Shown here: piece after piece, positions 1-64,000 of the stretch
Position numbering within the stretch: the stretch's first letter is position 1
Layout of the letters: each line of letters begins with the position of its first letter
DNA from: Candidatus Omnitrophota bacterium
GTDB lineage: Bacteria; Omnitrophota; Gorgyraeia; Gygaellales; Profunditerraquicolaceae
Direction of reading: 5' to 3'
NCBI GenBank assembly: GCA_023227985.1
Contig: JALOCB010000004.1
Location: 7,442 to 71,441, forward strand
Length of the DNA: 64,000 nucleotides
The notes under the pieces: generated by a model
What the model was told of the DNA's origin: nothing
What the model saw: the letters and a program-made list of their open reading frames with translations, nothing else
Databases searched by the model: none
Made by a program: the position numbers and the translations under genes

Positions 1-360
1 CCTGAAATTCTTCGATGGCTTTTTTGCTCTTCGGACCGAGTTTTCCGTCTATAGAACCGCCGTAATAACCTGCGCTCCTGAGCGCGGACTGGATCTCTTT
101 AGCCGCCGGCTTGTATGGCCCGGACGGGGGCAAAGATCCCATTTTGGCTTCAGTAGTAGATATCACCGAAGCTACGGGCTGCGCCTCTTGGAAGGCGTCC
201 GCGGAAGAATCTGTTACTGCGATGGTCTCGGTTTTAAGCCTGTTCAGGTCCTCGGGAGACATCGGTTGCTGTAATTCTTCAAGGGTAGGCTCATTTTTAG
301 AGCAACCGCCAAGCGAAATACCCAGGGCTAAAACTAAAATAATAAATCCGTATTTTCTCA
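1..360 (-). CDS. lipoprotein with C-terminal peptidoglycan-binding-like domain; 3' end runs off the window start
   Basis: The ORF is open at the window edge, so it is absent from the ORF track. A reverse-strand ATG lies at about 360. The translation begins MRKYGFIILVLALGISLGGCSKNEPTLEEL, which is a signal peptide with a lipobox, and ends ...SALRSAGYYGGSIDGKLGPKSKKAIEEFQ, which resembles a PG_binding_1 motif. The opposite-strand ORF 111..398 is judged spurious. Confidence 0.5.
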
Positions 361-428
361 TCTTTTCTTTATTCCCCCTTTCTGATAATTCATTTTAATG
401 CCTGTCTTGAAAAAATCAAGGTAAAATA

Positions 429-890
429 TTACGCGGCCGGGCCGGCCAGCCTCTGCCTGACCAGTTCGCTGACCAGTTTACCGTCAGCGCTACCCGCGAT
501 CCTGGCAAGGACTTCTTTCATCACCCTGCCCATATCCTTTATCCCTGACGCCCCTAAAGACGCCGCTGTTTCCTCGACGATCTTCTTTACCGCCTCAGCG
601 GAAAGCTCCTCAGGCAAATAGGCCTTTAATATATCCAGTTCTTTTTTTTCTTTCTCCGCCAGTTCGGGGCGGCCTCCGGAGGTAAATTGTTCAATGGAAT
701 CCTGGTGCTGTTTGATCATTTTTTTCACCACTGCCAGCGATTCCGCATCCTCCAGCTTGTCCTTCTTCTTTTCCAGCGCCGCATAGCTTATCTGGGCGCG
801 CAGAAAACTCAAGGTTGAAACAGCCAAAGCATTCTTGTTCTTCAACGCATTCTTATAATCGATCATTAACTTTTCTTCAAGCATAGTCAT
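429..890 (-). CDS. GatB/YqeY domain-containing protein
   Basis: The stretch MTMLEEKLMIDYKNALKNKN...VKKIVEETAASLGASGIKDMGRVMKEVLARIAG is typical of the YqeY family, which is about 150 aa long. The track ORF is extended to 971 through the adjacent hairpin-repeat array; that extension is probably non-coding, and the true start is the internal Met at about 890. Confidence 0.7.
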   Translation of the reverse strand: MTMLEEKLMIDYKNALKNKNALAVSTLSFLRAQISYAALEKKKDKLEDAESLAVVKKMIKQHQDSIEQFTSGGRPELAEKEKKELDILKAYLPEELSAEAVKKIVEETAASLGASGIKDMGRVMKEVLARIAGSADGKLVSELVRQRLAGPAA

Positions 891-906
891 CTCCTTGAGC
901 ACGGGC

Positions 907-1180
907 TCAACACCGACTTTTCCGATAAAGTCGGGTGTAAAATACCTCGTACTTAACACCAACCTTTCCAATCAGGTTGGGTGTAAATACCTTTGACTCA
1001 ACACCGACTTTTCCGATAAAGTCGGGTGTAAAATACCTCGTACTTAACACCAACCTTTTCAATCAGGCTGGGTGTAAAATACCTTTGACTTAACACCAAC
1101 CTTTTCCCGCAAAGGCGGGATACTGGCGTAACCATTTACGCCAGGTGCCAATTAGGCCGGGTGTATATTAGAATAACACC
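907..1180. repeat. tandem array of five palindromic hairpin units (ACACC-stem-loop-stem-GGGTGT), REP/BIME-like
   Basis: Units of about 45 bp alternate between two types: A (caacaccgacttttccgataaagtcgggtgtaaaatacctcgtactt, occurring twice) and B (aacaccaacctttccaatcaggttgggtgtaaatacctttgact, occurring twice), followed by one longer degenerate unit. Each unit is an inverted repeat. On the minus (sense) strand the loop reads AUCGGAAA. The array lies between the YqeY-like gene and the sugar kinase gene. Confidence 0.8.
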
Positions 1181-2067
1181 AGCTCGCGGAAGGCCCTCAG
1201 CCTTTTTTCCAGGTCATTGAGCCGTAACCTCGCGGTCTTTTCCACCCCAAACCCTTCCACATTGAATGAGGCGGCGATCGTCCCGTATCCCAGGGCCCGT
1301 TTAATGCTCATACGATCAAGCTTCTTCCTGGTCGAAAGGTAGCCGATGAACCCGCCGGCAAAGGTATCTCCCGCGCCGGTAGGATCGATCACTTTATCCA
1401 CAGGATAAGCCGGCAGGCAGAAAACAGAACTGCCGCCGCAAAAAATCACCCCGTGCTCCCCCTTTTTTATCAGAACCATCTTAGGCCCGAGCTTTTCCAG
1501 ACAGCGCCCCGCTTTTATCAGGTTACTCTCCCCGGTCAGATCCCGGGCTTCCTGATCATTAGCCACATAGATATCCACGCGCTTAAACAGCTTTAAAAGG
1601 GCCTGTTTCTTGTTATGTATCCAAAAATTCATGCTGTCCAAACCGATCAGCCGGCTATCAGGCATATAATCCAAGAGCCTGGACTGGATATCCGGATCCA
1701 CATTGGCCAGGAAAATATTTTTTATCTTGCTCTGCCTCGGCTCGATCCTTGGGGAAAAACCCAGAAGCACCCCTAACTGCGTATCTTTGGTCAAGGCACA
1801 ATTCAGGTCGCCTTCATACTCCCCCTCCCATTTAAAGGTCTTGCCGCTTGAACGGATCAGCGAATCCAGGATCACGCCTTTTCTTCTCAAGAATTCGATA
1901 TGCCTGGCAGGGAAATCTTTTCCGACTATAGCCGACAAATGCACGTCGGTAAAAAGCCTGGCGGACATTGAAAAATGCACCGCCGAACCACCGAGCATAT
2001 GTTTGCGCAGGCCATGCGGGGTTTTGACCGTATCCAGAGCCACTGTTCCTAAAACCAGAATGCTCAT
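1168..2067 (-). CDS. PfkB-family carbohydrate kinase (ribokinase-like)
   Basis: The C-terminal motif DPTGAGDTFAGGF is the ribokinase-family anion hole. The N-terminal sequence LVLGTVALDTV is a sugar-kinase glycine-rich lid. Length is 299 aa. Confidence 0.75.
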   Translation of the reverse strand: MSILVLGTVALDTVKTPHGLRKHMLGGSAVHFSMSARLFTDVHLSAIVGKDFPARHIEFLRRKGVILDSLIRSSGKTFKWEGEYEGDLNCALTKDTQLGVLLGFSPRIEPRQSKIKNIFLANVDPDIQSRLLDYMPDSRLIGLDSMNFWIHNKKQALLKLFKRVDIYVANDQEARDLTGESNLIKAGRCLEKLGPKMVLIKKGEHGVIFCGGSSVFCLPAYPVDKVIDPTGAGDTFAGGFIGYLSTRKKLDRMSIKRALGYGTIAASFNVEGFGVEKTARLRLNDLEKRLRAFRELVLF

Positions 2068-2085
2068 TATCTTCTCCTAAACAGA

Positions 2086-2832
2086 TCAATGAATGAATAA
2101 AAAAACCGCCAGAGAGACCGCGATACAGTAATAGCCGAAATAATGAAACCCGGCTTTATCCATAACCTTCTTCAATAACGCCAAAGCCAATAGCCCGGAT
2201 AGAAAACTGACCGTAAAACCGATAGCCATAACCAACAGGTTCCCTTTTAAGACGGACCCGATATCCTTTGCCTCTAAGATCCCTGCTCCTAAGATCACCG
2301 GCAATCCTACTATGAATGAAAGAACAAAGCTGGCGGACCGATCCAGCTTGCGGAATAACAGCGTGGATATGGTCACCCCTGAACGCGAGATCCCGGGGAT
2401 GATCGCGATAGCCTGGGTAAAGCCCAGCACGGTCGCGTCTTTAAGATTGATCTCTTTTCTCTTTCCATCCATTGCTTTCTTGGTAAATAAAAGCAACAGC
2501 CCGGTGGCGAACCAGGCCAAGGCAACCGCCCGGGGGCTGGAAAACAAACCTTCAAAAAACTCTTTCCCTAATAAACCCGCCGCCCCGGTAATGAACGTCG
2601 CCAGCAAGATCAATAATATCAATCTGGCATTACTGAACGCCTTCAAGATCTCCCGAAAAAAGAAAACCAATATCGCCAGCAATGTGCCTATGTGCAGGAT
2701 CACGGATAAAGCCACTTCTTGCCCGCTCAAACCTAAAAGCCGCTGGCAGATCACCAGATGCCCGGAGCTGCTTACCGGCAAGAACTCGGTCAACCCCTGA
2801 ATCAAACCTAAAATAATGAATTTAAAGACCAT
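2086..2832 (-). CDS. uppP: undecaprenyl-diphosphate phosphatase
   Basis: Contains the GLTEFLPVSSSGH and PGISRSG signature motifs of BacA/UppP. The protein has multiple transmembrane helices and is 248 aa long. Confidence 0.9.
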   Translation of the reverse strand: MVFKFIILGLIQGLTEFLPVSSSGHLVICQRLLGLSGQEVALSVILHIGTLLAILVFFFREILKAFSNARLILLILLATFITGAAGLLGKEFFEGLFSSPRAVALAWFATGLLLLFTKKAMDGKRKEINLKDATVLGFTQAIAIIPGISRSGVTISTLLFRKLDRSASFVLSFIVGLPVILGAGILEAKDIGSVLKGNLLVMAIGFTVSFLSGLLALALLKKVMDKAGFHYFGYYCIAVSLAVFLFIH

Positions 2833-2850
2833 CTCTCGGATAATAGGATT

Positions 2851-4662
2851 TTATATCTGGCTCATTGCTATTTCTACCAGGCCGGGATCCCAGCCATGGC
2901 CGACCAATTCAGCCTCTATCTGGCGAAGCTCCATCCCTTGTTCTTTCTTGCGGGAAATAAACACCGCTAAAACAGTAAGATTGTACCTCTGGTTGGCGTT
3001 CAAAGCCAGTCTTATTTCTTGGGCTTTTTCCGGGCGGTTAAGCAGGTAAGCAATTACCGCAAATCCCAGCGGGATAAGCATCAGCGTTAAAGATCCCCAA
3101 AATAGATACCCCGGGCTTTTCCCCAATATATACGCGGCGGCGGCCCAGAATACGTCAAAAAGGTAATGCGCGACGATCAGGGGAATAAGCCCGTATTTGA
3201 TAAAAATAAACCCGAGAAATAACCCGATCAGGGTAACCTCTATTCCCCTGAACCATACGGGGAATATCGCGTATTGCGTGTGGCCAAACCCCCAGATCGC
3301 CGCGCTCACGCATACGGCGATCAGGGTGCTGCGCAGGTATTTCCTGAGCCAGGTTATTCCGAAGAGCCGAAAGACTATCTCTTCGGTAAAGCTGGCGGTC
3401 AGGCCGATCGCCAACGCGCTCAAAAAGGGTATATACGCCGAAGAAAACTGGGTTAATTTCAGCCATTGCTTCCAGACCCCGAAATACTTCTGCCCTATGA
3501 AGAATAAACCGGCCTGCAAACCGATCATTATCAGGAATATCAGATAACCCAAGGCGATATTCCCCGCCATGCCCCTGCCCCAAAAAGTAGACCGTATAAA
3601 ATAAAAAAACGTGTTCCCCTGGCGCAAGCCCGGCGCGTCCTGATGCAAGGACTCCCCCGCCATCCCCGGAATGATAAAGATCACGCTTATGAACAGGACA
3701 TTCATCAAAGAACGCAGGAAATATATGCCCAGGTATGAAGACAAAGATACGCTGGTAGAGTAATTGCTGAACACGGCCTGGAGATTATTGAAGGCCGCAG
3801 CGATATTTACTGCTGCCAGAAAAAACGCCAGATAAATAAACCATTTTCTGGAAGTGGCTATCACTATGCCCGAAAGCCTGGTGATAGTATGGATTATTGC
3901 CATAACCACCAAAGCGATGAACATAATATAAGAAAAATTAAAAACGTATTCGCCCACCGCCAGTTGCCGGTCAAGATAACGGTAAAATTTCTCCGGGATA
4001 TCCAGTATATTGCGATAGAACGACCTTACCTCATCGCCCGAAACAACAGCCCCGATAATTACTTTTGCCCCGCCCTCATTCTGGCCCCAGGGCAGATAAA
4101 CGCCCTTCTTCTCCCAGGAAAAGCTGTAATCAACGCGATTATCCAGCTTCTTCGCTTTTTCCTCGTTAAAGTCATAATCCCGGGGATTAAGCCCGCAATT
4201 CGTCTTAAGGAAATCTTCGGCTATCGCCCTGGCGTTCTCTTTGCCGTTATCCGGCCTTGATTCTATATCATCGATTCTGTGCTCAAAAAAGAAGACATCC
4301 CCGCTTTTCGGGCTGATCTCCAGGGTATATTCTTCTTTTTGCAATTGCCGGAAGAACCTTACCCGCCAAAAGAACAATTCGCCGCCGTGTTCCCTGAGGA
4401 ATTTCTCCTCGTTTTCCGGGCCGACGGTCTTCTGCAAATAAGTATCCGCCCAGTCATTGGCCAGGAATATCACGGACCTAAGATAACCCCGGCAAACCAC
4501 GCCTTTGCCGTTCAAATATTTTTCCGCCCTGGCCAGGGCTTGCTTCTTATCGATCGACAGGTCAACGAATGAAAATTCCGGGTAAGCGCACTTTAGCCAC
4601 ACCGCCAGGCCCAAGGCCGCGATTACCGAGAACAAGGCCCACTCTTTGAAGGAGATCTTCAT
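2851..4662 (-). CDS. CPBP-family (CAAX/Abi) intramembrane metalloprotease with a large N-terminal extracytoplasmic domain
   Basis: The C-terminal half carries the Abi/CPBP motifs EEIVFR, FGxxH (WGFGHTQY) and HYLFD. The N-terminal part of about 260 aa begins with a signal-anchor and has no recognisable domain. The protein has multiple transmembrane helices. Confidence 0.65.
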   Translation of the reverse strand: MKISFKEWALFSVIAALGLAVWLKCAYPEFSFVDLSIDKKQALARAEKYLNGKGVVCRGYLRSVIFLANDWADTYLQKTVGPENEEKFLREHGGELFFWRVRFFRQLQKEEYTLEISPKSGDVFFFEHRIDDIESRPDNGKENARAIAEDFLKTNCGLNPRDYDFNEEKAKKLDNRVDYSFSWEKKGVYLPWGQNEGGAKVIIGAVVSGDEVRSFYRNILDIPEKFYRYLDRQLAVGEYVFNFSYIMFIALVVMAIIHTITRLSGIVIATSRKWFIYLAFFLAAVNIAAAFNNLQAVFSNYSTSVSLSSYLGIYFLRSLMNVLFISVIFIIPGMAGESLHQDAPGLRQGNTFFYFIRSTFWGRGMAGNIALGYLIFLIMIGLQAGLFFIGQKYFGVWKQWLKLTQFSSAYIPFLSALAIGLTASFTEEIVFRLFGITWLRKYLRSTLIAVCVSAAIWGFGHTQYAIFPVWFRGIEVTLIGLFLGFIFIKYGLIPLIVAHYLFDVFWAAAAYILGKSPGYLFWGSLTLMLIPLGFAVIAYLLNRPEKAQEIRLALNANQRYNLTVLAVFISRKKEQGMELRQIEAELVGHGWDPGLVEIAMSQI

Positions 4663-4666
4663 ATTT

Positions 4667-5290
4667 TTATTTGCGGGACGCCAGGAATCTATCCAGGTCC
4701 TCCGGCAGGTCCGCCTGAAGCCGTAAGCATTTGCCCGTTACCGGGTGTGTAAAATCCAGGGAAAACGCGTGCAGGCACAGCCGCTTATGTCTCAATGCGT
4801 AATCCTTGCGAAAAGCGAACTTGGTTTCGCCGACGATAGGATGCCCTATTCCTTTAAAATGTATGCGTATCTGATTTGTCCTTCCGGTTTCCGGGCTGAC
4901 CTTGACCACGCTGAAATCCCCGCGTCTTTCCAGCACCTCGAACCTGGTAACCGCCTGTTTGCCTTCAATCGGAACGCGGATATTTCCGCCGGGCTGGTTT
5001 ATTCTTTTCTGGACAAAGGCGATATAGGTCTTTTTTACTTTATGCCGGCGAAAAAGGTCCATAATCTGGTCCTGGATCGGCCGGGATTTGGCGTAGATTA
5101 TCAAGCCGGATGTTTCGCGGTCCAGGCGATGGCAGGGATAAAACCGGTTTTTTCCGGAGGCCTGGCTCTCTTCATTCAATATGCTGGTCAGCGTGCGGGA
5201 TTCGTTCTTGGGGGTAGGTACGGTAAGAAGCCCGGCAGGTTTATCCAGAATGATCAACCAATCATCTTCATATACAACCGGGATATTCAT
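4667..5290 (-). CDS. RluA-family pseudouridine synthase
   Basis: Contains the HRLDRETSGLI catalytic-Asp motif, and the segment NQIRIH...HP is typical of the RluA/RsuA family. Length is 207 aa. Confidence 0.85.
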   Translation of the reverse strand: MNIPVVYEDDWLIILDKPAGLLTVPTPKNESRTLTSILNEESQASGKNRFYPCHRLDRETSGLIIYAKSRPIQDQIMDLFRRHKVKKTYIAFVQKRINQPGGNIRVPIEGKQAVTRFEVLERRGDFSVVKVSPETGRTNQIRIHFKGIGHPIVGETKFAFRKDYALRHKRLCLHAFSLDFTHPVTGKCLRLQADLPEDLDRFLASRK

Positions 5291-5309
5291 TAATTAACGT
5301 GTATAAAAC

Positions 5310-6233
5310 CTAGATTATCTCAAGCATCTTGTCGATAGCATGCCTGGCGCGCTTGCGGATATCATCACAGACGCGCACCTCCATCTGCATGTTCTGCAGG
5401 GCCCAGAGTATCTTCTCCTGGGTGGTGCGTTTCATATTCGGGCAGACCGCTCTTTCCGAAGCCGGATAAAATTCCTTATCCGGGTTATCCTGCTTCAGCC
5501 GGTAAACCACCCCGACCTCTGTACCGACAATAAACTCTTTTGCGTCGTTTTCCGCGGCAAACTTTCCCATCTGGCTTGTGGATAACACGGCATCGGCCAT
5601 GGCTACCGCTTCAGGCAGGCATTCCGGATGCACCAGGACCTTGGCCTGGGGATGGAATTTCTTTTCTCTCTTTATGTCTTCCGGGAGTATCTTTACATGC
5701 GTGGGGCAAAACCCATTCCAGGTTATCAGTTTTCTGCCGGTTTTCTTGGCCACAAAATCACCCAGGTATTTATCCGGGACGAAGATTATCTCTTCTTTGT
5801 CTTTAAAGGCGTTGACCACTGCTACGGCATTGGTCGAAGTACAACAGACATCCAGCTCCGCTTTTACCTCGGCGGATGTATTCACATAACCGACCACTAC
5901 GGCTTTAGGATGGTGCTTTTTGAGCTTCTTCAGGTCCTCAGCGGTCATCATATTAGCCATAGGACAGCCGGCAAGGACATCCGGAACAATGACTTTTTTG
6001 TCCGGGCAGAGTATCGAAGAGGTTTCCGCCATAAAATGCACCCCGCACAACACGATCACCTTAGCCGGGCTCTTAGCGGCAATACGGGCCAACTCCAACG
6101 AATCCCCGCGGAAATCCGCCACCTCCTGCACCTCCGGAAGCTGATAATTATGCGCCAGGATCACCGCATTATGCTTTTTCTTTAATTCAGCGATAGCCTT
6201 GCTGAAATCGGCTTTGAATTTTTTTTCTGTCAT
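5310..6233 (-). CDS. nadA: quinolinate synthase
   Basis: Contains ILAHNYQ, CGVHFMAET and three conserved Cys regions that ligate the Fe-S cluster in NadA. Length is 307 aa. Confidence 0.9.
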   Translation of the reverse strand: MTEKKFKADFSKAIAELKKKHNAVILAHNYQLPEVQEVADFRGDSLELARIAAKSPAKVIVLCGVHFMAETSSILCPDKKVIVPDVLAGCPMANMMTAEDLKKLKKHHPKAVVVGYVNTSAEVKAELDVCCTSTNAVAVVNAFKDKEEIIFVPDKYLGDFVAKKTGRKLITWNGFCPTHVKILPEDIKREKKFHPQAKVLVHPECLPEAVAMADAVLSTSQMGKFAAENDAKEFIVGTEVGVVYRLKQDNPDKEFYPASERAVCPNMKRTTQEKILWALQNMQMEVRVCDDIRKRARHAIDKMLEII

Positions 6234-6294
6234 CTTGATCTAATCCTTTTGCTTATGATTATACCGTATCATTACCACGGCCGCAATCCCCTTA

Positions 6295-7080
6295 TTAAGA
6301 CAAGGGCATTTTATCAAAAATATATTCCCGCATCAACAGCACATAACCTATCCCGCCCGATCCTTTTATCTTCAAAGGGATCTTGCGCTGATCGGCGCTG
6401 ATCCATATTTCAAACCGGCTGGGTGAGCTCTGAAAATGATAGGATTTGAATGTGCCTGCGGGAACAGTCACATCTTCCATGCCGGTGAACTGTATTTCAA
6501 AACTCTGAGTGGGCAGGTTAGCCTTGAATGTCCAACCCTGCTCCAATTTAGCCATTCGCCTTACGCAATATGGCAATAATATGGCGTTCTGAATCGGGCC
6601 GTTTCGCTGGATCTCAGTCTGCTGCGGTTTATTCTTGCCGACGAATTTAGTTATGACCAGATGATATTTTTGCTGGTCATAATCCTCGATGATCTGTTCC
6701 TTTTTAGGCCAGGATAAAATATCCCGGACTACCTTCAAAGGCAGGTACGTATCCGGGTCTCCGTAGATCATCTCCTGGTCGACAAAATGAAAAAGCTCGG
6801 TTTTAAAGCTGATCTGATTTACGGTTTTGCCGTTAAGCTCTACCTTTGCCAAGTGATGGAATTCCGCCTTGCCCAGCCGGACATTGCCCATTTTAACGTC
6901 ATAAATGATCTTCTCGCCGACGCGTTCGGGGAATTCCTGCTTTTTTGTTTCCGTTTTTTTCACCGGCGCTGCCCCTGCGGGGCCATGCCGGACTGCCTTC
7001 TCCAGCACCAGTATGATCAGGACCGCAAACAGGGCTATTAAAAGTAATACAGTGTATTTACGCATCATTAATTGCGGCAT
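6295..7080 (-). CDS. hypothetical membrane-anchored protein (possibly DUF3108-like)
   Basis: Has an N-terminal transmembrane anchor (VLLLIALFAVLIILVL). No catalytic motif was recognised. Length is 261 aa. Confidence 0.4.
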   Translation of the reverse strand: MPQLMMRKYTVLLLIALFAVLIILVLEKAVRHGPAGAAPVKKTETKKQEFPERVGEKIIYDVKMGNVRLGKAEFHHLAKVELNGKTVNQISFKTELFHFVDQEMIYGDPDTYLPLKVVRDILSWPKKEQIIEDYDQQKYHLVITKFVGKNKPQQTEIQRNGPIQNAILLPYCVRRMAKLEQGWTFKANLPTQSFEIQFTGMEDVTVPAGTFKSYHFQSSPSRFEIWISADQRKIPLKIKGSGGIGYVLLMREYIFDKMPLS

Positions 7081-7087
7081 ATCCGGG

Positions 7088-7534
7088 TCATTTCCCGAGT
7101 ATCCTTAAAAGATTAAGCCCGGTCTTAGGATCGATCCCTTTGGTCGCCTTAAGTCCCTTAAGCTCAAAAACAACCGCCTCGATCACCAGGAAGATGCGAG
7201 AATCCTTGCGCACGCATCCGGTAAGGGACTTCGCCTTCTTGCCAATTGAACTGTGGATATGTATTTGCGGGCCCGCGGCATTGGTATAAACCGTGCCGAT
7301 GCCCATAGCCTCCCAACCATCTTTGAAATTCACCCAGTTGGGCTGCGGTGGGATAACCGGTTTTTTCGGCCCGGTGACCAGGTTGCCTTTTTTGAGCGCA
7401 CCCAGAAAAACGAATACGCAGGTCTTGACCTTCTCACGGCGGCAGAATCTTTCGACTTCCTTAAGCATTACATCATCATCGCTGAATTTCAAAAGGAATA
7501 TTCTGCCCAACTTGCCCTTGGTATATTCCATCAA
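7088..7534 (-). CDS. PPC (DUF296) domain protein
   Basis: Contains a ...GPQIHIHSSIG...GG..R...IFLVIEAVVFE pattern that resembles the PPC/DUF296 fold motif (hLHhslad...GG.l...lEvvl). Length is 148 aa. Confidence 0.5.
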   Translation of the reverse strand: MMEYTKGKLGRIFLLKFSDDDVMLKEVERFCRREKVKTCVFVFLGALKKGNLVTGPKKPVIPPQPNWVNFKDGWEAMGIGTVYTNAAGPQIHIHSSIGKKAKSLTGCVRKDSRIFLVIEAVVFELKGLKATKGIDPKTGLNLLRILGK

Positions 7535-7542
7535 ATCCTCCG

Positions 7543-8499
7543 CTATCTCAGATGCACGATGTCCCCGGCCATGAATTTCTCCACTATCCCGGAATCCCTG
7601 CGCACCAAAAGCCCTCCGTCCGAATCAATATCCAAGGCCTGGCCTTCCAGATGTTCTTTACGACAGGCCAGTTTTATCCTGCGGCCAAGGGTAATATTAT
7701 ACCCGCGCCATTTATCCAATATTGTCGCGCTGCCTTTTTTGGCAAAGATACCGTAGTTCTCCTCGACCCTGCGCAGGATCTCTTTTAAAAGCTCCTGCCG
7801 GTTGACCTCTTCTTTCTTCTCTTCTTTCAATGAAACGGCCCCCGGGACCAATTCTTCCCGGCTGTTATTCACGTTCAGGCCGAAACCGATTATCACAAAA
7901 TTAGCCGCATCGATCTCGCCTTTAAGCTCGGTCAATATCCCGCCTAATTTCTTTCCGTTGGCCAGGATATCATTCGGCCATTTTATCTGTGTTGTAACCC
8001 CGGCATACTCTTTTATCCCTTCACAGATACTTACCGCGGTCATTAAGGTAAGCACGGGTATCTGGCTGGACGGTATATCCGGCCTTAATATAAATGTGCA
8101 ATAGATGCCTTTGTATCTCGTGGATACCCAACTGCGGCCCAGCCTGCCTCTGCCTTTGGTCTGATATTCCGCGATAACCGCGGTGCCTTCGGCAACGCCC
8201 TGGCTGCATAATTCCATTGCCGCGTCCATTGTAGAAGGCAAATGGTCGTAATAATGGATCTTGCGGCCGATAAATTTTGTTCCCAGGCCTTCGGCTATTT
8301 CCGCGGGATACAATCTGTCCGGGCAGGATAAGATACGGTACCCCAAATGCGGGATCGCGACTATATCATAACCGTCATCCCTCAGTTCCTGGATGTGTTT
8401 CCACAAAGCCTGCCGGGTCACTCCCAGGTGCCGGCTTATATCTTCCCCGGAAATATATTCGGTTTTTTTTCGTAAAAGCCCGAGTATCTTATCCTGCAT
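7543..8499 (-). CDS. birA: bifunctional biotin-[acetyl-CoA-carboxylase] ligase / biotin operon repressor
   Basis: The N-terminal helix-turn-helix (ISGEDISRHLGVTRQALWKHIQELRDDG) is followed by a BPL catalytic domain (GKGRGRLGRSW, KWPNDI) and a C-terminal SH3-like domain. Confidence 0.85.
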   Translation of the reverse strand: MQDKILGLLRKKTEYISGEDISRHLGVTRQALWKHIQELRDDGYDIVAIPHLGYRILSCPDRLYPAEIAEGLGTKFIGRKIHYYDHLPSTMDAAMELCSQGVAEGTAVIAEYQTKGRGRLGRSWVSTRYKGIYCTFILRPDIPSSQIPVLTLMTAVSICEGIKEYAGVTTQIKWPNDILANGKKLGGILTELKGEIDAANFVIIGFGLNVNNSREELVPGAVSLKEEKKEEVNRQELLKEILRRVEENYGIFAKKGSATILDKWRGYNITLGRRIKLACRKEHLEGQALDIDSDGGLLVRRDSGIVEKFMAGDIVHLR

Positions 8500-8557
8500 A
8501 TGGCCTCAAAGATTATCCTGTTGTCAGCTGTTTATTCAACCGGAGGGCAAGAAAGAT

Positions 8558-8965
8558 CTAAAAATGCAGTTCCATGGCATGCGTGGGACAAACCTTTACG
8601 CAGAGCTCGCAGGCAATGCATTTCTTCTCATGGAAGAGTATTTTACGGGTCTGGGGATCGACCACCAGCGCCTGGGCCGGACAAATAGGCACGCATAAAC
8701 CGCAATCCGTGCATTTAGCGGTATTACGGATAATATCCTCTCCCAAAGGCTGCATCTTTACTCCGGATGAATTCAGGTATTCCAGGCCTTTCTTGAAATC
8801 ATCGGACTGTCCGATCAATTCCAGGACCATCAACCCTTCTTCCTGTGGAGTAACGTAAGCCTTAAGGATATTAAATTTGAGGTTATAATCCTTCACTAAC
8901 TTGTAAACTATCGGCTGGTCAACCAGGCGATGCGGGAAATGAAGGACTATTCGTTTTGTGGTCAT
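8558..8965 (-). CDS. NIL-domain 4Fe-4S ferredoxin (homocysteine-biosynthesis partner)
   Basis: The sequence runs MTTKRIVLHFP...NIL domain... followed by two CxxCxxCxxxCP ferredoxin motifs. The likely start is the internal Met whose ATG overlaps the stop codon of the upstream NifU-like gene as ATGA. The track ORF is extended to 9061. Confidence 0.7.
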   Translation of the reverse strand: MTTKRIVLHFPHRLVDQPIVYKLVKDYNLKFNILKAYVTPQEEGLMVLELIGQSDDFKKGLEYLNSSGVKMQPLGEDIIRNTAKCTDCGLCVPICPAQALVVDPQTRKILFHEKKCIACELCVKVCPTHAMELHF

Positions 8966-9183
8966 ACGGCGACTACCTCTTTTACCTCCGGGACCTCTTG
9001 TTTTAGTATGCGTTCTATGCCCATTTTCAGGGTCATCTGGCTCATCGGACAACAGCCGCATGCCCCGGTCAACCTTACCTTGACTATGCCTTCAGGCGTA
9101 ACTTCTACCAGATCGACATTGCCGCCTTCAACAGCCAGCATCTCTCTTACTTTATCCAAAGCCTTCTCTACTTTTACTTTCAT
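8962..9183 (-). CDS. NifU-like Fe-S cluster domain protein
   Basis: The 73-aa protein carries GACGCCPMSQMTL, the C-terminal CxxC motif of the NifU domain. Confidence 0.7.
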   Translation of the reverse strand: MKVKVEKALDKVREMLAVEGGNVDLVEVTPEGIVKVRLTGACGCCPMSQMTLKMGIERILKQEVPEVKEVVAV

Positions 9184-9235
9184 TTAAGCTCCTTAATGAC
9201 CCGAGGCAACCGGATGTCGGCTGTCCGGATAGTTT

Positions 9236-10438
9236 TTACTCTATCGGTCTTTCTTTCAGCGGTTTAAAGGTATACCCGGAATCCTTGCCGGGTAAAGGGC
9301 TTACTGCCTCACTGAGCAGAAAATCCCCTTTTTTGATCCAGGCCTTTAATTCTTCGGCAATCTCTTTAGCCTTGGAATAACTGGAAAGAGCTCCAGTAGG
9401 AACATCCTTGCCCTCAATGCTGATCTTGCCGGATTTCAGCTTTTTATAACTTACCTCGCCCAAAGAACCCGGAACCAACTGGGGATAGGCTTGGGAATAA
9501 TCCACTATCTGGGTATAGATATCCTCATCCTTTATCGCGGCATAAGCTGCGATCTCTTCGTTCAATATAGGTATAGGCACTCCTATACCCACGGTCAGGG
9601 TCGCGCCATAGCCCAGCATGCTCGTCCCTCTTAGCCATTCGGCCTTCATTTGTTTCAGGTCGCCGATGACCGCAATAGTCCCCGCCCCTGCGGTCGGCGT
9701 GCCGTTATTCTTACGCTGAACGCCAGGATTGTGCTGGGTCCCGTGCCAGGCGATATACCCCACTCCGCCGCCCAGGAATATCCTGGTGCCCACGCCTATG
9801 GTCTTATAACACGGGTCTTTCAATAAAGGCGAAAGCTGGCCGGACGAGGAATAATTGGCATTGCCCATATTCGGCTTTAACGCGCCCATATAGGTGTAGA
9901 TCATTTTATCCGAAAGATTTACCGCCACATTATAATTCTGGTAACAATTGCGTATATTAAAAAGCACTGCCTCATTAAGGTCCTTGAGGTTGATCCAGGT
10001 CTCCAGCTTCCTGCGCGGATAACAATCAGTTCCGTAGGCAGACGCCTCCAGCCGCAGGTCTTTTCCCTCCAGCAATTCCTGAAGCACATGTCCGCCGCCG
10101 TATTTGAACTCGCCGGGATATACCTTGTTGCGGGGATCATCATCCGGCAAAGCAGCCGCCCCCAGATAAACATCCGCTGCGGCGAACCCGGTATAAGCCG
10201 GCACGTCATTGAGCTTGCAGACGCCGGCGCCCAGCTTTATCCTGGGTTTTGAGTGGCCTATATTAAAATAAGCTCCGGAAGAACACATCGGCCCGAAAGT
10301 GCCGGTAGTAACCACGTCCACTTCCTGGCTGGCCTTCTTAAGCCCTTTTTTATCCACCAGATCTATGATCTCTTCGGCGGTAACCACCACTACTTCGCCG
10401 GTCTTGATCTTCTGGTTTATTTCAGCAATAGTCTTCAT
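9236..10438 (-). CDS. COG1900/DUF39 family homocysteine biosynthesis enzyme (L-aspartate-semialdehyde sulfurtransferase-like)
   Basis: The 400-aa protein has the DUF39 architecture. It pairs with a NIL-ferredoxin gene, as in the Methanosarcina MA1821/MA1822 Asd-independent homocysteine pathway. A GGAGG ribosome-binding site lies 9 nt upstream of its ATG. Confidence 0.7.
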   Translation of the reverse strand: MKTIAEINQKIKTGEVVVVTAEEIIDLVDKKGLKKASQEVDVVTTGTFGPMCSSGAYFNIGHSKPRIKLGAGVCKLNDVPAYTGFAAADVYLGAAALPDDDPRNKVYPGEFKYGGGHVLQELLEGKDLRLEASAYGTDCYPRRKLETWINLKDLNEAVLFNIRNCYQNYNVAVNLSDKMIYTYMGALKPNMGNANYSSSGQLSPLLKDPCYKTIGVGTRIFLGGGVGYIAWHGTQHNPGVQRKNNGTPTAGAGTIAVIGDLKQMKAEWLRGTSMLGYGATLTVGIGVPIPILNEEIAAYAAIKDEDIYTQIVDYSQAYPQLVPGSLGEVSYKKLKSGKISIEGKDVPTGALSSYSKAKEIAEELKAWIKKGDFLLSEAVSPLPGKDSGYTFKPLKERPIE

Positions 10439-10475
10439 TTATCTTGCGCCTCCTATAAACCTTTAATTAACCAAT

Positions 10476-10504
10476 ATTATACCAAATTAATGGCTTTTAA
10501 ACAA
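10476..10504 (-). promoter_or_regulatory. sigma70-like promoter for the homocysteine operon (-35 TTGTTT, 17-nt spacer, -10 TATAAT)
   Basis: The minus-strand sequence reads TTGTTTaaaagccattaatttggTATAAT, about 40 nt upstream of the COG1900 ATG and immediately downstream of the hppA terminator. Confidence 0.4.
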
Positions 10505-10512
10505 ATAAAAAC

Positions 10513-10548
10513 AAAAAAGGCAGGGCGTTCGCTCAGCCCTGCCTTTTC
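10513..10548 (-). terminator. Rho-independent terminator after hppA (bidirectional-looking)
   Basis: The sequence aaaaaaGGCAGGGCgttcgctcaGCCCTGCCtttt has an 8-bp GC-rich stem flanked by an A-run and a T-run. It therefore works on either strand. Confidence 0.7.
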
Positions 10549-10570
10549 CGTTAGGAATAAACAGTTTTAT

Positions 10571-12700
10571 CTATTTAAACAACGAGTTAGAGATGATGAA
10601 CGCCGAGAAAACGATCGACACCATAGACATCAGCTTGATCAGGATGTTCAAAGACGGCCCGGAGGTATCTTTGAACGGGTCGCCCACGGTATCCCCTACT
10701 ACGCCGGCTTTATGGGCCTGAGAGCCTTTTCCGCCGTGGTGGCCTTCCTCTATATATTTCTTGGCATTGTCCCAGGCGCCGCCGGAATTAGCCATCATTA
10801 TCGCCAACACGAAACCGGTGACCGTGGCTCCGCACAAAAGCCCGGCAACCGCGTTAACCCCTGCCAATAACCCCACGATGATCGGGGCAGTGATAGCCAA
10901 TAAAGACGGCAGGATCATTTCCTGCTGCGCGGCAGCGGTGGCGATATCCACACACCGGGCATAATCCGGCTTGGCTTTGCCTTCCATCAAACCGACTATC
11001 TCCTTGAACTGCCGGCGGACCTCTACGACTATTTTCCCGGCTGCCCTGCCTACCGCGCGCATTGTCATCGAACAAAAAAGGAACGGCATCATTGCGCCGA
11101 CGAACAACCCAATCAACACATTGGGGTTCATCAGGCTAAGATCCAGGTTGAAGTCGATGCCTCTTTGCTGCACGGTCATAATAACCTGGTCCCGATATGC
11201 GGCGATCAAAGCCAAAGCGGTCAAAGCAGCTGAGCCGATGGCAAACCCTTTGCCTGTGGCGGCTGTGGTATTTCCTAATGAATCCAGGGCATCGGTCCTT
11301 TTCCTTACTTCAGGAGGAAGATGCGACATCTCGGCGTTACCGCCGGCATTATCCGCGACCGGGCCATAGGCGTCAGTGGCTAAGGTGATCCCCAGCGTGG
11401 ACAGCATGCCTACAGCCGAGATCGCTATGCCGTAAAGGCCGATGTTGAAATCCTGCGCGCCGCCTGATAAAAAGAAACTAGCCATTATAGCAATACAAAC
11501 CACTAATACCGGTATAGCTGTAGACATCATACCCACCGCCAAACCGCTGATTATTACAGTAGCCGGCCCGGTTAGCGCTGAATCGGCGATAGTTTGGGTC
11601 GGTTTAAAACCGCTGGATGTATAGTATTCAGTGACCAAGCCGATGATCACCCCGGCGATCAAGCCGGAAAGAACCGACCAGTAAACCCCTATATGCTCCG
11701 CCCCCAAAATATGCCTGATCAGGAAATAAGAGATTATTGCCACGATCAAAGAGCTGGTGAACACGCCTTTCCTCAAAGCGGCCAACAACACTGACTGACT
11801 GGCGTTTTCCTTGCTCTGGACGAAGAAAGTCCCGATTATCGAAGCGATAACCCCTACTGCCGCCATAACCAGGGGCACGGTGACCCCGGCAAGGCCCAAT
11901 CCCGCGGCAACGCCTAAAGCTGAAGTGGCGACTATGGAACCGACATAAGATTCGTAAAGATCGGCGCCCATACCGGCAACGTCGCCGACATTATCGCCGA
12001 CATTATCCGCTATAACCGCGGGATTTCTCGGGTCATCTTCCGGTATGCCTGCTTCCACCTTGCCTACCAGATCGGCTCCGACGTCAGCCGCCTTGGTGAA
12101 GATACCGCCGCCAACGCGGGCAAAAAGCGCCTGAGAGCTTGCGCCCATGCCGAAACAAAGCATTGTAGAGGTGATCGCGGCGATCTTATCCATTCCAATA
12201 ACAACCGGGTGGGCCGTATAATACCAATCAAGAAAATAATACCAGATACTCAAATCCAACAGCCCCAAACCTACCACGGTCATTCCCATTACCGCGCCGC
12301 TGGAAAACGCGCAACGCAGGCCGGCGTTCAGGCTCTTTGTTGCAGCGGCAGCTGTGCGGTTTGAAGCCTTAGTGGCTATGGTCATGCCGATAAAACCGGA
12401 AAGCCCGGAAAAGAACCCGCCGGTCAAAAAAGCGAACGGGACGAACATAACCAGGTACTTCATATACGCCAAGGCAAGCAGTATGAAAAAAACTACAAAA
12501 AAGAACACGGCTACGCCTATGTATTGCCTCTTCAGATAGGCCTGCGCGCCTATCCGGACCGCCAAGGCGATCTCTTTCATTTTATCCGTGCCTTCATCCA
12601 TCCTCAATAAAGATACCGCCAAATAGAAAGCAAATCCCAGAGCTAGAATCGAACCCACAGGGGCAAGCAACAACAGATCAAAATGCATACTTTCCTCCAT
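10571..12700 (-). CDS. hppA: membrane-bound proton/sodium-translocating pyrophosphatase
   Basis: Contains [27 protein letters not shown] and [12 protein letters not shown], which are H+-PPase signatures. The protein is 709 aa long with about 16 transmembrane helices. Confidence 0.92.
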
Positions 12701-12815
12701 TAGTTAATGAAATTTGAGCCTCTAAATTAACACAAAACGTTATATTAGTCAATGGAATTTAAGGATAGGTTATATTATAAGAAAAGATGCTGAAGTGGAC
12801 TGGATGTATCCGGAA

Positions 12816-15800
12816 CTACGCTTGGGCTTCTTTTTGCTTCTGCTTCTCTTCGAGTATCTTCGCGGCTACCTCAGCAGGGACTTGCGCGTATTTATCGAAT
12901 TCCATGGAGGCATTGGCCCTGCCGCTGGAAAGCGAACGGAACCCGGTGGCATAACCGAACATCTCGGAAAGCGGGGCTTCCGCGTCAACGACCTTCTGAT
13001 TGCCTTTCATCTCCATCCCCAGCACCTTTCCTCTGCGGGAACAGATATAGCTGATCACGCCGTTGACGTATTCCTCAGGGGTAGTGACCTCCAAAGACAT
13101 TGACGGTTCAAGCAGCACAGGGCTGGCTTTCATGAACACCTTCTTAAAACAAGCTATTGCCGCCAGTTTAAAAGCCAGTTCCGAGGAATCCACGTCGTGG
13201 AACGAACCATCCAGGAGGTTGATCTTTATATCCACAACAGGATACCCCGCGTAAACACCGTTTTTCATCGCCTCAACAACGCCCTTTTCTATTGCAGGGA
13301 AGAACGAGCGGGGAATAGCCCCGCCTTTTATGCTGTTGATGAATTCAAACCCTTTGCCCGGCTCATTGGGGGATATCTCAAAAACCACATGGCCGTATTG
13401 GCCGCGCCCGCCGGATTGCTTTATATGCTTATACTCATCCTTAGCGATGGCCTGGATAGTTTCGCGGTAAGCCACCTTGGGTTTTCCTACTACCGCGTCC
13501 ACTCCAAACTCGTTCTTCAGCCGGTCAACGATGATCTCCAGGTGCAATTCGCCCATACCGGTAAGCACTGTCTCTTGGGTCTCCTGATCGGATTGCACGA
13601 TAAATGTCGGGTCTTCTTCAGTAAGCTTGGCCAGACCTTTACCAAGCTTATCCTGGTCAGCCCTGCTTTTCGGCACGATACTTAAAGAAACCACAGGCAC
13701 CGGGAACTGGATCGTCTCTAACAAAACCGGGCTGTCCATATCGCTGAGCGTATCCCCGGTCACGGTATTTCCCAGGCCGATCACCGCCACGATATCTCCG
13801 GCAAAGGCATGCTCTTTTGGTTCGCGCTGATTCGCGTGCATCTGCAGGATGCGGCCGATCCTTTCTCTTTTGTTCTTGGTCACATTCAAGACATAAGTGC
13901 TGTTGTCCAACCTTCCCGAATAAACCCGCACATAAACCAGTTTACCCATATGCGGGTCGGTCTGGACCTTGAAAGCCAGACCGCAAAAAGGCTCATTGCT
14001 GTCAGGTTTACGCTCTATCGAGTTTTCCGTATTATCAGGGCTGGTCGCCTTGACCGCAGGGACATCCAGCGGAGACGGCAGGAACATATTTACCGCATCC
14101 AGAAGCTTTTGCACTCCCTTATTCTTAAAAGACGCCCCGCAAAGCACCGGAACAAGTTTATTCGCCACAGTCCCCTTACGGATAACTCTTACCAGTTCTT
14201 CTGTAGTCACGGAATCCGGCGATTCCAGGTACTTTTTCATCAACTCATCGTCGAAAGCCACTGCCCTCTCCAGCAGGATATGCCGGTATTTAGCGGCGCT
14301 TTCCTTATATCCCTCGGGGATATCTTCGATCTTATATTCCTTGCCCATTGTTTCATCGTCGTAAATATAGGACTTCATTTCGATCAAGTCGATCACCCCG
14401 CGGAATTTATCCTCGGCGCCCAAAGGTATCTCCAAGGCTGCCGCGTTAGCTCCCAATATTTTTTCGATCCCGGTCAATACAGCGAAAAAATCCGCTCCGG
14501 TGCGGTCCATCTTATTCACAAAGGCGATCTTGGCTACATTGTATTTATTCGACTGTCTCCAGACTGTTTCCGACTGCGGCTCAACCCCGCCTACAGCGCA
14601 AAAAAGCGCAACCGCGCCGTCAAGCACGCGCAAACTGCGCTCCACCTCAACAGTAAAATCCACATGGCCCGGTGTATCAATGATATTGATCCGACAGTCT
14701 TTCCAGAAACAGGTAGTGGCTGCCGAAGTAATGGTGATCCCTCTTTCCTGCTCCTGCTTCATCCAGTCCATCTGGGCCTTGCCGTCATGAACCTCGCCGA
14801 TCTTATATGATTTCCCGGTGTAATACAGTATACGCTCTGTGGTGGTGGTTTTCCCGGCGTCGATATGCGCCATAATCCCGATATTCCTTACTTTCTGCAG
14901 TTCTATTTCCGGGGCAATGAATACTTTAGGCTTTGCTTCTACGGCCTCGGCGGGCGCTTCTTCCAAAACAGGCTCGGCCGCAGGGTCCGGGATATCCGGC
15001 GCGGCTTCCGGAACAGATTCCGGAATAACAGGAATCTCTCCTGCCGGTTGAACTAACGGCTTCTCATCTTCTGCGGGAGCGATTGGTTGAGGTTCAGGCA
15101 CAGATTCCGCAAGGACTTGGGGGATCTCCGTCCTTACTTCTTCAACTTTAACCGGGGACGGAACGGACTGGCGCTGGACCTGGGCGTATAAATCCTTGAT
15201 CATCGCTTCTTTTCTTTCCAGCGCCTTGTCTTTTTCCCCTAATTCCTCTTCCAACTTGCTGTATTCTTCATTAAGACTGTTAAAATCTTTCTTGGAGATC
15301 CATTCGCTTTCCTCCAGGTCTTTCCTCATCTTCCGCACGGTACGAGAAAGCTCCTTGGCTTCATCGGCCTTAGCCTCCAGGTCTTTCAACAGACGGGCTA
15401 TCTGATGGCGCATCTTCTCCATCTCTTCGGCCTTGGCCTTGTTCTCATCTTCAAGCTTGCTGTACCTCTCAGCGGCTGCCCGCAAATCCCGGTTCAGATC
15501 CACGTTCTTGGAATATTCCAACACCAGTTCTTTTTCTTTCTGAAAAAGCACGTCCTTGTTCTCTATCGCCTCTCTTTTTATTTTATTGGCATCCTCTTCA
15601 TTGCGATCAAACCATTCTTTGCGCTTGAGCAGCTCTTCCTTAAACCCTGCCTCGGATTTCCTGGCGGCATCCAGGTTTTTCTGCAACTCAACGCGATCGG
15701 CATTTATTTTTTCCAATTCAGCGCTAAGACCGGCAGCCTGTTCCTGCAGTTTGGTTATCCGCGGATCCTGAACCGGGGCCTTTTTCTTGTTTTTATCATC

Positions 15801-15881
15801 AGCTGCCGGGATAGTCATAAAATACCATCCCAGGCCGATAACTATAAAAAGAGCCAATATCCCGATCAACATGTAAGTCAT
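12816..15881 (-). CDS. elongation factor G fused to an N-terminal transmembrane helix, coiled-coil and Pro/Glu-rich linker
   Basis: The 1021-aa ORF is continuous. Residues about 4-24 are hydrophobic ([17 protein letters not shown]). Residues about 40-235 are K/E-rich and heptad-like, consistent with a coiled coil. Residues about 236-320 are P/E/A-rich. Residues about 325-1021 are a full EF-G: G1 [10 protein letters not shown]3 DTPGH and G4 NKMD, with domains II-V through to ...[17 protein letters not shown]. No in-frame stop codon and no ATG/GTG/TTG start with a ribosome-binding site is found at the junction. Confidence 0.8.
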
Positions 15882-15927
15882 AATGCTTCTCCGGACTTAT
15901 ATATAGGAATAGAAAATACTTTCTTTA

Positions 15928-15956
15928 AATATACTACATTAACCGTTTACTTTCAA
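15928..15956 (-). promoter_or_regulatory. candidate sigma70 promoter for the TM-EF-G gene (-35 TTGAAA, 17 nt, -10 TATATT)
   Basis: The minus-strand sequence reads TTGAAAgtaaacggttaatgtagTATATT, about 45 nt upstream of the ATG at 15881. Confidence 0.4.
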
Positions 15957-16071
15957 GGGGTTAGCGCAGGATATCTGAAAACGCTTTCCTCCCCCAAACA
16001 ACAAGGCCGGATCTCCCAACCTATTGACGCGCAATCAGTTGTAAGACCCGGCCTTGATAATGGGCTGGCTA

Positions 16072-16548
16072 TTATAACCCCTGCATAACCTTAATTACTT
16101 TCTCGTTTACCTTGTTTTGCTGGAGATAAGTAACATCTTCCGGGGTAAGGCTGAATTTGGAATTGCTCAGCCTGATGCGATCAATAATCACATCCTCATG
16201 AATATCCTGTTGAGTCAGGTCCACGATCTGCTGCAAGCTCATCTGGTTGGGATTTAACGCTGCCTGGGCCTGCTGCTGGGATTGAACGGACTGCTGCTGG
16301 GCCGGCTGCTTTTGTATCTGGCTGCCCACCAATGCCCCGCCTAAAGCCCCCAGCGCTCCTCCGATCAACGCGCCTTCGCCCCGGCCTTTGCCCCTGTCTC
16401 GGCCCTGGTTCCCAATGATCATCCCGGCGCCGGCGCCGACCAAGCCCCCGATAACCGCGCCTTCGCCTGCCCGGTTAGGCGAATTCTGACACCCGATAAT
16501 GGAAAAAACCATTGCCGCCGATAAAAAAACAACTGTGATCTTTTTCAT
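16072..16548 (-). CDS. glycine-zipper lipoprotein with Gln-rich linker
   Basis: The sequence MKKITVVFLSAAMVFSIIGC is a signal peptide with a lipobox. It is followed by GAVIGGLVGAGAGMIIG...GALIGGALGALGGALVG glycine-zipper segments, then a Q-rich stretch and a C-terminal domain of about 55 aa. The likely start is the internal Met. Confidence 0.6.
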   Translation of the reverse strand: MKKITVVFLSAAMVFSIIGCQNSPNRAGEGAVIGGLVGAGAGMIIGNQGRDRGKGRGEGALIGGALGALGGALVGSQIQKQPAQQQSVQSQQQAQAALNPNQMSLQQIVDLTQQDIHEDVIIDRIRLSNSKFSLTPEDVTYLQQNKVNEKVIKVMQGL

Positions 16549-16568
16549 TGCTTCCTCCTTAATATTGA

Positions 16569-17672
16569 TCAAAAACTGGCCGTTAAAGTCTTTTCCTCAA
16601 GCCCGGCTATTTCTTGCTGAAGCGCCGCGGGAAGGCCAAGTATATTCACATCCATAAACCCACGCACGATTATCGACTGCGCCTCCACAGCGCTGAAACC
16701 CCGGGAACACAGGTATTCTATTTCATCTTTACTGATCTTGCCGATAGCCGCTTCATGCGAAAGCTCCACGTCCCGATAATCGGTTTCCATCTCCGGTATC
16801 GCGTGGATATGGCCTTTCTCCGAAAGGATCAGGCCGCGGCATTCCAGGTGGCCTTTGACATTAGGAGTCTCGGCTTTCACGTGGCCGCGGGATATGACAT
16901 TCCCTCCCAGGCTTACCGCCCTGACGATCATCTCGCTTTGCGTATTTTTCCCGCGCATTATAGCCCTGGACCCTATATCATGCAGGCATCCGGGATGAGA
17001 AAGTATCAACGAATTGAAACTTGCCCGTGAATTATCCCCGGAAAGCACGGCAGTCGGATACATAACGATTTCCTTGACCGGCTTAAGGCAGATATAATTG
17101 GATACGTAAACAGAATCCTCTTCAAGCAAAGCGATCCCCACGGGCTTTACGGAAACATCCTCCCGCCAGGAATGGATCATAGTGAAATTAAGATAAGCGC
17201 CTTTTTTAAGAAAGAACTCGGATAATCCCAGGTGGAACCCCTCTTTAGCGGAATCAGCCGCGGAACAGCCGGTGATCAAATATACCTTTGCGCCCTCTTC
17301 CACTACCACTACATTATGCACCTTTTGCTTAAACCCCTGAGATTTCAAAAAAAGACAGGCCTGAATGGGCATCTGCACAACTGCGCCTTTTTTGATCCGG
17401 ATAAAATACCCGCCTTCTGTGTCTTTAGGATACTCGCGCCCCAGCCGGTCGAATGCCTGGCCTAAATACTCCCGGGCCTGAGGCTCCTTTTCCAGGGCCT
17501 CTCTAATATCCAATATATCCACGTCCTTGGTAAGGCTACGGGAGAACATCACCCTGCCGTCTTTCTGAAGAAAACTGGCGGAACGGGTATCTTCCGAGGC
17601 ATCCAATCCGGATGAGGCAAGCGCCTCATTCTCCCCCGGTTCAATATGTTTAGCTAACTCTTCCCTGGACAT
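16569..17672 (-). CDS. SufB/SufD-family Fe-S cluster assembly protein
   Basis: The 367-aa protein has a SufBD beta-helix core and lies immediately downstream of sufC, overlapping it by 23 nt. Confidence 0.7.
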   Translation of the reverse strand: MSREELAKHIEPGENEALASSGLDASEDTRSASFLQKDGRVMFSRSLTKDVDILDIREALEKEPQAREYLGQAFDRLGREYPKDTEGGYFIRIKKGAVVQMPIQACLFLKSQGFKQKVHNVVVVEEGAKVYLITGCSAADSAKEGFHLGLSEFFLKKGAYLNFTMIHSWREDVSVKPVGIALLEEDSVYVSNYICLKPVKEIVMYPTAVLSGDNSRASFNSLILSHPGCLHDIGSRAIMRGKNTQSEMIVRAVSLGGNVISRGHVKAETPNVKGHLECRGLILSEKGHIHAIPEMETDYRDVELSHEAAIGKISKDEIEYLCSRGFSAVEAQSIIVRGFMDVNILGLPAALQQEIAGLEEKTLTASF

Positions 17673-18375
17673 GCAAACACTCCTTGCATTTTTCGTATCC
17701 GAATTTCCTTATGCTCACGAACATCTCCTTGGGATTGCCAACGCACCATAGCCTGCCGTCGATCATTACGCAGCCGTTCTGGGCCTTGACATAATCCAGG
17801 ATATAACCGGTATGGGTGATCATCAAAGCCGATTTGCCCGGGCGGGAAAGATACTCGTTCAAGGCATTCCCCATAATAGATATGTTTTCCAGATCCACCC
17901 CTGACTCCGGCTCATCCAAAAGCAAAAGGTCGGGATCCTGCAATACTATCTGAAAAAGTTCCGAACGTTTCATCTCTCCTCCGGAAAAACCCATATTTAT
18001 ATCCCGGGGCAGATGATCGGACAAAGAAAGCCTTTCGGCTAATTCATTGACCGCCTTTTCGTCTTTCGATAAGAACCCGGCTATCTGAGAAAGCTTAACC
18101 CCGGTGATGCTCGGCGGATGCTGGTACATTATCCCCAAGCCGAGCTTGACCCGCTCTTCTATGGAAAGGCCGTTTATTTTCTTGCCCTTAAAGACTATAT
18201 CGCCTTTTTTGACAGCGTACCCGGAAAAACCCATAACCGTCTTTAAAAGCGTGCTTTTACCGCTGCCATTGGGCCCAAAAAGCACAGCCGGCCGGTCTTT
18301 CTTGATGGAAAAATTAATACCCTCAAGTATCGGCTTGCCCGCCACCTCGACTGAAAGATCTATCACTTCCAACAT
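17650..18375 (-). CDS. sufC: Fe-S cluster assembly ATPase
   Basis: The sequence runs MLEVIDLSVEV...GPNGSGKSTL (Walker A)...FSGGEMKR (ABC signature)...LLLLDEPESGVD (Walker B). The start is the internal Met with an AAAGAGGG ribosome-binding site. The track ORF is extended to 18474. Confidence 0.85.
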   Translation of the reverse strand: MLEVIDLSVEVAGKPILEGINFSIKKDRPAVLFGPNGSGKSTLLKTVMGFSGYAVKKGDIVFKGKKINGLSIEERVKLGLGIMYQHPPSITGVKLSQIAGFLSKDEKAVNELAERLSLSDHLPRDINMGFSGGEMKRSELFQIVLQDPDLLLLDEPESGVDLENISIMGNALNEYLSRPGKSALMITHTGYILDYVKAQNGCVMIDGRLWCVGNPKEMFVSIRKFGYEKCKECLHVQGRVS

Positions 18376-18448
18376 CTCTATACGCCCTCTTTGGTTAATT
18401 CCGGATATTCTAACACAAAAGGGATTTATAGGCAATAAACCCTTTGTA

Positions 18449-19249
18449 TTACACCCTGCGGCGGTATCCGACAATAATGGCTGCCGCGGAGATCGCCATC
18501 AACAGCAGGCTGATCCATTGAGACACACTGATCCCGGATAAAATAAAATTAGCGTCGTAATAACGCAGGCTCTCGATTATAAACCTGGTAAAAGAATAAA
18601 ACAGTATAAAAACCCAGAATAAGAAACCGGGGAAATTCCTGCGTTGTTCAAGCCGCCATAAAAAAAAGAAGATAACCAAACAGGCTGCGGATAAATAAAG
18701 CTGCGTGGGCAGGACAGGCAAAGAACACCGGGCATTCCCGGATATTAATCCGTCTGCCACCTGTTGAGAGAAAGCAGGAGGGTCGCCCAAAGCCGGGTAA
18801 CTCACGCCGAAACGCGGGGATATCTTGCCGTAGCAGCACCCGTTCAGAAAACAGCCGATCCTGCCGATAGCAATACCCAATGCCAGCGGTGCGGCGAAAA
18901 TATCCAGGACCTTCATAATCGATAGCTTGTTCTTAATGAGAAAAAATACCGCAACAATAAAAGCGCAGATCAACCCGCCGTAAAACACCAGGCCGCCTTC
19001 CCAGAGCTTGACCATCTCCAGCGGATTGGCCATATAATAATTCCAGTTCATTACCACGAACATTATTCTCGCCCCCAATATAGACGAGATGGCGATATAC
19101 AGGCTTAAGTCCATTATCTTATTCTTGTCTATGCCCTGCTTATGGCCGCGCACAGCAGCCAGAAGCGTCCCGCAGACAAAGGCCAAAGCCAGCAGAGCCC
19201 CGTAAGAATAAATATTGAACCCGCCTAATTTGAACAATACCCTGAACAT
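18449..19249 (-). CDS. lgt: prolipoprotein diacylglyceryl transferase
   Basis: The 266-aa polytopic membrane protein carries the Lgt signature region (GGLVFYGGLI...) and the conserved H-box. Confidence 0.88.
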   Translation of the reverse strand: MFRVLFKLGGFNIYSYGALLALAFVCGTLLAAVRGHKQGIDKNKIMDLSLYIAISSILGARIMFVVMNWNYYMANPLEMVKLWEGGLVFYGGLICAFIVAVFFLIKNKLSIMKVLDIFAAPLALGIAIGRIGCFLNGCCYGKISPRFGVSYPALGDPPAFSQQVADGLISGNARCSLPVLPTQLYLSAACLVIFFFLWRLEQRRNFPGFLFWVFILFYSFTRFIIESLRYYDANFILSGISVSQWISLLLMAISAAAIIVGYRRRV

Positions 19250-19252
19250 AAC

Positions 19253-19489
19253 CTATAACCCCAGTGTCTTTTTTATCGTTTCTTTGTCAAATCCGATAAT
19301 GATCTTTCCGTCAATATCAATTACCGGCACGCCCATTTGCCCGGACTTGGAGACCATCTCATCGGCCTTTTGTTCATCAGCTCCGACGTCATAACTTTCA
19401 TAAGGTATTTTATTCTCGTTCAGGAATTGTTTCGCGCGCACGCAGTAAGGGCAGGTAGCTGTGCTGTAAACCAGGACTTTCTTGGCCAT
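19253..19489 (-). CDS. glutaredoxin (NrdH/Grx-like)
   Basis: The sequence runs MAKKVLVYSTATCPYCVRAKQFL...GVPVIDIDGKIIIGFD, a CPYC thioredoxin-fold protein. The track ORF has a spurious Gly/Arg-rich N-terminal extension. A GGGAGG ribosome-binding site precedes the internal ATG. Confidence 0.75.
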   Translation of the reverse strand: MAKKVLVYSTATCPYCVRAKQFLNENKIPYESYDVGADEQKADEMVSKSGQMGVPVIDIDGKIIIGFDKETIKKTLGL

Positions 19490-19503
19490 TTTCGCCTCCC
19501 TGT

Positions 19504-19965
19504 TCATTTCAAATGACGCGGGGTAAGGTCGACCGCCTCTTCGACCTCCATTACTATCATATACTGCGGCTTGGGGAACGCCGCCTCCGGATGCCGGCCG
19601 GCGCTTTTTTCTTCCCGGAGATCCCGGATTATCCGCTGGCTTATCTTTACCGCCACCTTTTCCTCCCAAAGCCTGGTAATATTCTCCGGGAGCTGGTTTA
19701 TTTTGACCACCCTGGCTTTTCCTTTAAGGCAATATCCCTGGAAGGAATGCTCATCAGCGGCAGTGATGTTCATCCGGGGATTCTTCTTCAGGTTGACGAA
19801 AGTATGCTTTAAGTAAAGATCCAAAAGATATACCCTGCCGGATTTATCCAGCTTGACTATGCTCTTGCAGGAGCTATTGACCCCGCCATTGTGATCAATG
19901 GTCGAAACGATCACAAAACTCTGTTTCTTAAAGAAATCGACTACTTCCTCGGAAAGGGCGCGCAT
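19504..19965 (-). CDS. pyridoxamine 5'-phosphate oxidase-like FMN-binding split-barrel protein
   Basis: The protein of about 150 aa has a PNPOx-like fold signature (FVIVSTIDHNGGVNSS...). The start position is uncertain. Confidence 0.55.
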   Translation of the reverse strand: MRALSEEVVDFFKKQSFVIVSTIDHNGGVNSSCKSIVKLDKSGRVYLLDLYLKHTFVNLKKNPRMNITAADEHSFQGYCLKGKARVVKINQLPENITRLWEEKVAVKISQRIIRDLREEKSAGRHPEAAFPKPQYMIVMEVEEAVDLTPRHLK

Positions 19966-19970
19966 ATCTT

Positions 19971-20366
19971 TTATTTCACTTCCAGCCGTTGCGAATTCTG
20001 CCAAAGGCCGTGGATGTTGCAATACGAAGAAACCAGGATCGTTCCCGGTTTATCGCTTAAAAAACTAAAGGCGAATTCCGGCCGGGAATAAACAGTGGAG
20101 GCATTCGGCCCCTGGGCGGATTCACCATGGCTGCAGGCCTCGAACCTGGCTATCTGGACCGGGAACTTTTCCCCGTCCGCGAGAAAATACGCCTCGATCC
20201 AGCGGATATGATGCTCTGTGGTGTTAGGATGCGGGATCTCTTTGCCTACGCTGAGTTTTACCTGCACTGCTTCGCCTTTTTTAGCTTCTGTCGCAGCCTC
20301 AATGACCGGGACGTGCTTTTCTTTCTTCCAATCCGCGTTCTGGAATAAATCCTTTAATTCAGCCAT
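19971..20366 (-). CDS. superoxide reductase (desulfoferrodoxin/neelaredoxin class)
   Basis: Contains KHVPVIE...HPNTTEHHIRWIE...C(N)xH, the SOR iron-site motifs. The true start is the ATG 5 nt after the AGGTGG Shine-Dalgarno sequence. The track ORF begins at a GTG inside the upstream palindromic repeat. Confidence 0.8.
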   Translation of the reverse strand: MAELKDLFQNADWKKEKHVPVIEAATEAKKGEAVQVKLSVGKEIPHPNTTEHHIRWIEAYFLADGEKFPVQIARFEACSHGESAQGPNASTVYSRPEFAFSFLSDKPGTILVSSYCNIHGLWQNSQRLEVK

Positions 20367-20376
20367 TTTCCACCTC

Positions 20377-20518
20377 TTGTGTAGAGACACAATACCAGCG
20401 CAATTCCGATTAGCGCTGGGTACAAATTACTATCTCAACACCCGCGCAATTCCGAATAGCGCGGGGTGTCAATTATTACCCCAACACCAACGCTATACCA
20501 ATTAGCGCCGGGTGCTAA
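20377..20518. repeat. 16-bp palindrome TTGTGTCTCTACACAA (sense strand) plus three ACACC...GGGTGT hairpin units, located in the 5' leader of the SOR gene
   Basis: The plus strand reads cttgtgtagagacacaa, followed by ccagcgcaattccgattagcgctgg, acacccgcgcaattccgaatagcgcggggtgt and caacaccaacgctataccaattagcgccgggtg. It belongs to the same family as the arrays at 907..1180 and 35041..35178. Confidence 0.8.
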
Positions 20519-20677
20519 TTACACCTTCTCGAACATATCCTTGCCCACTCCACATTCCGGACATACCCAGGTATCCGGAATATTCTCAAAAGCGGTACCA
20601 GGCTTGATCCCCGCCGCGGGATCGCCAACCGCCGGATCATAAATATAACCGCAGACAGTGCAGCGATATTTTGCCAT
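20519..20677 (-). CDS. rubredoxin (52 aa), missed by the ORF track
   Basis: Reverse-strand translation gives [52 protein letters not shown], with two CxxC pairs and the rubredoxin fingerprint. A GGAGG ribosome-binding site lies 7 nt upstream. The track's 68-aa ORF 20515..20721 is in a different frame. Coordinates are accurate to about 2 nt. Confidence 0.85.
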
Positions 20678-20686
20678 AGCCCCTCC

Positions 20687-21871
20687 TTAGATTTTCCCGG
20701 CGAATGATCTGCCGAATTCATAGCACGCGTTCAATTCATCAGTGTCCGGGACGAATTTAGCCGAAATAGAAGGCACTGCCAGCTCTATCCCTGAAAGCTT
20801 CACCACGTCTTCTATCTCTTTAACCGCGCCGCCTGCCCAGCCGAAAGACCCGAATACGCCGGCGATCCTGTTCTTGGCTTTAAAACCTTTGACCAGTTCC
20901 AGAAAACCGGAGATCTGCGGGAGCATATCATTGTCGTGCGTGGATGAGCCGAAAAGAAAACCCCGGGCATCGAGCATTTCAGTGATCACCTCGGTCCGGT
21001 CAGCCTGGTTTATATCAAAAAGCTGCACTTCCATCCCGGAATCGATCAACCCCCTGGATATGGCTTTGGCCATTTTCCCGGTCGATCCCCACATGGTTTC
21101 ATAGACTATCACTGTTTTGGCCGATGGCTTCTGGCCGGCCCAACCAAGGTAAGCTTTGATTATCTGAGCGGGATCGCTGCGCCAGATAAGCCCATGGCTG
21201 GGGGCGATCATTTTTATCGGAATGTTCATCTTCTGCACTTCTTCGATCTTGCGCAAAACCAATCCGCTTAAAGGCCAGAGGATATTGGCGTAATATTTCC
21301 TGGCTTCCTCCATTAAAACAGATTGATCCACCTGGTCGTTAAACCTGGCGGAAGTGGCGTAATGCTGGCCAAAGGCGTCGTTGGGCATAAGCATCTCGTC
21401 TTCCGGGATATAAGTGAACATGCTGTCCGGCCAATGCAGCATTGGAGCTTCCAGGAAAACAAGCCTGCGGCTGCCTAATTTTATCCCGTCGCCGCTTTTA
21501 ACCGCCTGAAAATCCCAGTCAGCGTAATAATGCTTATACAGGCCTTCTTTGCATTTCTGCGTTCCCAGCACTTTGGCCCCGGGGCATAATTTCATCAACT
21601 CCGGCATTGCCCCGGAATGATCGGTTTCCACATGATTGGCTATAACATAATCTATCTTTGCCGGATCGATCACTTCTTTGATCCTGGCGATGAATTCCGG
21701 AGCGAAAGCGGGCAGGACAGTGTCGATCAGCGCGATTTTGTCATCAACAATAAGATAAGAATTATAGGTTGTCCCTCTTTTAGTGGTGTAGGTATGGCCG
21801 TGGAAATTGCGCACGTTCCAATCCACCACGCCGACCCAATAGATCCCTTTCTTTATCTCCTGCGGTTTCAT
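20687..21871 (-). CDS. flavodiiron protein (rubredoxin:O2/NO oxidoreductase, FprA/ROO type)
   Basis: The 394-aa protein has a metallo-beta-lactamase-like diiron domain (HVETDHSGA...) and a C-terminal flavodoxin domain (TVIVYETMWGSTGKMA). Confidence 0.88.
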   Translation of the reverse strand: MKPQEIKKGIYWVGVVDWNVRNFHGHTYTTKRGTTYNSYLIVDDKIALIDTVLPAFAPEFIARIKEVIDPAKIDYVIANHVETDHSGAMPELMKLCPGAKVLGTQKCKEGLYKHYYADWDFQAVKSGDGIKLGSRRLVFLEAPMLHWPDSMFTYIPEDEMLMPNDAFGQHYATSARFNDQVDQSVLMEEARKYYANILWPLSGLVLRKIEEVQKMNIPIKMIAPSHGLIWRSDPAQIIKAYLGWAGQKPSAKTVIVYETMWGSTGKMAKAISRGLIDSGMEVQLFDINQADRTEVITEMLDARGFLFGSSTHDNDMLPQISGFLELVKGFKAKNRIAGVFGSFGWAGGAVKEIEDVVKLSGIELAVPSISAKFVPDTDELNACYEFGRSFAGKI

Positions 21872-21872
21872 A

Positions 21873-22565
21873 TCAGGGCTCCTTTACAAATTGGCTCTTA
21901 TCCGCCCCGCACACCGGACAACGCCAGCTATCAGGAATATCCTCAAACAGCGTGCCTGGAACTATCCCGGAATCCGGGTCACCCAGCGCGGGATCATATA
22001 TATAATTACATACTTCGCAGCGGTATTTCTGCCCGGCCCCGGGGATCTCCTGCTTATCCTCGCCCTTAATAAAAGTCGGGGCTGACTGCGGGGTTGTCCC
22101 GCGCTTGACCTTATGGTAATAATCATAGGTCATGGGCACGGCTTCCTTCAACAATTTCGATGCGGTTATCTCCCCCAGAAAAAGGGTATGCGTGCCGCAA
22201 TCCAATTCCTTGACCACCTTTGCTTCAAGATATGCCAGGGTATGCTCTAAAACAACCGGGCATCCGGAATCCAGCGCGGAGAACTGCACATTCTCAAATT
22301 TATTTATTTCGCGCCCGCTCTTAAAGCCGAACTTGCCGATAAGGTCCAAAGGGCAGTTTTGGGTAAGCACTGATACCGTGAACCTGCGGCTTTCCCGGAT
22401 GAACTCGTGGGTAAGATTATTCTTATTGATGCTTACCGCTATAGTCGCGGGCTCGCTGGTGATCTGAAATACGGTATTGGCGACCTGGCCATTAGTCCGG
22501 CCATTTTTATAAGAACAGACTATATACATCCCGTAACTAATATTATGCAGGACGCTAAGATCCAT
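21873..22565 (-). CDS. high-molecular-weight rubredoxin (flavin reductase-like domain fused to a C-terminal rubredoxin domain)
   Basis: The N-terminal region of about 170 aa is a flavin-reductase-like FMN-binding domain. The C-terminal sequence is [47 protein letters not shown], which is a rubredoxin domain. Confidence 0.8.
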
Positions 22566-22579
22566 ATAACGCTCTCCTT

Positions 22580-23536
22580 TTACAGCCCGACATCCTTAAT
22601 TACTTTTTTTACCGCCTCTGCCGAATTCCTGAACGCCTTTTGCTCGGACTCGTCCATATCCAATTCCAAGACCTGCCGGACCCCGCTTTTGTTGACTACC
22701 GCCGGAAGGCTCAGGTATACATCTTTAACCCCAAGATATCCGTTGATCAGAGAAGAAACCGGCAAAATGGCGTTTTCATCATTGATGACCGCCTGGGTGA
22801 TCCTGACCAGCGCAAGGCCTATGCCGTAAGAGGTTTCGCCTTTGCGCTCGATTATCTTATACGCCGAATCCCTTACCTCGGCGAAGATGGAATTGAATTC
22901 GTCCTCAGGGCGGCAGATATGGTTATTCGAACATACCGAACAATAATTCTTAAATAGCGCCCCGCCGATCATCGCCTTGCTCCAGACCGCGAATTCGCTG
23001 TCCCCGTGCTCTCCCAGGATATAGGCGTGGATATTATGCGGATCCACCCCGCAATGTTTGCTTAACAGGAAACGAAAACGCGCGGTATCTAAAACCGTGC
23101 CGGAACTCATCACCTGGCCGGCAGGCTTTCCGGAGATCTTATAAGCGGCGTAAGCCAGGATATCCACGGGATTAGTTACTACAAGTAAAAGGGCGTTCGG
23201 CGCGTGCTTTATGATCTCCGGGATCATCCGCTTAAACAGGCCCGCGTTATCCCTGACCAGATCGATCCGGGATTGTCCGGGCTTTTGTTTGCTGCCCGCG
23301 GTTATAACCACAATGTCGGAATTCCTGATATCCGGGTAATCGCCCGCGATCACTTCTACCGCCGGTATATACGGAGCGCCGTGGGAAAGGTCCATTACCT
23401 CGCCTTCCAGCCTCTTGCGGTCCAGGTCCACTATCACGATCTGCCTGGCCAGCGCCCTGCTCATTAAAGCATACGCATAGCGCATGCCTACGTTGCCGCA
23501 TCCGATTATCGAAACCTTGGGTCTAAGATCATCCAT
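22580..23536 (-). CDS. ldh: L-lactate dehydrogenase
   Basis: Contains a Rossmann GCGNVG motif, GEHGDS, a catalytic His region, and Gln at the substrate-specificity position (KQKPGQSR). There is an unusual Cys-rich insert ([10 protein letters not shown]). The start is probably the internal Met (MDDLRPKV). Confidence 0.8.
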
Positions 23537-23550
23537 AACGCCCTCTTTCT

Positions 23551-24435
23551 CTAAACATCCACGCCTATCCATTTACGTATCGCCAGCCCGATCAGGAAGT
23601 TTATACCGGCGATCCCCAAACTTATACCTGCCATTTCCATAAATCGCGCCTTGAATTTCAAACCTTTCGCTACCGAGATATAAAAAGTAAAAATAAAGAT
23701 CGCCAGCAGCGCGAAAAGAACAACCAGGCTTAAACAAACAAATATATTCTTGAAAATCAAATACGGCGAGATCAATAAAGCCACGGTAAAACAATAGGCG
23801 ATCCCGGTATAAATACTGGCCTTTAAGGGATCCTTCTTTGTTTCCTCCTGCTTGGTGGAAAGGTATTCCGAAGCAGCCATAGATAGAGCCGCGGCGATCC
23901 CGGTGATCAATCCGACTATAGCAACCAGGCGGGTTTTCTGCAATGCCAGGCTGAAACCCACCAGCGCGCCGGTCAATTCCACTAACGCGTCATTTAGCCC
24001 GAGAACCACGGAACTAACATACATCAGGCCTTCTTCGTCTACCAGGTCGATAAGTTCTTTTTCATGCGCTTCCTCATCATCGATGAGCCGGGAGACCGCA
24101 GGTGATACGTCCCTTAATTTAACATAGAAATCCTGAGCCAGGGCCTCTGCGTTCTCTAAAAGTTTCAAGCCAAAGGTGATCCCGAAGATCCTGGCTACCC
24201 AGACATAAAATAATATCTTTAACCGGTCCGGCTCGACATCCTCGCCGGAAATACCTTTCCAGAATTCATAGTGCGACAATTCATCCCGGGATATCTTTTC
24301 CAGGATGGCTGCCCGCCCTTTATCCTTCAGCGTTTGCCCAACTTGATGATAAATAAAATACTCGGTTATTTCATTTCTCTGGGCCTTCAGGACATTCTTT
24401 TTTAATTCCTGCGTCAGCATGTTCCTTTTTGGCAT
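23551..24435 (-). CDS. VIT1/CCC1-family iron transporter with an N-terminal ferritin-like domain
   Basis: The N-terminal ferritin/rubrerythrin-like four-helix region (EYFIYHQ...ELSHYEFW) is followed by a VIT1 membrane domain. Confidence 0.7.
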   Translation of the reverse strand: MPKRNMLTQELKKNVLKAQRNEITEYFIYHQVGQTLKDKGRAAILEKISRDELSHYEFWKGISGEDVEPDRLKILFYVWVARIFGITFGLKLLENAEALAQDFYVKLRDVSPAVSRLIDDEEAHEKELIDLVDEEGLMYVSSVVLGLNDALVELTGALVGFSLALQKTRLVAIVGLITGIAAALSMAASEYLSTKQEETKKDPLKASIYTGIAYCFTVALLISPYLIFKNIFVCLSLVVLFALLAIFIFTFYISVAKGLKFKARFMEMAGISLGIAGINFLIGLAIRKWIGVDV

Positions 24436-27131
24436 TTTCGCCGGCTAAAGAACTTGTATAATTCCATTGCCCATAACGGGAACGAGGAGATCGCGATCAC
24501 CAGGAACCAATCAAATAAGCCGAGGGCTTCAGTCTTGAATACTGTCTGCAGGAACGGCATATACACTACAGCCATCTGCAGAAAGAATGAAACCAGGCAG
24601 GCCAGGATAAGTTTTTTGTTGGTGAATATGCCTATTTTAAAAAGCGACTCGGTCATGCTCCGGCAATTGAACGAATGGAATAACTGGCTGCAAGAGAGCA
24701 CCACAAAAGCCGCTGTCCGGGCCCTGGCCAGGCCTTCTTTTTCCAGGTAGAGCACCAGGCAAAAAGCCAGCAAACTGCAAAAAGCTATAAAACTTCCCTG
24801 GACCAACATAATTATTCCCCGGGACCGGTTAACCACCGGCTCGTTGGGCTTTCTGGGCATGCGTTGCATCACCTTGGGTTCGACAGGATCAACCCCCAAA
24901 GCAAGCGCGGGAAATCCGTCGGTGACCAGGTTCACCCAGAGTATGTGTATGGGCAAAAGCGGAACAGGCATGCCTAAAAGCGAAGATACAAACATCACTA
25001 ATATTTCTCCGGCATTGCAGGACAAAAGATAATGGATGAATTTCTTTATATTATCATATATGCCCCGTCCCTCTTCCACTGCCGCGACTATAGAGGCGAA
25101 ATTATCGTCGGTGATAACCATATCCGACACTTCTTTGGTCACATCCGTACCGGTGATCCCCATGGCTACGCCGATATCCGCCTCTTTTACCGCCGGGGCG
25201 TCATTAACCCCGTCGCCGGTCATGGCCACGACCTCTCCCCTTCTGCGCCAGGCTCGCACTATCCTTAATTTATGCTCCGGGGATACCCGGGCGTAAACCG
25301 GTATGCGCTCGATCTCTTTTTCTAGCTGCGCATCGCTCAAGCGGTCAAGCTCCTCTCCGCTCAAAGCCCAGGATCCGCCTTTAAAGAATCCCAGGTCCTG
25401 GGCAATAGCCACAGCGGTATTCTTATGGTCTCCGGTTATCATCACTGTCTTGATCCCCGCGCTCTTGCAGATATTGACCGCCGCCCTTACTTCCTCCCGG
25501 GGCGGGTCGATCATTGCCGCTAGCCCCAAAAATATCAGATCCTTCTCGATATCCGCCGCTTCATATTCTTTAGTCTGGGCATCCAGGGGCCGGAAAGCGA
25601 CAGCCAGGACGCGCATGGCCTGGTTAGCCAGATCGATATTGCTCTTGCTGATCCTTTCCCTATCCGCCGCGGTCAATTGCCGGATATCCCCGTTATCCTG
25701 TATATAGGAACAGTCATTCAATAATATGTCCGGAGCGCCTTTAACAAAGGCGCGCATCTTCTGATCCTTTGCCTGACGGACAACGCTCATCTTCTTGCGC
25801 ACTGAATCAAAAGGGATCTCCTCAATAAACTGAAATTCACCTTCTGCGCGATCTTTATAAATACCCGCCTTTGCCGCCGCGGTCAACAAAGATGCCTCGG
25901 TCGGGTCTCCGAATATCCGGTAACCTTTTTCGCCTTTGGTCAACTGCGCACTATTGCATAATACCGCGGACAAAAGCATTTGTTTCAGGTCCGGAAAATC
26001 AGCCGGATTTATTTTTGTTCCGTCAGAACTGAATTCCCCCGCAGGTTCATAGCCGATACCGCTTACCTTGAATAACCGGTTACCGCTATAAACCGCCTGC
26101 ACGGTCATTTCGTTCTTGGTAAGAGTCCCGGTTTTATCCGAGCAGATCACCGTAGCGCAGCCCAGGGTTTCCACTGACGGGAGCTTGCGGATAAGGGCAT
26201 TGCGTTTGACCATGCGCTGCACGCCTAAAGCCAGGGCAATCGTCACTACCGCCGGCAGGCCCTCGGGGATAGCAGCGACCGCCAAACTTACTGCGGTCAA
26301 AAACATCGCTATCAAATTATCCCGGTTGAACCCTCCCCGGAACAACCCCAGAAGAAAAACCATCCCGACCAAAACAAAGCACACATAAACTATCCACTTG
26401 CCGAATTCCTCTAATTTTTTCTGTAAAGGAGTATCCTCCTGCTTTATATCCTGGATCATCCCGGCGATCTTGCCTAATTCTGTGCTCATCCCGGTGCTGA
26501 TAACTACCGCCCGGGCCTTGCCTGACGCTACTGATGTGCCCAGGTAAACCATATTCGCCCGTTCAGCCAAAGGCACTTCTTTTTCCGGCAAAGCCTGCTG
26601 GGTCTTATCCACAGGCGTGGATTCCCCGGTAAGCGATGCTTCCAGGGTCGAGAAATTCGAACTGACCCAGAATAAACGGCTATCCGCGGGCACATGGTCC
26701 CCCGCTTCAAGCTCGATTATATCTCCGGGGACAATTTCCGCGGAAGGGATCACCTTGGGCTGGCCGTCACGAAAAACCTTGGAATTCGGGCTGGACAGTT
26801 TCTTCAGAGCGGCCAGGGATTTTTCCGCGCGGTATTCCTGGATAAAACCCATTAAGGCGTTCAGGATGACAATGCCGATGATCGCCAGGGCATCGATCCA
26901 TTCCCGCAAGAAGCCCGAAACCAGGGCCGCAGCGATCAATATCCAGATAATAAAATCATTGAATTGTTCCAGGAATTTGACCAGCAGGCTTACCGGCTTC
27001 TTTTCCTTCAACGAGTTAGGCCCGTATTTAACCTTGCGGGCTGCGGCTTCCTGCTGAGTAAGCCCCTTATTCAAGCTGGTATCCAGCGTTTTTTCTATTT
27101 CGTGTATCTCCGACTGCCAAGCTGCTTTCAT
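24414..27131 (-). CDS. calcium-translocating P-type ATPase (P2A/P2B type)
   Basis: Contains CSDKTGTLT (phosphorylation site), [10 protein letters not shown], and MITGDH. The protein is 905 aa long with 10 transmembrane helices. Confidence 0.88.
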
Positions 27132-27202
27132 TACCCTTCCTTTTTGAGGTTATTTATTACCTATATTATCGCACAATCATTGTTTTACGGCAAGTTTGAC
27201 CG

Positions 27203-28213
27203 CTATTTAAATACTCCCGGGATAGGATGGCTGCAGAACTTGCATTTGGACTTCTCTATATTGTTCTCCCGGATATCATAGACTTTTCTTTTGACCAGCG
27301 TCTTCTGGCAATTAGGGCAAAGGCTGTCATTTCCCCAGCTGTAAACATTACCTACATATACATATCTTAGGCCCGCGTCATAGCCCAGCTTCATAGCCAG
27401 TTTTAAGGTTTCTTCGGGCGTAGGATCCTGGGAAGTGAATTTATAATTCGGATAGAACCTGGATATATGCCAGGGGATATCCTTGTCCACTCCAGCCAGG
27501 AACTCCGCTATACTCTTTAACTCCTCAGGGGAATCATTGCTACCCGGGACAACCAGCGTAGTTACTTCAACCCATATATCCGATTTGCGCAAAAGCCTGA
27601 TCGAATCCAGGACCGGATCAAGACTTCCACCGCAAAATCTCCTGTATGAACTTTCATTAAAGAATTTAAGGTCAACATTCGCCGCACTAAGATAGGGCTT
27701 AAGCATCCTGACCGCCTCAGCGCTCATATAACCATTGGTGACAAAGATATTGTGGAGCCCTTTAGCCCGGGCGAACTTGGCAATCTCCAGGGCATATTCA
27801 AAGAAAACAGTCGGCTCGGTATAGGTATAGGATATACTCTGGCAATTTTGCTTTATCGCGCTGGCCGCTATATCTTCCGGAGCAAACTCCTGGCCCCAGG
27901 GCACTGAGCCGTCTTTCAGCGAAACCTGGGATATCTCCCAGTTCTGGCAGAAGCTGCAGCGGAAATTACATCCGATAGCGGCAATAGAAAGACTTTTGGA
28001 TCCGGGCAAGAAATGATAAAGCGGTTTTTTCTCGATTGGATCGACATTGGCGGCGATCACCTTGCCGTAAACATGGGTATAAAGCGTGCCGTCCAGATTC
28101 TGCCTGACCCCGCAGAAACCGAATTTCTGGTCAGGGATATTACACTGGTGGCTGCAGAGAAAACAATGGGCCTGCTTATTCTTTAATTTCTCATAGAGCA
28201 GCGCTTCTTTCAT
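27203..28213 (-). CDS. AmmeMemoRadiSam system radical SAM enzyme
   Basis: Contains CNFRCSFCQN, a CxxxCxxC radical-SAM motif. The N-terminal CFLCSHQC and C-terminal CKFCSHP Cys motifs are typical of the PFL-activating-enzyme-like AmmeMemoRadiSam family. Confidence 0.7.
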   Translation of the reverse strand: MKEALLYEKLKNKQAHCFLCSHQCNIPDQKFGFCGVRQNLDGTLYTHVYGKVIAANVDPIEKKPLYHFLPGSKSLSIAAIGCNFRCSFCQNWEISQVSLKDGSVPWGQEFAPEDIAASAIKQNCQSISYTYTEPTVFFEYALEIAKFARAKGLHNIFVTNGYMSAEAVRMLKPYLSAANVDLKFFNESSYRRFCGGSLDPVLDSIRLLRKSDIWVEVTTLVVPGSNDSPEELKSIAEFLAGVDKDIPWHISRFYPNYKFTSQDPTPEETLKLAMKLGYDAGLRYVYVGNVYSWGNDSLCPNCQKTLVKRKVYDIRENNIEKSKCKFCSHPIPGVFK

Positions 28214-28359
28214 TTTTGCACCTCATCAAAATTTGCGGATCCTGTCATAGCATTAGGTCAGTGAGGACTGTGTCAGTCGCTCGAACAGTCCTCGACCTTC
28301 GGTCTGCGGAACTCGCTTGGTGACACAGTCCTCACTATCTTTATGGCAGCATCTCCTTA

Positions 28360-28614
28360 TTATTTTCGGAAGTGCACAAAAACTCTGCCGAAATTCTTAT
28401 CGTCTTTTTCTATTCGATGATACAGCAGTTTTATCTCCGGCTGCTGTAAGAAACGCAAAACGTGTTTCTTCAATTGCCCGCTGCCCTTGCCGGGGATGAT
28501 CTCAACTAAAGTGATGCCTTTTCGCACCGCTTCTTCAATGACACGCTTAAGCTCAACATCAATTGCCCTTCCTTTATTAAAGATATCGTGCAGATCCAGC
28601 TTAATTTTTGCCAT
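28360..28614 (-). CDS. Smr-domain protein
   Basis: The 84-aa protein has the Smr-domain pattern ...LVEIIPGKGSGQLKKHV... Confidence 0.55.
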   Translation of the reverse strand: MAKIKLDLHDIFNKGRAIDVELKRVIEEAVRKGITLVEIIPGKGSGQLKKHVLRFLQQPEIKLLYHRIEKDDKNFGRVFVHFRK

Positions 28615-29074
28615 TATTCTTTACGCGCCTCTCCCCGAATATCCCAACCGCCCAGGCAACAAAACGGATAAGCAATAAAGTTAAATAAAGAATGAATATT
28701 TTAAAAATAAACGGTTTATTTAAAAAGCGAACGAATAGTCTAGACCGATAAATCGCCCCGGGATTTACACAACGCGATCCTTTTAAAGTAGCTTTAATGC
28801 CTGCCGTATCCATAAATTCCTTTATCCGTTTCTTAATAAGTTTTGGCGCTGGATTAAGCGCTTCTTCCATAAGCTCTTTAGAATTATAACCGCTGCGGAT
28901 CTCCGGATATATATTTATAGTGCAAGTTTGCCCGTTAACAAACGCCAATCGATACTTTGGGAACACAATGGGTATTTGCGTAAAAACCCGCAGCAGTAAA
29001 TACAACGCGATGCCCAGCCCTATAATTATCAATCCCTCTTTCGCGATTATCCGATTGATCTGTTTTTTATCCAT
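28601..29074 (-). CDS. hypothetical membrane protein
   Basis: The 157-aa protein has two predicted transmembrane helices. No motif was recognised. Confidence 0.4.
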   Translation of the reverse strand: MDKKQINRIIAKEGLIIIGLGIALYLLLRVFTQIPIVFPKYRLAFVNGQTCTINIYPEIRSGYNSKELMEEALNPAPKLIKKRIKEFMDTAGIKATLKGSRCVNPGAIYRSRLFVRFLNKPFIFKIFILYLTLLLIRFVAWAVGIFGERRVKNNGKN

Positions 29075-29208
29075 TCGTCTCCTCTATTCCAAGACCCGGT
29101 CTTGCAAGCCATTGACGCCTAACAGTTTATCAATCAGAATTCATTTTATCCGAACTTATCACAATTTCTGATAAGTTCGGGGATCAAACAAATCTCCACT
29201 CAAATTTT

Positions 29209-29241
29209 GCGGAGTCCTGCTTATCGGCAGACAGGACCCGC
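29209..29241 (-). terminator. candidate terminator hairpin downstream of the PP-loop ATPase gene
   Basis: The minus-strand sequence reads GCGGGUCCUGucugccgauaagCAGGACuCCGC, followed by AAAAUUUGA. The U-tract is weak. Confidence 0.3.
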
Positions 29242-29275
29242 AAAACTTTCATTGCGAGAAACCCGACAGATACAT

Positions 29276-30271
29276 TTATAATCTATACTTCACCGATTCT
29301 TCATCGGGTATTGGCGCGGAGGATAGGATGCGCTCTTCTTTAAGCGGAAATTTACGGCAAATGATATCTATGGTCTCTTTTCCATTAAGATCGCAATAGC
29401 GGGCATTGATCCCGGCGCAAAGCTTGATCTGCTCTTCGGTCAATTCGCCCCTGGCTAATGCCGTCGGCCCACCGATATCCAAAGGCGGAAAAAATAAATG
29501 ATCGCCTTCCTGGGCCAGCTTTTCGATCTCCTCATTATCCCGGATATCCCTGCCCACGACCAGCTTGACGCTATCGCTGATCCGGTAATGCCTGCCTAAT
29601 TTCAGAAGCGCGACATTATCCAGATCATATTTACCGCGCTTAAACAGATCGCGCAGTCTCACCGCGAAACGCGGCTCGGTCAACAGGCATCCGCCTGCGG
29701 CATTAGGATAGTCGATCACCCCGATCATCACCGCCAGGTCGATCTGGGGCTTGCGCGACCTGCCGTTGAAATCAAATAATTTATCCCGGTCCACCCAGCC
29801 TTTTTGCTCGGGGAGGCTCGGCTCAAGCACTTTAGCGGATAACGGTCTGAGGATACAATCCTTTACCCCGGCATCCTCGGCGATCAAATTCAAGGCGCGG
29901 ACGTGCTGAGACATCGGCCGCTGGCCCAAAACCTCTCCGGTGATCAGGAATGAAGCGCCCAGCTCCTGCATAAGCTCTTTGGCTTTCTTGAGCATAAGTA
30001 TCTTGCAGTCAATGCACGGATTGACGTTGGCGCCGTGGCCGTGTTTAGGATGCCGGACGATCTGCAGGAATTCATCTCCCAACACTATGGTCTTCATCTC
30101 TATGCCCGAGGCGCTGGTAAGCGCTTCGGCAAAACTGGGGCCGGGCTTTTTCTGGCGCAAAGCAAAAGGTATTTTAAAATAAACCCCGATAACTTCAATA
30201 CCCAGGTCCTTGACCACTTTTGCCGCCAGGATGCTGTCCAGTCCGCCGGAAATCAACGCAATAGCTTTCAT
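29276..30271 (-). CDS. PP-loop superfamily ATPase, ThiI-like (tRNA thiolation-related)
   Basis: Contains ALISGGLDS, a PP-loop SGGxDS motif, and LITGEVLGQRPMSQ, which resembles the ThiI GESLGQVASQT motif. The protein is 331 aa long and has no THUMP domain. Confidence 0.55.
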   Translation of the reverse strand: MKAIALISGGLDSILAAKVVKDLGIEVIGVYFKIPFALRQKKPGPSFAEALTSASGIEMKTIVLGDEFLQIVRHPKHGHGANVNPCIDCKILMLKKAKELMQELGASFLITGEVLGQRPMSQHVRALNLIAEDAGVKDCILRPLSAKVLEPSLPEQKGWVDRDKLFDFNGRSRKPQIDLAVMIGVIDYPNAAGGCLLTEPRFAVRLRDLFKRGKYDLDNVALLKLGRHYRISDSVKLVVGRDIRDNEEIEKLAQEGDHLFFPPLDIGGPTALARGELTEEQIKLCAGINARYCDLNGKETIDIICRKFPLKEERILSSAPIPDEESVKYRL

Positions 30272-30300
30272 TGTATTTTAAGTTATCGGTTATTTATTAG

Positions 30301-31044
30301 TTAGAATGCCAGGAACTTCTTGGTCAATGCCATAAAGGCAATACCGGCCAGGAAAGAAATGAACGCCAGGTTGGCTTTTTTAGTGTCCCGCTCTTTGTGC
30401 AGCTCCGGAATCAGATCGGAAGTAGCGATATAAATAAAGCCGCCTGCGGTCAGAGGCAGGATAAAACTGGAGAAGTGCGCTACTTTATCGGCTAAGAAAT
30501 ACCCGGCTAAAGCGCCTACCATTGCCGCCAAGGCGGATATAAAATTAAAAAGCAAGGCCTTAGCCTTGCTGAAACCACCGTAAACCAATACCCCAAAGTC
30601 CCCCAACTCTTGCGGAATCTCATGAAAAATCACCGCCAGAGTGGTGACAATTCCTATCTTTATAGAAACTGTAAAGCTGGCCGCGATGATCATCCCGTCC
30701 AGGAAATTATGGAACCCGTCTCCGACGAGATTAAGATAAGTGAAGCTGTGGACCTTGCAGACCCCGTGCTCGTGGCAATGCCGCCAGAAAAAGTACCTCT
30801 CCATCAGGAAGAAAATGATTATCCCGAGTATAACACCGTAAAAAACAGGAGTGCTCGGAGTTTCCTCCAGGACTTCAGGCAGTATATGCAGGAACGCGCC
30901 GCCGATAAGGGCCCCGGCGGAAAACCCGATCAGGTAGAACAGGATCTTTTGCAGCAGGTTTTCTTTTATTAAGAGGCTGAATATGCCTATAAGAGAAATA
31001 AGGCTGACTACTAATGTGCTTGCAAGTATCCAGATTAAAAGCAT
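30301..31044 (-). CDS. zupT: ZIP-family zinc transporter
   Basis: Contains HNFLDG and HEIPQELGDFGVL, which are ZIP signature motifs. The protein is 247 aa long with 8 transmembrane helices. Confidence 0.85.
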   Translation of the reverse strand: MLLIWILASTLVVSLISLIGIFSLLIKENLLQKILFYLIGFSAGALIGGAFLHILPEVLEETPSTPVFYGVILGIIIFFLMERYFFWRHCHEHGVCKVHSFTYLNLVGDGFHNFLDGMIIAASFTVSIKIGIVTTLAVIFHEIPQELGDFGVLVYGGFSKAKALLFNFISALAAMVGALAGYFLADKVAHFSSFILPLTAGGFIYIATSDLIPELHKERDTKKANLAFISFLAGIAFMALTKKFLAF

Positions 31045-31093
31045 GGAAGGAACCTTCAGGCTGACAGACGCTAAACCTTTTTAAATAAAAGAT

Positions 31094-31174
31094 TTACCCT
31101 AAATTGGGCTTTCTGCCTTTATTGGCTTTCTTGGAGCGCCAGTTAAGCTTTCCTCTGCGTTTTCTTTTACCCAT
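31094..31174 (-). CDS. candidate 26-aa highly basic peptide, bTHX-like small ribosomal protein, not in the ORF track
   Basis: Reverse-strand translation gives ATG GGT AAA AGA ... TAA = MGKRKRRGKLNWRSKKANKGRKPNLG*. An AAGGAAA ribosome-binding site lies 8 nt upstream. The peptide resembles Thermus Thx ([25 protein letters not shown]). Coordinates are accurate to about 2 nt. Confidence 0.35.
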   Translation of the reverse strand: MGKRKRRGKLNWRSKKANKGRKPNLG

Positions 31175-31192
31175 CTTTAGTTTCCTTTTTAA

Positions 31193-31939
31193 TTAATATT
31201 TGTAATAATTAGCCGGTATGGTCTGTGAAATATACCGGATCGCCTCAATGATACAAATGCGTATAGCTTTTTCCATCGGCGTATTCGCGTAAGACGACAA
31301 CCCTCCGCCCAAAGCCCATCCGCCGAAAAACCCGGCCATAAAACCTCCCGAGACATCCGTAGCCTGGCCCTGCACCCGGGTAGCTGCCAGAACCTCAGAA
31401 GTCGCGGTGTCCACTATACGGATATCCAAGGCCATATGCGCTTTGTTCATCGAAGCGCCAAGCAGCCCTCCAAGAATACCGCTGCCTACTCCGCCGCCGC
31501 CGCCGATCCCGGCGCTTCCGCCGGACGCCTCAGGCTCGAACTCGGTCACCGCTGCGGTAATTATCAGATCCGCGGTTTTGATCTGGCCTCTTTGCGGACC
31601 GGCCCCCTGCTGGGCCGCGCCTGAAATTGATAATTCCTGTTCTTTCATTATCGCGTCCAAGACCTGCCGCTCGACTACCCGAAAACGATTACTGTTGACC
31701 AGCGCGGTTACTGTCATCTCTTTCAACCCCGAACCGATCTCGCCGGTAGCCTTGGCGGCCTTTACATCGAAATCAGCCACGGCAATGCGCGCCCGCGGAC
31801 CGGAATAAGGAGGCAAAGGCTCAGCGCCCGCGTTATTATCCACTCTCGCGCTGGGCTGGGTCAACTGCTGCAATGTTTCACAGCCGGAGATCCCGGCAGT
31901 CAGGAAGATGCAAAATATAAAACCTAATATCCTCTTCAT
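31193..31939 (-). CDS. CsgG-family lipoprotein
   Basis: The signal peptide and lipobox (LTAGISGC) are followed by RIAVADFDVKA... and a Gly-rich segment, with CsgG-like topology. Length is 248 aa. Confidence 0.6.
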   Translation of the reverse strand: MKRILGFIFCIFLTAGISGCETLQQLTQPSARVDNNAGAEPLPPYSGPRARIAVADFDVKAAKATGEIGSGLKEMTVTALVNSNRFRVVERQVLDAIMKEQELSISGAAQQGAGPQRGQIKTADLIITAAVTEFEPEASGGSAGIGGGGGVGSGILGGLLGASMNKAHMALDIRIVDTATSEVLAATRVQGQATDVSGGFMAGFFGGWALGGGLSSYANTPMEKAIRICIIEAIRYISQTIPANYYKY

Positions 31940-31950
31940 TATTAAACCCC

Positions 31951-32559
31951 CTATTGGGCCGGCTTTTGGTAAACTGCGGGATCGTCCAAATCAACAGGCT
32001 GCTTATTCAATATCATTATCACCTTGGGAGCCAGGTTTGAGGCGGCGCTGACCAGAGCTTCTTTCCCTCCGGTGATCACATCCAGATGAGCTGAATTGCC
32101 CGAAGCATCCAGATAAGCCATTATTCTTTTGTCTTTAACCCGAATAAGTTTAGCGGACAGATTGGCGAAACACGAGCGCATAGATGATTCAGGGACATTG
32201 CCTCCCGCGGAAGCCACTGCTTTGCCCAGCACTATGTAATCCGCTTTAGAATTGCTGCCTAACTTGACCGAAGCTTTATCCGACAGATCGACCATGCGAA
32301 AGGCGCGGTCCTTCTGTATGAACGATTCAAGCTCAGAAGGCTCTATTATGTCATAACCCTCTTCGATAAGCTTTGAAGCTATAACCGCTTCCGTAGCCGA
32401 AAGATCCACTTCACTCGCCCACCATCCGGTCCTGGGACCGTTTATATTCTGTTCGGCGATCATAAGTATGATCTTCGCCTTACCCTCTGCGGCAAACACA
32501 GAAGACAGGGAGAAACCGAAAATAACCGCAAAAATAAAAGAAATTATGGGTTTTTTCAT
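31951..32559 (-). CDS. hypothetical secreted protein (signal peptide), partner of the CsgG-like gene
   Basis: The 202-aa protein has a cleavable signal peptide (SSVFAAEG). No motif was recognised. Confidence 0.4.
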   Translation of the reverse strand: MKKPIISFIFAVIFGFSLSSVFAAEGKAKIILMIAEQNINGPRTGWWASEVDLSATEAVIASKLIEEGYDIIEPSELESFIQKDRAFRMVDLSDKASVKLGSNSKADYIVLGKAVASAGGNVPESSMRSCFANLSAKLIRVKDKRIMAYLDASGNSAHLDVITGGKEALVSAASNLAPKVIMILNKQPVDLDDPAVYQKPAQ

Positions 32560-32592
32560 TTTATCCTCCAGTTTTTATATTATAAGCTGCTT

Positions 32593-33240
32593 TCAGTTTA
32601 TGTCAAGCAGATTGGGTATTTTCGACAGATCGGCAGCCCGGGGAATTATACGAAACGGTTTTTCGCGACTAAGCTCCTTGCGGCTGCTGGAACCGGTAGT
32701 TACCATAACAGTCTTGACCCCGGCCCTTGCCCCGGCCTGGCTATCGATCGCCATATCCCCTACATAAAGGCATTCTCCAGGGGTCAATGAAGCCCGTTTG
32801 ATGATCTTATTAAGAATATCCGGATAAGGTTTTCCGCGCTTAAGCTTATCCGCGCAAAGCACCTGATCGAAATACTGCCTGATCTTAAGGTGCTTCATTA
32901 AAATAAGTGAAAAAGCGGTCGGCCGATTGCTGGCTACTGCCAGCATATAACCCTTTGCTTTGATCTTCTTCAAAAGCCGGAGCACTCCGGGAAAAAGCCG
33001 GCTTTGGATGATAAGGCTTTTTTTATGATGCCTGCGGTAAACCAATAACGCCTTCTCCAGAACTGGCTCCGGAACAAACGGTGCAAGCAGGTTCTTATCT
33101 CCCCAGCCTACTGCCTTACGGATAACGCCGGTTTTCTGGACAGGACAATTAAAACGCCGCATAGTGTGATTGAAACTGGAGTTAATGGCGGGATAGGCGT
33201 CGATCAATGTCCCATCCAGGTCAAATATAACAAGTTTCAT
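32593..33240 (-). CDS. HAD-superfamily hydrolase (phosphoglycolate phosphatase-like)
   Basis: The sequence MKLVIFDLDGTLID contains the DxD motif I. Motifs II and III are present, as is the GDxxxD motif IV (YVGDMAIDSQAG). Confidence 0.75.
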   Translation of the reverse strand: MKLVIFDLDGTLIDAYPAINSSFNHTMRRFNCPVQKTGVIRKAVGWGDKNLLAPFVPEPVLEKALLVYRRHHKKSLIIQSRLFPGVLRLLKKIKAKGYMLAVASNRPTAFSLILMKHLKIRQYFDQVLCADKLKRGKPYPDILNKIIKRASLTPGECLYVGDMAIDSQAGARAGVKTVMVTTGSSSRKELSREKPFRIIPRAADLSKIPNLLDIN

Positions 33241-33337
33241 CCCTCTATCAACCATCTTTCATCCCCATAAAAACAAAGACAGGATATTCTCCTGCCTTTG
33301 TTGTAATTCTGTGGTCTCAGGGCGCTGCGCCCTGGCG

Positions 33338-33988
33338 TTAATCTTCTTCGATATACTCCTCAGATTCTTCTTCAACAACCGGAGCCGAGGCAATAGTCGG
33401 GCTAACCGGGCCGACCGCGCTTACCTGGCCTTCGCTCGCCGGGGCCTCGATTACCGGAACAGCAGTGGCGTCGGAATCTACGGGGCTGGCCGGCCCTACC
33501 GCGCTTATGTCGCCGGGTCCGTCAACAACCCCTGCTGCCGGAGCCGGGGCATCAAAACTAGCCGGGCTGATCGGGCCTGTGCCCACTTTTTCCGGTATCA
33601 ACTCCTGCTCTTCCACATCGCCGATATCCTCGATCTTTTCCACGCTGATATTCCGGGCGGAATTCCTACCGTCAGCGCCGATAACATAATCGATGCTTAC
33701 CGTATCCTGAATCTTGATCTCCGCCAAAGACTCGCTGTTCTCAAACACCGTCTTATCATCAACGGACATAGTCATCTGTTTTTCCATATCCGTATCATAA
33801 TCAAGGTATTTCACCGCAAATGACTTGGCATCCTGGTCTATGGAAACAACCTCTCCCCATATCCACTGTATCTCGGCCGCGGCATCCTGCGCGGAAAGTT
33901 GCTCCTGTTGAGCAAAAACAAAGCCCGTATTTAAAGATATTAAAAGACCGGTTATTACTGTTAAGATAACACCTGTTCTCTTATACAT
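33338..33988 (-). CDS. hypothetical secreted acidic protein with a repetitive Pro/Ala/Ser-rich C-terminus
   Basis: The signal peptide (MYKRTGVILTVITGLLISLNTGFVFA) is followed by a C-terminus with repeated SAVGP(A/V)SP and DSDATAVPVIEAPASEG segments. The corresponding nucleotide repeats are visible at about 33400-33560. Confidence 0.4.
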   Translation of the reverse strand: MYKRTGVILTVITGLLISLNTGFVFAQQEQLSAQDAAAEIQWIWGEVVSIDQDAKSFAVKYLDYDTDMEKQMTMSVDDKTVFENSESLAEIKIQDTVSIDYVIGADGRNSARNISVEKIEDIGDVEEQELIPEKVGTGPISPASFDAPAPAAGVVDGPGDISAVGPASPVDSDATAVPVIEAPASEGQVSAVGPVSPTIASAPVVEEESEEYIEED

Positions 33989-34080
33989 CACAGCCTCCTT
34001 TTGGATTTTTTGCAGTGTATCATACTTTACCATCGGTGTCAATCCAAAACAAGCGGTCAGTAACTTCGTTTATGCCATTC

Positions 34081-34665
34081 TTAAAAAATATTTTTAACGC
34101 GTGCTTGTATCCGGGAATAGATCCCTGCCGCGGCAAGTATCTTTACTGTCTCTCCGGCGGCAAAAGGCGCAACGCCGAGAATAAACGCCTGTAAAAAACT
34201 GTATCCGAAAAGCAGTTTAAGCCATAAGGCGCCGCAAAAAAATAAGACGGCGTCTCCCAGTAAGAATATCCCTGCTGTCGCCAAAAGGCTCATCCGCCCC
34301 GGTTTTAACGCCTTTCCGATAAATGCCGCGGCCAGGATAAACCCCAAGATGTATCCTCCGGTAGGCCCGGCCAGATAAAACAAACCGCTGCCTGTACCGG
34401 TAAACGCCGCCGCGCCGGCCACCCCCAGGACCAAGTAAGCTAACTGGCTCACCGCTCCCAGGCCCGGGCCCAGACACGCCCCGGATAATAGAACAAAAAA
34501 TGTCTGCAAAGTTATTGGCACAGGCGTAAATGGCAGAGGTATGCGCACAAAAGAGGCTAAGCTCATCAAAACCACAAAAGCCCCCACGCCAAGCGCCCTA
34601 TTCAAGTTCTTGCTTAATGACACTTCCCTGTTCAATGATATGTCCATTCCCCCTCCATAATTCAT
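34081..34665 (-). CDS. bioY: biotin transporter BioY
   Basis: The 194-aa protein has 6 transmembrane helices and the BioY pattern (...TLQTFFVLLSGA...GY..GF). Confidence 0.75.
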   Translation of the reverse strand: MNYGGGMDISLNREVSLSKNLNRALGVGAFVVLMSLASFVRIPLPFTPVPITLQTFFVLLSGACLGPGLGAVSQLAYLVLGVAGAAAFTGTGSGLFYLAGPTGGYILGFILAAAFIGKALKPGRMSLLATAGIFLLGDAVLFFCGALWLKLLFGYSFLQAFILGVAPFAAGETVKILAAAGIYSRIQARVKNIF

Positions 34666-34740
34666 ATTATATACCGATCAAAAAACGCTCATTTAGCCAT
34701 CATTATTATACATACAAAAACCGGATAGTAAAGTATGAAT

Positions 34741-34795
34741 ACAAAAGGGCTGATAACCGCGCGTTTTAAAACGCATTGCGCCTGGTCATCAGCCC
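34741..34795 (-). terminator. Rho-independent terminator after the small membrane-protein gene
   Basis: The minus-strand sequence reads GGGGCUGAU...nested GCGUUUUAAAACGC...AUCAGCCC, followed by UUUUGUAUU. Confidence 0.5.
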
Positions 34796-34818
34796 CATAT
34801 GCCGCTACTGTCTGAATA

Positions 34819-35031
34819 TTATTCCTTGGCTATAGCCAGGGTGATCACGCCAACCAGAATAAAGAACAACCCGACGCAACCCTTGATCAAAGCCAATAGA
34901 TAAAAGCGGCCTTTTAAAGTAAGGTACGCGCCGAGGGCTAAGAACGCAAGGCCTAAAATCACCTTGAATGCCATAGCCGCCGCCTTCTTGCACCCGCATT
35001 CCTTTTTCCCCTGTTTTGCCTCGTCAGCCAT
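34819..35031 (-). CDS. small membrane protein (about 70 aa, two transmembrane helices)
   Basis: The sequence begins MADEAKQGKKECGCKKAAAMAFKVILGLAFLALGAYL... The start is the ATG after the AGGAGG Shine-Dalgarno sequence. The track ORF begins at a GTG inside the upstream palindromic repeat. Confidence 0.4.
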   Translation of the reverse strand: MADEAKQGKKECGCKKAAAMAFKVILGLAFLALGAYLTLKGRFYLLALIKGCVGLFFILVGVITLAIAKE

Positions 35032-35040
35032 CCCACCCTC

Positions 35041-35178
35041 CTTGTGTAGAGACACAACACCGACGCATATTCCGATTGCGTCGGGTGTCAGTTCTCATTA
35101 CAACACCGACGCATATTCTCCGCCACGGGGCGGATACCGGCTTATTCCTATAAAGCCGGGTGCCGATTGCGCCGGGTG
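35041..35178. repeat. palindrome TTGTGTCTCTACACAA plus ACACC...GGGTGT hairpin units, located in the 5' leader of the small membrane-protein gene
   Basis: The plus strand reads cttgtgtagagacacaa, followed by caccgacgcatattccgattgcgtcgggtgt, a longer composite hairpin (caacaccgacgcatattctccgccacggggcgg...gccgggtgccgattgcgccgggtgt). Confidence 0.8.
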
Positions 35179-36096
35179 TCAATTCTCTTTCGGTCTGCTT
35201 TTCCATCTCCGGTGTATCCAGCTCCATTCCTGAGGATACCTGCGGATATAGGACTCGATTATTTTCGTTATCCTTTGAATATTGTTCACTATCGTCTCCG
35301 CCTCATCTTTGCCCTTGAGCAGATCTAAAGCCGGCTCGAACACTATCCGGTGCGTATCATCTTTCTGCCTGATAATAAAACACGGCAGGATCGCCGCGCC
35401 TGTTCTCTGGGCAAGGACCACCGGGCCGGTGGCAGTAGCCGCTTTTCTGCCGAAGAAATCCACGTATACGCCCGATGTCCCGAAATTCTGGTCAAGGGGG
35501 ATCAACAAAAGCCTGTTCTCCCGCAAAGCCTTTATGGTATTCGCGACGCAGGCTGTACGGGGAATACTGCTTATGGTATTTATATCCAATTTCGCCCGGT
35601 CAGTTTCAAAAAGTCCCTCTATTTGACGGTTCTTCAGCGGACGCATGATCACGCTGGTCTTATATCCATCAATACTGAGTTTTGCCAGCATTAACACAAA
35701 ATTACCGAAATGGCCGCTGACCAATATCACCCCTTTACCCTTTGCCAGCGCCTGATCAAGATGCTCTTGGCCTTCAATAGTGGAACTTGACCTTATAAAC
35801 CCCGGCCTGCCTATGACAAAAGCCAGCTCTGAGGAGGACTTGGCCATATAAATAAAACAATCCCTGGCAATCTTTTTGATCTCTGCCGGGCTTTTAGTCT
35901 TTCCAAAAGCATGGCTAAGCCCCTCAAAAGCCACCCGTCTATGCCTGGCCAAGAGCCAATATCCAACAGTCCCAAGTTTCTCAGCGAACAAATACAGGTT
36001 TTTCCGGGATATATGCCGTATTATCAATGAGCAGGCGATTAACGCAATACTGCTGAGTATATTAGCGAAAACTCTTTTTATTTTCTTAAGGATCAT
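35179..36096 (-). CDS. lysophospholipid/lipid A acyltransferase (LpxL/HtrB family)
   Basis: The 305-aa protein has an N-terminal transmembrane anchor and HFGNF within ...VSGHFGNFVLM, the acyltransferase HX4D-like region of the LpxL family. Confidence 0.7.
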   Translation of the reverse strand: MILKKIKRVFANILSSIALIACSLIIRHISRKNLYLFAEKLGTVGYWLLARHRRVAFEGLSHAFGKTKSPAEIKKIARDCFIYMAKSSSELAFVIGRPGFIRSSSTIEGQEHLDQALAKGKGVILVSGHFGNFVLMLAKLSIDGYKTSVIMRPLKNRQIEGLFETDRAKLDINTISSIPRTACVANTIKALRENRLLLIPLDQNFGTSGVYVDFFGRKAATATGPVVLAQRTGAAILPCFIIRQKDDTHRIVFEPALDLLKGKDEAETIVNNIQRITKIIESYIRRYPQEWSWIHRRWKSRPKEN

Positions 36097-36111
36097 CTTC
36101 TTATATGGGAA

Positions 36112-36597
36112 TTACAATTTATAACCGATTTTGCGCAGAAGATCTTTACGCCAGGCCTTATCTTCAGGTGATTCCAGCCCGTCCGGCTTGCTGCCGTCCA
36201 CTACCCCCAGGATACCCCGGCCCAAGGATGTCTCCGCCAGGATCACCTCAACCGTATTCGCGCTGGCGCAATAAATATTGCAGACCTCCGGAACATTCTT
36301 AATGGCATTCAATACATTTATAGGATAGGCGTCTTTGATCAGTATAATAAAGCTGTGCCCCGCTCCCAAGGCCAGGCAGTTTTCCCCGGCCAGCTGCTTC
36401 ATTTGTTCGTCATTGCCTTCTATCCTGACTTTGCAACTGCCCGAAGCCTCGGAAAAAGCCAAACCGAATTTTATCCCCGGGACGCTGTTGACCATAGCTT
36501 CATACAAATCTTCAGCGCTTTTGATAAAATGACACTGCCCCAGTATGACATTAACGGTTTCCGGTTTGTTTATCCTGACTGTCTTTAATTCAAGCAT
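36112..36597 (-). CDS. conserved hypothetical protein, possibly adenosine-specific kinase-like (PF04008-like)
   Basis: The protein is 161 aa long. The assignment is tentative and is based on size and an N-terminal ...HFIKSAEDLYEA... segment. Confidence 0.3.
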   Translation of the reverse strand: MLELKTVRINKPETVNVILGQCHFIKSAEDLYEAMVNSVPGIKFGLAFSEASGSCKVRIEGNDEQMKQLAGENCLALGAGHSFIILIKDAYPINVLNAIKNVPEVCNIYCASANTVEVILAETSLGRGILGVVDGSKPDGLESPEDKAWRKDLLRKIGYKL

Positions 36598-36660
36598 TAT
36601 CCTCTCCGCTTTTCCCCTATTTTACCACACAAATATCCCGGGTCAACTGCTTAAGACCGG

Positions 36661-37443
36661 CTATTGCCCGGATCTTTCCGCTTTTTCCATATCCTGCGAC
36701 CGGTCCAGGCTTAAATCAATCCGGCTGAACAGGCTTTCGCCCGAAGGGAGTACAAGAAAGAATTTGTTGCAGGTATCGATAAAAACTTCGGCATTATCAA
36801 GTTCGAGATCCAGGATATGGCCTCCGGATGCGGCATCATTGGATAGAAAATGAAAATGATAACCAGGCATATTAACGCCTTTGACGTATTCCGGCATCCT
36901 AAAACCCACAATAGTCCCTGATGCCGACGCCAGGTCAAAAACCGGCTGGGTCTTGGTCACCTCCGCCAACGGCGGATAAGGTTTCTGTTGAACGGGGACA
37001 CTGCGCGTTTTTACTCTGGAAAAATCGCCTTTTATCTTTATCGCGCAGAAGATATTTTTGTTGTGGATCTGCCCGTCTATTGCTTTTTCAAGGGCGGTAA
37101 GATCTGTTTTTCTGTTCAACGAAAAAACGACATCCGGCTTGAATTTAACCACCGAGGCGAACGGGCTGCGCAGACAGGCTCGCGGACGATAAACCTTGCC
37201 GTCCGCCTTTACCTGGTAAATCTTGCCGTCCAACAGGACCATTTCCCCATCCAGGCCTTCAAAAGTCCCTATCCCCAGGTCTCCCCGGCCGATCAACTCC
37301 TTACAACTGACCTGGCCGTCATAAGCTCCGGCAAGCAGGGCATCCAATGTAGAGAACTGGATAACAGTATTCCTGGGCAAACCACAGCAACCACAAAATC
37401 CGGCCGCCATAAAGAATAATATCAGGATCCCGTATCTACGCAT
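36661..37443 (-). CDS. budA: alpha-acetolactate decarboxylase
   Basis: Contains IQFSTLDALLAGAYDG, the ALDC N-terminal signature, and an HFH metal-ligand motif (GYHFHFLS). An N-terminal signal peptide or lipobox (GFCGC) is present. Length is 260 aa. Confidence 0.7.
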   Translation of the reverse strand: MRRYGILILFFMAAGFCGCCGLPRNTVIQFSTLDALLAGAYDGQVSCKELIGRGDLGIGTFEGLDGEMVLLDGKIYQVKADGKVYRPRACLRSPFASVVKFKPDVVFSLNRKTDLTALEKAIDGQIHNKNIFCAIKIKGDFSRVKTRSVPVQQKPYPPLAEVTKTQPVFDLASASGTIVGFRMPEYVKGVNMPGYHFHFLSNDAASGGHILDLELDNAEVFIDTCNKFFLVLPSGESLFSRIDLSLDRSQDMEKAERSGQ

Positions 37444-37549
37444 ATTTTCACCTCAAATAAATACACAACACCAATCCATACATCAACTTCCAGCTTGATT
37501 ATACCTCTTCCGCGCTGTTTTTACAACGGGGAATTAGAGCCAAAAAAAA

Positions 37550-37577
37550 CATTGCCAATACGGCCAAACGGCCTATA
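37550..37577 (+). promoter_or_regulatory. sigma70-like promoter for the CDF transporter (-35 TTGCCA, 16 nt, -10 TATAAT), giving a near-leaderless mRNA
   Basis: The sequence reads TTGCCAatacggccaaacggccTATAATctgtttt, and the ATG follows within about 10 nt of the -10 element. Confidence 0.4.
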
Positions 37578-37586
37578 ATCTGTTTT

Positions 37587-38477
37587 ATGAACGGTTGCGA
37601 TACCCCTGATACGCACTACCGCAGGATCCGAACTATCCTGATCTGGATACTGGCCCTTAATTGGCTGGTGGCCTTGGCCAAGATCATTTACGGGTTATTC
37701 AGCCGCTTCAGCAGTATGACCGCCGACGGGTTCCATTCCCTCGCTGACGGCACCTCAAATATAATCTGCCTGATCGGCATACATTTTGCCAGCCAGCCGA
37801 CAGATAAAGACCACCCTTACGGCCATAAGAAATACGAAACACTGTTCTCCCTGGTAATAGCCGGCTTGCTTTTTTTCGTCTGTTTCAACCTGTTCAAAGA
37901 AGGCGTCGCTAAACTGCGCCATCCGGCTTATCCCGATATAAACCCGGTTAGTTTCTGCGTAATGCTCGTTACCCTTGGAGTGAATTTATGGGTAATGCGC
38001 TATGAATATAAAAAAGGCCGGGAACTGAAAAGCGACCTGCTCATATCCGACTCTTTGCATACCAAAGCAGATATCTTTATTTCGCTTTCGGTAATCGCCG
38101 CGCTGGTCGTCATGGCGTTAAAAGGCCCGGCGATAATCGACCCGGTCATAACCATCATGATCTCCCTGTTCATCGCCCACGTCGGATTCAAGATAGCCAG
38201 AGAAAGCGCGAGCATCCTATGCGATACGGCGGTGATAATGGATGACCGCAAGATATCCGATGTAGTGCTGAAGATAAAAGGAGTAAAAACCTGCCATAAT
38301 ATCCGCACCCGCGGCAGGCTTGACGACATACATGTCGATATGCACGTCCAAGTAAACCCGCACATGCATATAGACGACGCCCACAAGATAAGCGACACCA
38401 TCGAAGAGGTTTTAAAAAAAGCTATCCCCGGGGTAACTGATGTGGTCGTGCATATGGAACCTTTGGAAAAACATTAA
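37587..38477 (+). CDS. cation diffusion facilitator family transporter
   Basis: Six transmembrane helices carry HSLADG and H/D metal sites. A C-terminal cytoplasmic domain follows. Length is 296 aa. This is one of only two plus-strand genes in the window. Confidence 0.85.
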   Translation: MNGCDTPDTHYRRIRTILIWILALNWLVALAKIIYGLFSRFSSMTADGFHSLADGTSNIICLIGIHFASQPTDKDHPYGHKKYETLFSLVIAGLLFFVCFNLFKEGVAKLRHPAYPDINPVSFCVMLVTLGVNLWVMRYEYKKGRELKSDLLISDSLHTKADIFISLSVIAALVVMALKGPAIIDPVITIMISLFIAHVGFKIARESASILCDTAVIMDDRKISDVVLKIKGVKTCHNIRTRGRLDDIHVDMHVQVNPHMHIDDAHKISDTIEEVLKKAIPGVTDVVVHMEPLEKH

Positions 38478-39616
38478 ATACCCTTCAAGATGAACCACAG
38501 CCCGCAGCTGGCTACCAGCCCCATGATCCCGCCGAAATAAAACGTCGCCGCGGGCCCAAAGAATTTCCAAAGAAGCCCGGCCAATAAAGAAGCCGGCAAA
38601 AGCCCGATCCCCACCAATGTCGCGTGCAGGCCCATAGTAGTGGCTTTAAGGTCCTGCGGAGATATATCCGTTACCAGGGCTTTCTCCACGCCCTCTGTAA
38701 ATCCCATATACATCCCGTAAACGCCGAAAAGCACCCAGAACATCAGCATAGACGTATTCAAAGCAAACCCCAGATAAACCGCCGCGTACATCAGGTAACC
38801 CAGGACCAGCACCTTCTTGCGGCCGATCTTATCGGAAAGCCGGGAAGCAGGATAAGTAAAAAGCACACGGGAGATATTGTAAACAAGGTAAAGCAGGATC
38901 ACCGCGGGCAAGGGATTGCCCGCGTCTTTGGCTCTAAGTAAAAGGAACTGATTGGAAGAATTGCCCAGAGTAAATATAAAAGTAAATATCAGAAAAAGTT
39001 TTAACCTTTTATCCAAACTTTTCCACTGGAATTTTATCTTCGGCCTGGCGTTCTCTTTTACCCCGCCTTTTTCCTTTACCAGGAATAAAAACGCGACGCC
39101 CAGGAAAGCCGGTATCAAAGAAAGCAGGAATATATTACGGACATTCCCTTTATAATACACCACGAAAAAATATGCCAGGATAACCCCGCCTACCGCGCCT
39201 AACGCGTCCAGGCTGCGATGCAGTCCGAACGCCGCCCCCCTTTTTCCGGAACCCGTAGATTCGGCGATCAACGCGTCCCGCGGAGAGGTACGCACCCCCT
39301 TACCGAACCGTTCGATCATCCTGCCAGCCATGACTAAGCCCCAACTGCCGGCAAAATACAGGAATAATTTCCCGGCCGCGGAATTGGCATAACCGAAAAT
39401 AGTGAACGGCTTGCGCTTCTTCAGTTTATCCGACCAATACCCGGAAAAAACTTTCAAAATGCTGGCGACGCTCTCGGCGATACCTTCGATCAAACCCAGG
39501 ATAGCCGGGCTTGCGCCCAAAGTGCTGACCAAAAATACCGGAAGTATCGGATAGATCATCTCGCTGGAGACATCGGTCAAGAAACTGGTAATCCCCAGGA
39601 TGATGATATTAAACAT
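38474..39616 (-). CDS. MFS transporter
   Basis: The 380-aa protein has 12 transmembrane helices and MFS motif A-like loops (GRMIERFGKGVR). Confidence 0.8.
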   Translation of the reverse strand: MFNIIILGITSFLTDVSSEMIYPILPVFLVSTLGASPAILGLIEGIAESVASILKVFSGYWSDKLKKRKPFTIFGYANSAAGKLFLYFAGSWGLVMAGRMIERFGKGVRTSPRDALIAESTGSGKRGAAFGLHRSLDALGAVGGVILAYFFVVYYKGNVRNIFLLSLIPAFLGVAFLFLVKEKGGVKENARPKIKFQWKSLDKRLKLFLIFTFIFTLGNSSNQFLLLRAKDAGNPLPAVILLYLVYNISRVLFTYPASRLSDKIGRKKVLVLGYLMYAAVYLGFALNTSMLMFWVLFGVYGMYMGFTEGVEKALVTDISPQDLKATTMGLHATLVGIGLLPASLLAGLLWKFFGPAATFYFGGIMGLVASCGLWFILKGI

Positions 39617-41183
39617 TCTTCCTCCTGTTTCTTAATACCACCGCTCCCAATAAACCCGCCAGGATCAGGATAAAGATATCGCCGTAACGCGTATAAAAAG
39701 TCAAACCATAACCCCCTGTCGATAAAAGCGCGGTTTTATGGCCATCAATGAAGATATTTCTTCCCCGGCCATCCCGGATAACATTAAATGCCTTCCCTTT
39801 TGGCGCAATAAATTCGGATATCCCGGTGTTCGCGCAGCGCGCCACAGGCACCCTGTTCTCTACTGCCCGGAACACAGCGCAAAGGCTGTGCTGAAAGGAA
39901 GCGGGTGTATGCATATACCAGGCGTCATTAGTAATATTCACCAGGAAACCGGCGCCCGCGCGGACAAAATTACGGGATAATTCCGGGAAAACATCCTCAA
40001 AACAAATCAATACCCCGAATTTGCTTTTTGCTTTGTTCGCGCCGGCGATGTCAAACAAGGTATATTCCCTCCCGAAAGATATCTCGCCGATGGGCACTAT
40101 CGTATCCAAGAACGGCAGGACTTTGCGTAAAGGGATGTATTCGCCGAACGGCACAAGATGCAGTTTATCATACCTCTGTTCCAATATGCCTTGCCGGGAG
40201 GTCAAGACAGCGCTGTTATAATAAGAATTGCCCCGGAGAGTTACCGCGCCTAAAAGCAGCGGCAGGCTGTTTTCGCGGCAGAACTGCCGGACTATCTCAT
40301 AATAAACCGGGTCTGCTTCCAATATCACCGGCAAAGCCGCTTCCGGCCAGACAACTACGTCGGGATTGTCCCGGACTGCCTTACGGGTGATATCCAGGTA
40401 TTTATTGATTATGAAATCCTTGGTGCCACTGCTCCATTTCAATTCCTGGGGAATGTTGCCTTGGATGATCGCGACCTTAAATGAGTTAATATTTAACGGC
40501 TGGGGGCCGCGGTTTAATTTGTAGAAACCGTACGCGAATGCGGCTATCAGGCATAATATCGGAACAGATAATCCCTTGATCCTCGCGCTAACCGGCAGCC
40601 GCTCGCTTCCGGCAGACGCCCGCTTAACGCATACCGCGTAAATAGCGACGTTCGCCGTCAATATCAGGAATGAAACGCCCCATACCCCGGTAATATCCGC
40701 GATCTGGATGATCGGCAGGTTTAAGCATTGGCTGTACCCGGTCAATGCCCAGCCGAACCCGGTCAAAAGGTCGCTGCGCAGGTATTCCAAAATCACCCAG
40801 AAACCAGGGACCAGAAGTATTGCCGAATTCCGATGTTTAGAAAAGAAATACGCGCAGGCGGCTCCGAATACCCCCTGGTATAAAGCCAGGTACAAAAGCA
40901 TAAGCGCAAGGCCAAGCCCGGTTACATAAGCCAGCCAGTAAACGGTCGCCAGCCAGAAAATAATCCCGCCGGCATAGGCGATCAAAAAAGCCTTAACCGG
41001 GGCTTTCCCGTCTATCGCAACAAATAAAGGAATAAAACCGAACCAGGAGACGAGCCAGAATATCCCGTTAAAAAATGGCAGGCAAAGCAGTATTGCGGAA
41101 AAAGAAGACAGAACAAAAGGATTAAAGACAAATCTTTTTATCACCGGCCGATAAACCAGCTGTTTTTCTAAGCGCCGCAGCAT
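39609..41183 (-). CDS. lnt: apolipoprotein N-acyltransferase
   Basis: The N-terminal polytopic region is followed by a CN-hydrolase domain with E...K...C ([11 protein letters not shown]). Length is 524 aa. Confidence 0.85.
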
Positions 41184-44119
41184 TTTTTATATTTCTTGCC
41201 GGATCCGCAAGGGCAAGGGTCATTTCTGCCCACCCGGGCTTGCGTCTTTTTTGCAGGAGCGTGCTTTTGCTGCAAACTATCCGGAGAAAAGTCGGCATTA
41301 CCCGGGGGTTGGTCCTGGCGGGGATCCGCCGGACGGCCGGCTTCCGGATGAATCATCTCCTGGCCGCCGGAATCAAAAACGCCTTTGAACCTCGCGGTCC
41401 TGGCAGGCTGGAGTTTGAAGATCATCTCCAGGGACTCCTCTTCTATCCCGGCGATCATTTCGCTGAAACCCGTAAAGGCCTCGTTCTTGTATTCGATCAA
41501 GGGGTCCCGATTCCCGTAAGCGCGCAGGCCTATGCCCTCGCGTAATTTATCCATCGCGTAAAGATGATCTTTCCACTTGCCGTCGATCATCTGCAGAAAG
41601 ACCATCCGTTCCATATCCCGCATTATATCCGAGCCTACCGCCTTTTCTTTTCCTTCGTAAGCCAGCATAACCGCCTTGAGCAGATCTTCTTTTATATCGG
41701 ACTTCTTGTCCTCTTTAAAAATTTTCTGGTCCAGGGACAGGCCGAATTTCTGCTGCACTCCTTCGATTATACCGGAAAGATCCTCGTCTTTTATTTCAAC
41801 CGCGTCTTCTTTGATATACTGATCGACTACCGCCGCGATGACCCTTTGGGCCATTCCTGAAATATCCTCTTTGAGCGAGATGCCTCCCAGCACAGCCCGG
41901 CGCTGCCCGTAAATCACCTCTCTCTGTTTATTCATCACGTTGTCGTATTCCAGAAGCTGTTTGCGGATCTCGAAGTTATGCTGTTCGACCCGGTGCTGGG
42001 CGGTTTCGATGGACTTGGAGATCATCCTGGCCATATGCCCATCTTTCAGGGTCAAAGGCTGGCCTTCGGTATCAAGGCCATCCAAAAGCTTCATTATCCA
42101 TTCCGGGGCGAACAAACGCATCAGTTCATCGGAAAAAGAAACATAGAACCTGGACGATCCCGGGTCGCCCTGACGGCCGCAGCGGCCGCGCAGCTGATTG
42201 TCGATACGCCGGGCCTCATGCCGCTCCGTGCCCAGCACATGCAATCCGCCCAGCGAAACTACTTTTTCATGCTCCTGGCTGGTCTGAGCCTTATAACCGG
42301 CGAGGGTCTTTTTGTATTCATCGTAATAAAGAGGGTCTTCCGCGCCGAATTTCTGCCTGGCTATGCTCTTGGCGATGAATTCGGCGTTGCCGCCCAATAA
42401 AATATCCGTGCCTCTTCCTGCCATATTGGTGGCGATGGTCACGGCCTTATGCCTTCCGGCCTGGGCCACGATCTGGGCTTCCATTTCATGATATTTGGCG
42501 TTAAGCACCTGATGGGGGATGCCGCGTCTTTTAAGCATCCCGGAAAGCCTTTCCGACTTTTCTATGGAAATAGTCCCAACCAGGACAGGCTTGCCTTTGT
42601 TATAATTATCGGCGATCTCTTCGACCACGGCGTTGAATTTTTCCTCTTCGGTCTTATAAACGCAATCATGGTAATTAGCCCTGATCAGGGGCCGGTTGGT
42701 AGGGATGACTACCACGTCCAGCTTGTATATGGACTTGAATTCATTAGCCTCGGTATAAGCCGTTCCGGTCATACCCGAAAGTTTCTCATACATCCGGAAA
42801 TAATTCTGGAAGGTGATCGTGGCCAAGGTCTGATTCTCCTGCTCGATCTTAAGCCCTTCTTTTGATTCTATAGCCTGATGCAGGCCGTCGGACCAGCGCC
42901 TGCCGGGCATCAGCCTGCCGGTGAATTCGTCAACTATTATCACCTGGCCATCCTTGACTATATATTCGGTATCCAGCTTGAAATATTCCTTGGCCCGCAG
43001 CGCCTGAATGGTATGGTGCTTGCATTCCATGGTCTCAATGCTGTGCAGGTCAGCCACGCCCCAAAGCCGGCCTGCCTTGGATTCGCCTTCTTCCGTAAGC
43101 GAAATAGAATGTGAATTTTCATCCGCCTCGTAATCATAACCCTTAGAAAGATCCTCGCCTTTATATTTAGCGTTGATCTTCTGGGTTTCGGTGATCCGCA
43201 CGCCTTTTAACTGGTCGGCGATGCGCTTGGCGGTATAATATTTATCGGTTGATTCTTCGGTAGCCCCGGAGATGATCAAAGGGGTCCTGGCTTCGTCTAT
43301 TAGTATGGAGTCCACTTCGTCGACTATCGCGAAATAGAATTCCCGCTGGACCATATCCTGGATCCGGTATTTCATATTGTCGCGAAGGTAATCAAAGCCG
43401 AATTCGTTGTTCGTCCCGTAGGTTATATCGCATCCGTAAGCCGCCTGCCTCTGCTGATCATCCAGGTCATGCTGGATAACCCCGACGCTCAGGCCCAGGA
43501 ATTCAAAAACCGGGCCCATCCATTCGCTGTCCCTTTTCGCCAGGTAATCGTTGACCGTCACGATATGCACGCCTTTGCCCATAAGCGCGTTAAGATACGC
43601 CGGAAGAGTGGCCACCAGGGTCTTTCCTTCTCCGGTGGACATCTCGGATATCCTGCCTTCATGAAGCATTAATCCTCCGGCGATCTGGACGTCGAAATGC
43701 CGAAGGCCGATAGTCCTGCGGCTGGCCTCCCTGACCACGGCAAACGCCTCGGCGAGTATTTCTTCAAAGGCCTTGTTCCTGGTGAATTTAAGTTTATCCT
43801 TTAACCTGTCCCTCTCCTCCGGGATGGATATCTCGCCCAGCATATCCGATATGGAATTTATCTCCGGCTCGATCTGCGCGCTCTTTTTTGTTATATGCCC
43901 CTTGAACTTCGCGGTCATCGCTTTAAGTTCCTGGTCCGAAAGCCGCTCTATTTTCGGTTCCAGCCGGTTAACCATATCCACGGTCCTGGCCACCCGGGCC
44001 ATCATATTCATCGAAGATATCGGCATATCCGGATGAAGGGTTATACTCACACCGGGATAATTTCTCTTGATCGCGTTCTGCTTGCTGTTCAGGCTTATTT
44101 TTCGGATAAATCCTAACAT
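41168..44119 (-). CDS. secA: preprotein translocase ATPase SecA
   Basis: Contains DEAD-like motor motifs and the C-terminal zinc finger [14 protein letters not shown]. Length is 983 aa. The true start may be an internal Met at about 44011. Confidence 0.92.
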
Positions 44120-44131
44120 TGGAATGCCTTT

Positions 44132-45242
44132 TTATTTACCGGCGATCGGCGACTTCTGGCTTTTTAAGTATGCCTGGATGAACTCATCTATTTTGCCGTC
44201 CATCACCGCGTTAACGTTGCCGGTTTCATGTTCAGTACGGTGGTCTTTTACCATGGTATAGGGCTGCATGACATAAGAACGTATCTGGCTGCCCCATTCT
44301 ATCTTCTTTTTTTCAGTCGCGTGTTTGGCCAGTTCCCGCTCTTTCTGCTGCTCTTTCAATTCATAAAGCCGAGCCTTTAATATCTTTAAAGCGGTCTGTT
44401 TATTCTGATGCTGCGAACGCTCATTCTGGCACTGGGCCACAAGCCCGGTGGGGGTATGCGTGATCCTCACCGCAGTGTCCGATTTCTGCATATGCTGCCC
44501 GCCGGCGCCCTGGGCACGGAACGTCTCAATAGCCAGGTCTTTCTCGTCGATCTCTATCAGGCTTTCTTCCCCCAGGTCCGGGCTGACATCTACCGAGGCA
44601 AAAGAGGTATGCCTGCGTTTATTTGAATCAAAAGGGGATATCCTGACCAGGCGATGAACGCCTCTTTCCGCCTTCAAATAACCATATACATAATCGCCCT
44701 GGATAAGGATGGTCGCGTTCTTTACCCCGGCCTCTTCTCCTTCCAGGAAATCTGCGGTTTTTACCTTGTAACCTTTATCCTCGGCCCAGCGGGTATACAT
44801 CCTCAACAGCATGCTTGCCCAGTCGCAGGCCTCGGTCCCCCCTGCACCTGCATTAATGCTCAAAAATGCGCTGTTCCTGTCGCACTCGCCATTAAGCAAG
44901 GCGTAAAATTCTATCCCCGCTACTTCCTTCTCCAGAGCGTCGACGCCCTTGTTCAATTCATCGCATAACTGCAGGTCATCAGGCTTGAGGATATCCAAAA
45001 GCTCCTTAAGCTCTTCATACCGCTTGAATGCGTTTTCCCAGGGTTCAATCCCGGACTTCAGCGCTTTTAATTCTTTGACTGTTCGGGAGGAGTTAGAATC
45101 GTCGTTCCAGAAATCGGGACTGGACATTTTTGCGGACAGTTCGTCGATCTGTTTCTTCTTGTTATCCCTGTCAAAGATAACCTCTTAGATTCTGGATATC
45201 CCCGTATATAGCCGCAAGCCTTGCTTTCAAATCATCTAACAT
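44132..45242 (-). CDS. prfB: peptide chain release factor 2 with a programmed +1 ribosomal frameshift
   Basis: Frame 0 runs from the ATG at about 45242 to the TGA at about 45171 and encodes MLDDLKARLAAIYGDIQNLRGYL*. The final codons are CTT TGA C, preceded by an AGAGGT SD-like element. A +1 shift then gives DRDNKKKQIDELSAKMSSPDFWND... through the GGQ motif (GAGGQHMQKSDTAVRITH) to 44132. The track shows only the downstream segment 44132..45127. Confidence 0.85.
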
Positions 45243-45254
45243 TTATTCCTCCGT

Positions 45255-46334
45255 TTATCTCGTTTTTATCCCTTTTAAAGCCAGGGCGAAATCATCTTTA
45301 TTATCGGCGAAGCTTACTGCTTGTTCCTCGGTGATCTTACCGGCATTGACCATTTTTACCAGCGCCTGTTCAAAAGACTGCATACCGAAAACCTCGCCCT
45401 CTTCAATATATTTAGCCATATTCACCGCTTTGTTCTCGCGGATAAGCCGGCTTATGGTCGGGGTAAGCAGCATAACCTCCGCGGCGGGGACCCTGCCCGA
45501 GCCGTCCTTTAACGGGATCAACCGCAGGGATATCACCCCTTTTAAAAGCGAAGCCAGTTGGGAACAAACCTGGGGCTGTTGATGCGGGGGGAAAAAGTTA
45601 ACGATCCTTTCCACTGTCTGAGAGGCGTTCACCGTGTGCAGAGTGCTCAACACCAGCACGCCTGTCTCGGCGATCGTGATAGCCGCCGCCATTGTCTCGG
45701 TATCGCGGATGTTGCCTATATATATCACATCCGGGCTTTGCAGGGTGAATGAACGCAAGGCCGTGGGATAAGACATCACATCCTTGCCGATTTCCCGCTG
45801 ATTGACTATGGAATTCTTATCCTGGAACGTGCATTCTATCGGCTCTTCCAGGGTAAGTATATGCTTATGGCTGTTTATATTGATGTACTCAATAATACTG
45901 GCGATGGTAGTGGACTTTCCCGAGCCCATGGTCCCGGTCAAAAGGATCAGTCCCCGGCGCTCCATTACCAGTTTCTTAAGCACCTCCGCCGGGAGATTCA
46001 GGTCCTCCAGCCCTTTTATCACCGAAGGGATGCTGCGGATAACGATCGACGGCCAATTGCGCTGGCGAAAGATGCTCACGCGAAAACGGTGTTTTAATTC
46101 CGGGCAATAATAAGCGAATTCCAGGTCGAGATTTTTCTTGAAAAATTCCCGGAATTCCTCGGAAATAAGCTTCTGGAAGGTAAGGTCGATATCATCCACT
46201 GAAACGACCTGATCGGTAGCATTGACCACCTGTCCGTGAATGCGCATGCGCACAGTGCCCCCGGCGCGGTAAAACATATCCGAGGCGCCCTTCTCAATCA
46301 TCATCTTCAAATAATCTATTATATCCAAAAACAC
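45255..46334 (-). CDS. pilT: type IV pilus retraction ATPase PilT
   Basis: Contains Walker A GTMGSGKST, Asp/His boxes, and a PilT-family C-terminus. Length is 359 aa. Confidence 0.85.
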   Translation of the reverse strand: MFLDIIDYLKMMIEKGASDMFYRAGGTVRMRIHGQVVNATDQVVSVDDIDLTFQKLISEEFREFFKKNLDLEFAYYCPELKHRFRVSIFRQRNWPSIVIRSIPSVIKGLEDLNLPAEVLKKLVMERRGLILLTGTMGSGKSTTIASIIEYININSHKHILTLEEPIECTFQDKNSIVNQREIGKDVMSYPTALRSFTLQSPDVIYIGNIRDTETMAAAITIAETGVLVLSTLHTVNASQTVERIVNFFPPHQQPQVCSQLASLLKGVISLRLIPLKDGSGRVPAAEVMLLTPTISRLIRENKAVNMAKYIEEGEVFGMQSFEQALVKMVNAGKITEEQAVSFADNKDDFALALKGIKTR

Positions 46335-46428
46335 CCCCCTGTTGTTTTTTATTATACCACTCCGCGGCTTTTTTCAGTAGGGAAAAATTCCATGTGCCTG
46401 ACAAACATCAGCCTGGCCTGCGCGTCCG

Positions 46429-46710
46429 TTAATATCTTCTGTTCCCTATGCACTTTAACAGCGCCTTTTCTGAAGCCAAAAGCGCTCTTTTGCGTTCCCT
46501 GCCCAGGGCATAACCTCCCGGGCTATTGTCGCTTTTTATTACCCGGTGGCAGGGGATAATCAGTAGATACGGATTGTTTTTAAGCGCCTGCCCTGCGGCC
46601 CTGGCTGCACCCGGTTTCCCCGCCCTGGCAGCCACCCATTTGTATGTGCGCACCTGGCCGAAAGGGATACCCATTATTATTTTGCATACTTTCCAGGCCC
46701 AGGCGGTCAT
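46429..46710 (-). CDS. methylated-DNA-protein-cysteine methyltransferase, stand-alone DNA-binding/catalytic domain (MGMT C-domain, active Cys retained)
   Basis: Contains IPCHRVI, the PCHR active-site motif with Cys, so this is not an ATL-type Trp substitution. The protein is only 93 aa and has no N-terminal domain. Confidence 0.6.
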   Translation of the reverse strand: MTAWAWKVCKIIMGIPFGQVRTYKWVAARAGKPGAARAAGQALKNNPYLLIIPCHRVIKSDNSPGGYALGRERKRALLASEKALLKCIGNRRY

Positions 46711-46711
46711 A

Positions 46712-47956
46712 TTATTCCAGGATTTTTTTCTTATGCAAAAGGTGGTGGTATTTCAAGGCGAACCTATGCGCCTCATCCCTCACCCTGCGGATAAGGTTAA
46801 GTCCGGGGCTGTCCAATCTCATCTTTAGGACCTCTGAACCTCGCTTAGTATAAATGTTCTCTTCTTTTTTCGCTATGCTTATCAGCGCGAGGTCCAGCCC
46901 AAGCTTTCTTAACTCGTCTTCAGCAGCCAGAAAATGTTGTTTCCCGCCGTCAATCAGGACCAGGTCGGGCAAATCCCTTTTTTCCTCTTTTAACCGGCTG
47001 TACCTGCGCCGGACCGCTTCCCGGAGCATGCTGTAATCATCTATTCCAGAAACAGTTTTGATCCTGAACCTGCGGTAATTATCTTTATCCGGGGAGCCCT
47101 TATAGAAACTGACCATTGAGCCGCAGGCCTCTTTGCCTGAGATATTGGATATGTCGAAACCCTCTATGCGCAAGGGCAGATCCTTGATCCCGGATATTTT
47201 CTTCAGATCCTCCATCTCTTCATTCCCCGGGGCGAAGCCGCCTTTAGCAATTGCGCTCAAGGCGGAAATCTGGTCGCGGATCCGGCCGGCATCCTCGAAC
47301 TTTCTTTCTTTTGAAAAGCGCTCCATTTTCAAAGCTAGGTTATATATCAGTTTTTCATACCGGGAATCCAAAAACATGCGGATATCTTCAATGATACCTT
47401 GGTAATCTTTTCGGCTGACCTTATCCGCGCAGGGCCCGGGGCAAAGTTTCAGCCGGTAATAAAGACAGGGGATTTTCGGCATACTCTTGCAGGAACGGAA
47501 ACCGAATACCTGGCGGATGACCTTTAACGCCTGGCGCAAGAGCTGGGCGCTGGTATACGGGCCGAAGTACGAAGCGCTATCATTATCAGCCCGGGATTTC
47601 TGCCGGCAGATGGAGACCACCGGAAAATCCTCGCCTGATATCCGGATCAAAGGGAATGACTTGTCGTCTTTAAGGCTGATATTATACTGCGGCTGTTTCT
47701 CCTTTATCAACGCCGCTTCCAACAACTGCGCCTGTGATTCAGTGGGAGTAAGGATATGCTCCAAGCCGGCTATTTTGGCGACCATTGCCTGGGTCTTGGC
47801 GGAAAGAAAACGGCTAAAATAAGACTGCACCCTTTTTTTTAGGGATTTGGCTTTGCCGATATAAATAATCTCTCCGGCGGCGTCCTTGTAAATATAAACC
47901 CCGGGGAGGTCCGGCAAAGAATCGACTTTCGCTCTCAGGTTGCCTTTATCGTTCAT
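46712..47956 (-). CDS. UvrC-like excinuclease (GIY-YIG domain, UVR/Cys region and RNase H-like endonuclease domain; lacks the C-terminal (HhH)2)
   Basis: Contains LPDLPGVYIYKDAAGEIIYIGKAKSLKKRVQSYF (GIY-YIG) and ...RDEAHRFAL near the C-terminus. The protein is 414 aa, compared with about 600 for canonical UvrC. Confidence 0.65.
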   Translation of the reverse strand: MNDKGNLRAKVDSLPDLPGVYIYKDAAGEIIYIGKAKSLKKRVQSYFSRFLSAKTQAMVAKIAGLEHILTPTESQAQLLEAALIKEKQPQYNISLKDDKSFPLIRISGEDFPVVSICRQKSRADNDSASYFGPYTSAQLLRQALKVIRQVFGFRSCKSMPKIPCLYYRLKLCPGPCADKVSRKDYQGIIEDIRMFLDSRYEKLIYNLALKMERFSKERKFEDAGRIRDQISALSAIAKGGFAPGNEEMEDLKKISGIKDLPLRIEGFDISNISGKEACGSMVSFYKGSPDKDNYRRFRIKTVSGIDDYSMLREAVRRRYSRLKEEKRDLPDLVLIDGGKQHFLAAEDELRKLGLDLALISIAKKEENIYTKRGSEVLKMRLDSPGLNLIRRVRDEAHRFALKYHHLLHKKKILE

Positions 47957-47972
47957 GGCCGATTTACCAGTC

Positions 47973-48272
47973 CTAAGTCAGGTTCTGATAATAATTCATT
48001 ATCGATCCCAGCGAGTTCTTTACCTGGATCGTCAGATAAAAGCTGATCAGGGCCACGATCACGCTGATAATTATTTTTTTATTCCGGCTGATGCGCGGGT
48101 TAAGCCAGAGTAACGGCAAGGCCAGAGGTCCGACGCACAAAAATGCCATTACCAGCGCGGCCGGCTTGAAATACCATTTTTCAGGCTGCTTCTTCACCAG
48201 CATCTCCTGACAATGTTTACACTTGATCGCCTCATCTTGGATCTCTTCCGCGCAAAAAGGGCATTTCTTCAT
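47973..48272 (-). CDS. zinc-ribbon membrane protein
   Basis: The sequence CPFCAEEI...CKHCQ is followed by two transmembrane helices. Length is 99 aa. Confidence 0.4.
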   Translation of the reverse strand: MKKCPFCAEEIQDEAIKCKHCQEMLVKKQPEKWYFKPAALVMAFLCVGPLALPLLWLNPRISRNKKIIISVIVALISFYLTIQVKNSLGSIMNYYQNLT

Positions 48273-48850
48273 CCGGCTACCTTCTTTCCAAAAGCCATTG
48301 TCTTTTCCCGGATACCCGGGATTTTCTTTACCTCTCCGGACTCGCCCGCATCAGCCACCAGCAGCGATTCGAATTTCATACTGCTATAATCCGCGGTTAT
48401 AGCGAAAGGTTTCTCCAGGCTATCTAAACCTACGTCCTCAAAAGCGCTGGCAATCAAAGCCAGGGTCTTGCCTTTCAAAGGGGTTTCCATGGTATCCGCT
48501 TTATTGTCCCATTTGTATAACGAGAACATCCGGTCCATTATCAGTTTAAGCTGGGCGCTGGGTCCGTAAAAATAAAGCGGGGTTGCCATAATGATCGCGT
48601 CAACTTCCGCCATTTTTGCCAGCACCGGCCCGGCTTCATCATCGATAACGCATCGGTATTCTTTTATCTTTTGGCATCTTCTGCAAGAAACACAGCCGGT
48701 GGATTTATATTTCAGGAAAGCGGCATTAACAACCTCGACTTGCGCGCCTTTTTCCCGGGCGCCTTCGCAAAACCAATTAACCAGCATTGAGGTGTTCCCG
48801 TTCTTCACCGGGCTTGCGTTAATTACCAGCATCTTTTTAATCATACCCAC
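48269..48850 (-). CDS. NADPH-dependent FMN reductase / iron-sulfur flavoprotein-like
   Basis: Contains MLVINASPVKNGNTS, a flavodoxin-like FMN site, plus a CxxCxxC cluster (CVSCRRC). Confidence 0.65.
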   Translation of the reverse strand: MGMIKKMLVINASPVKNGNTSMLVNWFCEGAREKGAQVEVVNAAFLKYKSTGCVSCRRCQKIKEYRCVIDDEAGPVLAKMAEVDAIIMATPLYFYGPSAQLKLIMDRMFSLYKWDNKADTMETPLKGKTLALIASAFEDVGLDSLEKPFAITADYSSMKFESLLVADAGESGEVKKIPGIREKTMAFGKKVAG

Positions 48851-48856
48851 CCCTAT

Positions 48857-49570
48857 TCAGAAATTACAATTCAACAGGACCATGAACGGGATATTTTCCG
48901 AGTCGCCGTTATAATTTACCAGTCCTATCTGCAAACCCTTCAAAGAATCGGTCATATTTATAGCCCCGATCTGAACGCCGCTCACCCCCCGGGAATAATT
49001 GAACACCCCGATCTGCAATCCCGTCATTACCCCTTCGACATGATTGACGGCGCCGGTTTGAAATCCTGAAAAATTATCCTTGATCATATTCAATAAGCCG
49101 TCCTGATAACCAATGAAGCCTTCGCTTACATTGTTGATCGCTCCTAATTGCGCGCCGTGGACAAAACCATGGTCAAAATTAAACGCGCCTAATTGCACGC
49201 CGGTAAGATCGCCTTTCACGATATTGACCAACCCGATACCCGAGCCGACAAACCGATCTCCCGTATAATTAAGCAACCCGGCCTCCCAGCCGAATGACGA
49301 GCCGTCTACCCAATCCACCACTCCCAATTGCAAACCCGTCATATTCGATCCGGTCCTGGTCCAGCCGCTGGATAAAGAAAGCCCGGCCACCTCATTATCG
49401 TCATTAGTGAAAATAAGATTGACCCTTAATCCGTAAATAGGATCTCTTGCGGCAACCAATTGAATGGGGCTGAAAAGGCCTAACTGGACCGGCTTAGGCC
49501 CGTCCGCGAACGCCGCATTCCCCGTCCCGCACAAGATCACAAAACCCAGCAAAAATATTCTCCTGATCAT
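48857..49570 (-). CDS. secreted repeat protein with about 10 copies of a ~20-aa TGxQ(L/I)GxxN repeat
   Basis: The signal peptide is followed by the repeats TGLQLGVVDW, GSGIGLVNIV, TGVQLGAFNF, GAQLGAINNV, SGFQTGAVNHV, TGLQIGVFNYS, SGVQIGAINMT and KGLQIGLVNYN. Confidence 0.5.
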   Translation of the reverse strand: MIRRIFLLGFVILCGTGNAAFADGPKPVQLGLFSPIQLVAARDPIYGLRVNLIFTNDDNEVAGLSLSSGWTRTGSNMTGLQLGVVDWVDGSSFGWEAGLLNYTGDRFVGSGIGLVNIVKGDLTGVQLGAFNFDHGFVHGAQLGAINNVSEGFIGYQDGLLNMIKDNFSGFQTGAVNHVEGVMTGLQIGVFNYSRGVSGVQIGAINMTDSLKGLQIGLVNYNGDSENIPFMVLLNCNF

Positions 49571-49700
49571 GCTTTCTCCTTCTTATTTTACTTTAATCAC
49601 TTTTATGTTTTAACAAAAAACTCGCCGGTCAAAAACATTTATTTATAATCCGTTGCCGCGCCGATAGTTGCCGGCAACGTCTACAGGGTGAGGGATAAGA

Positions 49701-51284
49701 TTAAATCGCCGGCTTGCTCCCCTTAACCCAAACCGCCAGCTTGCGCATCTCCTCCACCTTGAGCGCGGAACACAATCCCGCGTAAGCAGCGACTCCGCAG
49801 ACGATCGGGAACAATAGCTTAAAAGCGCGGTCCAGTAAATGATTATGGATAGCCGGGTCCAAACGCGAGGCAGAATAACAAACCGCGGCCATGCCTATGC
49901 TGGCCAGAATGACCTTAAGCGCCACAATGAAGAGAGGCCGGCAGTCAAAACCGTTGATCCTTTTTTGCAGGATGTAAAAAAGCGCGCAGAAACTGGTTAT
50001 GCCGGAGATCGACGTGGCTAAAGCTATGCCGGATATCTTCATCGGGGATATCAGTATCGCGTTAAGGCCTACATTAATTATTAAAGCCAGGACGGATATT
50101 TTAGCGGGGGTTACCGTGTCCTTTAAGGAAAAAAAACAGTTCTGCAGCATCTTTACCCCGCCGTACGCGGCCAGGCCGATGCTGTAAAAAAATAGCGCGT
50201 CCGCGGTCATCCGTACCGAATGCAGGTCAAACCTTCCGCCGCCGAAAAGGTTTTTAACCAGGGGCCCGGATAAGACCATAAAAGCCGCTGAAGCCGGAAC
50301 CATCAGGAAGAATATCATCTTCAAGCCGAAGTTCAGGGTAGCTTTCAGTTTTTCCCGATCCGGCTCTAAGGCCTGTTGCGAGAATGTCGGCAAGATCGCC
50401 TGGGAAAGCGAATTGCTGAATATGCCCAAAGGGAACTGGATCAACCGGTAAGAAAAATACAGCGCGGCTACCGCTCCTTCGCCCACGATAAACGCCAGGG
50501 AACCGAATATGGAATCCACAAAATTGTTCAAATGGTAGATCGCCGAACTGAACAGCCGAGGGGCCATCAACCCCCCTATCTGTTTTATTGCCGGATGCCC
50601 GAGATCCCTCTTGAACCCGAAACGGAAGCCTTTTTTATACAACACCGGTATCTGCACTGCCAACTGCAGCAGGCCTCCGACCAACACGCCGGCGGCCAGA
50701 CCTTTTACGCCCTCGCCCCAGATCAAGGCGCAGGCGATTATGGAGATATTCAAAAGACAGGGGGAGAACGCAGGGACGCTGAAATGTTTCAGGGTATTAA
50801 GTATGGCCATGGCATAAGCGGCCAGGCCGATCAGTAATATATAAGGGAATACCAGCCGGGTCAAAAGTATCGTGGCTGCAAGCTTTTCCGGAGAAGCCGC
50901 AAAACCCGGGGCGATCAAACGCACCATCAGCGGGGCAAAAACCACGCCCAGTATGGTGACCCCGCAGAGAACGACTAAAATGACGTTCATCAGCACATTC
51001 GCCAGCGCCCAGAATTCTTCTTTGGTCCGTTTGACCGAATATTCGGTCAAAACCGGGATGATCGCGGCATTAGCCGCGCCTTCACCCAAAAGATCGCGCA
51101 GCAAATTAGGGATCTTAAAAGCGATAACGAATGCCTGGGCATAGATATACACGCCAAAAAGCCTGGCAATGACCATATCCCGGATAAAACCCAGAATACG
51201 CGAACAAAGCGTGGCAAAACCAATGACCCCCGCAGACCTGGCCAGGCCTTGATGGGATAGATTAGAGGTTTTATTTATTGACAT
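49701..51284 (-). CDS. murJ: lipid II flippase MurJ
   Basis: The 527-aa protein has 14 transmembrane helices and an N-terminus (SAGVIGFATLCSRILGFIRDMVIARLFG) typical of MurJ/MviN. Confidence 0.88.
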   Translation of the reverse strand: MSINKTSNLSHQGLARSAGVIGFATLCSRILGFIRDMVIARLFGVYIYAQAFVIAFKIPNLLRDLLGEGAANAAIIPVLTEYSVKRTKEEFWALANVLMNVILVVLCGVTILGVVFAPLMVRLIAPGFAASPEKLAATILLTRLVFPYILLIGLAAYAMAILNTLKHFSVPAFSPCLLNISIIACALIWGEGVKGLAAGVLVGGLLQLAVQIPVLYKKGFRFGFKRDLGHPAIKQIGGLMAPRLFSSAIYHLNNFVDSIFGSLAFIVGEGAVAALYFSYRLIQFPLGIFSNSLSQAILPTFSQQALEPDREKLKATLNFGLKMIFFLMVPASAAFMVLSGPLVKNLFGGGRFDLHSVRMTADALFFYSIGLAAYGGVKMLQNCFFSLKDTVTPAKISVLALIINVGLNAILISPMKISGIALATSISGITSFCALFYILQKRINGFDCRPLFIVALKVILASIGMAAVCYSASRLDPAIHNHLLDRAFKLLFPIVCGVAAYAGLCSALKVEEMRKLAVWVKGSKPAI

Positions 51285-51408
51285 GGATTTATAAGTATGC
51301 TATAAAATATTACACTTAAGGCCCCTCGCCTTGGCTGAAATATACGGATAAAACACGGCTCGGGGTTAAATTTTCATTGCTTCGCAACTCAAATTTAAGG
51401 AGAATAAC

Positions 51409-51672
51409 ATGCCTAATCGTAAAGCCGCGGTAAAAAGACTGCGCGTGGATAAAAAAAGACACCAGCGTAACCTTAAGATAAAGACTGAATTGAAAAAGGG
51501 CTTAAAAAAACTTCAGGCATTGTTAACCGCCAAGAATTCCGCCGAAGCTAAAACCTCTTTGGCCAAGGTCTTCTCTTTGCTGGATAAGGCCGCCAAGAAA
51601 AAGATACTTCACCCGAACACAGCAAACCGCAAAAAAGGGCGCTTAGCTAAGAAAGTCCTTAAAGCTGCATAA
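51409..51672 (+). CDS. rpsT: 30S ribosomal protein S20
   Basis: The sequence MPNRKAAVKRLRVDKKRHQRNLKIKTELKK... matches the bS20 family. An AAGGAG ribosome-binding site lies 8 nt upstream. Confidence 0.85.
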   Translation: MPNRKAAVKRLRVDKKRHQRNLKIKTELKKGLKKLQALLTAKNSAEAKTSLAKVFSLLDKAAKKKILHPNTANRKKGRLAKKVLKAA

Positions 51673-52311
51673 ATTCACGATCAACCGTTCCAAAACAAAA
51701 CCGGGATTCAACTTCCCGGTTTTGATTTCTATATCGCTTTGAAGAAGAAGCTTAATCCTTTTTTTTAGTTCCGCGGGGCTAAGCCCCTGCCTCTGCCAAC
51801 TCGCCCGTAATCCCCCCAATATGCGCACAGGGTCTTCCCCGTCATCCAAAAGCTGTTTCAGGATATTCAAGCTGGCTGCCGCCTGTTTTGCTTCTATCTT
51901 ACGGCTCAGGTCAAACACATTCAACTGTCTTGCTTCACTGAAACGCGCCACCTGGCAATAACCGGATATTTTACGGATGAATTCATCGTTCGCTGTTGTC
52001 CGTCCGGCATCAAGGACCAGAATTATCTGAGGTTGAGGGTTCTTTACGTAACCCGTCAGGAACTCTTTGGCGTCTGCTTTAAGTTCGCGGCAGTTGCGCA
52101 CCACCACCACCCTGCGGGAAAGGTTTAAAGGAAAGAATAACAGTTTTTCCTGGAGCCCCTTAAGGTCCAGGTCTTTGGCGTATAATATGTCGAGATTGAA
52201 TTCCTGGGTTTTTAAGGGGAGGGATTCCTGTTTTATCCTGGCCAAAACCGCGTCTTTGGAGAGATTATCTTCTCCCAGGAATAAATGCACAGAGTTTTCT
52301 TTTCTTACCAT
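51643..52311 (-). CDS. DNA polymerase III delta subunit-like (short HolA)
   Basis: The N-terminal sequence VHLFLGEDNLSKDAVL is followed by ...VVVVRNCRELKADAKEFL and a C-terminal helical region. The arrangement is convergent with rpsT, as in many bacteria. The protein is 222 aa, which is short for HolA. Confidence 0.45.
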   Translation of the reverse strand: MVRKENSVHLFLGEDNLSKDAVLARIKQESLPLKTQEFNLDILYAKDLDLKGLQEKLLFFPLNLSRRVVVVRNCRELKADAKEFLTGYVKNPQPQIILVLDAGRTTANDEFIRKISGYCQVARFSEARQLNVFDLSRKIEAKQAAASLNILKQLLDDGEDPVRILGGLRASWQRQGLSPAELKKRIKLLLQSDIEIKTGKLNPGFVLERLIVNLCSFKDFLS

Positions 52312-52853
52312 TGCTCAACTACGCGCTCGACTATCCTGCGGCAGAGGTCTTTTTCAGCGTCGCTGATAGCCGCATCCTCGGTCTTCATCTGTGCTCCGCT
52401 GACAAAATAAGTGGCTTCTCCGGTAAAATTCTTTTCTTCCCAGAGCAGCTTATTTTCCCTGTTATCCCACAGGCTTATATTAACTATCAGGTTCATCCGG
52501 TATTCCTGCGCGTTGTCGCTGGTATCGTACCTGAGGCCGTCCTTGCGGAATTCCAGGAGTTCGCCTTTCATCACCAGGTCAGCGGATTCCATGGACACCG
52601 GCTTTAGGTTGCCGTCAAAGAGGAAACGGTTGATCAGCGATTTGGTGACATCCGTATCCAGCATAGGCCGGTAAAGCTTATATTTATTCCCGGCGTCCAT
52701 CTCCCGGGTAATATCGATCTTATTGACGAAAGGCGTGATATATATGGTCCTGTACTTGTCATTGATCAAGGAACGGGTGGTATAACCGCACCCCAGAAGC
52801 TCGGCGATGAAAAACCCCATAAAGGCTATGACGCAATAGCGCATATTTTTCAT
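52305..52853 (-). CDS. LPS-assembly lipoprotein LptE-like
   Basis: The sequence MKNMRYCVIAFMGFFIAELLGCGYTTRSL has the lipobox followed by the GY..R motif typical of LptE. Length is about 180 aa. The track ORF is extended to 52901. Confidence 0.5.
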   Translation of the reverse strand: MKNMRYCVIAFMGFFIAELLGCGYTTRSLINDKYRTIYITPFVNKIDITREMDAGNKYKLYRPMLDTDVTKSLINRFLFDGNLKPVSMESADLVMKGELLEFRKDGLRYDTSDNAQEYRMNLIVNISLWDNRENKLLWEEKNFTGEATYFVSGAQMKTEDAAISDAEKDLCRRIVERVVEQW

Positions 52854-53794
52854 TTTTTGCTCTCCATTATCTCTATCCGTTCCAAAGCCTTTGCCGCCCA
52901 CGCGCTGGTGGGATTTTTATTGATTATCTCCTCGTAATATATCTTTGCCGCGGTAAACGCCTTTTGTTTCTCATAGAAGCCGGCGATCTTAAAATTGCTT
53001 TCGGATTCTTTTTCGCTCAACTGCTGGATATTCTTCTGGGCCTCACGGGAAAGGGCGATGTCCGGATGTTCCTGGACGAATTCCTCGAATTTCTGCTTGG
53101 CCTCCTGGGTGGCGCCCTGATCATATTCCGCGGTCTTGGAAAGGCTGGCCCGGCTTGAGGCGATCTGGAATTTGGCGGCTGACGCCCATTCGCTTTCCGG
53201 GTAGATGGTAACTACTTTATTAAAAGCCTCTTCCGCTTCATCCAGCCGCAACAACCCTTTCAGGACCATACCCAGTTTATATTCCGCCTGGCTGGCCAAA
53301 GGGCCATAAGGCGCGTTCTCTACTACCTTGGTAAATATCTCGACAGCGGGATTCTCGACAAGGAACCCGGCGCCTTTCTTAGCGGCCTTGCCTCCGGCCA
53401 TAAAGATCTCGCCTATCTTGAATTCCCGCTCGTTTATCTCGGCAATCCGCTCGGAAAAAGGATATTTATCGATCACCTTCTGATACGACTTGAACGCCGC
53501 ATAGAGATTACCCTGCGATTCATCGATCAACCCCAGATAATACTGGCTCTCCGCCGCCTCAGCGGATTTAGGATAATTCTTCATCAATTTCCTGAATTCG
53601 CGCTTAGCCTGCTCGTGATTCTTCGCCTCATAAAAGGATTTAGCCAGGTCAAACTGGCCCTTGGGAGTAGCCTTGACCGAGGTCTTGGGATTTGTCCACT
53701 TGCCGGTCTTAGGCGTCCATATCCAGTAAGGATAAGCGCTTTCCACGCCCAATCCTAAGAAAATAACTATAAAAACCAAGAATATTCTTTTCAT
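52850..53794 (-). CDS. TPR-repeat lipoprotein, BamD-like outer membrane protein assembly factor
   Basis: A signal peptide is followed by several TPR-like repeats (AKSFYEAKNHEQAKREFRKLMKNYPKS...). Its position next to lptE is consistent with an outer-membrane biogenesis role. Confidence 0.6.
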   Translation of the reverse strand: MKRIFLVFIVIFLGLGVESAYPYWIWTPKTGKWTNPKTSVKATPKGQFDLAKSFYEAKNHEQAKREFRKLMKNYPKSAEAAESQYYLGLIDESQGNLYAAFKSYQKVIDKYPFSERIAEINEREFKIGEIFMAGGKAAKKGAGFLVENPAVEIFTKVVENAPYGPLASQAEYKLGMVLKGLLRLDEAEEAFNKVVTIYPESEWASAAKFQIASSRASLSKTAEYDQGATQEAKQKFEEFVQEHPDIALSREAQKNIQQLSEKESESNFKIAGFYEKQKAFTAAKIYYEEIINKNPTSAWAAKALERIEIMESKK

Positions 53795-53851
53795 AATATT
53801 CTAAGTTAACACAGCGAAATAGCTTTGTCAATACATTCTCAAGCGGGTTCT

Positions 53852-55285
53852 TTACCGGAGGTAAAAATAGGCTTTAGGCAGGCTGATCAACAGGAAATTT
53901 ACCTGTATAAGCAGGTTGACCGCCAGTTCCGCAACTGGGACTAAACTCGCGCAGAGCCAAGCGGATAACCAATTTGTAACTACCAGGCTGAAACCCAGCA
54001 GGGTGATTAATCCGGCTAACGGCACAATAACCAGGTTAGCCAATACAGTCACCGGGGAAACCATGCCGAAATAATAGGCGATGAATCCGGCAGTGCAGAT
54101 CCAGGCGGAAAAAGATACCAGAAAACTGTCAATAAAGCATGCGGCAACCCGCGCCTTTAGCTTTTCCATATTCAACATCCTTTTAAGGACCGGGTATAAA
54201 TAGACTAAGGCGATGACGCTGACAAAAGAAAGCTGAAAACCTATGTCAAACAATTCCCGGGGTTCAATCACCAAAATAAGCAACGCGGCTGCCGCGCAGG
54301 CATTATAGATATCCGCTTCCCTTCTCAGATAATAGGCGAAGCCCAGAACCAAAGCCATTATTGTGGCCCGGACAACCGGGTTGCTGGCTCCGGTCATCAA
54401 ACAATAAACCAGCATTAAAGGCAAAGCCAGATAAAAACGGATATTACGGCTTATCCGGAAGATCTTGAGGCCCGAGAAGATCAGAACAATAACAATCCCC
54501 ACATTAAATCCGCTGACCACCAGAATATGCACTGTGCCGGATTTCATCATTGATCTGTAAATAAGCGGCGGCACGCCTTTTTTCTCGCCCAGAACCATCG
54601 CGTCAATGATCCCCGCGGCTGCCGGTGAAAGGCGCTTATAAATAACCCGCTCTATTCCCTGCTTTAACCTGAAACTGAATCTCTTAAGCAGGCTCGCCTT
54701 ATTTTGCCCCAGGACGATTGCCCGGATCGGATTGTCTACTTTCATTAACAGATATACGCCCTGGTCATACAGGTAATCCGCGTAGCCTCTCTTTCTCCGG
54801 GAAGGTCCGGAGCCTGCGCCGAAGAAAGGGCGGACTAATCTTCCGGACAAAAGCAGGATATCCCCGCAATTCAAAAACTTTTCCCCGTTGATATTAACTA
54901 TAAGCTTACCGCAGCAATTGCGTTTAGACCGGTCAAGGCAGAATTCGCGGCTCGCCAGCATAAAGCTGGTTTTACCGTCCCGGAATACCGGCTGGTCGAC
55001 AATATAACCTTTAACCTGACAGATATTATCCCTGGCCTTATAACCCAACCAGCGGATGTGAGACGCCGGCAATACCCGGCTGTTGGCGTAAGAAGCGGAC
55101 CCGGAACAAAAAACCAGCAATAATATCAGCGTATCTTTGTACCTGTTCCGGGAGGGCAGACAAAATACAGCCAGGCATAATCCCGCTGTCAGTCCGTAAC
55201 TAACAATGAACGGCATCTTTAACGCGGCGCAACAGATTATCCCTGAACAAAAAAGAGCTGTTATCCAAACAAGGGGATGTTTCAT
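53852..55285 (-). CDS. comEC: ComEC/Rec2-family DNA internalisation channel (DUF4131 plus competence domain; no metallo-beta-lactamase domain)
   Basis: The 477-aa polytopic membrane protein has ComEC-type N-terminal and core regions. Confidence 0.75.
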   Translation of the reverse strand: MKHPLVWITALFCSGIICCAALKMPFIVSYGLTAGLCLAVFCLPSRNRYKDTLILLLVFCSGSASYANSRVLPASHIRWLGYKARDNICQVKGYIVDQPVFRDGKTSFMLASREFCLDRSKRNCCGKLIVNINGEKFLNCGDILLLSGRLVRPFFGAGSGPSRRKRGYADYLYDQGVYLLMKVDNPIRAIVLGQNKASLLKRFSFRLKQGIERVIYKRLSPAAAGIIDAMVLGEKKGVPPLIYRSMMKSGTVHILVVSGFNVGIVIVLIFSGLKIFRISRNIRFYLALPLMLVYCLMTGASNPVVRATIMALVLGFAYYLRREADIYNACAAAALLILVIEPRELFDIGFQLSFVSVIALVYLYPVLKRMLNMEKLKARVAACFIDSFLVSFSAWICTAGFIAYYFGMVSPVTVLANLVIVPLAGLITLLGFSLVVTNWLSAWLCASLVPVAELAVNLLIQVNFLLISLPKAYFYLR

Positions 55286-55289
55286 CGGC

Positions 55290-55619
55290 CTATTCCACGA
55301 AAACCGACTGCCTCAAGCGTTCAAACCGGGATTTATTCAGGCCCTTTAACCGGCTTAACTCCTGCAGATCATTGATCCTGCTTTTTTTCAGGCGGTATTC
55401 GATTATGCGCTGGGCCAGCTTCTCCCCTATCCCCGGGATGCTCTTTAAAGCCGCCTTGTCCGCCTGATTAATGTTGATCTTACCGGCATTGCAGCTGATG
55501 CAGGCAAAGGCCCTTACCGGAGCATACCTCTTGGACAAAAATTTAATGCCGATACCCAGCAAGGTCATGCATAAAAGAAACAGTATGGCCTTGCGTTCCT
55601 GGCTGGTGAACACAAACAT
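55290..55619 (-). CDS. comEA: ComEA-like helix-hairpin-helix DNA-binding protein
   Basis: Contains INQADKAALKSIPGIGEKLAQRIIEYR, a tandem HhH motif. An N-terminal transmembrane anchor is present. Length is 109 aa. Confidence 0.8.
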   Translation of the reverse strand: MFVFTSQERKAILFLLCMTLLGIGIKFLSKRYAPVRAFACISCNAGKININQADKAALKSIPGIGEKLAQRIIEYRLKKSRINDLQELSRLKGLNKSRFERLRQSVFVE

Positions 55620-55705
55620 AGCGGTCAGCCCCCTTTCTACTTCAATAGACGTAAAAAAGAGGCAAATCTAACAGGGGTTTTCGCGAAAATACAGGAAGGC
55701 TGCTT

Positions 55706-58099
55706 TTATACTACGATATTGATAAGTTTGTTGGGGACAACAATGAAATTACGGATAGGCTTACCGCAGATCCAGGCCTGCAATTTTCCATCGGCAAGGA
55801 CCATTTCTTTGAGCTGTTCGGGAGGGGTATTGACAGCGGTATCCAGTTTTGAGCGGACCCTGCCGTTAACCTGGACTACCATTGTCACTGTTTCTTCCAC
55901 CAGTTGTTTCGGGTCATATTCAGGCCAGGAAGCCCGGAAGATGCTTTCGCTGTTGCCCATACCCTGCCAAAGCTCTTCACAGAAATGCGGGGCGATCGGA
56001 CAAAGCAAACGGACCAGGACAGAAAACGACTCTTTATCCGAACCTTCCTGGTATATGGCGTTGACGAACTCCATAAGCCCGGCTATGGCGGTATTGAACT
56101 TGAATTCCTCCATATCCGAGCTGACCTTCTTGATGGCCTTATGCATCGCCTTTACCAGCCCGGGTCCGGATTTTTCTTTCAGATTGTCCCGGATGCGCCA
56201 GACCCGGTTCAGGAATTTAAACGCGCCGTCCAGCCCCCGGTCATCCCATTCCAATTCGGTTTCCGGAGGAGCGGCGAAAAGCATGAACAGCCGCAAAGTA
56301 TCCGCCCCGTATTTGCCGATCATCGAATCCGGATCAACGATATTGCCGCGGGACTTTGACATAACCTCGCCGTCCTTAAGGACCATTCCCTGCGTAAGCA
56401 GTTTCTTGAACGGCTCGGAAAAATCGATCATACCCAGGTCTTTAAAGAACTTGGTGAAAAAGCGCGAGTATAATAAATGCAGGATAGCGTGCTCGATGCC
56501 TCCGATATATTGATCTACCGGCATCCAGTACCCCGCTTCTTTCTTATCGAACGGCTCTGACGCGAGATCCGGCGAGCAGAAACGCAGAAAATACCATGAC
56601 GAGTCGAAGAAAGTGGCCATTGTGTCGGTCTCCCTGCGGCCGGGGCCCGAGCATTTCGGGCAAAGGCATTCCACGAATTCTTTTACCTTGCCTAACGGAG
56701 ATCCGCCCTCTCCGGTGAACGGCGCGTCTTTAGGCAGTTCTACGGGCAGGTCCGCGTAAGGCACCGGAACTGTCCCGCATTTCGGGCAATAGATCACCGG
56801 GATAGGCGTTCCCCAGTAACGCTGGCGGGAAATGAGCCAGTCGCGTAAACGCCAATGGGTCTGGACCTTACCCATCCCCTGTTGTTCCATCCACTCGGCG
56901 ATCTTTGTTTTTCCTTCGCTGTTGGTCAATCCGTTGAAATCCCCGGAATTAACCTGGACCCCTTCTTCCTCATACGCCTCTTTCATTTCCTCAACGCGCA
57001 ACCGGGAATCCTTAGGCTTGATGACCACGCGCATCGCCAGGTTGTGTTCTTTGGCGAATAAGAAATCCCGCTGGTCATGGGTAGGCACAGCCATGATCGC
57101 TCCGGTGCCGTATTCCATCAACACGTAATCAGCTACCCAGACAGGGATAACTTCGTTATTAACCGGATTTACCGCGTAGCTGCCGGTAAAAAAACCCTCT
57201 TTCTTGACATCCGACGAGGAACGTACTATCTTGCTTTCTTTGCTTACCTTTTCGATGAATTTAAGCACCTCTTTTTCCTGCGGCTTGCCTTTGATCAATT
57301 CTCCCACCAAAGGATGTTCCGGTGCCAGGACAATATAAGTCGCCCCGAAAATAGTATCCGGCCTGGTGGTAAATACCGGGATCGTCGTATTATTATCCTT
57401 GCGCCGGAAATAGATCTCGCTCCCTGAGCTTTTGCCGATCCAATTGGTCTGCATGGCGATCACTCTCTGAGGCCAATGTTCAAGCCCAGCCAGGTCTTCC
57501 AGCAGCCTATCTTTATATTCGGTGATCTTCAAATACCACTGCTCCAGCTCTTTCTGCTCGACCTGGACATGGCATCTCCAGCACCCGCCGTCAATGACTT
57601 CTTCATTGGCCAAAGTTGTGGCGCAAGAAGGACACCAGTTGACCGCCGATCCTTTTTTATAGGCCAAGCCTTTTTCCAGCATCTTCAAAAAGATCCACTG
57701 GTTCCATTTATAATAGCTGCTGTCGCAGGTAGATACTTCCCGCGACCAGTCATAAGAAAGGCCCATCTTTTTAAGCTCGACTTCCATATCCCGGATACAC
57801 TTGTGCGTCCAGGTATCCGGCTGGGTTTTATTCTTGATAGCCGCGTTCTCCGCGGGCTGGCCAAAGGCGTCAAACCCCATCGGGTGCAGAACCGAGAACC
57901 CGCGCATCATCTTATACCGGCTGCACACATCGCCGATAGTATAATTGCGCACATGGCCCATATGGATCTTCCCTGAAGGATAAGGGAACATCTCCAGACA
58001 GTAAAATTTAGGCCTGGACGAAGACACGGCCTTAAATGTGCCTTTATCCTGCCAATACGCCTGCCATTTGCCCTCTATTTTCTTGAACTCGTATTCCAT
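55706..58099 (-). CDS. leuS: leucyl-tRNA synthetase
   Basis: Contains HMGHVRNY (the HIGH motif), KMSKS (VMSKSRGN), and CP1 editing and zinc-binding regions. Length is 797 aa. Confidence 0.95.
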   Translation of the reverse strand: MEYEFKKIEGKWQAYWQDKGTFKAVSSSRPKFYCLEMFPYPSGKIHMGHVRNYTIGDVCSRYKMMRGFSVLHPMGFDAFGQPAENAAIKNKTQPDTWTHKCIRDMEVELKKMGLSYDWSREVSTCDSSYYKWNQWIFLKMLEKGLAYKKGSAVNWCPSCATTLANEEVIDGGCWRCHVQVEQKELEQWYLKITEYKDRLLEDLAGLEHWPQRVIAMQTNWIGKSSGSEIYFRRKDNNTTIPVFTTRPDTIFGATYIVLAPEHPLVGELIKGKPQEKEVLKFIEKVSKESKIVRSSSDVKKEGFFTGSYAVNPVNNEVIPVWVADYVLMEYGTGAIMAVPTHDQRDFLFAKEHNLAMRVVIKPKDSRLRVEEMKEAYEEEGVQVNSGDFNGLTNSEGKTKIAEWMEQQGMGKVQTHWRLRDWLISRQRYWGTPIPVIYCPKCGTVPVPYADLPVELPKDAPFTGEGGSPLGKVKEFVECLCPKCSGPGRRETDTMATFFDSSWYFLRFCSPDLASEPFDKKEAGYWMPVDQYIGGIEHAILHLLYSRFFTKFFKDLGMIDFSEPFKKLLTQGMVLKDGEVMSKSRGNIVDPDSMIGKYGADTLRLFMLFAAPPETELEWDDRGLDGAFKFLNRVWRIRDNLKEKSGPGLVKAMHKAIKKVSSDMEEFKFNTAIAGLMEFVNAIYQEGSDKESFSVLVRLLCPIAPHFCEELWQGMGNSESIFRASWPEYDPKQLVEETVTMVVQVNGRVRSKLDTAVNTPPEQLKEMVLADGKLQAWICGKPIRNFIVVPNKLINIVV

Positions 58100-58102
58100 C
58101 TC

Positions 58103-58492
58103 TTAAGTTTTATCCTTCTGCGGTATAAGCGAGATCAGCGTCCTCAGCCCGCGCAGAATATTCTCCGTACTGCAGGGCTTAGTCAAGTACTGATCCGCTT
58201 CCATACTGTAGCATTTCCTGGCTGTATCCAGATCCTGCTGCGCGCTGATGATGATCACCGGCCTCCAGCGCTCATTATATTTCTCCCGGATCTGCTGCAA
58301 TACCTCGAAACCATTAAGCTTGGGCAGCATCAGGTCCAGAAGTATGACATCAGGGTCGTTCTCCCTGACCCGGGTCAACGCCTCTTCTCCGTCATAGGCC
58401 ACTGAAACCTGGTAGCCTTCCCGGGTTAATATCCTGGCCAAAGGCTCGGCGATATCTTTTTCGTCGTCTACTACCAATAATCTATGGGACAT
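58103..58492 (-). CDS. stand-alone response regulator receiver domain (CheY-like)
   Basis: The sequence LLVVDDEKDIAE...DVILLDLMLPKLNG contains the phospho-acceptor Asp. The protein is 129 aa and has no output domain. Confidence 0.8.
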   Translation of the reverse strand: MSHRLLVVDDEKDIAEPLARILTREGYQVSVAYDGEEALTRVRENDPDVILLDLMLPKLNGFEVLQQIREKYNERWRPVIIISAQQDLDTARKCYSMEADQYLTKPCSTENILRGLRTLISLIPQKDKT

Positions 58493-58517
58493 TTATTAAA
58501 ACCTTCTGTAAGGGTAT

Positions 58518-59360
58518 CTATTTTTTTAATTTACGGACGGTATCCAGATTGATCCTGTCGGCATTATCGTTGTCCTTGGGTGTCTCCAGGATGAACGCGG
58601 TATCCTTCAACCGGCTGTCATTGACCAGCCTTTTAAAACCTGCTAATTTTATATTACCCTTGCCGATATGCGCGTGCCGGTCGCGCCTGCTGCCCAGTTT
58701 ATCCGCGGTATCATTGATATGCACCAGCTTCAGCAGTTTCAGGCCGACCAGCCGGTCCAATTCAGCGATGGTCTTTTTATAACCTTCAGCGCTGGCCAGG
58801 TCATAACCTGCGGCGTAGGCATGGCAGGTATCCAGGCATATCCCCACCCTGCTTTTATCCTCGATCCCGGCGATGATCTGCTTTTGATGCTCGAATTTAT
58901 AACCCAGCCAGGATCCGGAACCGGAGGTATTCTCCAAGAGCACGCCCACCTTCATCCCCCGGGTCTTGTCCAGGATCTTATTCAAGGCCTGCGTGATCCG
59001 CTTTATGCCTTTTTCTTCGCCGCTTTCCTTATGGCTGCCCATATGGGTGACTATATAGTCAGCACCGAGCAGTTCAGCTTCGCGGACATCCTCTATATAA
59101 GCCCTGATCGAGCCCTGATAAAGGATATTATAAGGAGAAGCCAGGTTGATCAAATAAGGCACGTGTATAAAAACCGGCGATATATTGTATTTGCTGCGCC
59201 TGGCCCGGAACTCCTCGATGTCCTCCGTGGCGATCTTGGATTTACGCCACTGCTGGGGGTCGCGGGAGAATATCTGCATAGTATTGCACCCCAGGGCGGC
59301 AGCCCGGTTTACAGACTCATAGATATGGCCGGCAATGGAAACGTGAACGCCTAATAGCAT
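58518..59360 (-). CDS. nfo: endonuclease IV (AP endonuclease family 2)
   Basis: The 280-aa protein has a TIM-barrel with conserved His/Glu/Asp zinc ligands (HVPYLINLAS...HMGSH...LENT). Confidence 0.85.
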   Translation of the reverse strand: MLLGVHVSIAGHIYESVNRAAALGCNTMQIFSRDPQQWRKSKIATEDIEEFRARRSKYNISPVFIHVPYLINLASPYNILYQGSIRAYIEDVREAELLGADYIVTHMGSHKESGEEKGIKRITQALNKILDKTRGMKVGVLLENTSGSGSWLGYKFEHQKQIIAGIEDKSRVGICLDTCHAYAAGYDLASAEGYKKTIAELDRLVGLKLLKLVHINDTADKLGSRRDRHAHIGKGNIKLAGFKRLVNDSRLKDTAFILETPKDNDNADRINLDTVRKLKK

Positions 59361-59420
59361 ACGCAGATTGTAGCATAACCCAGGCTAAAGGTCAAATCAG
59401 GATAGGGTGTAAAAGGCGGC

Positions 59421-60320
59421 TTAGTTGATATCTCTGGATATTACCGCGGTAGCGCAAGCCAGGCCGCCCGCCCCGTTGGCCAATTCGGCAAGTTTAAGCT
59501 CCGCGGCTATTTTGATCTTGCGCTTGCGGTAAAATTCCCTGGTTCGCGGACAATCAGCGGGCATAATGATCTTGCGCGGGGCAACGCAAACAATGTTCAT
59601 CGCCTGTTTTTCTTTGACCTCGGCATTAGCCGGGACTTTTATGATCTTTATCTTATTATTCCGCAGCAGATCAAACAGATCCATATACGGGTAATCAGCC
59701 CTGACCAAAGCCAAATCCGAATCTATTAACTGCAGACTGCCCAGCAGGTGCAGCGTGATTTTAGGCGCGGGCACGCTGATACAGCGTATCCCTTGTCCGG
59801 CCAATGTCTTTTTGACCTGCTTAAACCCTGCTGCATTAGTCCGCCTGCCAACGCCAACCACAACCAGCTTGTTATTCAGCCATAAGGCATCCGCGGCTTC
59901 AAAAGTTCCTTGCCCTTTAACCGCCCCGATCACCGGGATGCCGGATCCTTTCAGTAATTTTCTAACCTGACCGGGCTCCTTGCTTCTCACGGAACTGGCC
60001 ATCTTCGCTATTATCGCGCCTTTAGGGCTCATAAAGAAAAGATCCCGGGTGTATATCAGATTAAATAAATTCTGTCCGGCACGATCCGGATTATCCCGCG
60101 GTTTAAGCATAAACACCTTAATGCTTAACCTGCGAAAACATTCTTGGATCTTGCGGTATTCTTTTTTGATCCCCGGGTAATCTATCCTGCGTAGATGCAA
60201 CACGCTTTCCGGATCAGTGATATTCGCTATTTCCGGACCGGGCTGATAAAGCAGCACCCTGCGCAGCCGCTTATATTCCGAATCCGGGAAATTATTTCCG
60301 GGCATGCGCATTAAAACCAC
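59421..60320 (-). CDS. amidinotransferase-superfamily enzyme, DDAH-like (dimethylarginine dimethylaminohydrolase/arginine deiminase family)
   Basis: Contains GTFEAADALWL...GRRTNAAG, IIMPADCPRTRE and the C-terminal GGLACATAV catalytic Cys motif. These parallel Pseudomonas DDAH (GTVEAGD...ARTNAEG, VIMPAGYPRTRE, GGVSCMSL). Confidence 0.6.
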   Translation of the reverse strand: MVLMRMPGNNFPDSEYKRLRRVLLYQPGPEIANITDPESVLHLRRIDYPGIKKEYRKIQECFRRLSIKVFMLKPRDNPDRAGQNLFNLIYTRDLFFMSPKGAIIAKMASSVRSKEPGQVRKLLKGSGIPVIGAVKGQGTFEAADALWLNNKLVVVGVGRRTNAAGFKQVKKTLAGQGIRCISVPAPKITLHLLGSLQLIDSDLALVRADYPYMDLFDLLRNNKIKIIKVPANAEVKEKQAMNIVCVAPRKIIMPADCPRTREFYRKRKIKIAAELKLAELANGAGGLACATAVISRDIN

Positions 60321-61717
60321 TCCTTGGTATTTCTTATGTCATATCCCAGGGATCGGGCCATCCGGCCGATCCGCTTATCCTTCAAGAACGGGGCCAACAA
60401 GCGCGCCCTGGCTTTCCAACGGTATGGCTTCGGGCTCTTGGTCGCCTGAACGACCGGAAGTTTATCCAGCCCGAGCATATGAATATCCTTTTTATCCAAC
60501 CCGATAAAATCAAATATATTTTCTACCTCGGTTAACCTGCGGCCTCTGCCAGAGATGATATTCTCGTATTTTACCTGAAGGCTGTTTCTTTTTCCGCTGG
60601 CCTTGATATGATCCCGTATTGCCTTATTGGCGCTGTACCACTGAAAAGCGCAAACCTCTGCCAGGGCTTTTCCGGCGTACCCCTGCCAGCCTTCCGGCAG
60701 ATCATATTTCCACCACCATTTACCCCAATCATATTTATTAGAATACCCCCGGATATTCAGCTCTTTCACCTTAGCCCTGCCGGAAGCGCACAATCTTTTA
60801 AGATTATGCGAGAAGAACCCCCTAAAAAGCCATCCGTCATACAAACCATTGATCGAACCAAAAGGATTCCGGGTCAAATGGATAATCTTGATATCGGCGT
60901 TAGGCAGCAACTGCCGCAAAAAAGGCATATTGTAACAATCTGCCGTGGATTTTAAGAACAGGATATTATCTTTTAGGCCGGTTTTCGAGGGCGTTACCCT
61001 GGGAGATAAAAGAATAAACGGCGGCTCTTCTAGCAATACTAAATCATTCGGCGGTCCTTGAGGCAGGGATATCCCGGGGAAAGCGCCCCTTACCAACTCC
61101 TGCCGGATATCATAATAATACGGATTTATCCCCGGATATTTCCTTCTCAGCGACCTGATCAGTTCCAGATAGAAGCGCTCTTTTTTAAAAACCGCGCTGG
61201 ACGCGCCGTATCTGCGGAAAGCCCGCGATGCGCATTCCCGGAATATAACGTAGGAAAACCCGATCTGCGGCCATTGCAAAGGGAAACGCAAAGCCAGGTC
61301 ATCTATATACTCATCCAATAAGCGTTTATCAGTAAAGATACTGCCCGGGCGGGAGCCGGAAGAAAGATCGCTGAAGAGATCCCGTGAAAGGCCTGCTTTC
61401 TTTTCAGATATACGGCCCAGGGCAGCAGGTATCCTATCGGATAAAGAAAGGTCGGAAGAAAACCCGTTTAACTTGTAGAACGGCGCAGCCTCGCCGGTCA
61501 AAGAATATAACCGGGATGATCTCTTCAATACCGCGTATAGTAAGCTTGAACCGGACCGGGAAGCCGAGCTGATCACAACCGCCTTGCGCACATCCGCCAG
61601 CCCGGAGTCCCGCCATAACAACCATTGCCTCTTGGCCGCGATCTTGTCAAATATCCGCTGCCTGAGATCCAACACCCTCTTGATCTGCTTATCCGCTGGG
61701 TTTATCTTATCCGGCAT
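60311..61717 (-). CDS. sulfotransferase-family protein (long form)
   Basis: Contains a 5'-PSB-like P-loop (VVISSASRSGSSLL) and a 3'-PB-like motif (KIIHLTRNP). The protein is 468 aa and overlaps its neighbours at both ends. Confidence 0.5.
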   Translation of the reverse strand: MPDKINPADKQIKRVLDLRQRIFDKIAAKRQWLLWRDSGLADVRKAVVISSASRSGSSLLYAVLKRSSRLYSLTGEAAPFYKLNGFSSDLSLSDRIPAALGRISEKKAGLSRDLFSDLSSGSRPGSIFTDKRLLDEYIDDLALRFPLQWPQIGFSYVIFRECASRAFRRYGASSAVFKKERFYLELIRSLRRKYPGINPYYYDIRQELVRGAFPGISLPQGPPNDLVLLEEPPFILLSPRVTPSKTGLKDNILFLKSTADCYNMPFLRQLLPNADIKIIHLTRNPFGSINGLYDGWLFRGFFSHNLKRLCASGRAKVKELNIRGYSNKYDWGKWWWKYDLPEGWQGYAGKALAEVCAFQWYSANKAIRDHIKASGKRNSLQVKYENIISGRGRRLTEVENIFDFIGLDKKDIHMLGLDKLPVVQATKSPKPYRWKARARLLAPFLKDKRIGRMARSLGYDIRNTKEWF

Positions 61718-62727
61718 CTGCGCATGACCCCGATAAATTTAAGGAACCAAAATTTCTTAAGCCTTAACCCGGCGTTTTTGTCCCGGAACAAATGCGCCAG
61801 CTGCACCTTTATCATAAGAGCTGTCTCCTCGATCAGGTAACGCAGCTTGAACTTGACCCCGCCGGACCTGCGGCTTTCCGAGAGATAAAAAGGCTCGGTT
61901 AGATTATACGAGAAATGGTCGAGTTCTTCCCCGGCCATAGTTTCGATCAAAGATACCTCTTGAGGTTTCAGGCTTTTCTTGAATTTATCGAAATTGCCTT
62001 TTAGGATCGGCTTGGAAGTATTTGCCCAGGCCGAGCTCAACCCCGAGCTTTTTTTTGCCTCTTCGCCGGTGAAGAAAAAAAGCATGTCTTCAACGTACGG
62101 TTCGTCAAGGAAAGCGCACAGATCCCGGATCGTCTTTTCCGGATCGGTCAGGAGACCCTCATAACGCAGAAGGAATATTTCTTCTTTCGGTAATTTACTC
62201 AACCAGTATATGCCGGTCTGCTGCTCTTTTTTCCACAGTCTGGCGGTATAATAAACGCAGTAGCGGTTAAAGATCGTCTTCTTGGCCGAAACCGCCACAT
62301 CCCGGCAATCACGCACCATATATATGAACCTGGCGTTCGGATAATATCTTCTGACCAGTCCGACATGGTCGATCATAAAAGTGCTCTTACAGCCCCATCT
62401 CTTCTTGCCGGTGCTCTCCAGGTATTGGTCGTATACAGCGAAGTATATGCTGATGAGGCTTTTATCCAGGGCTGTTCGGAATATTTTTCCCCTGTCCAGC
62501 CCGATCTCCCAGGGATACGGATGCAACTCAACAGACCTGGCCACGTCATTGATCAGCAGCCGAAAGTTACGGTCGACGGCAAGATCGCCGTAAAACTGCT
62601 CTAATCCAAAAAAATTCTTGAGGATATGGGGGGGATGCGGTATGGCGATGTCAGGATGGGAATTCAGGATCAACCGGAGAAGGTTAGTCCCGGAACGTTC
62701 CGTGCCTATAATGAATATCGGATCCAT
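61702..62727 (-). CDS. sulfotransferase (Sulfotransfer_3-like)
   Basis: Contains IFIIGTERSGTNLL (PAPS 5'-phosphosulfate-binding loop) and YMVRDCRDVAVS (3'-phosphate-binding motif). Confidence 0.7.
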   Translation of the reverse strand: MDPIFIIGTERSGTNLLRLILNSHPDIAIPHPPHILKNFFGLEQFYGDLAVDRNFRLLINDVARSVELHPYPWEIGLDRGKIFRTALDKSLISIYFAVYDQYLESTGKKRWGCKSTFMIDHVGLVRRYYPNARFIYMVRDCRDVAVSAKKTIFNRYCVYYTARLWKKEQQTGIYWLSKLPKEEIFLLRYEGLLTDPEKTIRDLCAFLDEPYVEDMLFFFTGEEAKKSSGLSSAWANTSKPILKGNFDKFKKSLKPQEVSLIETMAGEELDHFSYNLTEPFYLSESRRSGGVKFKLRYLIEETALMIKVQLAHLFRDKNAGLRLKKFWFLKFIGVMRRCRIR

Positions 62728-62759
62728 TTGGCAATATTTACGGCTTATTCAATACGGTG

Positions 62760-63536
62760 TTATTTTTTTCCGCAGGCGATAACCATCTTCATCGAATCGA
62801 AAATGTCCCTGCCGGCAAAACGCACATTGTGGGTCCTCTTAAAATCTTCCGGGGCCCGGCGGTAGGCCTCTTTTATCTTTTCTTTTGCGCCTTTCGATAT
62901 AGCCCCGTTATCTATCCATTTATTGACCGATTCACGGGTGATGTATTCTACGTTCTTTATCCCGGAAAATCCATTCCGCTTAAGGGCAAGTGAAACATCC
63001 TGCGGCAGGAAAAAGTTCTTACGCGCGGGATTACGCAGCCTCTGCACATGAAAGGTCAATTGGCGGTCGGCTTGGCTGTGCGCGGTCAAATGGCATAAAA
63101 CCACTTTGCCTGAAGGCTTTAAAACCCTGAGCATCTCCGGCAACACCTTATCCAAATGCATGAATTGCAGGCCCTGGCGGCATACGCAAATATCAAAACT
63201 GCTGTTCTTAAAAGGCAGTTTCTCGGCGTTGCTCAACACCGTAGCGTCGGCAGAACCCTGCGCGCGCGCGATCATCTGCCTGCAGTTATCCAGGCCTACC
63301 ACATAACCCGCCTTCCGGCGGAACACCTGTGAGATCTTGCCTGTGCCGATAGCCACATCCAAAACCCGGGAGGTCTTTGACGCCCCGGACAACTGAAGCA
63401 TTTTTTTGATAAGGGTCAGGTCATTTACCCAATGCGAGGAATTGTCGTATTTTGCCGCTCTTTTCCTGAAGTGATTTCCGGGGTTTTGGCTGGGATAAGA
63501 CCTGACGGTCATTTTTATTTTTTTCCGAATAAGCAA
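62760..63536 (-). CDS. class I SAM-dependent methyltransferase
   Basis: Contains VLDVAIGTGKISQ (motif I GxGxG), an acidic motif II and motif III. Length is 258 aa. Confidence 0.75.
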   Translation of the reverse strand: MLIRKKIKMTVRSYPSQNPGNHFRKRAAKYDNSSHWVNDLTLIKKMLQLSGASKTSRVLDVAIGTGKISQVFRRKAGYVVGLDNCRQMIARAQGSADATVLSNAEKLPFKNSSFDICVCRQGLQFMHLDKVLPEMLRVLKPSGKVVLCHLTAHSQADRQLTFHVQRLRNPARKNFFLPQDVSLALKRNGFSGIKNVEYITRESVNKWIDNGAISKGAKEKIKEAYRRAPEDFKRTHNVRFAGRDIFDSMKMVIACGKK

Positions 63537-64000
63537 AACGAATGTTCCCTGGACTGGGTAAAGCCGATCTTATCCAGTATTTCCCGGACACAATCCTCGA
63601 CATTCCTGGACTCGGTGTTGATCACCATATCCGGATGCGCCGGGCTATCAAAAGGCGCCGAAACGCCGGTGAAATCCCTGATCTGTCCAGCCCGGGCTTT
63701 TTTATACATCCCTTTTACATCCCTTTGCTCGCAGACCTTCGGGCTGCATTTGACAAAAGCCAGTTTAAAGTTGCCGATAATATCTTTGACCATATTCCTC
63801 AATTCATCGGACGGAGAAACAAAACTGGCTATGACGAAATTGCCGTTGTCGTTGAATAATTTAGCGACGCAGGCGATGCGCCGGAGATTCTCTTTCCGGT
63901 CATCAGGAGAGAAGCCCAGGTCGGAATTCAAGGTGCTACGGACATCGTCGGCGTCCAGATGCACGGCCTTGAAACCCCGGTTAGACATCTCTTCCTTCAA
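63515..64000 (-). CDS. cysC: adenylylsulfate (APS) kinase; 5' end lies beyond the window
   Basis: Contains ...HLDADDVRSTLNSDLGFSPDDRKENLRRIACVAKLFNDNGNFVIASFVSPSD...KGMYKKARAGQIRDFTGVSAPFDSPAHPDMVI, which is the CysC core. The N-terminal P-loop is absent, so the gene continues past 64000. Confidence 0.8.
   Translation of the reverse strand: MKEEMSNRGFKAVHLDADDVRSTLNSDLGFSPDDRKENLRRIACVAKLFNDNGNFVIASFVSPSDELRNMVKDIIGNFKLAFVKCSPKVCEQRDVKGMYKKARAGQIRDFTGVSAPFDSPAHPDMVINTESRNVEDCVREILDKIGFTQSREHSFCLFGKK

Follow-up and report, generated by a model that had tools for sequence, protein, structure and literature searches.

The palindromic units between a YqeY-like gene and a sugar kinase gene in the 64-kb stretch of DNA analyzed here (referred to as the window) belong to a new, unusually conserved and orientation-specific repeat family. 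The family resembles REP, MIRU and Neisseria REP2 elements in behavior and is apparently undescribed. As DNA, its modules enter the gap between a stop codon and an SD sequence in the sense orientation, are gained and lost between close relatives, multiply, and nest in one another. We consider it probable, though well short of certain, that the module represents an interspersed intergenic repeat family with a leader role in mRNA, and that the array is its local tandem amplification. In this mechanism, a stem-loop module of ~46 nt would have been amplified in tandem at the site, and the modules would be co-transcribed with the flanking genes as an mRNA leader, whose RNA is predicted to fold into self-contained hairpins leaving the SD exposed. 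We infer the RNA-level role and the mobilizing enzyme of the module. By analogy with REP, ERIC and BOX elements, to whose kind this intercistronic or 5′-leader element may belong, the leader could block exonucleases or mark a processing site, and could shield the ribosome-binding site that follows it from the influence of sequence lying 5′.

Arrays in the window and structure of the unit

The window contains 10 units at three loci within its 64 kb, and their positions are summarized in Table 1. Array 1 consists of four 29-nt hairpins in the order A-B-A-B and one 72-nt unit (910–1164), which gives exact coordinates to the five palindromic units that the original prediction had placed between the two genes. 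The predicted A-B-A-B alternation corresponds to the two periods found by Tandem Repeats Finder, one of 91 (906–1107, 2.2 copies, 94% matches, score 360) and the other of 46 (4.4 copies). On the sense strand, the loops are AUCGGAAAA in the A units and AUUGGAAA or AUUGAAAA in the B units, and unit 4 contains one G·U pair. The covariance model of the unit (R1) matches 885–942, including unit 1, at 55.4 bits (E 6e-14). The gene 3′ of the array on the sense strand is YqeY (PF09424), and the leader end ahead of it is composed of H2 (GAGC-CCGU-GCUC), the SD (AAGGAG), and the gene start (AUGACUAUG). The ORF at 429..971 (180 aa, TTG start) reaches into the array. As suspected originally, it is mis-extended, since YqeY homologues have 149–152 aa. 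ORFs through array 1 are frame-shifting artefacts only.

Table 1. Positions of the repeat units and leader ends in the window (numbering of the forward strand; sequences are given for the sense strand)
Feature	Position	Strand	Details
Array 1, unit 5 (large, composite)	1093..1164	-	5′-most on sense strand; 72 nt
Array 1, unit 4 (B type)	1047..1075	-	ACACCC-AGCCU-GAUUGAAA-AGGUU-GGUGU; 17.3 bits
Array 1, unit 3 (A type)	1001..1029	-	ACACCC-GACUUU-AUCGG-AAAAGUC-GGUGU; 30.6 bits
Array 1, unit 2 (B type)	956..984	-	ACACCC-AACCU-GAUUGGAA-AGGUU-GGUGU
Array 1, unit 1 (A type)	910..938	-	adjoins SD
Array 1, leader end	882..908	-	H2 897-908, SD 891-896, YqeY-like gene start 882-890
Array 2, three units	20484-20515, 20438-20469, 20392-20423	-	66.4, 42.5, 24.7 bits with model R1
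Array 2, leader end	20364..20390	-	H2 20379-20390, SD 20370-20378, SOR AUG 20364-20366
Array 3	35057..35179	-	large composite unit 35103-35179, then small unit 35057-35088
Array 3, leader end	35029..35055	-	H2 35044-35055, SD 35035-35043, AUG 35029-35031

The structure of unit 5 should be noted. The unit begins 3 nt past the stop codon of the PfkB kinase gene (UAA, 1168–1170). Its outer hairpin (ACACCC-GGCCU...AGGUU-GGUGU) accommodates a whole inner unit in its loop (CACC-P2 hairpin-GUAUC-P3 hairpin-GA), and the inner part (1095–1152) is matched separately by R1 at 13.1 bits. The fifth unit had been described as longer and as carrying a different stem. It is longer, but its foot and stem are the same as in the other units, with a second unit nested in the loop. 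In nine large units from at least seven genomes, the three-helix structure is 97.8% paired, P2 and P3 show compensatory changes, and the joining strands (AUYGG-CACC, GUAUC, and GAGAAU) are conserved. The inner part scores alone with the unit model, and nesting explains the three-helix junction: the large unit consists of one whole unit lodged within the loop of a second. Nested units recur with differing inner sequences.

The two further loci at which recurrence had been predicted contain three units (20392–20515) and one small and one large unit (35057–35179), respectively. Array 2 separates the rubredoxin stop codon (20519–20521) from the superoxide reductase (SOR, PF01880) gene. Its unit 1 carries a compensatory change in the foot (GUACC/GGUAU), and its leader end has GUGUCUCUACAC as H2 and AAGAGGUGG as the SD. 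In array 3, the first base of the large unit overlaps the UGA stop codon of an acyltransferase gene. R1 matches 35032–35092 at 60 bits and, separately, the inner unit (35112–35167) at 26.6 bits (E 1e-5). H2 at this leader end is also GUGUCUCUACAC, followed by AAGGAGGGU as the SD, and the gene 3′ of the array encodes a 70-aa Cys-rich membrane protein whose homologue in L088 has the same leader. The window contains nine matches to the pattern ACACC-N18-36-GGGTG where 0.74 would be expected, and nine or more matches occur in none of 100 shuffles. Units on the + strand account for seven of these matches; of the remaining two, one is a palindrome already counted but read from the opposite strand, and the match at 31373 is unrelated. 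An unfiltered covariance-model search of the whole 64 kb gave no further significant copy (E < 0.01) beyond the three arrays, and all strong matches are on the minus strand.

The unit is an imperfect, extragenic palindrome of 29–33 nt. Its hairpin (H1) has an ACACC/GGUGU foot, one bulged C, an inner stem of 5–6 bp, and an AAUYGGAAUU loop. Normally, a 12-nt hairpin (H2) follows H1, and AAGGAGG and the start codon come next. In 49 SD-proximal units, 97% of the cells are paired and double changes are found at 9 of the 14 pairs; none of 500 shuffles reaches the observed values, and slid frames pair at only 22–58%. In H2, double changes occur at all four pairs (49 sequences), and H2 identity is 0.72 within genomes versus 0.49 between genomes. 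The folding strand of the units is the minus (gene-sense) strand, and the predicted folding energies for the sense versus antisense strands of the three arrays are −121.0 versus −101.4, −72.3 versus −56.2, and −67.1 versus −62.1 kcal/mol. The sense strand shows 18 G·U pairs versus 4 A·C mismatches, an asymmetry equally compatible with RNA and with a sense-strand ssDNA hairpin (lagging-strand template).

In folding predictions, the SD is sequestered in none of the leaders. The SD and start codon are predicted to be unpaired with a probability of 0.54 in native leaders versus 0.44 in shuffled ones, and for 34 of the 45 leaders the native sequence is the more accessible (Wilcoxon p = 3e-5). Most copies have the loop AUYGGAAU and the SD AAGGAGG ~33 nt downstream, where GGA in both elements is partly built into the search pattern and the copies found only by the model mostly keep GGA. 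An identical 33-mer occurs in many species, and the conservation of stem and loop goes well beyond the needs of pairing. A passive hairpin would not require a 33-nt consensus to stay nearly identical from species to species, which hints at a sequence-specific partner.

Gene context, distribution and turnover of the module

The units had been claimed to share the orientation of the adjacent genes. Orientation is uninformative inside the window, because nearly all of its genes are on the minus strand, but the claim holds across other genomes, where the SD is in place at 51 of 62 loci; an SD together with a called start codon lies 19–33 nt after H1 at 45 of them. The nearest upstream ORF is co-directional at 46 of the 62 loci, and in about 24 of these its stop codon is within 6 nt of ACACCC. 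Where oppositely oriented genes occur inside one 8-kb locus (L025 and L061), the orientation of the module matches that of the gene. Units of an array are direct and on one strand only, both in the window and at L019, L026, L036, L038, L054, L102, L114, and L135. The exceptions are antisense copies in V. archaeovorus and its relatives (L065, L036, and L050) and two loci (L024 and L128) where two to three units are followed by an intrinsic terminator, not by an SD and a gene. The original prediction does not mention the SD/start-codon register or H2, nor that the large unit is nested.

Most loci in other genomes have a single unit. The module precedes genes for ribosomal proteins, dnaN, GAPDH, ACP, cspA, metK, and many others; a Pfam scan of 20 downstream proteins matched 19, all in different families. 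The leader is kept at orthologues in different species for dnaN, rplT, mlaD, an EIIA-like gene, and the gene of the Cys-rich membrane protein. Scanning arrays 1 and 2 for promoters and terminators gave chance-level results, with no consistent promoter and no terminator signal. A single TTGGTA-18-AATAAT match, formed by a unit loop and a spacer, is not conserved in other genomes, and the unit was rejected as a promoter; H2 covaries and therefore does not contain a −10 box. A transcription-factor operator (DNA palindrome) was also rejected, given the covarying stems and the excess of G·U over A·C on one strand, and neither a sigma-54 promoter nor a K-turn fits when the consensus is compared by eye.

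We scanned 185,579 species genomes for the module, which gave at least 120 matches. Among the matches listed, it is present in at least ~39 Omnitrophota assemblies (species-level genomes), including that of Velamenicoccus archaeovorus. The structured matches listed are in Omnitrophota-labelled genomes, one mislabelled 'uncultured Planctomycetales' MAG, and one 2.2-kb Bacillota-binned contig (L119). The repeat-element interpretation had been made dependent on the motif extending beyond the three loci with a conserved structure, and both are found, since the motif recurs in these assemblies and its two hairpins covary strongly. About 11 more separate loci lie within 449 kb of other Omnitrophota DNA, and an extrapolated, not counted, estimate is some 50–100 loci per 2-Mb genome. 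Viral contigs gave eight pattern matches that look like chance, none with the bulged-C stem; one of them (L003) has a short unbulged foot and a gene context unlike that of module loci. A clostridial look-alike hairpin (L020, L072, and L117) without an Rfam match and in an unrelated context was dropped. The view that the sequence family is not a recognized one agrees with Rfam 15, which at the gathering threshold has no match for the window or for 18 loci with strong copies; E-value searches with array 1 and one canonical copy gave chance-level matches only. A description of the module was not found in the Omnitrophota literature or with the literal unit sequence.

Arrays 1 and 2, the two window arrays tested, are lineage-specific gains. 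In the window species and in relatives 84–86% identical, the PfkB–YqeY gap contains an array and measures ~145–284 nt. In syntenic relatives 64–70% identical it is 9–27 nt and has no unit; the junction there is reduced to stop, SD, and ATG and reads UAG-GGAGGGGAU-AUGACG. The rubredoxin–SOR gap is 16 nt without a unit in a syntenic relative with a 92% identical SOR. Assemblies of the window species have three, four, or five array units, counts that rest on short-read assemblies, which may collapse tandem repeats (the contigs of L132 and L133 end within the array). Where the units of an array begin and end varies from genome to genome, an indication that arrays grow by duplication in place. Of 67 units, 15 have AAG immediately 5′ of ACACCC (background 2.1%), and units end in ...CAAG ahead of GAGG. 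No clean target-site duplication is readable at the two junctions because the empty and filled sites are 11–35% diverged. When metagenomes were searched for a rubredoxin–SOR junction with one unit, all 57 matches were due to chance.

Comparison with known repeat systems

The module had been likened to REP/BIME mosaics or a MITE cluster. Dispersed palindromic intergenic repeats are indeed what is found, but placing the units with BIMEs, REPINs, or MITEs is not supported, because they are direct and lack terminal inverted repeats. The features of REP/BIME/REPIN elements and RAYT compared here are taken from PMC2817692, PMC3116915, and PMC3479197. These proteobacterial elements, whose genomes have a cognate RAYT (Y1/HUH transposase) gene that REPs usually flank, are like the module short imperfect palindromes with a mismatch or bulge in the stem-loop, extragenic, multicopy and clustering, often within operons and (presumably also in the module) co-transcribed, and dynamic within the genome. 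However, REP clusters alternate in orientation (BIME and REPIN), whereas the module units are all direct. Each REP family is confined to one species or genus, and REPs have no fixed SD/start-codon register, whereas the module has such a register and keeps one consensus across ~39 species-level genomes of one phylum, which argues against filing it with REPs. A MITE requires terminal inverted repeats; the module ends in ACACCC and ...H2-CAAG, with its palindromes internal. Presence/absence polymorphism at orthologous sites, a general property of mobile repeats, is found at the PfkB–YqeY and rubredoxin–SOR junctions.

MIRUs, as summarized in PMC3184786 (citing Supply et al. 1997), are direct tandem units of ~46–100 bp that are intercistronic, gene-oriented, and contained in polycistronic mRNA. 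They share with the module gene-oriented direct tandem units in intercistronic gaps, absence from the homologous site of relatives, and copy-number variation between strains. They also carry small ORFs overlapping the stop and start codons of the neighbors, whereas neither module period (46 or 91 nt) is divisible by 3 and no frame is conserved. In addition, the module differs from MIRUs in being dominated by a strongly covarying hairpin and in its phylum-wide occurrence. Neisseria REP2 (Morelle et al. 2003) and the Borrelia IR (Dunn et al. 1994), both also as summarized in PMC3184786, are dispersed upstream of many unrelated genes and, like the module, contain or abut a ribosome-binding site ahead of an ATG. 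REP2 is ~120–150 bp, brings a promoter with it, and occurs in a single genus, whereas the module is ~46 nt with no consistent promoter; moreover, the module in many cases begins right at the stop codon of the preceding gene, and it can form arrays and be nested within another copy.

BOX, ERIC, and Correia elements are transcribed intergenic repeats with stable RNA folds (PMC3184786), as the module presumably is. Pneumococcal BOX has variable tandem boxB modules, and enterobacterial ERIC and Neisseria Correia elements alter the stability or processing of flanking mRNA via RNase E or RNase III (PMC3184786). Unlike the module, they are bounded by terminal inverted repeats or by separate end modules and measure at least 100–150 bp; they are inserted at TA or other targets and are limited to a genus or family (PMC3184786), whereas the module sits at a stop/SD junction. 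The leaders bound by CsrA/RsmA and the sponges CsrB/RsmZ resemble the module in the loop GGA upstream of the SD, the GGA inside the SD, and the multi-hairpin arrays, but stem sequence and bulge are not conserved in CsrA/RsmA targets, as they are in the module. Integron attC sites (ends RYYYAAC/GTTRRRY, with one cassette ORF between sites) do not fit by eye, since the 3′ side of the module reads GGUGUU-GUCU... and its units are tandem, without ORFs between them, amid housekeeping genes.

Alternative explanations and implications

H1 may be the operator of a phylum-specific RNA-binding protein in a Csr/Rsm-like post-transcriptional regulon. Such a protein would recognize the stem with its bulged C and the GGA loop, possibly bridge to the GGA of the SD, and control translation; tandem arrays would provide multivalent binding, and terminator-ended arrays would be sponge RNAs. 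A bulged hairpin is a classic form of protein-binding site, and H1 has this form. The GGA in the loop of most units with a second one in the SD ~33 nt downstream, the conservation of stem and loop beyond pairing with the same 33-mer in many species, the two terminator-ended arrays (L024 and L128), and the retention of the leader at the five orthologous genes mentioned above are consistent with this explanation. We nevertheless regard it as rather unlikely. Both window arrays tested are recent insertions at sites where orthologues do without them, which is unexpected for an operator, GGA is lost in upstream array units (AUUGAAAA and AUUGGUAU), and the loop AUYGGAAU differs in its flanking bases from the CsrA consensus A(N)GGA. 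Furthermore, a tblastn search with E. coli and B. subtilis CsrA gave no match in ~1.2 Mb of DNA, a weak test in view of the small sample, and no candidate binding protein was identified. Slightly less probable than the regulon is that the module is purely selfish DNA of the REP/RAYT or IS200/IS605-PATE type, with H1 as the ssDNA hairpin of a Y1 (HUH) transposase. Insertion would then take place 3′ of an AAG-like target in UAAG-GAGG junctions, SD proximity would reflect target choice and tolerance, and the RNA would be functionless. IS200/IS605 elements use a left-flank and right-end arrangement such as that of the AAG preceding ACACCC and the terminal ...CAAG described above. It would also suit selfish DNA that modules come and go at orthologous sites, nest, and form subfamilies specific to a genome, and that the hairpin is bulged with a strand asymmetry, like the IS608 and REP substrates (PMC3479197). 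However, the consensus is common to ~39 species, whereas REP families usually vary by species with their RAYT (PMC2817692 and PMC3686654). The units are direct with no inverted pairs, and H2 covaries (four of four pairs with double changes) and is unlike H1, and is thus not a second copy of a transposase hairpin. The orientation that tracks even opposed genes in one locus, the unit boundaries that vary between genomes instead of having precise ends, and the leader retained across species at housekeeping genes also argue against this explanation.

The conserved three-helix junction with its conserved joining strands, covariation, and position in 5′ leaders would suit a ligand-sensing riboswitch or a self-cleaving ribozyme, represented in full by the large unit and in degenerate copies by the small hairpins. 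This is very improbable, because the downstream genes belong to 19 unrelated families and not to one pathway, no Rfam class matches, and the junction is accounted for by nesting. There is no expression platform to hide the SD or form a terminator either; the SD is free, and native leaders raise its predicted accessibility. A comparison by eye showed none of the core sequences of hammerhead, twister, pistol, or hatchet ribozymes. Type III toxin-antitoxin arrays (toxI) have units of 36–45 nt, which direct tandem repeats of ~46 nt just 5′ of a co-oriented gene resemble. A processed array of this ToxI-like type or of CRISPR, cut by a nuclease encoded nearby, is nevertheless hardly conceivable. The spacers are 13–16 nt (about 25–40 nt or more in a CRISPR array), conserved, and themselves repeated rather than unique, in line with the original view that the array is not a CRISPR; the downstream genes encode YqeY, SOR, and a membrane protein, with housekeeping genes elsewhere and no ToxN/AbiQ-like nuclease, and most loci of other genomes have a single unit.

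A more speculative reading, which we consider unlikely, is that the module is a portable translation-initiation leader, mobile and homing to the stop/SD junction, whose hairpin, with its phylum-wide 33-nt consensus, would be read by a conserved Omnitrophota-specific factor (an RNA-binding regulator or endoribonuclease). If so, each insertion would recruit a gene into a genome-wide post-transcriptional circuit, terminator-ended arrays would act as decoys, and the module would be a mobile cis-regulatory element spreading a regulon, which to our knowledge is undocumented in bacteria at such a scale.

The interspersed repeat family as observed combines phylum-deep conservation, sense orientation, a lock to the ribosome-binding site, and continuing gain of sites, which is unusual and raises the testable question of whether mobile elements this small can spread a common translation leader or a regulatory site. 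Omnitrophota are uncultured, mostly ultra-small bacteria, and we know of nothing reported on their control of gene expression. A ~60-nt module (hairpin, hairpin, and SD) ahead of many genes in dozens of species offers a direct way into their mRNA biology. The covariance model R1 could serve as the seed of an Rfam family. The arrays also affect annotation and assembly: ORFs are called through them, as in the 180-aa and 194-aa 'YqeY' proteins in public databases, and short-read assemblies break or collapse at them.

Hairpin arrays in the window and their fold

The hairpin units belong to a dispersed family that gains sites and amplifies; its two-hairpin fold on the sense strand (minus in the window) is conserved, and it sits between a stop codon and a Shine-Dalgarno sequence (SD). 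Array 1, between the PfkB kinase and YqeY-like genes, is detected by Tandem Repeats Finder at 906-1107 with a period of 91 bp (2.2 copies, 94% matches, score 360) and a second period of 46 bp (4.4 copies), indicating that two small-unit types, A and B, alternate as A-B-A-B. The five hairpins claimed in the original prediction are borne out by the sequence, and the recurrences placed near 20394-20518 and 35058-35178 correspond to array 2 (20392-20515), between the rubredoxin and superoxide reductase (SOR) genes, and array 3 (35057-35179), before a gene for a Cys-rich membrane protein. The ACACC-N18-36-GGGTG skeleton has 9 matches in the window against 0.74 expected, and none of 100 shuffles reached 9. 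No further significant copies (E < 0.01) were found in the 64-kb window by a covariance model with filters off, and all strong matches are on the minus strand. The units do share the orientation of adjacent genes, as had been pointed out, but this is uninformative within the window because the strand bias is very strong: almost all long ORFs resembling real genes in 1-64000 are on the minus strand. Array 2 lies in an oxidative-stress cluster (19253-21871, minus) of flavodiiron protein, rubredoxin, array 2, class II SOR, PNPOx-like and glutaredoxin-like genes, the order of which is the same in a close relative.

Positions of the hairpin units and of a second mini-palindrome (L-numbers are loci or contigs of other genomes compared with the window)
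Feature	Positions	Strand
Array 1	large unit 1093-1164; small units 1047-1075, 1001-1029, 956-984, 910-938	minus
Array 2	units 20484-20515, 20438-20469, 20392-20423	minus
Array 3	large unit 35103-35179; small unit 35057-35088	minus
Mini-palindrome, copies	L065:2155-2172, L078:949-966, L116:15-32, L124:4932-4949	
Mini-palindrome, variants	L019 (~3840), L061 (~4600), L088 (~6080)	

The YqeY-like ORF (429..971) extends into array 1 and encodes 180 aa, versus 149-152 aa in YqeY homologues, so that the suspected over-extension is real. Public gene calls are also prolonged through the array at L131:5097-5639 and in protein P0002 (194 aa); the 180- and 194-aa calls are annotation artefacts due to the hairpin repeats.

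In the main hairpin of each unit, H1, a foot ACACC is followed by one bulged C, an inner stem of 5-6 bp, the loop (U)AAUYGGAAUU, the complementary side of the stem, and the closing foot GGUGU with a U behind it. Downstream of its final unit, every array has a second, 12-nt hairpin, H2 (array 1: GAGCCCGUGCUC; arrays 2 and 3: GUGUCUCUACAC), then AAGGAG(G) (in array 2, AAGAGGUGG) and the start codon. Each imperfect pair in the window units is G·U on the minus strand and A·C on the plus strand. The minus strand also folds better in all three arrays by RNAfold, one of the checks proposed with the original prediction (-121.0 versus -101.4, -72.3 versus -56.2, and -67.1 versus -62.1 kcal/mol).

Covariation was examined in 49 SD-proximal units, 3 from the window and 46 from other genomes picked by the search pattern and SD presence alone. 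Pairing holds in 97% of cells (22-58% in slid controls), 9 of 14 pairs change on both sides, and none of 500 shuffles reached the observed values. The foot pairs are fixed by the search pattern and thus uninformative; information comes from the inner stem (pair 11/31: GC 22, CG 20) and from all four pairs of H2. G·U pairs outnumber A·C mismatches by 18 to 4. The 33-mer ACACCCCGCGCUAAUUGGAAUUGCGCGGGUGUU is identical in many species, and the conservation of the H1 sequence exceeds the need of pairing alone.

The fifth unit of array 1 is longer, as described originally, but its stem is not a different one: the large unit is one unit nested in another. Both large units of the window and those of L029, L036, L050, L054, L061, L102 and L134 follow one common plan, in which the outer H1 5' half, AUYGG, CACC, hairpin P2, GUAUC or GUGUU, hairpin P3, (G)AGAAU and the outer H1 3' half are arranged in this order. 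P2 has an H1-like foot, a bulge, a stem and an AU-GG-AAUU loop, and P3 is H2-sized. The inner parts score alone with the unit model (35112-35167, 26.6 bits, E 1e-5; 1095-1152, 13.1 bits). Across these nine sequences the three-helix fold is 97.8% paired, and P2 and P3 both show compensatory changes. L135 has a second, different nested unit.

Distribution of the family

Rfam 15 gave no match at the gathering threshold for the window and 18 other loci, and its E-value searches gave only chance-level matches, in line with the initial impression of an unrecognised family. No description of the module was found in the searchable Omnitrophota literature or by a literal search for the unit sequence. 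When a single genome for each of 185,579 species was scanned with the pattern ACACCC-N5-7-ATYGGAA-N4-8-GGTGTT, about half of the at least 120 rows listed are stemless chance matches in unrelated phyla. Among the matches listed, the bulged-C stem with the family gene context comes from only three kinds of source: Candidatus Omnitrophota/Omnitrophica MAGs, with two of the loci lying in the complete genome of Velamenicoccus archaeovorus; 'uncultured Planctomycetales' MAGs; and L119, a 2.2-kb contig binned as Bacillota. By our own count, the family is present in at least about 39 assemblies.

MetK of one 'Planctomycetales' MAG (L080) is 84-87% identical to proteins all named Omnitrophota, indicating that the label of this MAG is a misnomer. 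The Planctomycetales/Planctomycetia labels of the module-bearing MAGs are probably wrong, L080 being the one examined via MetK. MAGs labelled 'uncultured Planctomycetales/Planctomycetia bacterium' in which the module is seen are L019, L024, L057, L076, L080, L087, L105, L106, L124, L126 and L128. The window, too, belongs to Omnitrophota. Its PfkB protein occurs in GCA_028711865.1 as well as in contigs from JGI and ENA, and the homologues of its YqeY and SOR bear Omnitrophota names. Identity of H2 averages higher within genomes (0.72) than between them (0.49), a difference that reflects genome-specific subfamilies of the module.

A look-alike hairpin, ACACCCGAGGGCUAUUGGAAUUCCUCGGGUGUU, with conserved flanks is common to three Clostridia genomes (L020, L072:3126-3158, L117). 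It was rejected as a family member, having no Rfam match and a context unlike that of the Omnitrophota module.

Gain and amplification of the module

Relatives keep the genes BacA-PfkB-YqeY-PG_binding-GH1 in this order. The PfkB-YqeY gap is 192-284 nt with an array of 3-5 units in the window species, and about 145-283 nt with arrays of differing composition in relatives whose YqeY is 84-86% identical; in relatives with 64-70% identity it is 9-27 nt with no unit (e.g. UUUUAG-GGAGGGGAU-AUGACG). Similarly, the rubredoxin-SOR gap of a relative (SOR 92%, flanking DNA 86-89% identical) is 16 nt, UAA-GAAAGGUGGUGUGAAA-AUG, while three units lie between UAA and AGGUGG in the window. These short, unit-free gaps show that arrays 1 and 2 are lineage-specific gains into a tight stop/SD junction. 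At the YqeY start, the array-bearing lineage has AAGGAG-AUGACU-AUG-CUU (window 882-890), with an additional AUG 6 nt past the new SD, and empty-site relatives (L137:~1501, L139:~1501) have AUGACGUUAGAA or AUGACGCUUGAA. Insertion may thus have been followed by a change of start codon.

The number of units is 3, 4 or 5 among assemblies of the window species, and the array is broken by the ends of two short-read contigs; the variation may be real polymorphism, or the repeat may have been collapsed during short-read assembly. The point at which tandem units meet varies by genome: behind ...AAG in L026 and L114, within H2 in L019, L036, L065 and L102, and behind an SD-like GAGG with a spacer in the window. 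Such variable joints point to arrays that grew through local duplication and not through precise insertions made one after another. The nesting of the large unit is not readily made by tandem duplication alone. AAG stands directly 5' of ACACCC in 15 of 67 units (background 2.1%), and units end ...CAAG before GAGG, which would fit either a preferred target or a short duplication at UAAG^GAGG. Together with the bulged hairpin and the nesting, these AAG flanks keep alive a mobility step through the ssDNA mechanism of a Y1 transposase.

In its behaviour the module resembles REP/BIME, MIRU and Neisseria REP2 repeats, yet it lacks a defining feature of each: the alternating orientation of REP/BIME, the in-frame mini-ORF of MIRU and the promoter of REP2. 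The original likening to REP/BIME or MITE holds for REP/BIME-like behaviour but not for alternating orientation or the terminal inverted repeats of MITEs. The module is not a CRISPR, as had been recognised, nor a ToxI-like array, an attC site or any Rfam family. It is real and more than a generic repeat, of the kind of interspersed intergenic hairpin repeats, with an unusual trio of features: one consensus over at least about 39 species of one phylum, strict SD coupling and self-nesting.

Position relative to genes and possible function

The species scan is blind to gene context; positions were assessed in 62 loci or arrays among the matches listed. In 45 of them H1 is followed after 19-33 nt by both an SD and the start codon of an ORF of at least 40 aa; only 6 lack both. 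The closest ORF upstream runs in the same direction in 46 loci and is divergent in 11. In about 24, no more than 6 nt separate the upstream stop codon from ACACCC (UAG|ACACCC, UAAG|ACACCC, or UGA with a shared A). These positions indicate that the module typically occupies the entire stop-to-SD gap. The leader is present at orthologues in two species for dnaN, rplT, mlaD, an EIIA-like gene and the Cys-rich membrane protein gene, which also follows array 3.

The DNA-level behaviour of the module is well supported, and it may also have a function at the RNA level. The modules are probably co-transcribed with the flanking genes, since the gaps offer neither space nor signals for promoters or terminators of their own. 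Some copies in primary 5' UTRs begin about 0-10 nt from a good -10 box (e.g. L105: TTGTGA-16-TATAAT-7-ACACCC), so near that H1 would stand at the mRNA 5' end. A pathway-specific riboswitch is ruled out by the downstream genes: 19 of 20 proteins matched Pfam, in 19 different and unrelated families (L35, L20, DnaN, IlvC, MlaD, phosphoglucomutase, ExbD, ThiS, transaldolase, EIIA, SHMT, P-II, cyclophilin, PstS-like, TPP enzyme, CspA, ACP, GAPDH and MetK). Predicted accessibility of the SD and start codon is 0.54 in native leaders versus 0.44 in shuffles of the same composition (native higher in 34 of 45, p = 3e-5). If it acts like REP, ERIC, BOX and Correia elements (PMC3184786), the module would most economically serve as an mRNA stabiliser, a processing mark or an RBS insulator. 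The main rival, in which a specific RNA-binding partner reads the module as a Csr-like regulon, is kept alive by the strong sequence conservation and the GGA in the loop.

Copies ended by an intrinsic terminator are seen at L024:~2440-2560 (+) and L128:~800-990 (-), where 2-3 units and H2 precede it and neither SD nor start codon is found; such copies could belong to small RNAs or to 3' UTRs. The sense-orientation rule has an exception in V. archaeovorus and two of its relatives (L065:2094-2249, L036:3635-3784, L050:760-909), where a pair of a large and a small unit is apparently antisense to the flanking genes, with the ORF context judged by eye. The window has no copy of a second mini-palindrome of about 20 nt, CCUGCCU(G/A)CCGG(C/U)AGGCAGG, which occurs in several Omnitrophota genomes and is sometimes nested within a module unit or H2.

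Follow-up and report, generated by a model that had tools for sequence, protein, structure and literature searches.

Elongation factor G (EF-G) is among the most conserved and best studied proteins and is regarded as freely diffusing and cytosolic. In the 64,000-nucleotide stretch of Omnitrophota DNA analyzed here (the window), one minus-strand gene (12816..15881, stop codon at 12816-12818 included) encodes a protein of 1021 residues in which a predicted transmembrane (TM) helix, a coiled coil and a flexible linker precede a complete EF-G. Is this long form one gene with one product, where does its extension come from, and what could a membrane-tethered EF-G be used for?

Gene and genomic context

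The open reading frame is uninterrupted over its 1021 codons, as an earlier reading of the letters alone (the sequence-only reading) had reported, and the same gene is found on JGI contig Ga0378408_0000352 with an identical product, called there as 1018 residues from the second methionine (Met4). A Shine-Dalgarno-like GGAG (15889..15892, minus strand) is located 7 nt 5' of the ATG (15881-15879). The promoter that had been proposed for the gene is present as a TTGAAA-17-TATATT site with 10 of 12 matches (15928..15956, minus strand), situated in the 190-bp gap behind the upstream lipoprotein-like gene. Such sites are, however, no more numerous in the region than in shuffled sequence, and the site is weak evidence alone for a promoter of the gene's own.

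As had been noted from the sequence, the gene lies between a lipoprotein-like gene with a Gly-zipper (upstream) and an H+-pyrophosphatase gene (hppA, downstream), outside the rpsL-rpsG-fusA-tuf context of the str operon. Genes for S12, S7 or EF-Tu are absent from the 64-kb window and from +/-10 kb around any Omnitrophota EF-G examined, long or short, while all EF-Gs from other phyla in our metagenome scan, serving as positive control, were flanked by S12/S7(/EF-Tu). The str operon is the usual place of the primary EF-G copy (PMC3150367). Long-form context varies between lineages and offered no conserved gene neighborhood as a functional clue. With respect to a mobile or viral origin, no long form was found on IMG/VR contigs.

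A complete canonical EF-G

Residues 323-1014 score 1046.3 bits with TIGR00484, the EF-G equivalog profile (cut-off 659.4), and cover 2-690 of its 691 positions, practically its entire length. The Pfam domains GTP_EFTU, EF-G_D2, EFG_III, EFG_IV and EFG_C were all found, giving the complete order G(+G')-II-III-IV-V expected from the sequence-only reading. On the minus strand, the G domain with its G' insertion comprises residues 330-602 (14076..14894), domain II residues 631-714 (13740..13991), domain III residues 726-800 (13482..13706), domain IV residues 801-920 (13122..13481), with both tip loops (SGGRGQYGH and HDVDSS) intact, and domain V residues 922-1007 (12861..13118). Of 120 long forms, 99-100% retain G1, RGITI, DTPGH with its catalytic histidine and NKxD, so that the intact G1, G3 and G4 motifs seen earlier in this one protein are a family property. 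Translocation also depends on the tip loops of domain IV, GGxGQ[YF]GH and H[DE]VDSS, and these are kept in 100%. In PDB, the nearest sequences belong to canonical EF-Gs of dual function (T. thermophilus, with 865 bits, and E. coli, with 843 bits), and a Foldseek search with the AF2 model returned EF-G as top matches (target TM 0.8-0.9; 52-56% identity to solved EF-Gs in the structural alignment). Judged by these motifs and matches, the long form is apparently an active enzyme.

Several other translation GTPases were considered and rejected. EF-G2/EFG II scored 505 bits against the NF009377 cut-off of 890 and 492 against the NF058620 cut-off of 1000, with T. thermophilus EF-G-2 reaching 383 bits in the PDB search. 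For the ribosomal protection proteins Tet(M)/Tet(O) the score was 371 bits against the NF012153 cut-off of 775, and RF3 was ruled out by curated cut-offs and PDB scores. The spdEFG1/mtEFG1 subfamily was rejected on the PDB search, mtEFG1 reaching 571 bits compared with 865 for canonical EF-G. The stretch from G1 to RGITI is as long as that of E. coli EF-G, and a switch-I insertion is thus presumably absent. Such an insertion (KDG) is carried by the spdEFG1/mtEFG1 subfamily (PMC3150367).

Membrane anchor, stalk and linker

The predicted TM helix spans residues 2-22 (15816..15878, minus strand, as are all features of this section), with an AF2 pLDDT of ~83. Kyte-Doolittle hydrophobicity over 19 residues is highest, at 2.38, for residues 4-22, and a hydrophobic N-terminal segment is kept in 119 of 120 homologs despite sequence turnover. 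Across the family, the N side of the span has 1.4 residues with 0.1 K+R and the C side a mean of 5.4 K+R in 20 residues; the positive-inside rule is obeyed in 119 of 119 long forms, with a predicted N-out/C-in topology. A cleavable Sec signal peptide, and with it an exported EF-G, was rejected because a basic n-region is lacking, the mean length of the hydrophobic span is 25 residues and positive charge is found exclusively behind it.

Behind the anchor, a basic and disordered juxtamembrane segment (residues 23-39; 15765..15815; pLDDT <50) leads into a long heptad helix (residues 40-192; 15306..15764), predicted by AF2 as a single helix (pLDDT ~80-86) that would measure ~23 nm if straight, and then into a second stalk helix (residues 197-235; 15177..15293). 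Residues 46-235 are free of proline, and the strongest period in their hydrophobicity is exactly 3.50 residues, with a power of 3.07, compared with 0.53 +/- 0.27 for shuffles and reached by 0 of 500 of them. Near-invariant positions mark two motifs of the long helix, W90 within EWFDRNEED (motif 1) and K115, E118 and L119 followed by K125 and V127, EYSKNVDL (motif 2). The best-conserved segment of the N-terminal module (N-module), residues 191-215 (15237..15311), reaches 3.3-3.4 bits per column against 3.57 in the EF-G part; here L203 and E206 are invariant and the predicted helix kinks at 193-196. The linker (residues 236-322; 14916..15176) is predicted to be disordered (pLDDT 33-50) and is the least conserved segment, with a length that varies within the family and a composition, measured over residues 241-325, of 22% P, 19% E, 15% A and 13% V. 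The sequence-only reading had thus described the order of parts correctly: one N-terminal TM helix, about 200 residues of heptad coiled coil and about 85 residues of P/E/A-rich flexible linker.

Searches with the N-module in Pfam, PDB sequences and Foldseek gave nothing above noise; for residues 1-325, no Pfam family, RNase_Y_N included, passed the threshold and only weak coiled-coil noise was seen. The module nevertheless also occurs as a separate Omnitrophota membrane protein of ~210-240 residues (hypothetical proteins P0317, P0341, P0348, P0365 and others). These stand-alone proteins share with the long form the TM helix, the basic juxtamembrane stretch and the heptad stalk. Three signature motifs, W-x-[ED]-K, EFSxN[VL]xL and EW[VI]xKxE[FY]xxL, are present both in the long-form alignment and in the stand-alone sequences; the motif of residues 191-215 is shared by the stand-alone family, where it reads EWVSKKEYxxLK. 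Identity between the stand-alone proteins and the N-module is 25-40% for every long EF-G, and tblastn with these proteins as queries finds the module in nearly all long EF-Gs (E-values as low as 7e-31). Unlike the long form, they end 10-25 residues past motif 3 without linker and EF-G. Their gene has a conserved neighborhood (SpoU methylase, pseudouridine synthase, DUF3786, DUF3108, the TM coiled-coil gene, aroA) in which the long form is not found, and among the loci examined it was never adjacent to an EF-G gene. The window's own DUF3108 gene (6295-7080) has no such gene behind it; here the module is fused to EF-G instead. The N-module's coiled coil is conserved as a domain, having motifs of its own and homologs that stand alone. 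A mere compositional spacer was rejected on its invariant positions, a dN/dS of ~0.1 and these homologs.

Distribution and origin

The long architecture was found in more than 120 protein clusters, ~70 GTDB species genomes and ~40 metagenome (JGI) contigs, almost all of them Omnitrophota. The best 120 full-length matches are all 986-1172 residues long, and in 119 of them a hydrophobic N-terminal helix is followed by a charged middle part poor in Pro and then by a tail rich in P/E/A. Whether related genomes share the fusion, a check the sequence-only reading had called for, is answered by these counts: the fusion is phylum-wide in Omnitrophota and no singleton. In a neighbor-joining tree with outgroups, the long form is one clade (bootstrap 92) whose sister is a canonical EF-G of ~698 residues, also from Omnitrophota and comprising at least 120 clusters (bootstrap 98 for short forms, 100 for long and short forms together). 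Both forms co-occur in at least six genomes or contigs (CP070797.1/L058, L052, L080, CAYVYJ01, CAZVQU01 and L087). The second, canonical fusA for which a search had been proposed does exist in these cases, though not beside rpsG/tuf.

The long form is a single-origin paralog, a duplicated EF-G from outside the str operon that captured a pre-existing membrane coiled-coil module. We regard this account of its architecture and evolution as close to certain. With canonical EFG I (T. thermophilus, E. coli FusA) it shares, in residues 323-1021, the full five-domain EF-G with G1-G4 and tip loops intact; it differs in the 322-residue extension, in its location outside the str operon, in G5, which reads GASF in place of GSAF here and in most long forms, and in being part of a clade with 12 fixed differences of its own, among them G5 and others in G' and domain V. 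Together with an evolutionary rate ~37% above that of the short forms, these 12 differences suggest that long-form activity could be modified. Other EFG I copies outside the str operon (P. aeruginosa EF-G1B; 'nSTR', Margus et al. 2011, PMC3150367) are likewise duplicates that evolve faster than their sister but, unlike the long form, are of canonical length and soluble.

Continuity of the fusion

The junction reads K-P-K-V(GTA)-F-I(ATT)-A-P-E-I-E-L-Q-K-V(GTA) and contains no ATG, GTG or TTG until the methionine right before G1, confirming the GTA and ATT codons pointed out before. Where the short form has its methionine, the residue in long forms is Pro, Val, Ala or Ile, ATG being found in 1 of 77, and an SD-like motif accompanies internal candidate starts in 1 of 77 family members compared with 29 of 76 for the N-terminal start. 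An internal start giving free EF-G was rejected as a conserved feature, no start being conserved at the junction. Across 11 pairs, dN/dS was 0.05-0.31 for the TM segment, 0.07-0.18 for the coiled coil, 0.15-0.56 for the linker and 0.02-0.06 for EF-G. Because these values are well below 1 in every segment and no internal start is conserved, a merger of an upstream gene with fusA through an assembly or frameshift error, the alternative offered by the sequence-only reading, is excluded; the frame is moreover uninterrupted in more than 100 independent assemblies. The main proposal of that reading, a single gene fusing anchor, coiled coil and linker to a full EF-G, is borne out by orthologs in more than 100 lineages. 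In-frame TAG codons were seen in the long-form genes of L007 and L123, at differing positions and with other errors around them, and were treated as sequencing errors or pseudogenes.

Some database entries can be read in favor of a product that lacks the upstream ~325 codons. In NCBI nr, a 685-residue 'elongation factor G' (MBP6919385.1), apparently the JAGOOP01 ortholog, lies on a contig just as long as the one with a 1059-residue call, entries of 696 residues share its 90% cluster, and the N-module homolog elsewhere is a separate gene. The 685-residue call, however, starts at the methionine before AHIDAGKTT and loses the first beta-strand (VRNIGI) common to every EF-G, while the stand-alone homologs, distant in sequence and set in another neighborhood, are never beside EF-G. 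At least one deposited record thus seems to start the gene internally and to hide the extension. Homology-guided start calling appears to have trimmed the extension in this case, and other core genes may likewise carry N-terminal fusions that are systematically concealed in nr.

Proposed function

No description of a membrane-anchored EF-G was found in full-text literature searches, in agreement with the earlier statement that no described EF-G with a membrane tether and stalk was known, and the surveys of Margus et al. 2011 (PMC3150367) and Atkinson 2015 (PMC4342817) mention no membrane anchor, coiled coil or N-terminal extension. Based on the predicted topology, the single N-terminal helix would insert with its N-terminus outside, which would place the remainder of the protein in the cytoplasm. 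The ~190-residue heptad stalk, very probably a parallel coiled-coil dimer, would reach ~25-30 nm from the membrane, its three conserved motifs may bind a partner, and the ~90-residue disordered Pro/Glu/Ala linker would let the catalytically intact EF-G head move freely. [quoted passage not shown] The membrane-localized translocase or recycling or rescue factor suggested by the sequence-only reading would be compatible with this predicted cytoplasmic placement and with the intact catalytic motifs. Membrane-engaged ribosomes should be unusually important and long-lived in this phylum given its giant membrane and secreted proteins. Among Omnitrophota proteins of at least 10,000 residues, 94% have TM helices or signal peptides (preprint 10.64898/2026.06.07.730766), and most Omnitrophota cells measure ~0.2 um (PMC10066038). 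The searchable supplements of the V. archaeovorus enrichment metaproteome contained no EF-G entry. That the long form serves membrane-proximal ribosomes has, in our estimation, about an even chance of being right, and the account as a whole, a membrane-tethered EF-G paralog with the origin given above and work on such ribosomes, is somewhat favored.

RNase Y and EzrA have an N-terminal TM helix, followed by a cytoplasmic coiled-coil/disordered region and then a functional domain. The long form follows the same design logic, in which one N-terminal anchor and a helical stalk keep a soluble-type enzyme at the membrane, but the likeness is architectural only, as no sequence homology was detected and the cargo here is a translation GTPase. 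Ribosome GTPases have been linked to the membrane before: LepA/EF4 was reported at the E. coli membrane, and the SRP receptor FtsY has a membrane-binding N-terminal region. Both associate peripherally or reversibly, whereas the long form has an integral TM helix in one polypeptide with EF-G. Mitochondria likewise organize translation at a membrane; there the ribosome is tethered, not EF-G. The pairs spdEFG1/spdEFG2 and mtEFG1/mtEFG2 provide a precedent for paralogs splitting translocation and recycling in one cell. Unlike the mitochondrial pair, the long form is closest to dual-function EF-G (865 bits, against 571 for mtEFG1 and 481 for RRF2mt).

Alternative explanations

The strongest alternative holds that most Omnitrophota, the window's lineage included, rely mainly or solely on the tethered form as their EF-G of this type, with the short sister confined to early-branching lineages, so that a membrane-anchored factor does essentially all translocation and recycling. 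We consider this unlikely, although it accounts for several observations. Among the matches listed in a metagenome scan with a short-form query, ~40 long and ~6 short Omnitrophota-type EF-Gs were seen, using patterns that match 118 of 120 long forms and 112 of 120 short ones. The 1.87-Mb contig of a close relative (EF-G domain 95% identical) has only the long form (L096) among the matches listed, and the five GTDB genomes seen with both forms (L052, L058, L080, L065+L072 and L081+L079) belong to the basal long-form branches. Purifying selection on the EF-G part is of housekeeping strength. A tethered factor could serve all translation because the cells are so small that the tether would reach most of the cytoplasm; by our geometry, a reach of 40-60 nm would cover ~78-94% of the volume of a sphere of 100 nm radius. 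On the other hand, short forms are numerous, and named complete Omnitrophota chromosomes are stated to carry S12-S7-EF-G-EF-Tu-S10-L3 (preprint 10.64898/2026.06.07.730766). A further, str-operon EF-G therefore probably exists, a third copy for which the preprint's statement is the only source and which pattern-based scans might miss. The fullest version, in which most Omnitrophota, this organism among them, use the tethered protein as their principal EF-G and have elongation and recycling organized on the inner membrane, with the stalk motifs docking the dimer to a membrane partner such as SecYEG, YidC or FtsY, is doubtful too. Should most lineages have no EF-G other than the long form, our preferred description of it as serving membrane-proximal ribosomes would be too narrow.

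It is improbable that the anchor is a storage or regulation device that keeps EF-G inactive or in reserve at the membrane until proteolysis in the Pro/Glu linker frees it under particular conditions. A similar device has reportedly been suggested for the membrane-associated LepA of E. coli. In favor of storage, no segment is under less constraint than the linker, which is disordered and exposed, and free short EF-G is also present in some genomes. Across the family, however, only composition and approximate length of the linker are kept and no conserved cleavage motif was found in it, no protease gene was consistently linked to the long form in the neighborhoods examined, and the stalk motifs and strong purifying selection exceed the needs of a parking device.

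More improbable still is a mainly structural role as ribosome tether, an idea also raised by the sequence-only reading, or as hibernation anchor, docking ribosomes at the membrane through EF-G affinity rather than catalyzing translocation. The high affinity of GTP-form EF-G for the ribosomal factor site and the fixed substitutions in G', G5 and domain V would suit it, but a static tether would need no intact translocase and would block the factor-binding site, and the conservation of the DTPGH histidine, G1-G4 and the tip loops (99-100%) under very strong purifying selection speaks against it. Finally, the probability that the upstream ~325 codons are not in the product at all, whether through merged genes or a true internal start, is negligible in view of their dN/dS values and of a junction that conserves neither start codon nor SD motif.

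Conclusions

Our analysis defines a new membrane coiled-coil module that exists in stand-alone and EF-G-fused versions. With the fusion conserved across the phylum, part and perhaps most of Omnitrophota EF-G should be held at the cell membrane. If the tethered protein were indeed the principal EF-G, bacteria would have an equivalent of membrane-coupled mitochondrial translation, one in which the factor is tethered instead of the ribosome. Such an arrangement may have evolved together with the phylum's giant membrane and secreted proteins, during whose synthesis ribosomes would stay at the translocon for hours. An integral anchor on EF-G, kept by selection throughout a phylum, implies that bacteria can benefit from controlling where elongation or recycling takes place and offers a testable handle on the organization of translation in nanobacteria with giant membrane proteins.

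Results

The gene occupies positions 12816-15881 of the minus strand and, as the sequence-only reading had proposed, is one uninterrupted open reading frame of 1021 residues that contains a complete five-domain EF-G. In a profile search, residues 323-1014 covered the whole of TIGR00484, the EF-G equivalog model, with 1046 bits (cut-off 659), and all five Pfam EF-G domains were present within this span. EF-G2, Tet and RF3 identities were ruled out, with each model scoring under its own cut-off. The top Foldseek matches of an AlphaFold2 model were solved EF-Gs throughout. G1, G3 and G4 are intact as had been stated: G1, DTPGH and NKxD, together with RGITI and the two tip motifs of domain IV, are kept in 99-100% of the EF-Gs that share the membrane-anchored architecture (long forms), while G5 reads GASF, replacing GSAF. 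Twelve EF-G-domain positions are fixed differently in long forms and in canonical EF-Gs of about 698 residues (short forms), corresponding to window residues of approximately 534, 550, 584, 693, 699, 775, 824, 861, 941, 964, 992 and 1001. Mapped by us onto Pfam domain boundaries, they fall in G' (two, including a K/E charge reversal), G5 (one), domain II (two), III (one), IV (two) and V (four). The C-terminal part is thus an EFG I member by sequence and fold.

The N-terminal 322 residues showed no match in Pfam or PDB. Their proposed three-part layout was borne out. Residues 4-22 form the best hydrophobic window of the protein, and the AlphaFold2 model (72-sequence family alignment, mean pLDDT 75.8) places a transmembrane (TM) helix at residues 2-22, followed by disorder (23-39), a continuous helix (40-192), a kink (193-196), a second stalk helix (197-235) and a disordered linker (236-327, pLDDT 33-50), after which the EF-G fold begins. 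The coiled coil, claimed to span about 200 residues, is Pro-free from 46 to 235, and its hydrophobicity peaks at a period of exactly 3.50 residues with a power of 3.07, a value reached by 0 of 500 shuffles (0.53 +/- 0.27). Residues 241-325 are rich in Pro (22%), Glu (19%) and Ala (15%). In all 119 long forms analyzed, positive charge follows the hydrophobic span: the N-terminal flank averages 1.4 residues with 0.1 K+R, compared with 5.4 K+R in the 20 residues on the C-terminal side. By the positive-inside rule this predicts an N-out/C-in topology with EF-G on the cytoplasmic side. Within the stalk, L203 and E206 are invariant in the family alignment, conservation is 90% or higher at W90, K115, E118, L119, K125, V127, E193, W194, K197, F200 and N204, and residues 191-215 (motif 3) are conserved almost at the level of the EF-G core. 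Given these residues, the stalk is more than mere composition.

Orthologues of the fusion are found well beyond this genome. A full-length search returned at least 120 clusters (986-1172 aa, 57-100% identity, mostly at least 93% query coverage), and 119 of the 120 listed homologues have a hydrophobic helix within about 30 N-terminal residues, then a charged middle part poor in Pro and finally a tail rich in P/E/A. TM-segment sequences diverge widely despite this shared helix. Scanning GTDB gave 79 loci, nearly all titled Candidatus Omnitrophota and a few labelled Planctomycetales, Planctomycetia or Deltaproteobacteria, from which ORF reconstruction recovered about 70 long genes that begin with a TM segment; JGI metagenomes contributed at least about 40 more. 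In 11 closely related pairs, dN/dS was low in all segments (TM 0.05-0.31, coiled coil 0.07-0.18, linker 0.15-0.56, EF-G 0.02-0.06), so the region upstream of EF-G is translated in the same frame and under selection. The junction codons of the window's gene were confirmed on re-reading. At the short-form start position, 16 residues before G1, long forms carry Pro (35/77), Val, Ala or Ile, and ATG in a single case (1/77); a start preceded by a Shine-Dalgarno sequence lies near the junction in 1/77 and at the upstream start in 29/76. A merger of two genes by assembly or frameshift error, raised earlier as an alternative, is rejected, because the frame is kept across homologues, dN/dS is low and junction starts are not conserved.

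An in-frame TAG interrupts two long-form genes a short way past G1, at about 9125 in locus L007 and about 10090 in L123. These look like sequencing errors or pseudogenes and not a shared feature, since their positions differ and neighboring substitutions in L007 fall in invariant motifs. The sole relative on viral contigs (L172, 7824-8939, IMGVR_UViG_2837002679_000011) matches the EF-G family only in part (39% identity, query residues 328-806) and is not a long form. In L014, a further translational-GTPase-like match (19891-20403; 176 aa aligned to the EF-G G domain at 37% identity) lies about 9 kb away from the long form.

In at least one case, public annotation appears to hide the extension. 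The 90% cluster of a 1059-aa long form (P0066, locus L028) also has as members nr entries of 685-696 aa that are called 'elongation factor G' (P0382-P0384). Besides entries of 696 aa, these include MBP6919385.1 (P0384), a 685-aa protein recorded on JAGOOP010000001, a contig of 189,664 bp, the same size as that of P0066. Judged by its length, the 685-aa call would start approximately at the Met that immediately precedes AHIDAGKTT and would be without the first beta-strand. The deposited annotation of this contig appears to use an internal start that conceals a 370-residue extension, which may be why the extension went unnoticed.

Searching residues 1-325 against 1.84 billion representatives gave 107 matches, many of them fragments of long EF-Gs at contig ends. 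Distinct proteins of 209-242 aa stop 10-25 residues past motif 3 and have the TM helix, basic stretch and all three motifs in common with the N-terminal module. A follow-up search yielded 40 stand-alone members of 146-230 aa, only one of them shorter than 197 aa; some are named from Omnitrophica WOR_2 and Candidatus Omnitrophota. With 25-40% identity, the stand-alone proteins match the module in almost all long EF-Gs. Their gene (209-230 aa; L088-L091, 10001-10693 or 10001-10633) always follows a DUF3108 gene, in the order SpoU methylase, S4/pseudouridine synthase, DUF3786, DUF3108, stand-alone gene and aroA, with YebC, RuvC and RuvA further on; no EF-G gene was present in the neighborhoods examined. 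In the window, the DUF3108 gene (6295-7080) is followed by NadA, with no stand-alone copy after it. In two genomes, a thioesterase gene and, after it, a looser paralogue of 285 or 173 aa (L051 14038-14895 and L040 6440-6961) that ends ...QEEYNRLKxKL... are encoded 1-1.5 kb downstream of the long-form gene. Given these stand-alone homologues, the fusion arose by capture of a pre-existing membrane coiled-coil protein of unassigned function.

Short forms also occur in Omnitrophota (at least 120 clusters, mutual identity 75-100%), with a stop codon closely upstream of their start. On the complete chromosome CP070797.1 (L058, 6121-12967), short EF-G, SpoU rRNA methylase, peptidoglycan-binding protein and long EF-G follow one another, both EF-Gs on the same strand. 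In other genomes a SpoU methylase gene is found close to the stand-alone coiled-coil gene as well, perhaps a vestige of the ancestral site of the fusion event. Both forms are also found together in L052 and L080, on ENA contig k141_244664 (L087), and on separate contigs of MAGs CAYVYJ01 and CAZVQU01. In a bootstrapped NJ tree with str-operon EF-Gs from other phyla as outgroups, long forms were monophyletic (92/100), as were short forms (98) and both together (100), and the branch to the long clade measured 0.234 compared with 0.171 for the short clade. An earlier tree rooted on an Auribacterota short form nested the long clade within short forms. A single origin of long forms is robust in these trees, which differ on duplication timing.

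The gene lies between a Gly-zipper lipoprotein-like gene and an H+-pyrophosphatase gene, outside the str operon, as originally described. Across the loci scanned, S12, S7 and EF-Tu genes never adjoin a long or short Omnitrophota EF-G; the test is valid because every other-phylum EF-G from the same scan has such a neighbor. The window's lineage may even have no further EF-G. Among the matches listed for a short-form query, there were about 40 long and about 6 short EF-Gs of Omnitrophota, with scan patterns equally sensitive for both; a 1.87-Mb contig of the window's close relative (L096) has the long form only, among the matches listed; and the five GTDB genomes with both forms fall in basal long-form branches. 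However, named complete Omnitrophota chromosomes carry the order S12-S7-EF-G-EF-Tu-S10-L3 (preprint 10.64898/2026.06.07.730766). By context and architecture, the long form is an extra, non-str EF-G copy.

The window derives from contig Ga0378408_0000352 of JGI metagenome 3300037067. Nearly all convincing genes in it (1-64000) are on the minus strand, GC skew is negative throughout, and no tRNA genes or Rfam matches were found in these 64 kb. It also encodes SecA (41168-44119), Lnt, MurJ, LeuRS, UvrC and ComEC. An oxygen-stress cluster typical of anaerobes (about 19500-23600; L001 3344-6620), kept in the close relative L002, comprises flavin reductase-rubredoxin, flavodiiron protein, rubredoxin, desulfoferrodoxin, PNPOx-like protein and glutaredoxin. 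Giant genes adjoin three loci (L003 13925-23126, L004 13881-21764, L091 1-3372): past the PPIase gene that comes next after the long EF-G, a product of >3371 aa (Methyltransf_28/HATPase_c) begins at a distance of about 260 bp, and a 14,958-aa gene extends beyond the edge of L091. An SMC-like gene of 1617 aa (L086 20790-22097) carries intein-splicing and LAGLIDADG homing-endonuclease domains.

Discussion

Anchoring of the RNase Y and EzrA type resembles the long form in architecture; the design is alike but there is no homology to its N-terminal module. Surveys of the EF-G family (PMC3150367, PMC4342817) are silent on TM segments, membrane association, coiled coils and N-terminal extensions, and our literature searches found no description of a membrane-anchored EF-G, in line with the earlier suggestion that none had been reported. 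The anchor on EF-G is unprecedented and, as an observation, well supported, and from it we infer a mechanism.

The 153-residue helix (ca. 23 nm) and the second helix (ca. 6 nm) would set the stalk length, and the 90-residue disordered linker would add a further ca. 8-35 nm. As these lengths add up, the EF-G head would have a reach of about 35-65 nm from the membrane. For an amphipathic heptad helix of this length with an anchor at one end, a parallel dimer would be the simplest case, and would place two EF-G heads on each anchor. No catalytic element is lost and all are under strong selection, and we therefore propose that the long form acts as an ordinary EF-G for membrane-proximal ribosomes. 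Motif conservation in the stalk suggests a partner. Omnitrophota proteins of at least 10,000 aa bear a TM segment or signal peptide in 94% of cases (preprint 10.64898/2026.06.07.730766), and the cells measure about 0.2 um (PMC10066038). With giant membrane or secreted proteins to be made in cells of this size, a membrane-near EF-G would matter, and the long form is of high interest to both the translation and the nanobacteria fields.

Follow-up and report, generated by a model that had tools for sequence, protein, structure and literature searches.

Hairpins in a rubredoxin-superoxide reductase spacer of Omnitrophota belong to an uncatalogued family of structured, putative mRNA leader elements

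Small repeats and structured leaders of known operons

REP/BIME elements occur in Enterobacteria and Pseudomonas, where they are mobilised by RAYT Y1 transposases. REPs are co-transcribed, and in operons like malE-malF their hairpins lend stability to the mRNA segments upstream of them. ERIC/IRU and the Neisseria Correia elements (CREE) are MITE-like, non-autonomous insertions in intercistronic or 5' regions that alter the expression of neighbouring genes; when co-transcribed, they fold as RNA hairpins with an orientation-dependent effect on mRNA stability or processing. CsrA recognises RNA with the SELEX consensus RUACARGGAUGU. The E. coli ompA leader and the B. subtilis aprE and SP82 stabilisers carry a stable hairpin upstream of a strong Shine-Dalgarno (SD) sequence and go together with high expression. 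At PPR10-type sites in 5' UTRs, the bound factor stops exonucleases and keeps the ribosome-binding site (RBS) open. The plastid intercistronic expression element (IEE) is a short RNA element giving stable, translatable downstream cistrons from operon transcripts (PMC2230500); PPR10-type sites are the subject of related work (bioRxiv 10.1101/2024.01.03.574089).

The Omnitrophota module analysed here resembles REP/BIME elements in being a short (~30-35 nt) imperfect palindrome that is intergenic, multi-copy, clustered and variable in copy number between strains. However, REP/BIME copies alternate in inverted orientation whereas the Omnitrophota arrays consist of direct repeats with a strong sense bias toward the downstream gene, and the module, unlike REP/BIME, keeps a fixed register to the SD and start codon and possesses a second hairpin that also covaries. 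A given REP is confined to one genus, while the same Omnitrophota sequence is encountered in many Omnitrophota genomes; the GTAG-type 5' tetranucleotide of REPs was not seen in the module. ERIC/IRU and CREE share with it a location in intercistronic or 5' regions, but they measure 100-150 bp, end in inverted repeats, produce target-site duplications and can be inserted either way round, whereas the module spans ~45-55 nt and shows no sign of a target duplication, and the RBS lies within it or next to it. The 5' stabilisers are comparable in the roles proposed below, mRNA protection and RBS presentation; on the other hand, they are single-gene devices without conserved loop sequence or repeat family, and they are 5'-terminal, whereas at least one Omnitrophota module lies ~30-40 nt past a promoter-like site and not at the very 5' end. 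The plastid IEE and PPR10 sites are single-stranded protein footprints rather than hairpins and bear no sequence relationship to the module.

Rfam 15 at gathering score gave no match in the window (the whole 64-kb stretch of DNA analysed) and tRNAs only at twelve element-carrying Omnitrophota loci; scans of the three window loci at E-values up to 10 returned miRNA, snoRNA and CRISPR-DR matches at noise level (8-16 bits). Full-text literature searches on Omnitrophota/Omnitrophica and Velamenicoccus brought up no account of the element.

Several other identities were tried and rejected. A CRISPR array does not agree with linkers of 13-16 nt that are themselves repeated, and the best CRISPR-DR match reaches 12.7 bits against a gathering score of 39. 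An intrinsic terminator was dismissed since positions 20391-20518 contain no terminator-like site, the units being followed by GUGU.., linkers or an SD. ToxI-like type III antitoxin repeats do not suit the downstream genes, which encode superoxide reductase (SOR), YqeY and a 70-aa membrane protein in the window and GroEL, DnaK and others elsewhere. In the case of integron attC sites, the sequence past GGUGUU (GTTGTGT, GTTGAGA) misfits GTTRRRY, and the neighbours are core housekeeping genes. The CIRCE/HrcA operator, TTAGCACTC-N9-GAGTGCTAA, came into question since the element precedes groEL and dnaK; its sequence is unrelated, and many non-chaperone genes carry the element as well. Comparison of the loop with the 16S rRNA 3' tail, using a generic 16S sequence and not that of Omnitrophota, revealed no convincing complementarity.

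The rubredoxin-SOR spacer and its sister loci

Pfam identifies Rubredoxin upstream and Desulfoferrodox (SOR) downstream of the array, for which the minus strand is the mRNA sense, as it is the coding strand for all units of the 64-kb window. A preliminary description had placed three hairpin units between the rubredoxin stop codon and the SOR start codon, and the sequence matches this account: three 33-nt units lie within 20391-20515 and fill the distance from the rubredoxin stop codon to the SOR SD. With the stop codon UAA at 20519..20521, the array element occupies the entire spacer.

A gap of 3 nt (UUA, 20516-20518) separates this stop codon from the rubredoxin-proximal unit 1, GCACCCGGCGC-UAAUUGGUAUA-GCGUUGGUGUU (20483..20515), which scores 23.1 bits against the covariance model, contains two G-U pairs on the mRNA strand and has a 'GCACC / UGGUAU' flavour resembling the inner units of composite elements. 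Linker 1, GGGGUAAUAAUUG (20470..20482), is 13 nt long, AU-rich and devoid of clamp hairpin. It leads to unit 2, a perfect bulged hairpin of 47.4 bits, ACACCCCGCGC-UAUUCGGAAUU-GCGCGGGUGUU (20437..20469), followed by linker 2, GAGAUAGUAAUUU (20424..20436), also AU-rich and 13 nt long. The SOR-proximal unit 3, GUACCCAGCGC-UAAUCGGAAUU-GCGCUGGUAUU (20391..20423), has a compensatory change of its outer pair from C-G to U-A. Next come a 12-nt clamp hairpin, H2, GUGUCUCUACAC (GUGU-CUCU-ACAC, 20379..20390), the SD region AAGAGGUGG (20370..20378) and the AUG (20364-20366) of the SOR gene (19971..20366), which encodes a Desulfoferrodox protein of 131 aa. Together, unit 3, clamp and SD reach 61.9 bits (E=1.4e-12), a full canonical module, and the assignment to the 5' leader of SOR holds. 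Units 1 and 2, which are without clamp hairpin, may be functionally neutral passengers.

Tandem Repeats Finder delimits the array at 20390-20522 (period 46, 2.9 copies, 77% matches), and the window contains the pattern AACACC-N14-30-GGTGT six times, where shuffles predict 0.08 occurrences. The spacer is predicted to fold more stably than shuffled sequences (z = -3.4), and the SD at 20370-20378 is unpaired in the predicted minimum-free-energy fold.

This spacer had been introduced as the second locus of a repeat family. The family does recur at 888-1164; there is in addition a third locus in the window, at 35032-35179. An unfiltered covariance-model scan of the whole window recovered units at these three loci only, all on the minus strand. 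In total, the 64 kb hold ~13 units at three loci, with a fourth locus just outside, and all are intergenic. The first sister locus (888..1164, minus strand) lies between the stop codon of a pfkB-family kinase gene (1168-1170) and the start of yqeY (884); it comprises a composite, nested unit (1092-1164), four simple units (1046-1075, 1000-1029, 955-984 and 909-938) and the clamp GAGCCCGUGCUC (897-908), followed by the SD AAGGAG. The other (35032..35179, minus strand) extends from a lipid A acyltransferase stop codon (35179-35181), which overlaps the first base of the element, to an ORF for a 70-aa membrane protein (AUG 35029-35031). It contains a composite unit (35102-35179), a linker, a simple unit (35056-35088) and a clamp (35044-35055) followed by the SD AAGGAGG. 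This clamp is identical to the one at 20379-20390, and an exact 17-mer, TTGTGTCTCTACACAAG, is common to this element and the rubredoxin-SOR locus.

The loop core AUCGGAA, previously described as conserved between the first two arrays, is indeed present in both, but its exact form is limited to one of the three rubredoxin-SOR units and two of the four simple units at 909-1075; the remaining cores read UUCGGAA, AUUGGUA, AUUGGAA and AUUGAAA.

Architecture and distribution of the module in Omnitrophota

A strand-neutral exact-pattern scan of 185,579 species genomes, in which the inner stem was left unconstrained, detected at least ~30 loci in Candidatus Omnitrophota MAGs, including Velamenicoccus archaeovorus, among the matches listed. 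Within these same listed matches, the inner stem is paired at 5/5 positions in 27 of 30 from Omnitrophota versus 5 of 91 from other phyla, and ~25-27 of the 30 strand-neutral Omnitrophota matches are in sense orientation to the downstream gene. Viral contigs provided five pattern matches, which look like chance because none of them forms the stem.

The canonical module consists of two hairpins. The first, H1, opens with ACAC, one bulged C, then C and 5 bp (a 6-bp variable stem); its loop of 8-11 nt, (U)NAUCGGAAUU, is centred on AUCGGAA(UU), and the return arm ends in GUGU-U. Immediately 3' of H1, H2 is a clamp hairpin of 3-4 bp with a 4-5-nt loop, which covaries as well. The module ends with a single A, a strong SD (AGGAGG) and 4-8 nt preceding the AUG. 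An AGGAG-type SD is located 12-15 nt past H1 in 30 modules, and the start codon follows 2-12 nt past the 54-nt modelled segment, which includes the SD. The second GGA of the module, that of the SD, is nearly trivial, as any SD would supply one.

Base pairing is maintained while the sequence changes. Helix 1 is paired at 99.1% and 98.3%, with both partners altered in 7/10 and 9/10 pairs; covariation scores 0.52, compared with 0.18 for shuffles and at most 0.14 when the partners are slid. Of 58 modules, 56 have the clamp hairpin, whose 5' arm takes 23 different sequences, and compensatory U-A to C-G changes in both H1 and H2 distinguish orthologous sites of V. archaeovorus and UBA6210. The proposal that these are not generic stem-loops is thus borne out by covarying stems in ~50 copies from ~30 Omnitrophota genomes. 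Covariance analysis also places the loop core near AUNGG(A/U), with GG present in 20 of the 22 loops that were not selected by pattern. As ACACCC, GGTGTT and WTCGGAA were the search-pattern bases, their conservation in the cross-species set is partly by construction. A strand test counting G-U against A-C favoured the mRNA strand (19 versus 5), but this biased test is discounted because the unit filter and the model permitted G-U on the mRNA strand only. We conclude that the three rubredoxin-SOR hairpins are genuine members of this structured, uncatalogued family of mRNA leader elements.

In 23 of 35 cases, an upstream ORF on the same strand stops 0-30 nt before the array, so that the module makes up the entire intercistronic spacer. 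The downstream products, according to Pfam, include GroEL, Hsp70, L7/L12, L20, L25, GAPDH, KARI, ACP, MetK, BCCP, P-II and transaldolase. With groEL, dnaK, rplL, rplT and other ribosomal protein genes, the GAPDH gene, acpP, ilvC, metK and others preceded by the module, the earlier suggestion of a link to oxygen stress loses its ground: nothing special connects the element to that response. Retrieval by SOR protein homology, which used no DNA pattern, yielded a module before a ferritin-like gene. One module is part of a genuine 5' UTR, with a sigma-70-like promoter ~30-40 nt upstream of it. At one orthologous locus in three species, the array is antisense to both flanking genes and no SD follows it; a flanking ORF runs on into antisense array sequence, which supplies its C-terminus. 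At another locus (L097), the units are followed by A-runs and not by an SD.

The array is not conserved at the rubredoxin-SOR junction. The closest SOR relative, with 78% identity and the same synteny, reads stop-TAA-T-ATG and carries no repeat, and a covariance-model scan of 80 metagenomic SOR loci found 79 of them without the module, the single match being unrelated and downstream of SOR. At the ilvN-ilvC junction of two species, by contrast, the 53-nt module differs at one position while the flanking coding and non-coding sequences diverge (the alignment mean of 88% includes the near-invariant module). Purifying selection need not be the cause of near identity among copies, which recent spread or gene conversion could also produce.

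Mobility, expression and rival readings

In addition, the family spreads in the manner of a small mobile repeat. When assemblies with 99.9% identity are compared, the 888-1164 array shows apparent copy-number differences of 45 and 91 nt, to which collapse of short-read assemblies may contribute, and V. archaeovorus possesses one extra composite module relative to UBA6210. Tandem duplicates are 94-100% identical, near-identical composites are found at unlinked loci, and arrays are built of head-to-tail direct repeats, not inverted pairs. Nested copies always split the host loop at one place, AUCG | (G)AAUU.

The reading that we favour, by a little over even chances, is that of an RNA module acting in cis, between cistrons or as a 5' leader, which would present the SD and buffer segments of the mRNA; a trans-acting factor would probably recognise it, and it would spread by duplication or insertion. 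The module would be transcribed within the flavodiiron-rubredoxin-SOR operon mRNA and fold on its own. The downstream SD would thereby be insulated from upstream sequence and kept single-stranded, allowing strong, context-independent initiation on the next cistron, and the stable hairpins could block exonucleases and deprive Rho of unstructured RNA, which would allow a segment-specific mRNA stability. The effect on mRNA stability or cistron decoupling suggested in the preliminary description is plausible. Recognition of the conserved loop and bulge by a candidate lineage-specific RNA-binding factor would be their simplest explanation. At the DNA level, tandem duplication and whole-module insertion, also into the loops of resident units, would account for propagation; the two extra H1 units and their AU-rich linkers would have been added in this manner upstream of the SOR-proximal module. 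Spreading by duplication and insertion would give the family REP/MITE-like dynamics while it serves as an expression element. A bolder version, which we put forward tentatively and regard as distinctly less probable, considers the module a novel kind of self-propagating 'plug-in' translation leader of ~50 nt, recognised by a factor dedicated to it in this lineage, placed before housekeeping genes for abundant proteins and spreading site-specifically. Site-specific spread would then also target the GGA-containing loop of resident copies, producing the recurrent three-way-junction composites, and a mobile RNA/DNA module would have been co-opted as the standard high-expression intercistronic element of the lineage.

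The same dynamics could describe a selfish REP/MITE-like DNA repeat without any role in expression, spreading via single-stranded DNA or replication slippage. Its coupling to the SD and its orientation bias would reflect an insertion preference (GGA targets on one strand, highly transcribed DNA), and the hairpin would be kept because the mobilising enzyme requires it. Copy number that varies between near-identical assemblies and between species, the near identity of tandem duplicates and of composites at unlinked loci, the constant splitting point of nested copies, the empty orthologous junction of the closest SOR relative and the antisense array read into an ORF all suit such an element. We nevertheless hold it to be unlikely. 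Many Omnitrophota genomes share this sequence and architecture, and orthologous sites display compensatory changes; the SD and AUG stand in precise register with the module, which also contains a covarying clamp hairpin, and the sense bias and direct-copy arrays are unlike classical REP/BIME. A tblastn search of ~400 kb of sampled Omnitrophota DNA for Y1 (RAYT/IS200-type) transposases found nothing (best E=3.6), which weighs at most weakly against mobilisation of this kind, as the IS200 TnpA query was approximate and a single-copy gene could easily escape so small a sample. If a protein reads the loop, it could be a CsrA/RsmA-type global regulator or an analogous hairpin-loop binder whose dimer bridges the GGA of the H1 loop (AUCGGAA) and that of the SD, with arrays as high-avidity sites or built-in sponges. 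Like CsrA/RsmA hairpins and CsrB/RsmZ-type sponges, the module combines a loop GGA with an SD GGA, supplied by AAGGAGG at a fixed distance of ~31 nt downstream, and its hairpins form tandem arrays; GG(A) is moreover the most conserved loop feature, including in those 20 of 22 units. Yet CsrA targets display ANGGA flanked by AC..GU, whereas the Omnitrophota loop is AUCGGAAU, which does not fit the consensus (A/C)ANGGA(U/N)G, and (U)NAUCGGAAUU matches the extended consensus (RUACARGGAUGU / CANGGAYG) at GGA alone. The conserved bulged C is not a CsrA feature and is left unexplained together with the ACAC/GUGU base, and the genes concerned include constitutive housekeeping genes; with approximate CsrA and Hfq queries, tblastn on a small Omnitrophota sample found no match. 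We give this regulator platform little credence.

The intercistronic position beginning at a stop codon and the sequence-specific hairpin with its bulge and conserved loop would also suit a dedicated endoribonuclease site, comparable to the plastid IEE or to hairpin recognition of the Cas6/Csy4 type, where the polycistronic mRNA would be cut at the junction to leave hairpin-protected ends and cistrons of differing half-lives. The module is found at the groES-groEL and ilvN-ilvC junctions and upstream of rplL, where neighbouring cistrons would have unequal output. Stems of ~10 bp are, however, short for RNase III, and the module in a true 5' UTR has no upstream cistron to be separated, which makes such a site improbable in our view. 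By far the least credible reading is a DNA-level signal, either the operator of a dimeric transcription factor with ACACC/GGTGT half-sites or a repeat-borne promoter. The outer arms do form a conserved inverted repeat, and one sigma-70-like match, TTGGTA-18-AATAAT (20472-20501, minus strand), lies inside the array. Such matches occur at chance frequency (5 found versus 4.8 expected), on which account a promoter inside the rubredoxin-SOR array was rejected, and no -10-like hexamer is suitably placed in the canonical module. Inner stems and clamp covary instead of being conserved, whereas a protein-DNA site needs no covariation, and the asymmetric bulge and loop as well as the strict orientation to the SD argue for strand-specific reading as RNA.

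Omnitrophota are uncultured, mostly ultra-small bacteria with a reported unusually high activity per cell, and to our knowledge almost nothing is known about the control of their gene expression. The module, a structured leader that is lineage-specific and conserved in sequence, occupies precisely the interval from the upstream stop codon to the SD in front of genes for chaperones, ribosomal proteins and central metabolism. Recognising it aids the annotation of Omnitrophota MAGs, both in the choice of start codons and in accounting for structured spacers. With its self-nesting and copy-number changes, it lends itself to studying how a mobile repeat is domesticated into a regulatory element, and insulating hairpins joined to an SD constitute a compact, context-independent part of the sort that synthetic biologists make by hand. 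If functional, the module would be a candidate for inclusion in Rfam as a new family, would offer a route to its binding partner and would add to Omnitrophota a layer of expression control inside operons that has so far escaped notice.

The spacer between rubredoxin and superoxide reductase

Nearly all genes of the window are carried by the minus strand, which is therefore the mRNA sense of the array. The local order starts with a flavin-reductase-rubredoxin fusion (21873-22565, minus strand), followed on the same strand by a flavodiiron protein (20687-21871), rubredoxin (Rd; 20519-20677), a 152-nt spacer, superoxide reductase (SOR; 19971-20366, Pfam Desulfoferrodox) and a PNPOx-like protein. 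The preliminary description had placed three hairpins in the Rd-SOR spacer, and these correspond to 33-nt minus-strand units at 20483-20515 (Rd-proximal), 20437-20469 (middle) and 20391-20423 (SOR-proximal), repeated with a 46-nt period in 2.9 copies according to Tandem Repeats Finder. It had not remarked that the first unit lies 3 nt past the rubredoxin stop codon, nor that a 12-nt hairpin, GUGUCUCUACAC, abuts the 3' side of the SOR-proximal unit and is followed by the Shine-Dalgarno (SD) sequence AAGAGGUGG, AAA and the AUG of SOR. The array thus constitutes the whole intercistronic spacer. Its predicted fold surpasses those of shuffled sequences in stability (z = -3.4), and the SD remains unpaired in it. 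At 20370-20390 (minus strand), the 5' arm and loop of the short hairpin (GUCUCU) could alternatively pair with the SD (AGAGGU), so that a free and a sequestered SD would exclude each other, a possible switch; pyrimidine-rich loops (CUCU, UUUCU, CCUCU) occur at the same position in several other modules. A sigma-70-like match (TTGGTA-18 nt-AATAAT, 20472-20501, minus strand) is formed by the first unit's loop and the first linker, and the linkers GGGGUAAUAAUUG and GAGAUAGUAAUUU contain -10-like TAnnAT strings; such sigma-70-like matches are no more frequent in the region than in shuffles.

The window contains six matches to AACACC-N14-30-GGTGT, where 0.08 would be expected. An unfiltered covariance-model search of its full length recovered units, always on the minus strand, at 888-1164 (between pfkB and yqeY), 20370-20515 and 35035-35163 only. 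The third locus (35032-35179) has an exact 17-mer, TTGTGTCTCTACACAAG, in common with the Rd-SOR locus (0.01 expected). There, a composite unit, in which one unit is nested in the loop of another, a simple unit, a clamp hairpin and an SD fill the spacer (35029-35181, minus strand) between a lipid A acyltransferase gene upstream, whose stop codon shares the first base of the element, and an ORF for a 70-aa membrane protein downstream. The outer halves of this composite (35102-35179) are one base off the adjacent simple unit. A fourth locus, about 500 nt past the right end of the window (L214:8060-8280), combines a composite with a clamp (GCAUCCGUAUGC) and AAGG; about 50 nt upstream of it is a tRNA-like sequence (tRNA-Ala by eye), and a CTP_transf_like/APS-kinase gene follows. 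The two composites are about 93% identical and the loci are unlinked. Elsewhere, 12816-15881 (minus strand) encodes a 1021-aa protein with EF-Tu/EF-G-type GTPase domains and EFG_III/IV/C and RF3_C Pfam matches, which is unusually long for a translational GTPase (700-1021 aa as called in different assemblies).

A covarying module in register with the Shine-Dalgarno sequence

Comparison of the matches with their flanks, in the orientation of the downstream gene, revealed one common architecture. The bulged hairpin H1 opens with ACAC and a bulged C; in the 6-bp stem that follows, C-G (or U-A) forms the first pair and the other five are variable. The loop of 8 or 11 nt reads (U)NAUCGGAA(UU), and the return arm terminates in G-GUGU-U. 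The clamp H2, a hairpin of 3-4 bp with a 4-5-nt loop, comes next, then one A and AGGAGG, 12-15 nt past H1 (30 modules). The start codon lies 2-12 nt past the modelled 54-nt segment, which includes the SD, so that the structure is held in fixed register with SD and AUG.

In a MAFFT alignment of 47 distinct modules, for which the unit filter had demanded pairing of the five inner pairs, helix 1 is 99.1% paired and both sides have changed at 7 of 10 pairs. Helix 1 scores 0.52 for covariation; shuffles give 0.18 (none of 500 reaches 0.52) and slid partners at most 0.14. Model-based alignment of 53 hits gave 98.3% pairing and changes on both sides at 9 of 10 pairs. H2, length-variable and poorly alignable, was for this reason parsed directly and found in 56 of 58 modules, with 23 different 5'-arm sequences. 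Since ACACCC, GGTGTT and WTCGGAA constitute the search pattern itself and the filter imposed inner pairing, the independent evidence consists of the inner-stem pairing of the scan matches, H2, the SD register, gene orientation and taxonomy. Among 22 units outside the pattern selection, GG is present in 20 loops, with the consensus AUNGG(A/U). The covariance check proposed earlier, together with this consensus, therefore upholds the view of a sequence-specific, structure-constrained element.

The pattern ACACCC-N5-8-WTCGGAA-N5-8-GGTGTT was searched in one genome per species (185,579 species, 596 Gb) and matched at least 120 loci. Among the matches listed, about 30 come from MAGs of Candidatus Omnitrophota, two of them from the complete Velamenicoccus archaeovorus genome; the remainder are scattered over unrelated phyla, as expected when 19 bases are searched in that much sequence. 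As the stem is left unconstrained by the pattern, stem pairing provides an unbiased test: the inner five pairs are all formed in 27 of the 30 Omnitrophota matches listed (four of five in the other three) vs 5 of the 91 from other phyla, the rest of which show a chance-like mode of 1-2 pairs. Three of these five are TPA bins labelled 'Planctomycetales' and carry the full module architecture. No family matching the element was found in Rfam 15, and full-text literature searches returned no description of it.

Gene context, constraint and spread

The element is mostly intercistronic, as in 23 of 35 cases an ORF on the same strand terminates 0-30 nt before the array, and about 25-27 of the 30 strand-neutral Omnitrophota matches listed are in sense orientation, running into an SD. 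One orthologous pair of loci has a sigma-70-like promoter some 30-40 nt upstream, so the element may also occupy a true 5' UTR, away from the transcript 5' end. Between L086:4650-5060 (V. archaeovorus) and L088:5735-6145 (minus strand), the two species share some 110 nt of almost identical sequence 5' of the element, with a near-consensus TTGACA...TATAAT promoter in it. On the downstream side of the element, a tiny ORF is conserved over its first 17 or so codons only (M(R)xRPRYFLRAIAHCKEGC); it may encode a leader peptide or represent a non-coding RNA, and its region has no Rfam match.

Downstream genes encode, by Pfam, GroEL, Hsp70/DnaK, ribosomal proteins L7/L12, L20 (twice) and L25, GAPDH, ketol-acid reductoisomerase (twice), transaldolase, ACP, SAM synthetase, BCCP, P-II, PhoU, a PstS-like binding protein, ThiS, LemA, AMMECR1 and PTS-EIIA and, in the window, SOR, YqeY and the 70-aa membrane protein. 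Many of these are abundant proteins of bacterial cells, and an excess of the downstream cistron is generally required at the groES-groEL and ilvN-ilvC junctions and upstream of rplL. The role specific to oxygen stress suggested by the SOR operon finds no support, since modules also precede GroEL, DnaK, ribosomal-protein and GAPDH genes.

In two species, the modules at the ilvN-ilvC junction differ at one of 53 nt, in the loop, within an alignment of 88% mean identity (module included) whose flanking coding and adjacent non-coding bases diverge. An orthologous module of V. archaeovorus and UBA6210 shows compensatory U-A to C-G changes in both H1 and H2. By sequence comparison, these cases are evidence for constraint.

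The family also displays repeat-like dynamics. The 888-1164 array is exactly 45 and 91 nt shorter (one and two units) in two other assemblies (L212:10900-11139 and L213:10900-11093) that are otherwise 99.9-100% identical, which could reflect real copy-number polymorphism or, at least in part, short-read collapse of a tandem repeat. V. archaeovorus carries an extra composite module vs a single simple module in UBA6210. Composite units occur at nine or more loci. In each, the outer loop, always split between AUCG and (G)AAUU, takes up an entire inner module (GCACC-type hairpin with a loop of UAAAUGGUAUU or similar, GC-rich clamp and A), which would create a three-way junction. In V. archaeovorus and two relatives (L052:2081-2236, L042:761-897, L029:3636-3772), one orthologous array, a composite plus a simple unit, runs antisense to the genes on both sides and is not followed by an SD; an upstream membrane-protein ORF runs about 15 codons into the repeat, and the V. 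archaeovorus copy has an extra 20-nt hairpin (CCUGCCUGCCGGCAGGCAGG) within the outer 3' arm.

The SOR protein is also encoded in GCA_028711865.1 and several metagenomes, on contigs 99.9-100% identical to the window and hence from the same population. Its closest relative (L127:415-1014, 78% identity) keeps the fusion and PNPOx neighbours without the flavodiiron and rubredoxin genes or the repeat, SOR starting 1 nt past the upstream stop codon (TAA-T-ATG); the flavodiiron-Rd-array block was thus inserted in the window lineage or lost in the relative. Among 80 metagenomic SOR loci, a single one has a module nearby, downstream of SOR and before a ferritin-like gene. The array at 20391-20518 is thus a member of a widespread family that was acquired, or has expanded, in this particular lineage.

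Possible function and affinities

We consider it somewhat probable that the element acts as a cis-acting RNA. The module would insulate and present the SD and shield mRNA segments from exonucleases and Rho, and a putative factor would recognise it through the loop and bulge. Altered mRNA stability or decoupling of cistrons, as first proposed, would be plausible effects. It appears unlikely that the family is purely selfish, a REP/MITE-like repeat with an insertion preference behind its SD coupling. We find it still less likely that the module is a platform for a CsrA-like regulator: GGA occurs both in the loop and in the SD, yet the loop consensus does not fit that of CsrA. About as improbable is a dedicated RNase processing site; these last two readings are compatible with much of the cis-acting model and differ in the purpose of the conserved loop. 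A DNA operator or promoter is very improbable, given the covariation and the chance frequency of the sole promoter-like match. The remaining probability falls to explanations not considered here.

The closest known systems are REP, ERIC and Correia-type repeats, which modulate operon mRNA, and the plastid intercistronic expression element (PMC2230500) and PPR10 sites; more broadly, the Omnitrophota element resembles protective structures known to reshape operon stoichiometry (PMC5927463). Membership in REP/BIME was rejected because the Omnitrophota arrays differ in being direct repeats, strand-biased and SD-locked; no RAYT was seen in about 400 kb of sampled Omnitrophota DNA. A CRISPR array, a terminator, an attC site and a ToxI-like repeat were each rejected as their defining features are absent. 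REP-like yet outside these classes, it is best described as a repeat-derived cis-acting RNA hairpin element, unusual in its SD coupling, its self-nesting and a loop conserved across many Omnitrophota genomes. It represents a candidate new RNA family, with a function that we infer, present in many genomes from a phylum about which little is known.
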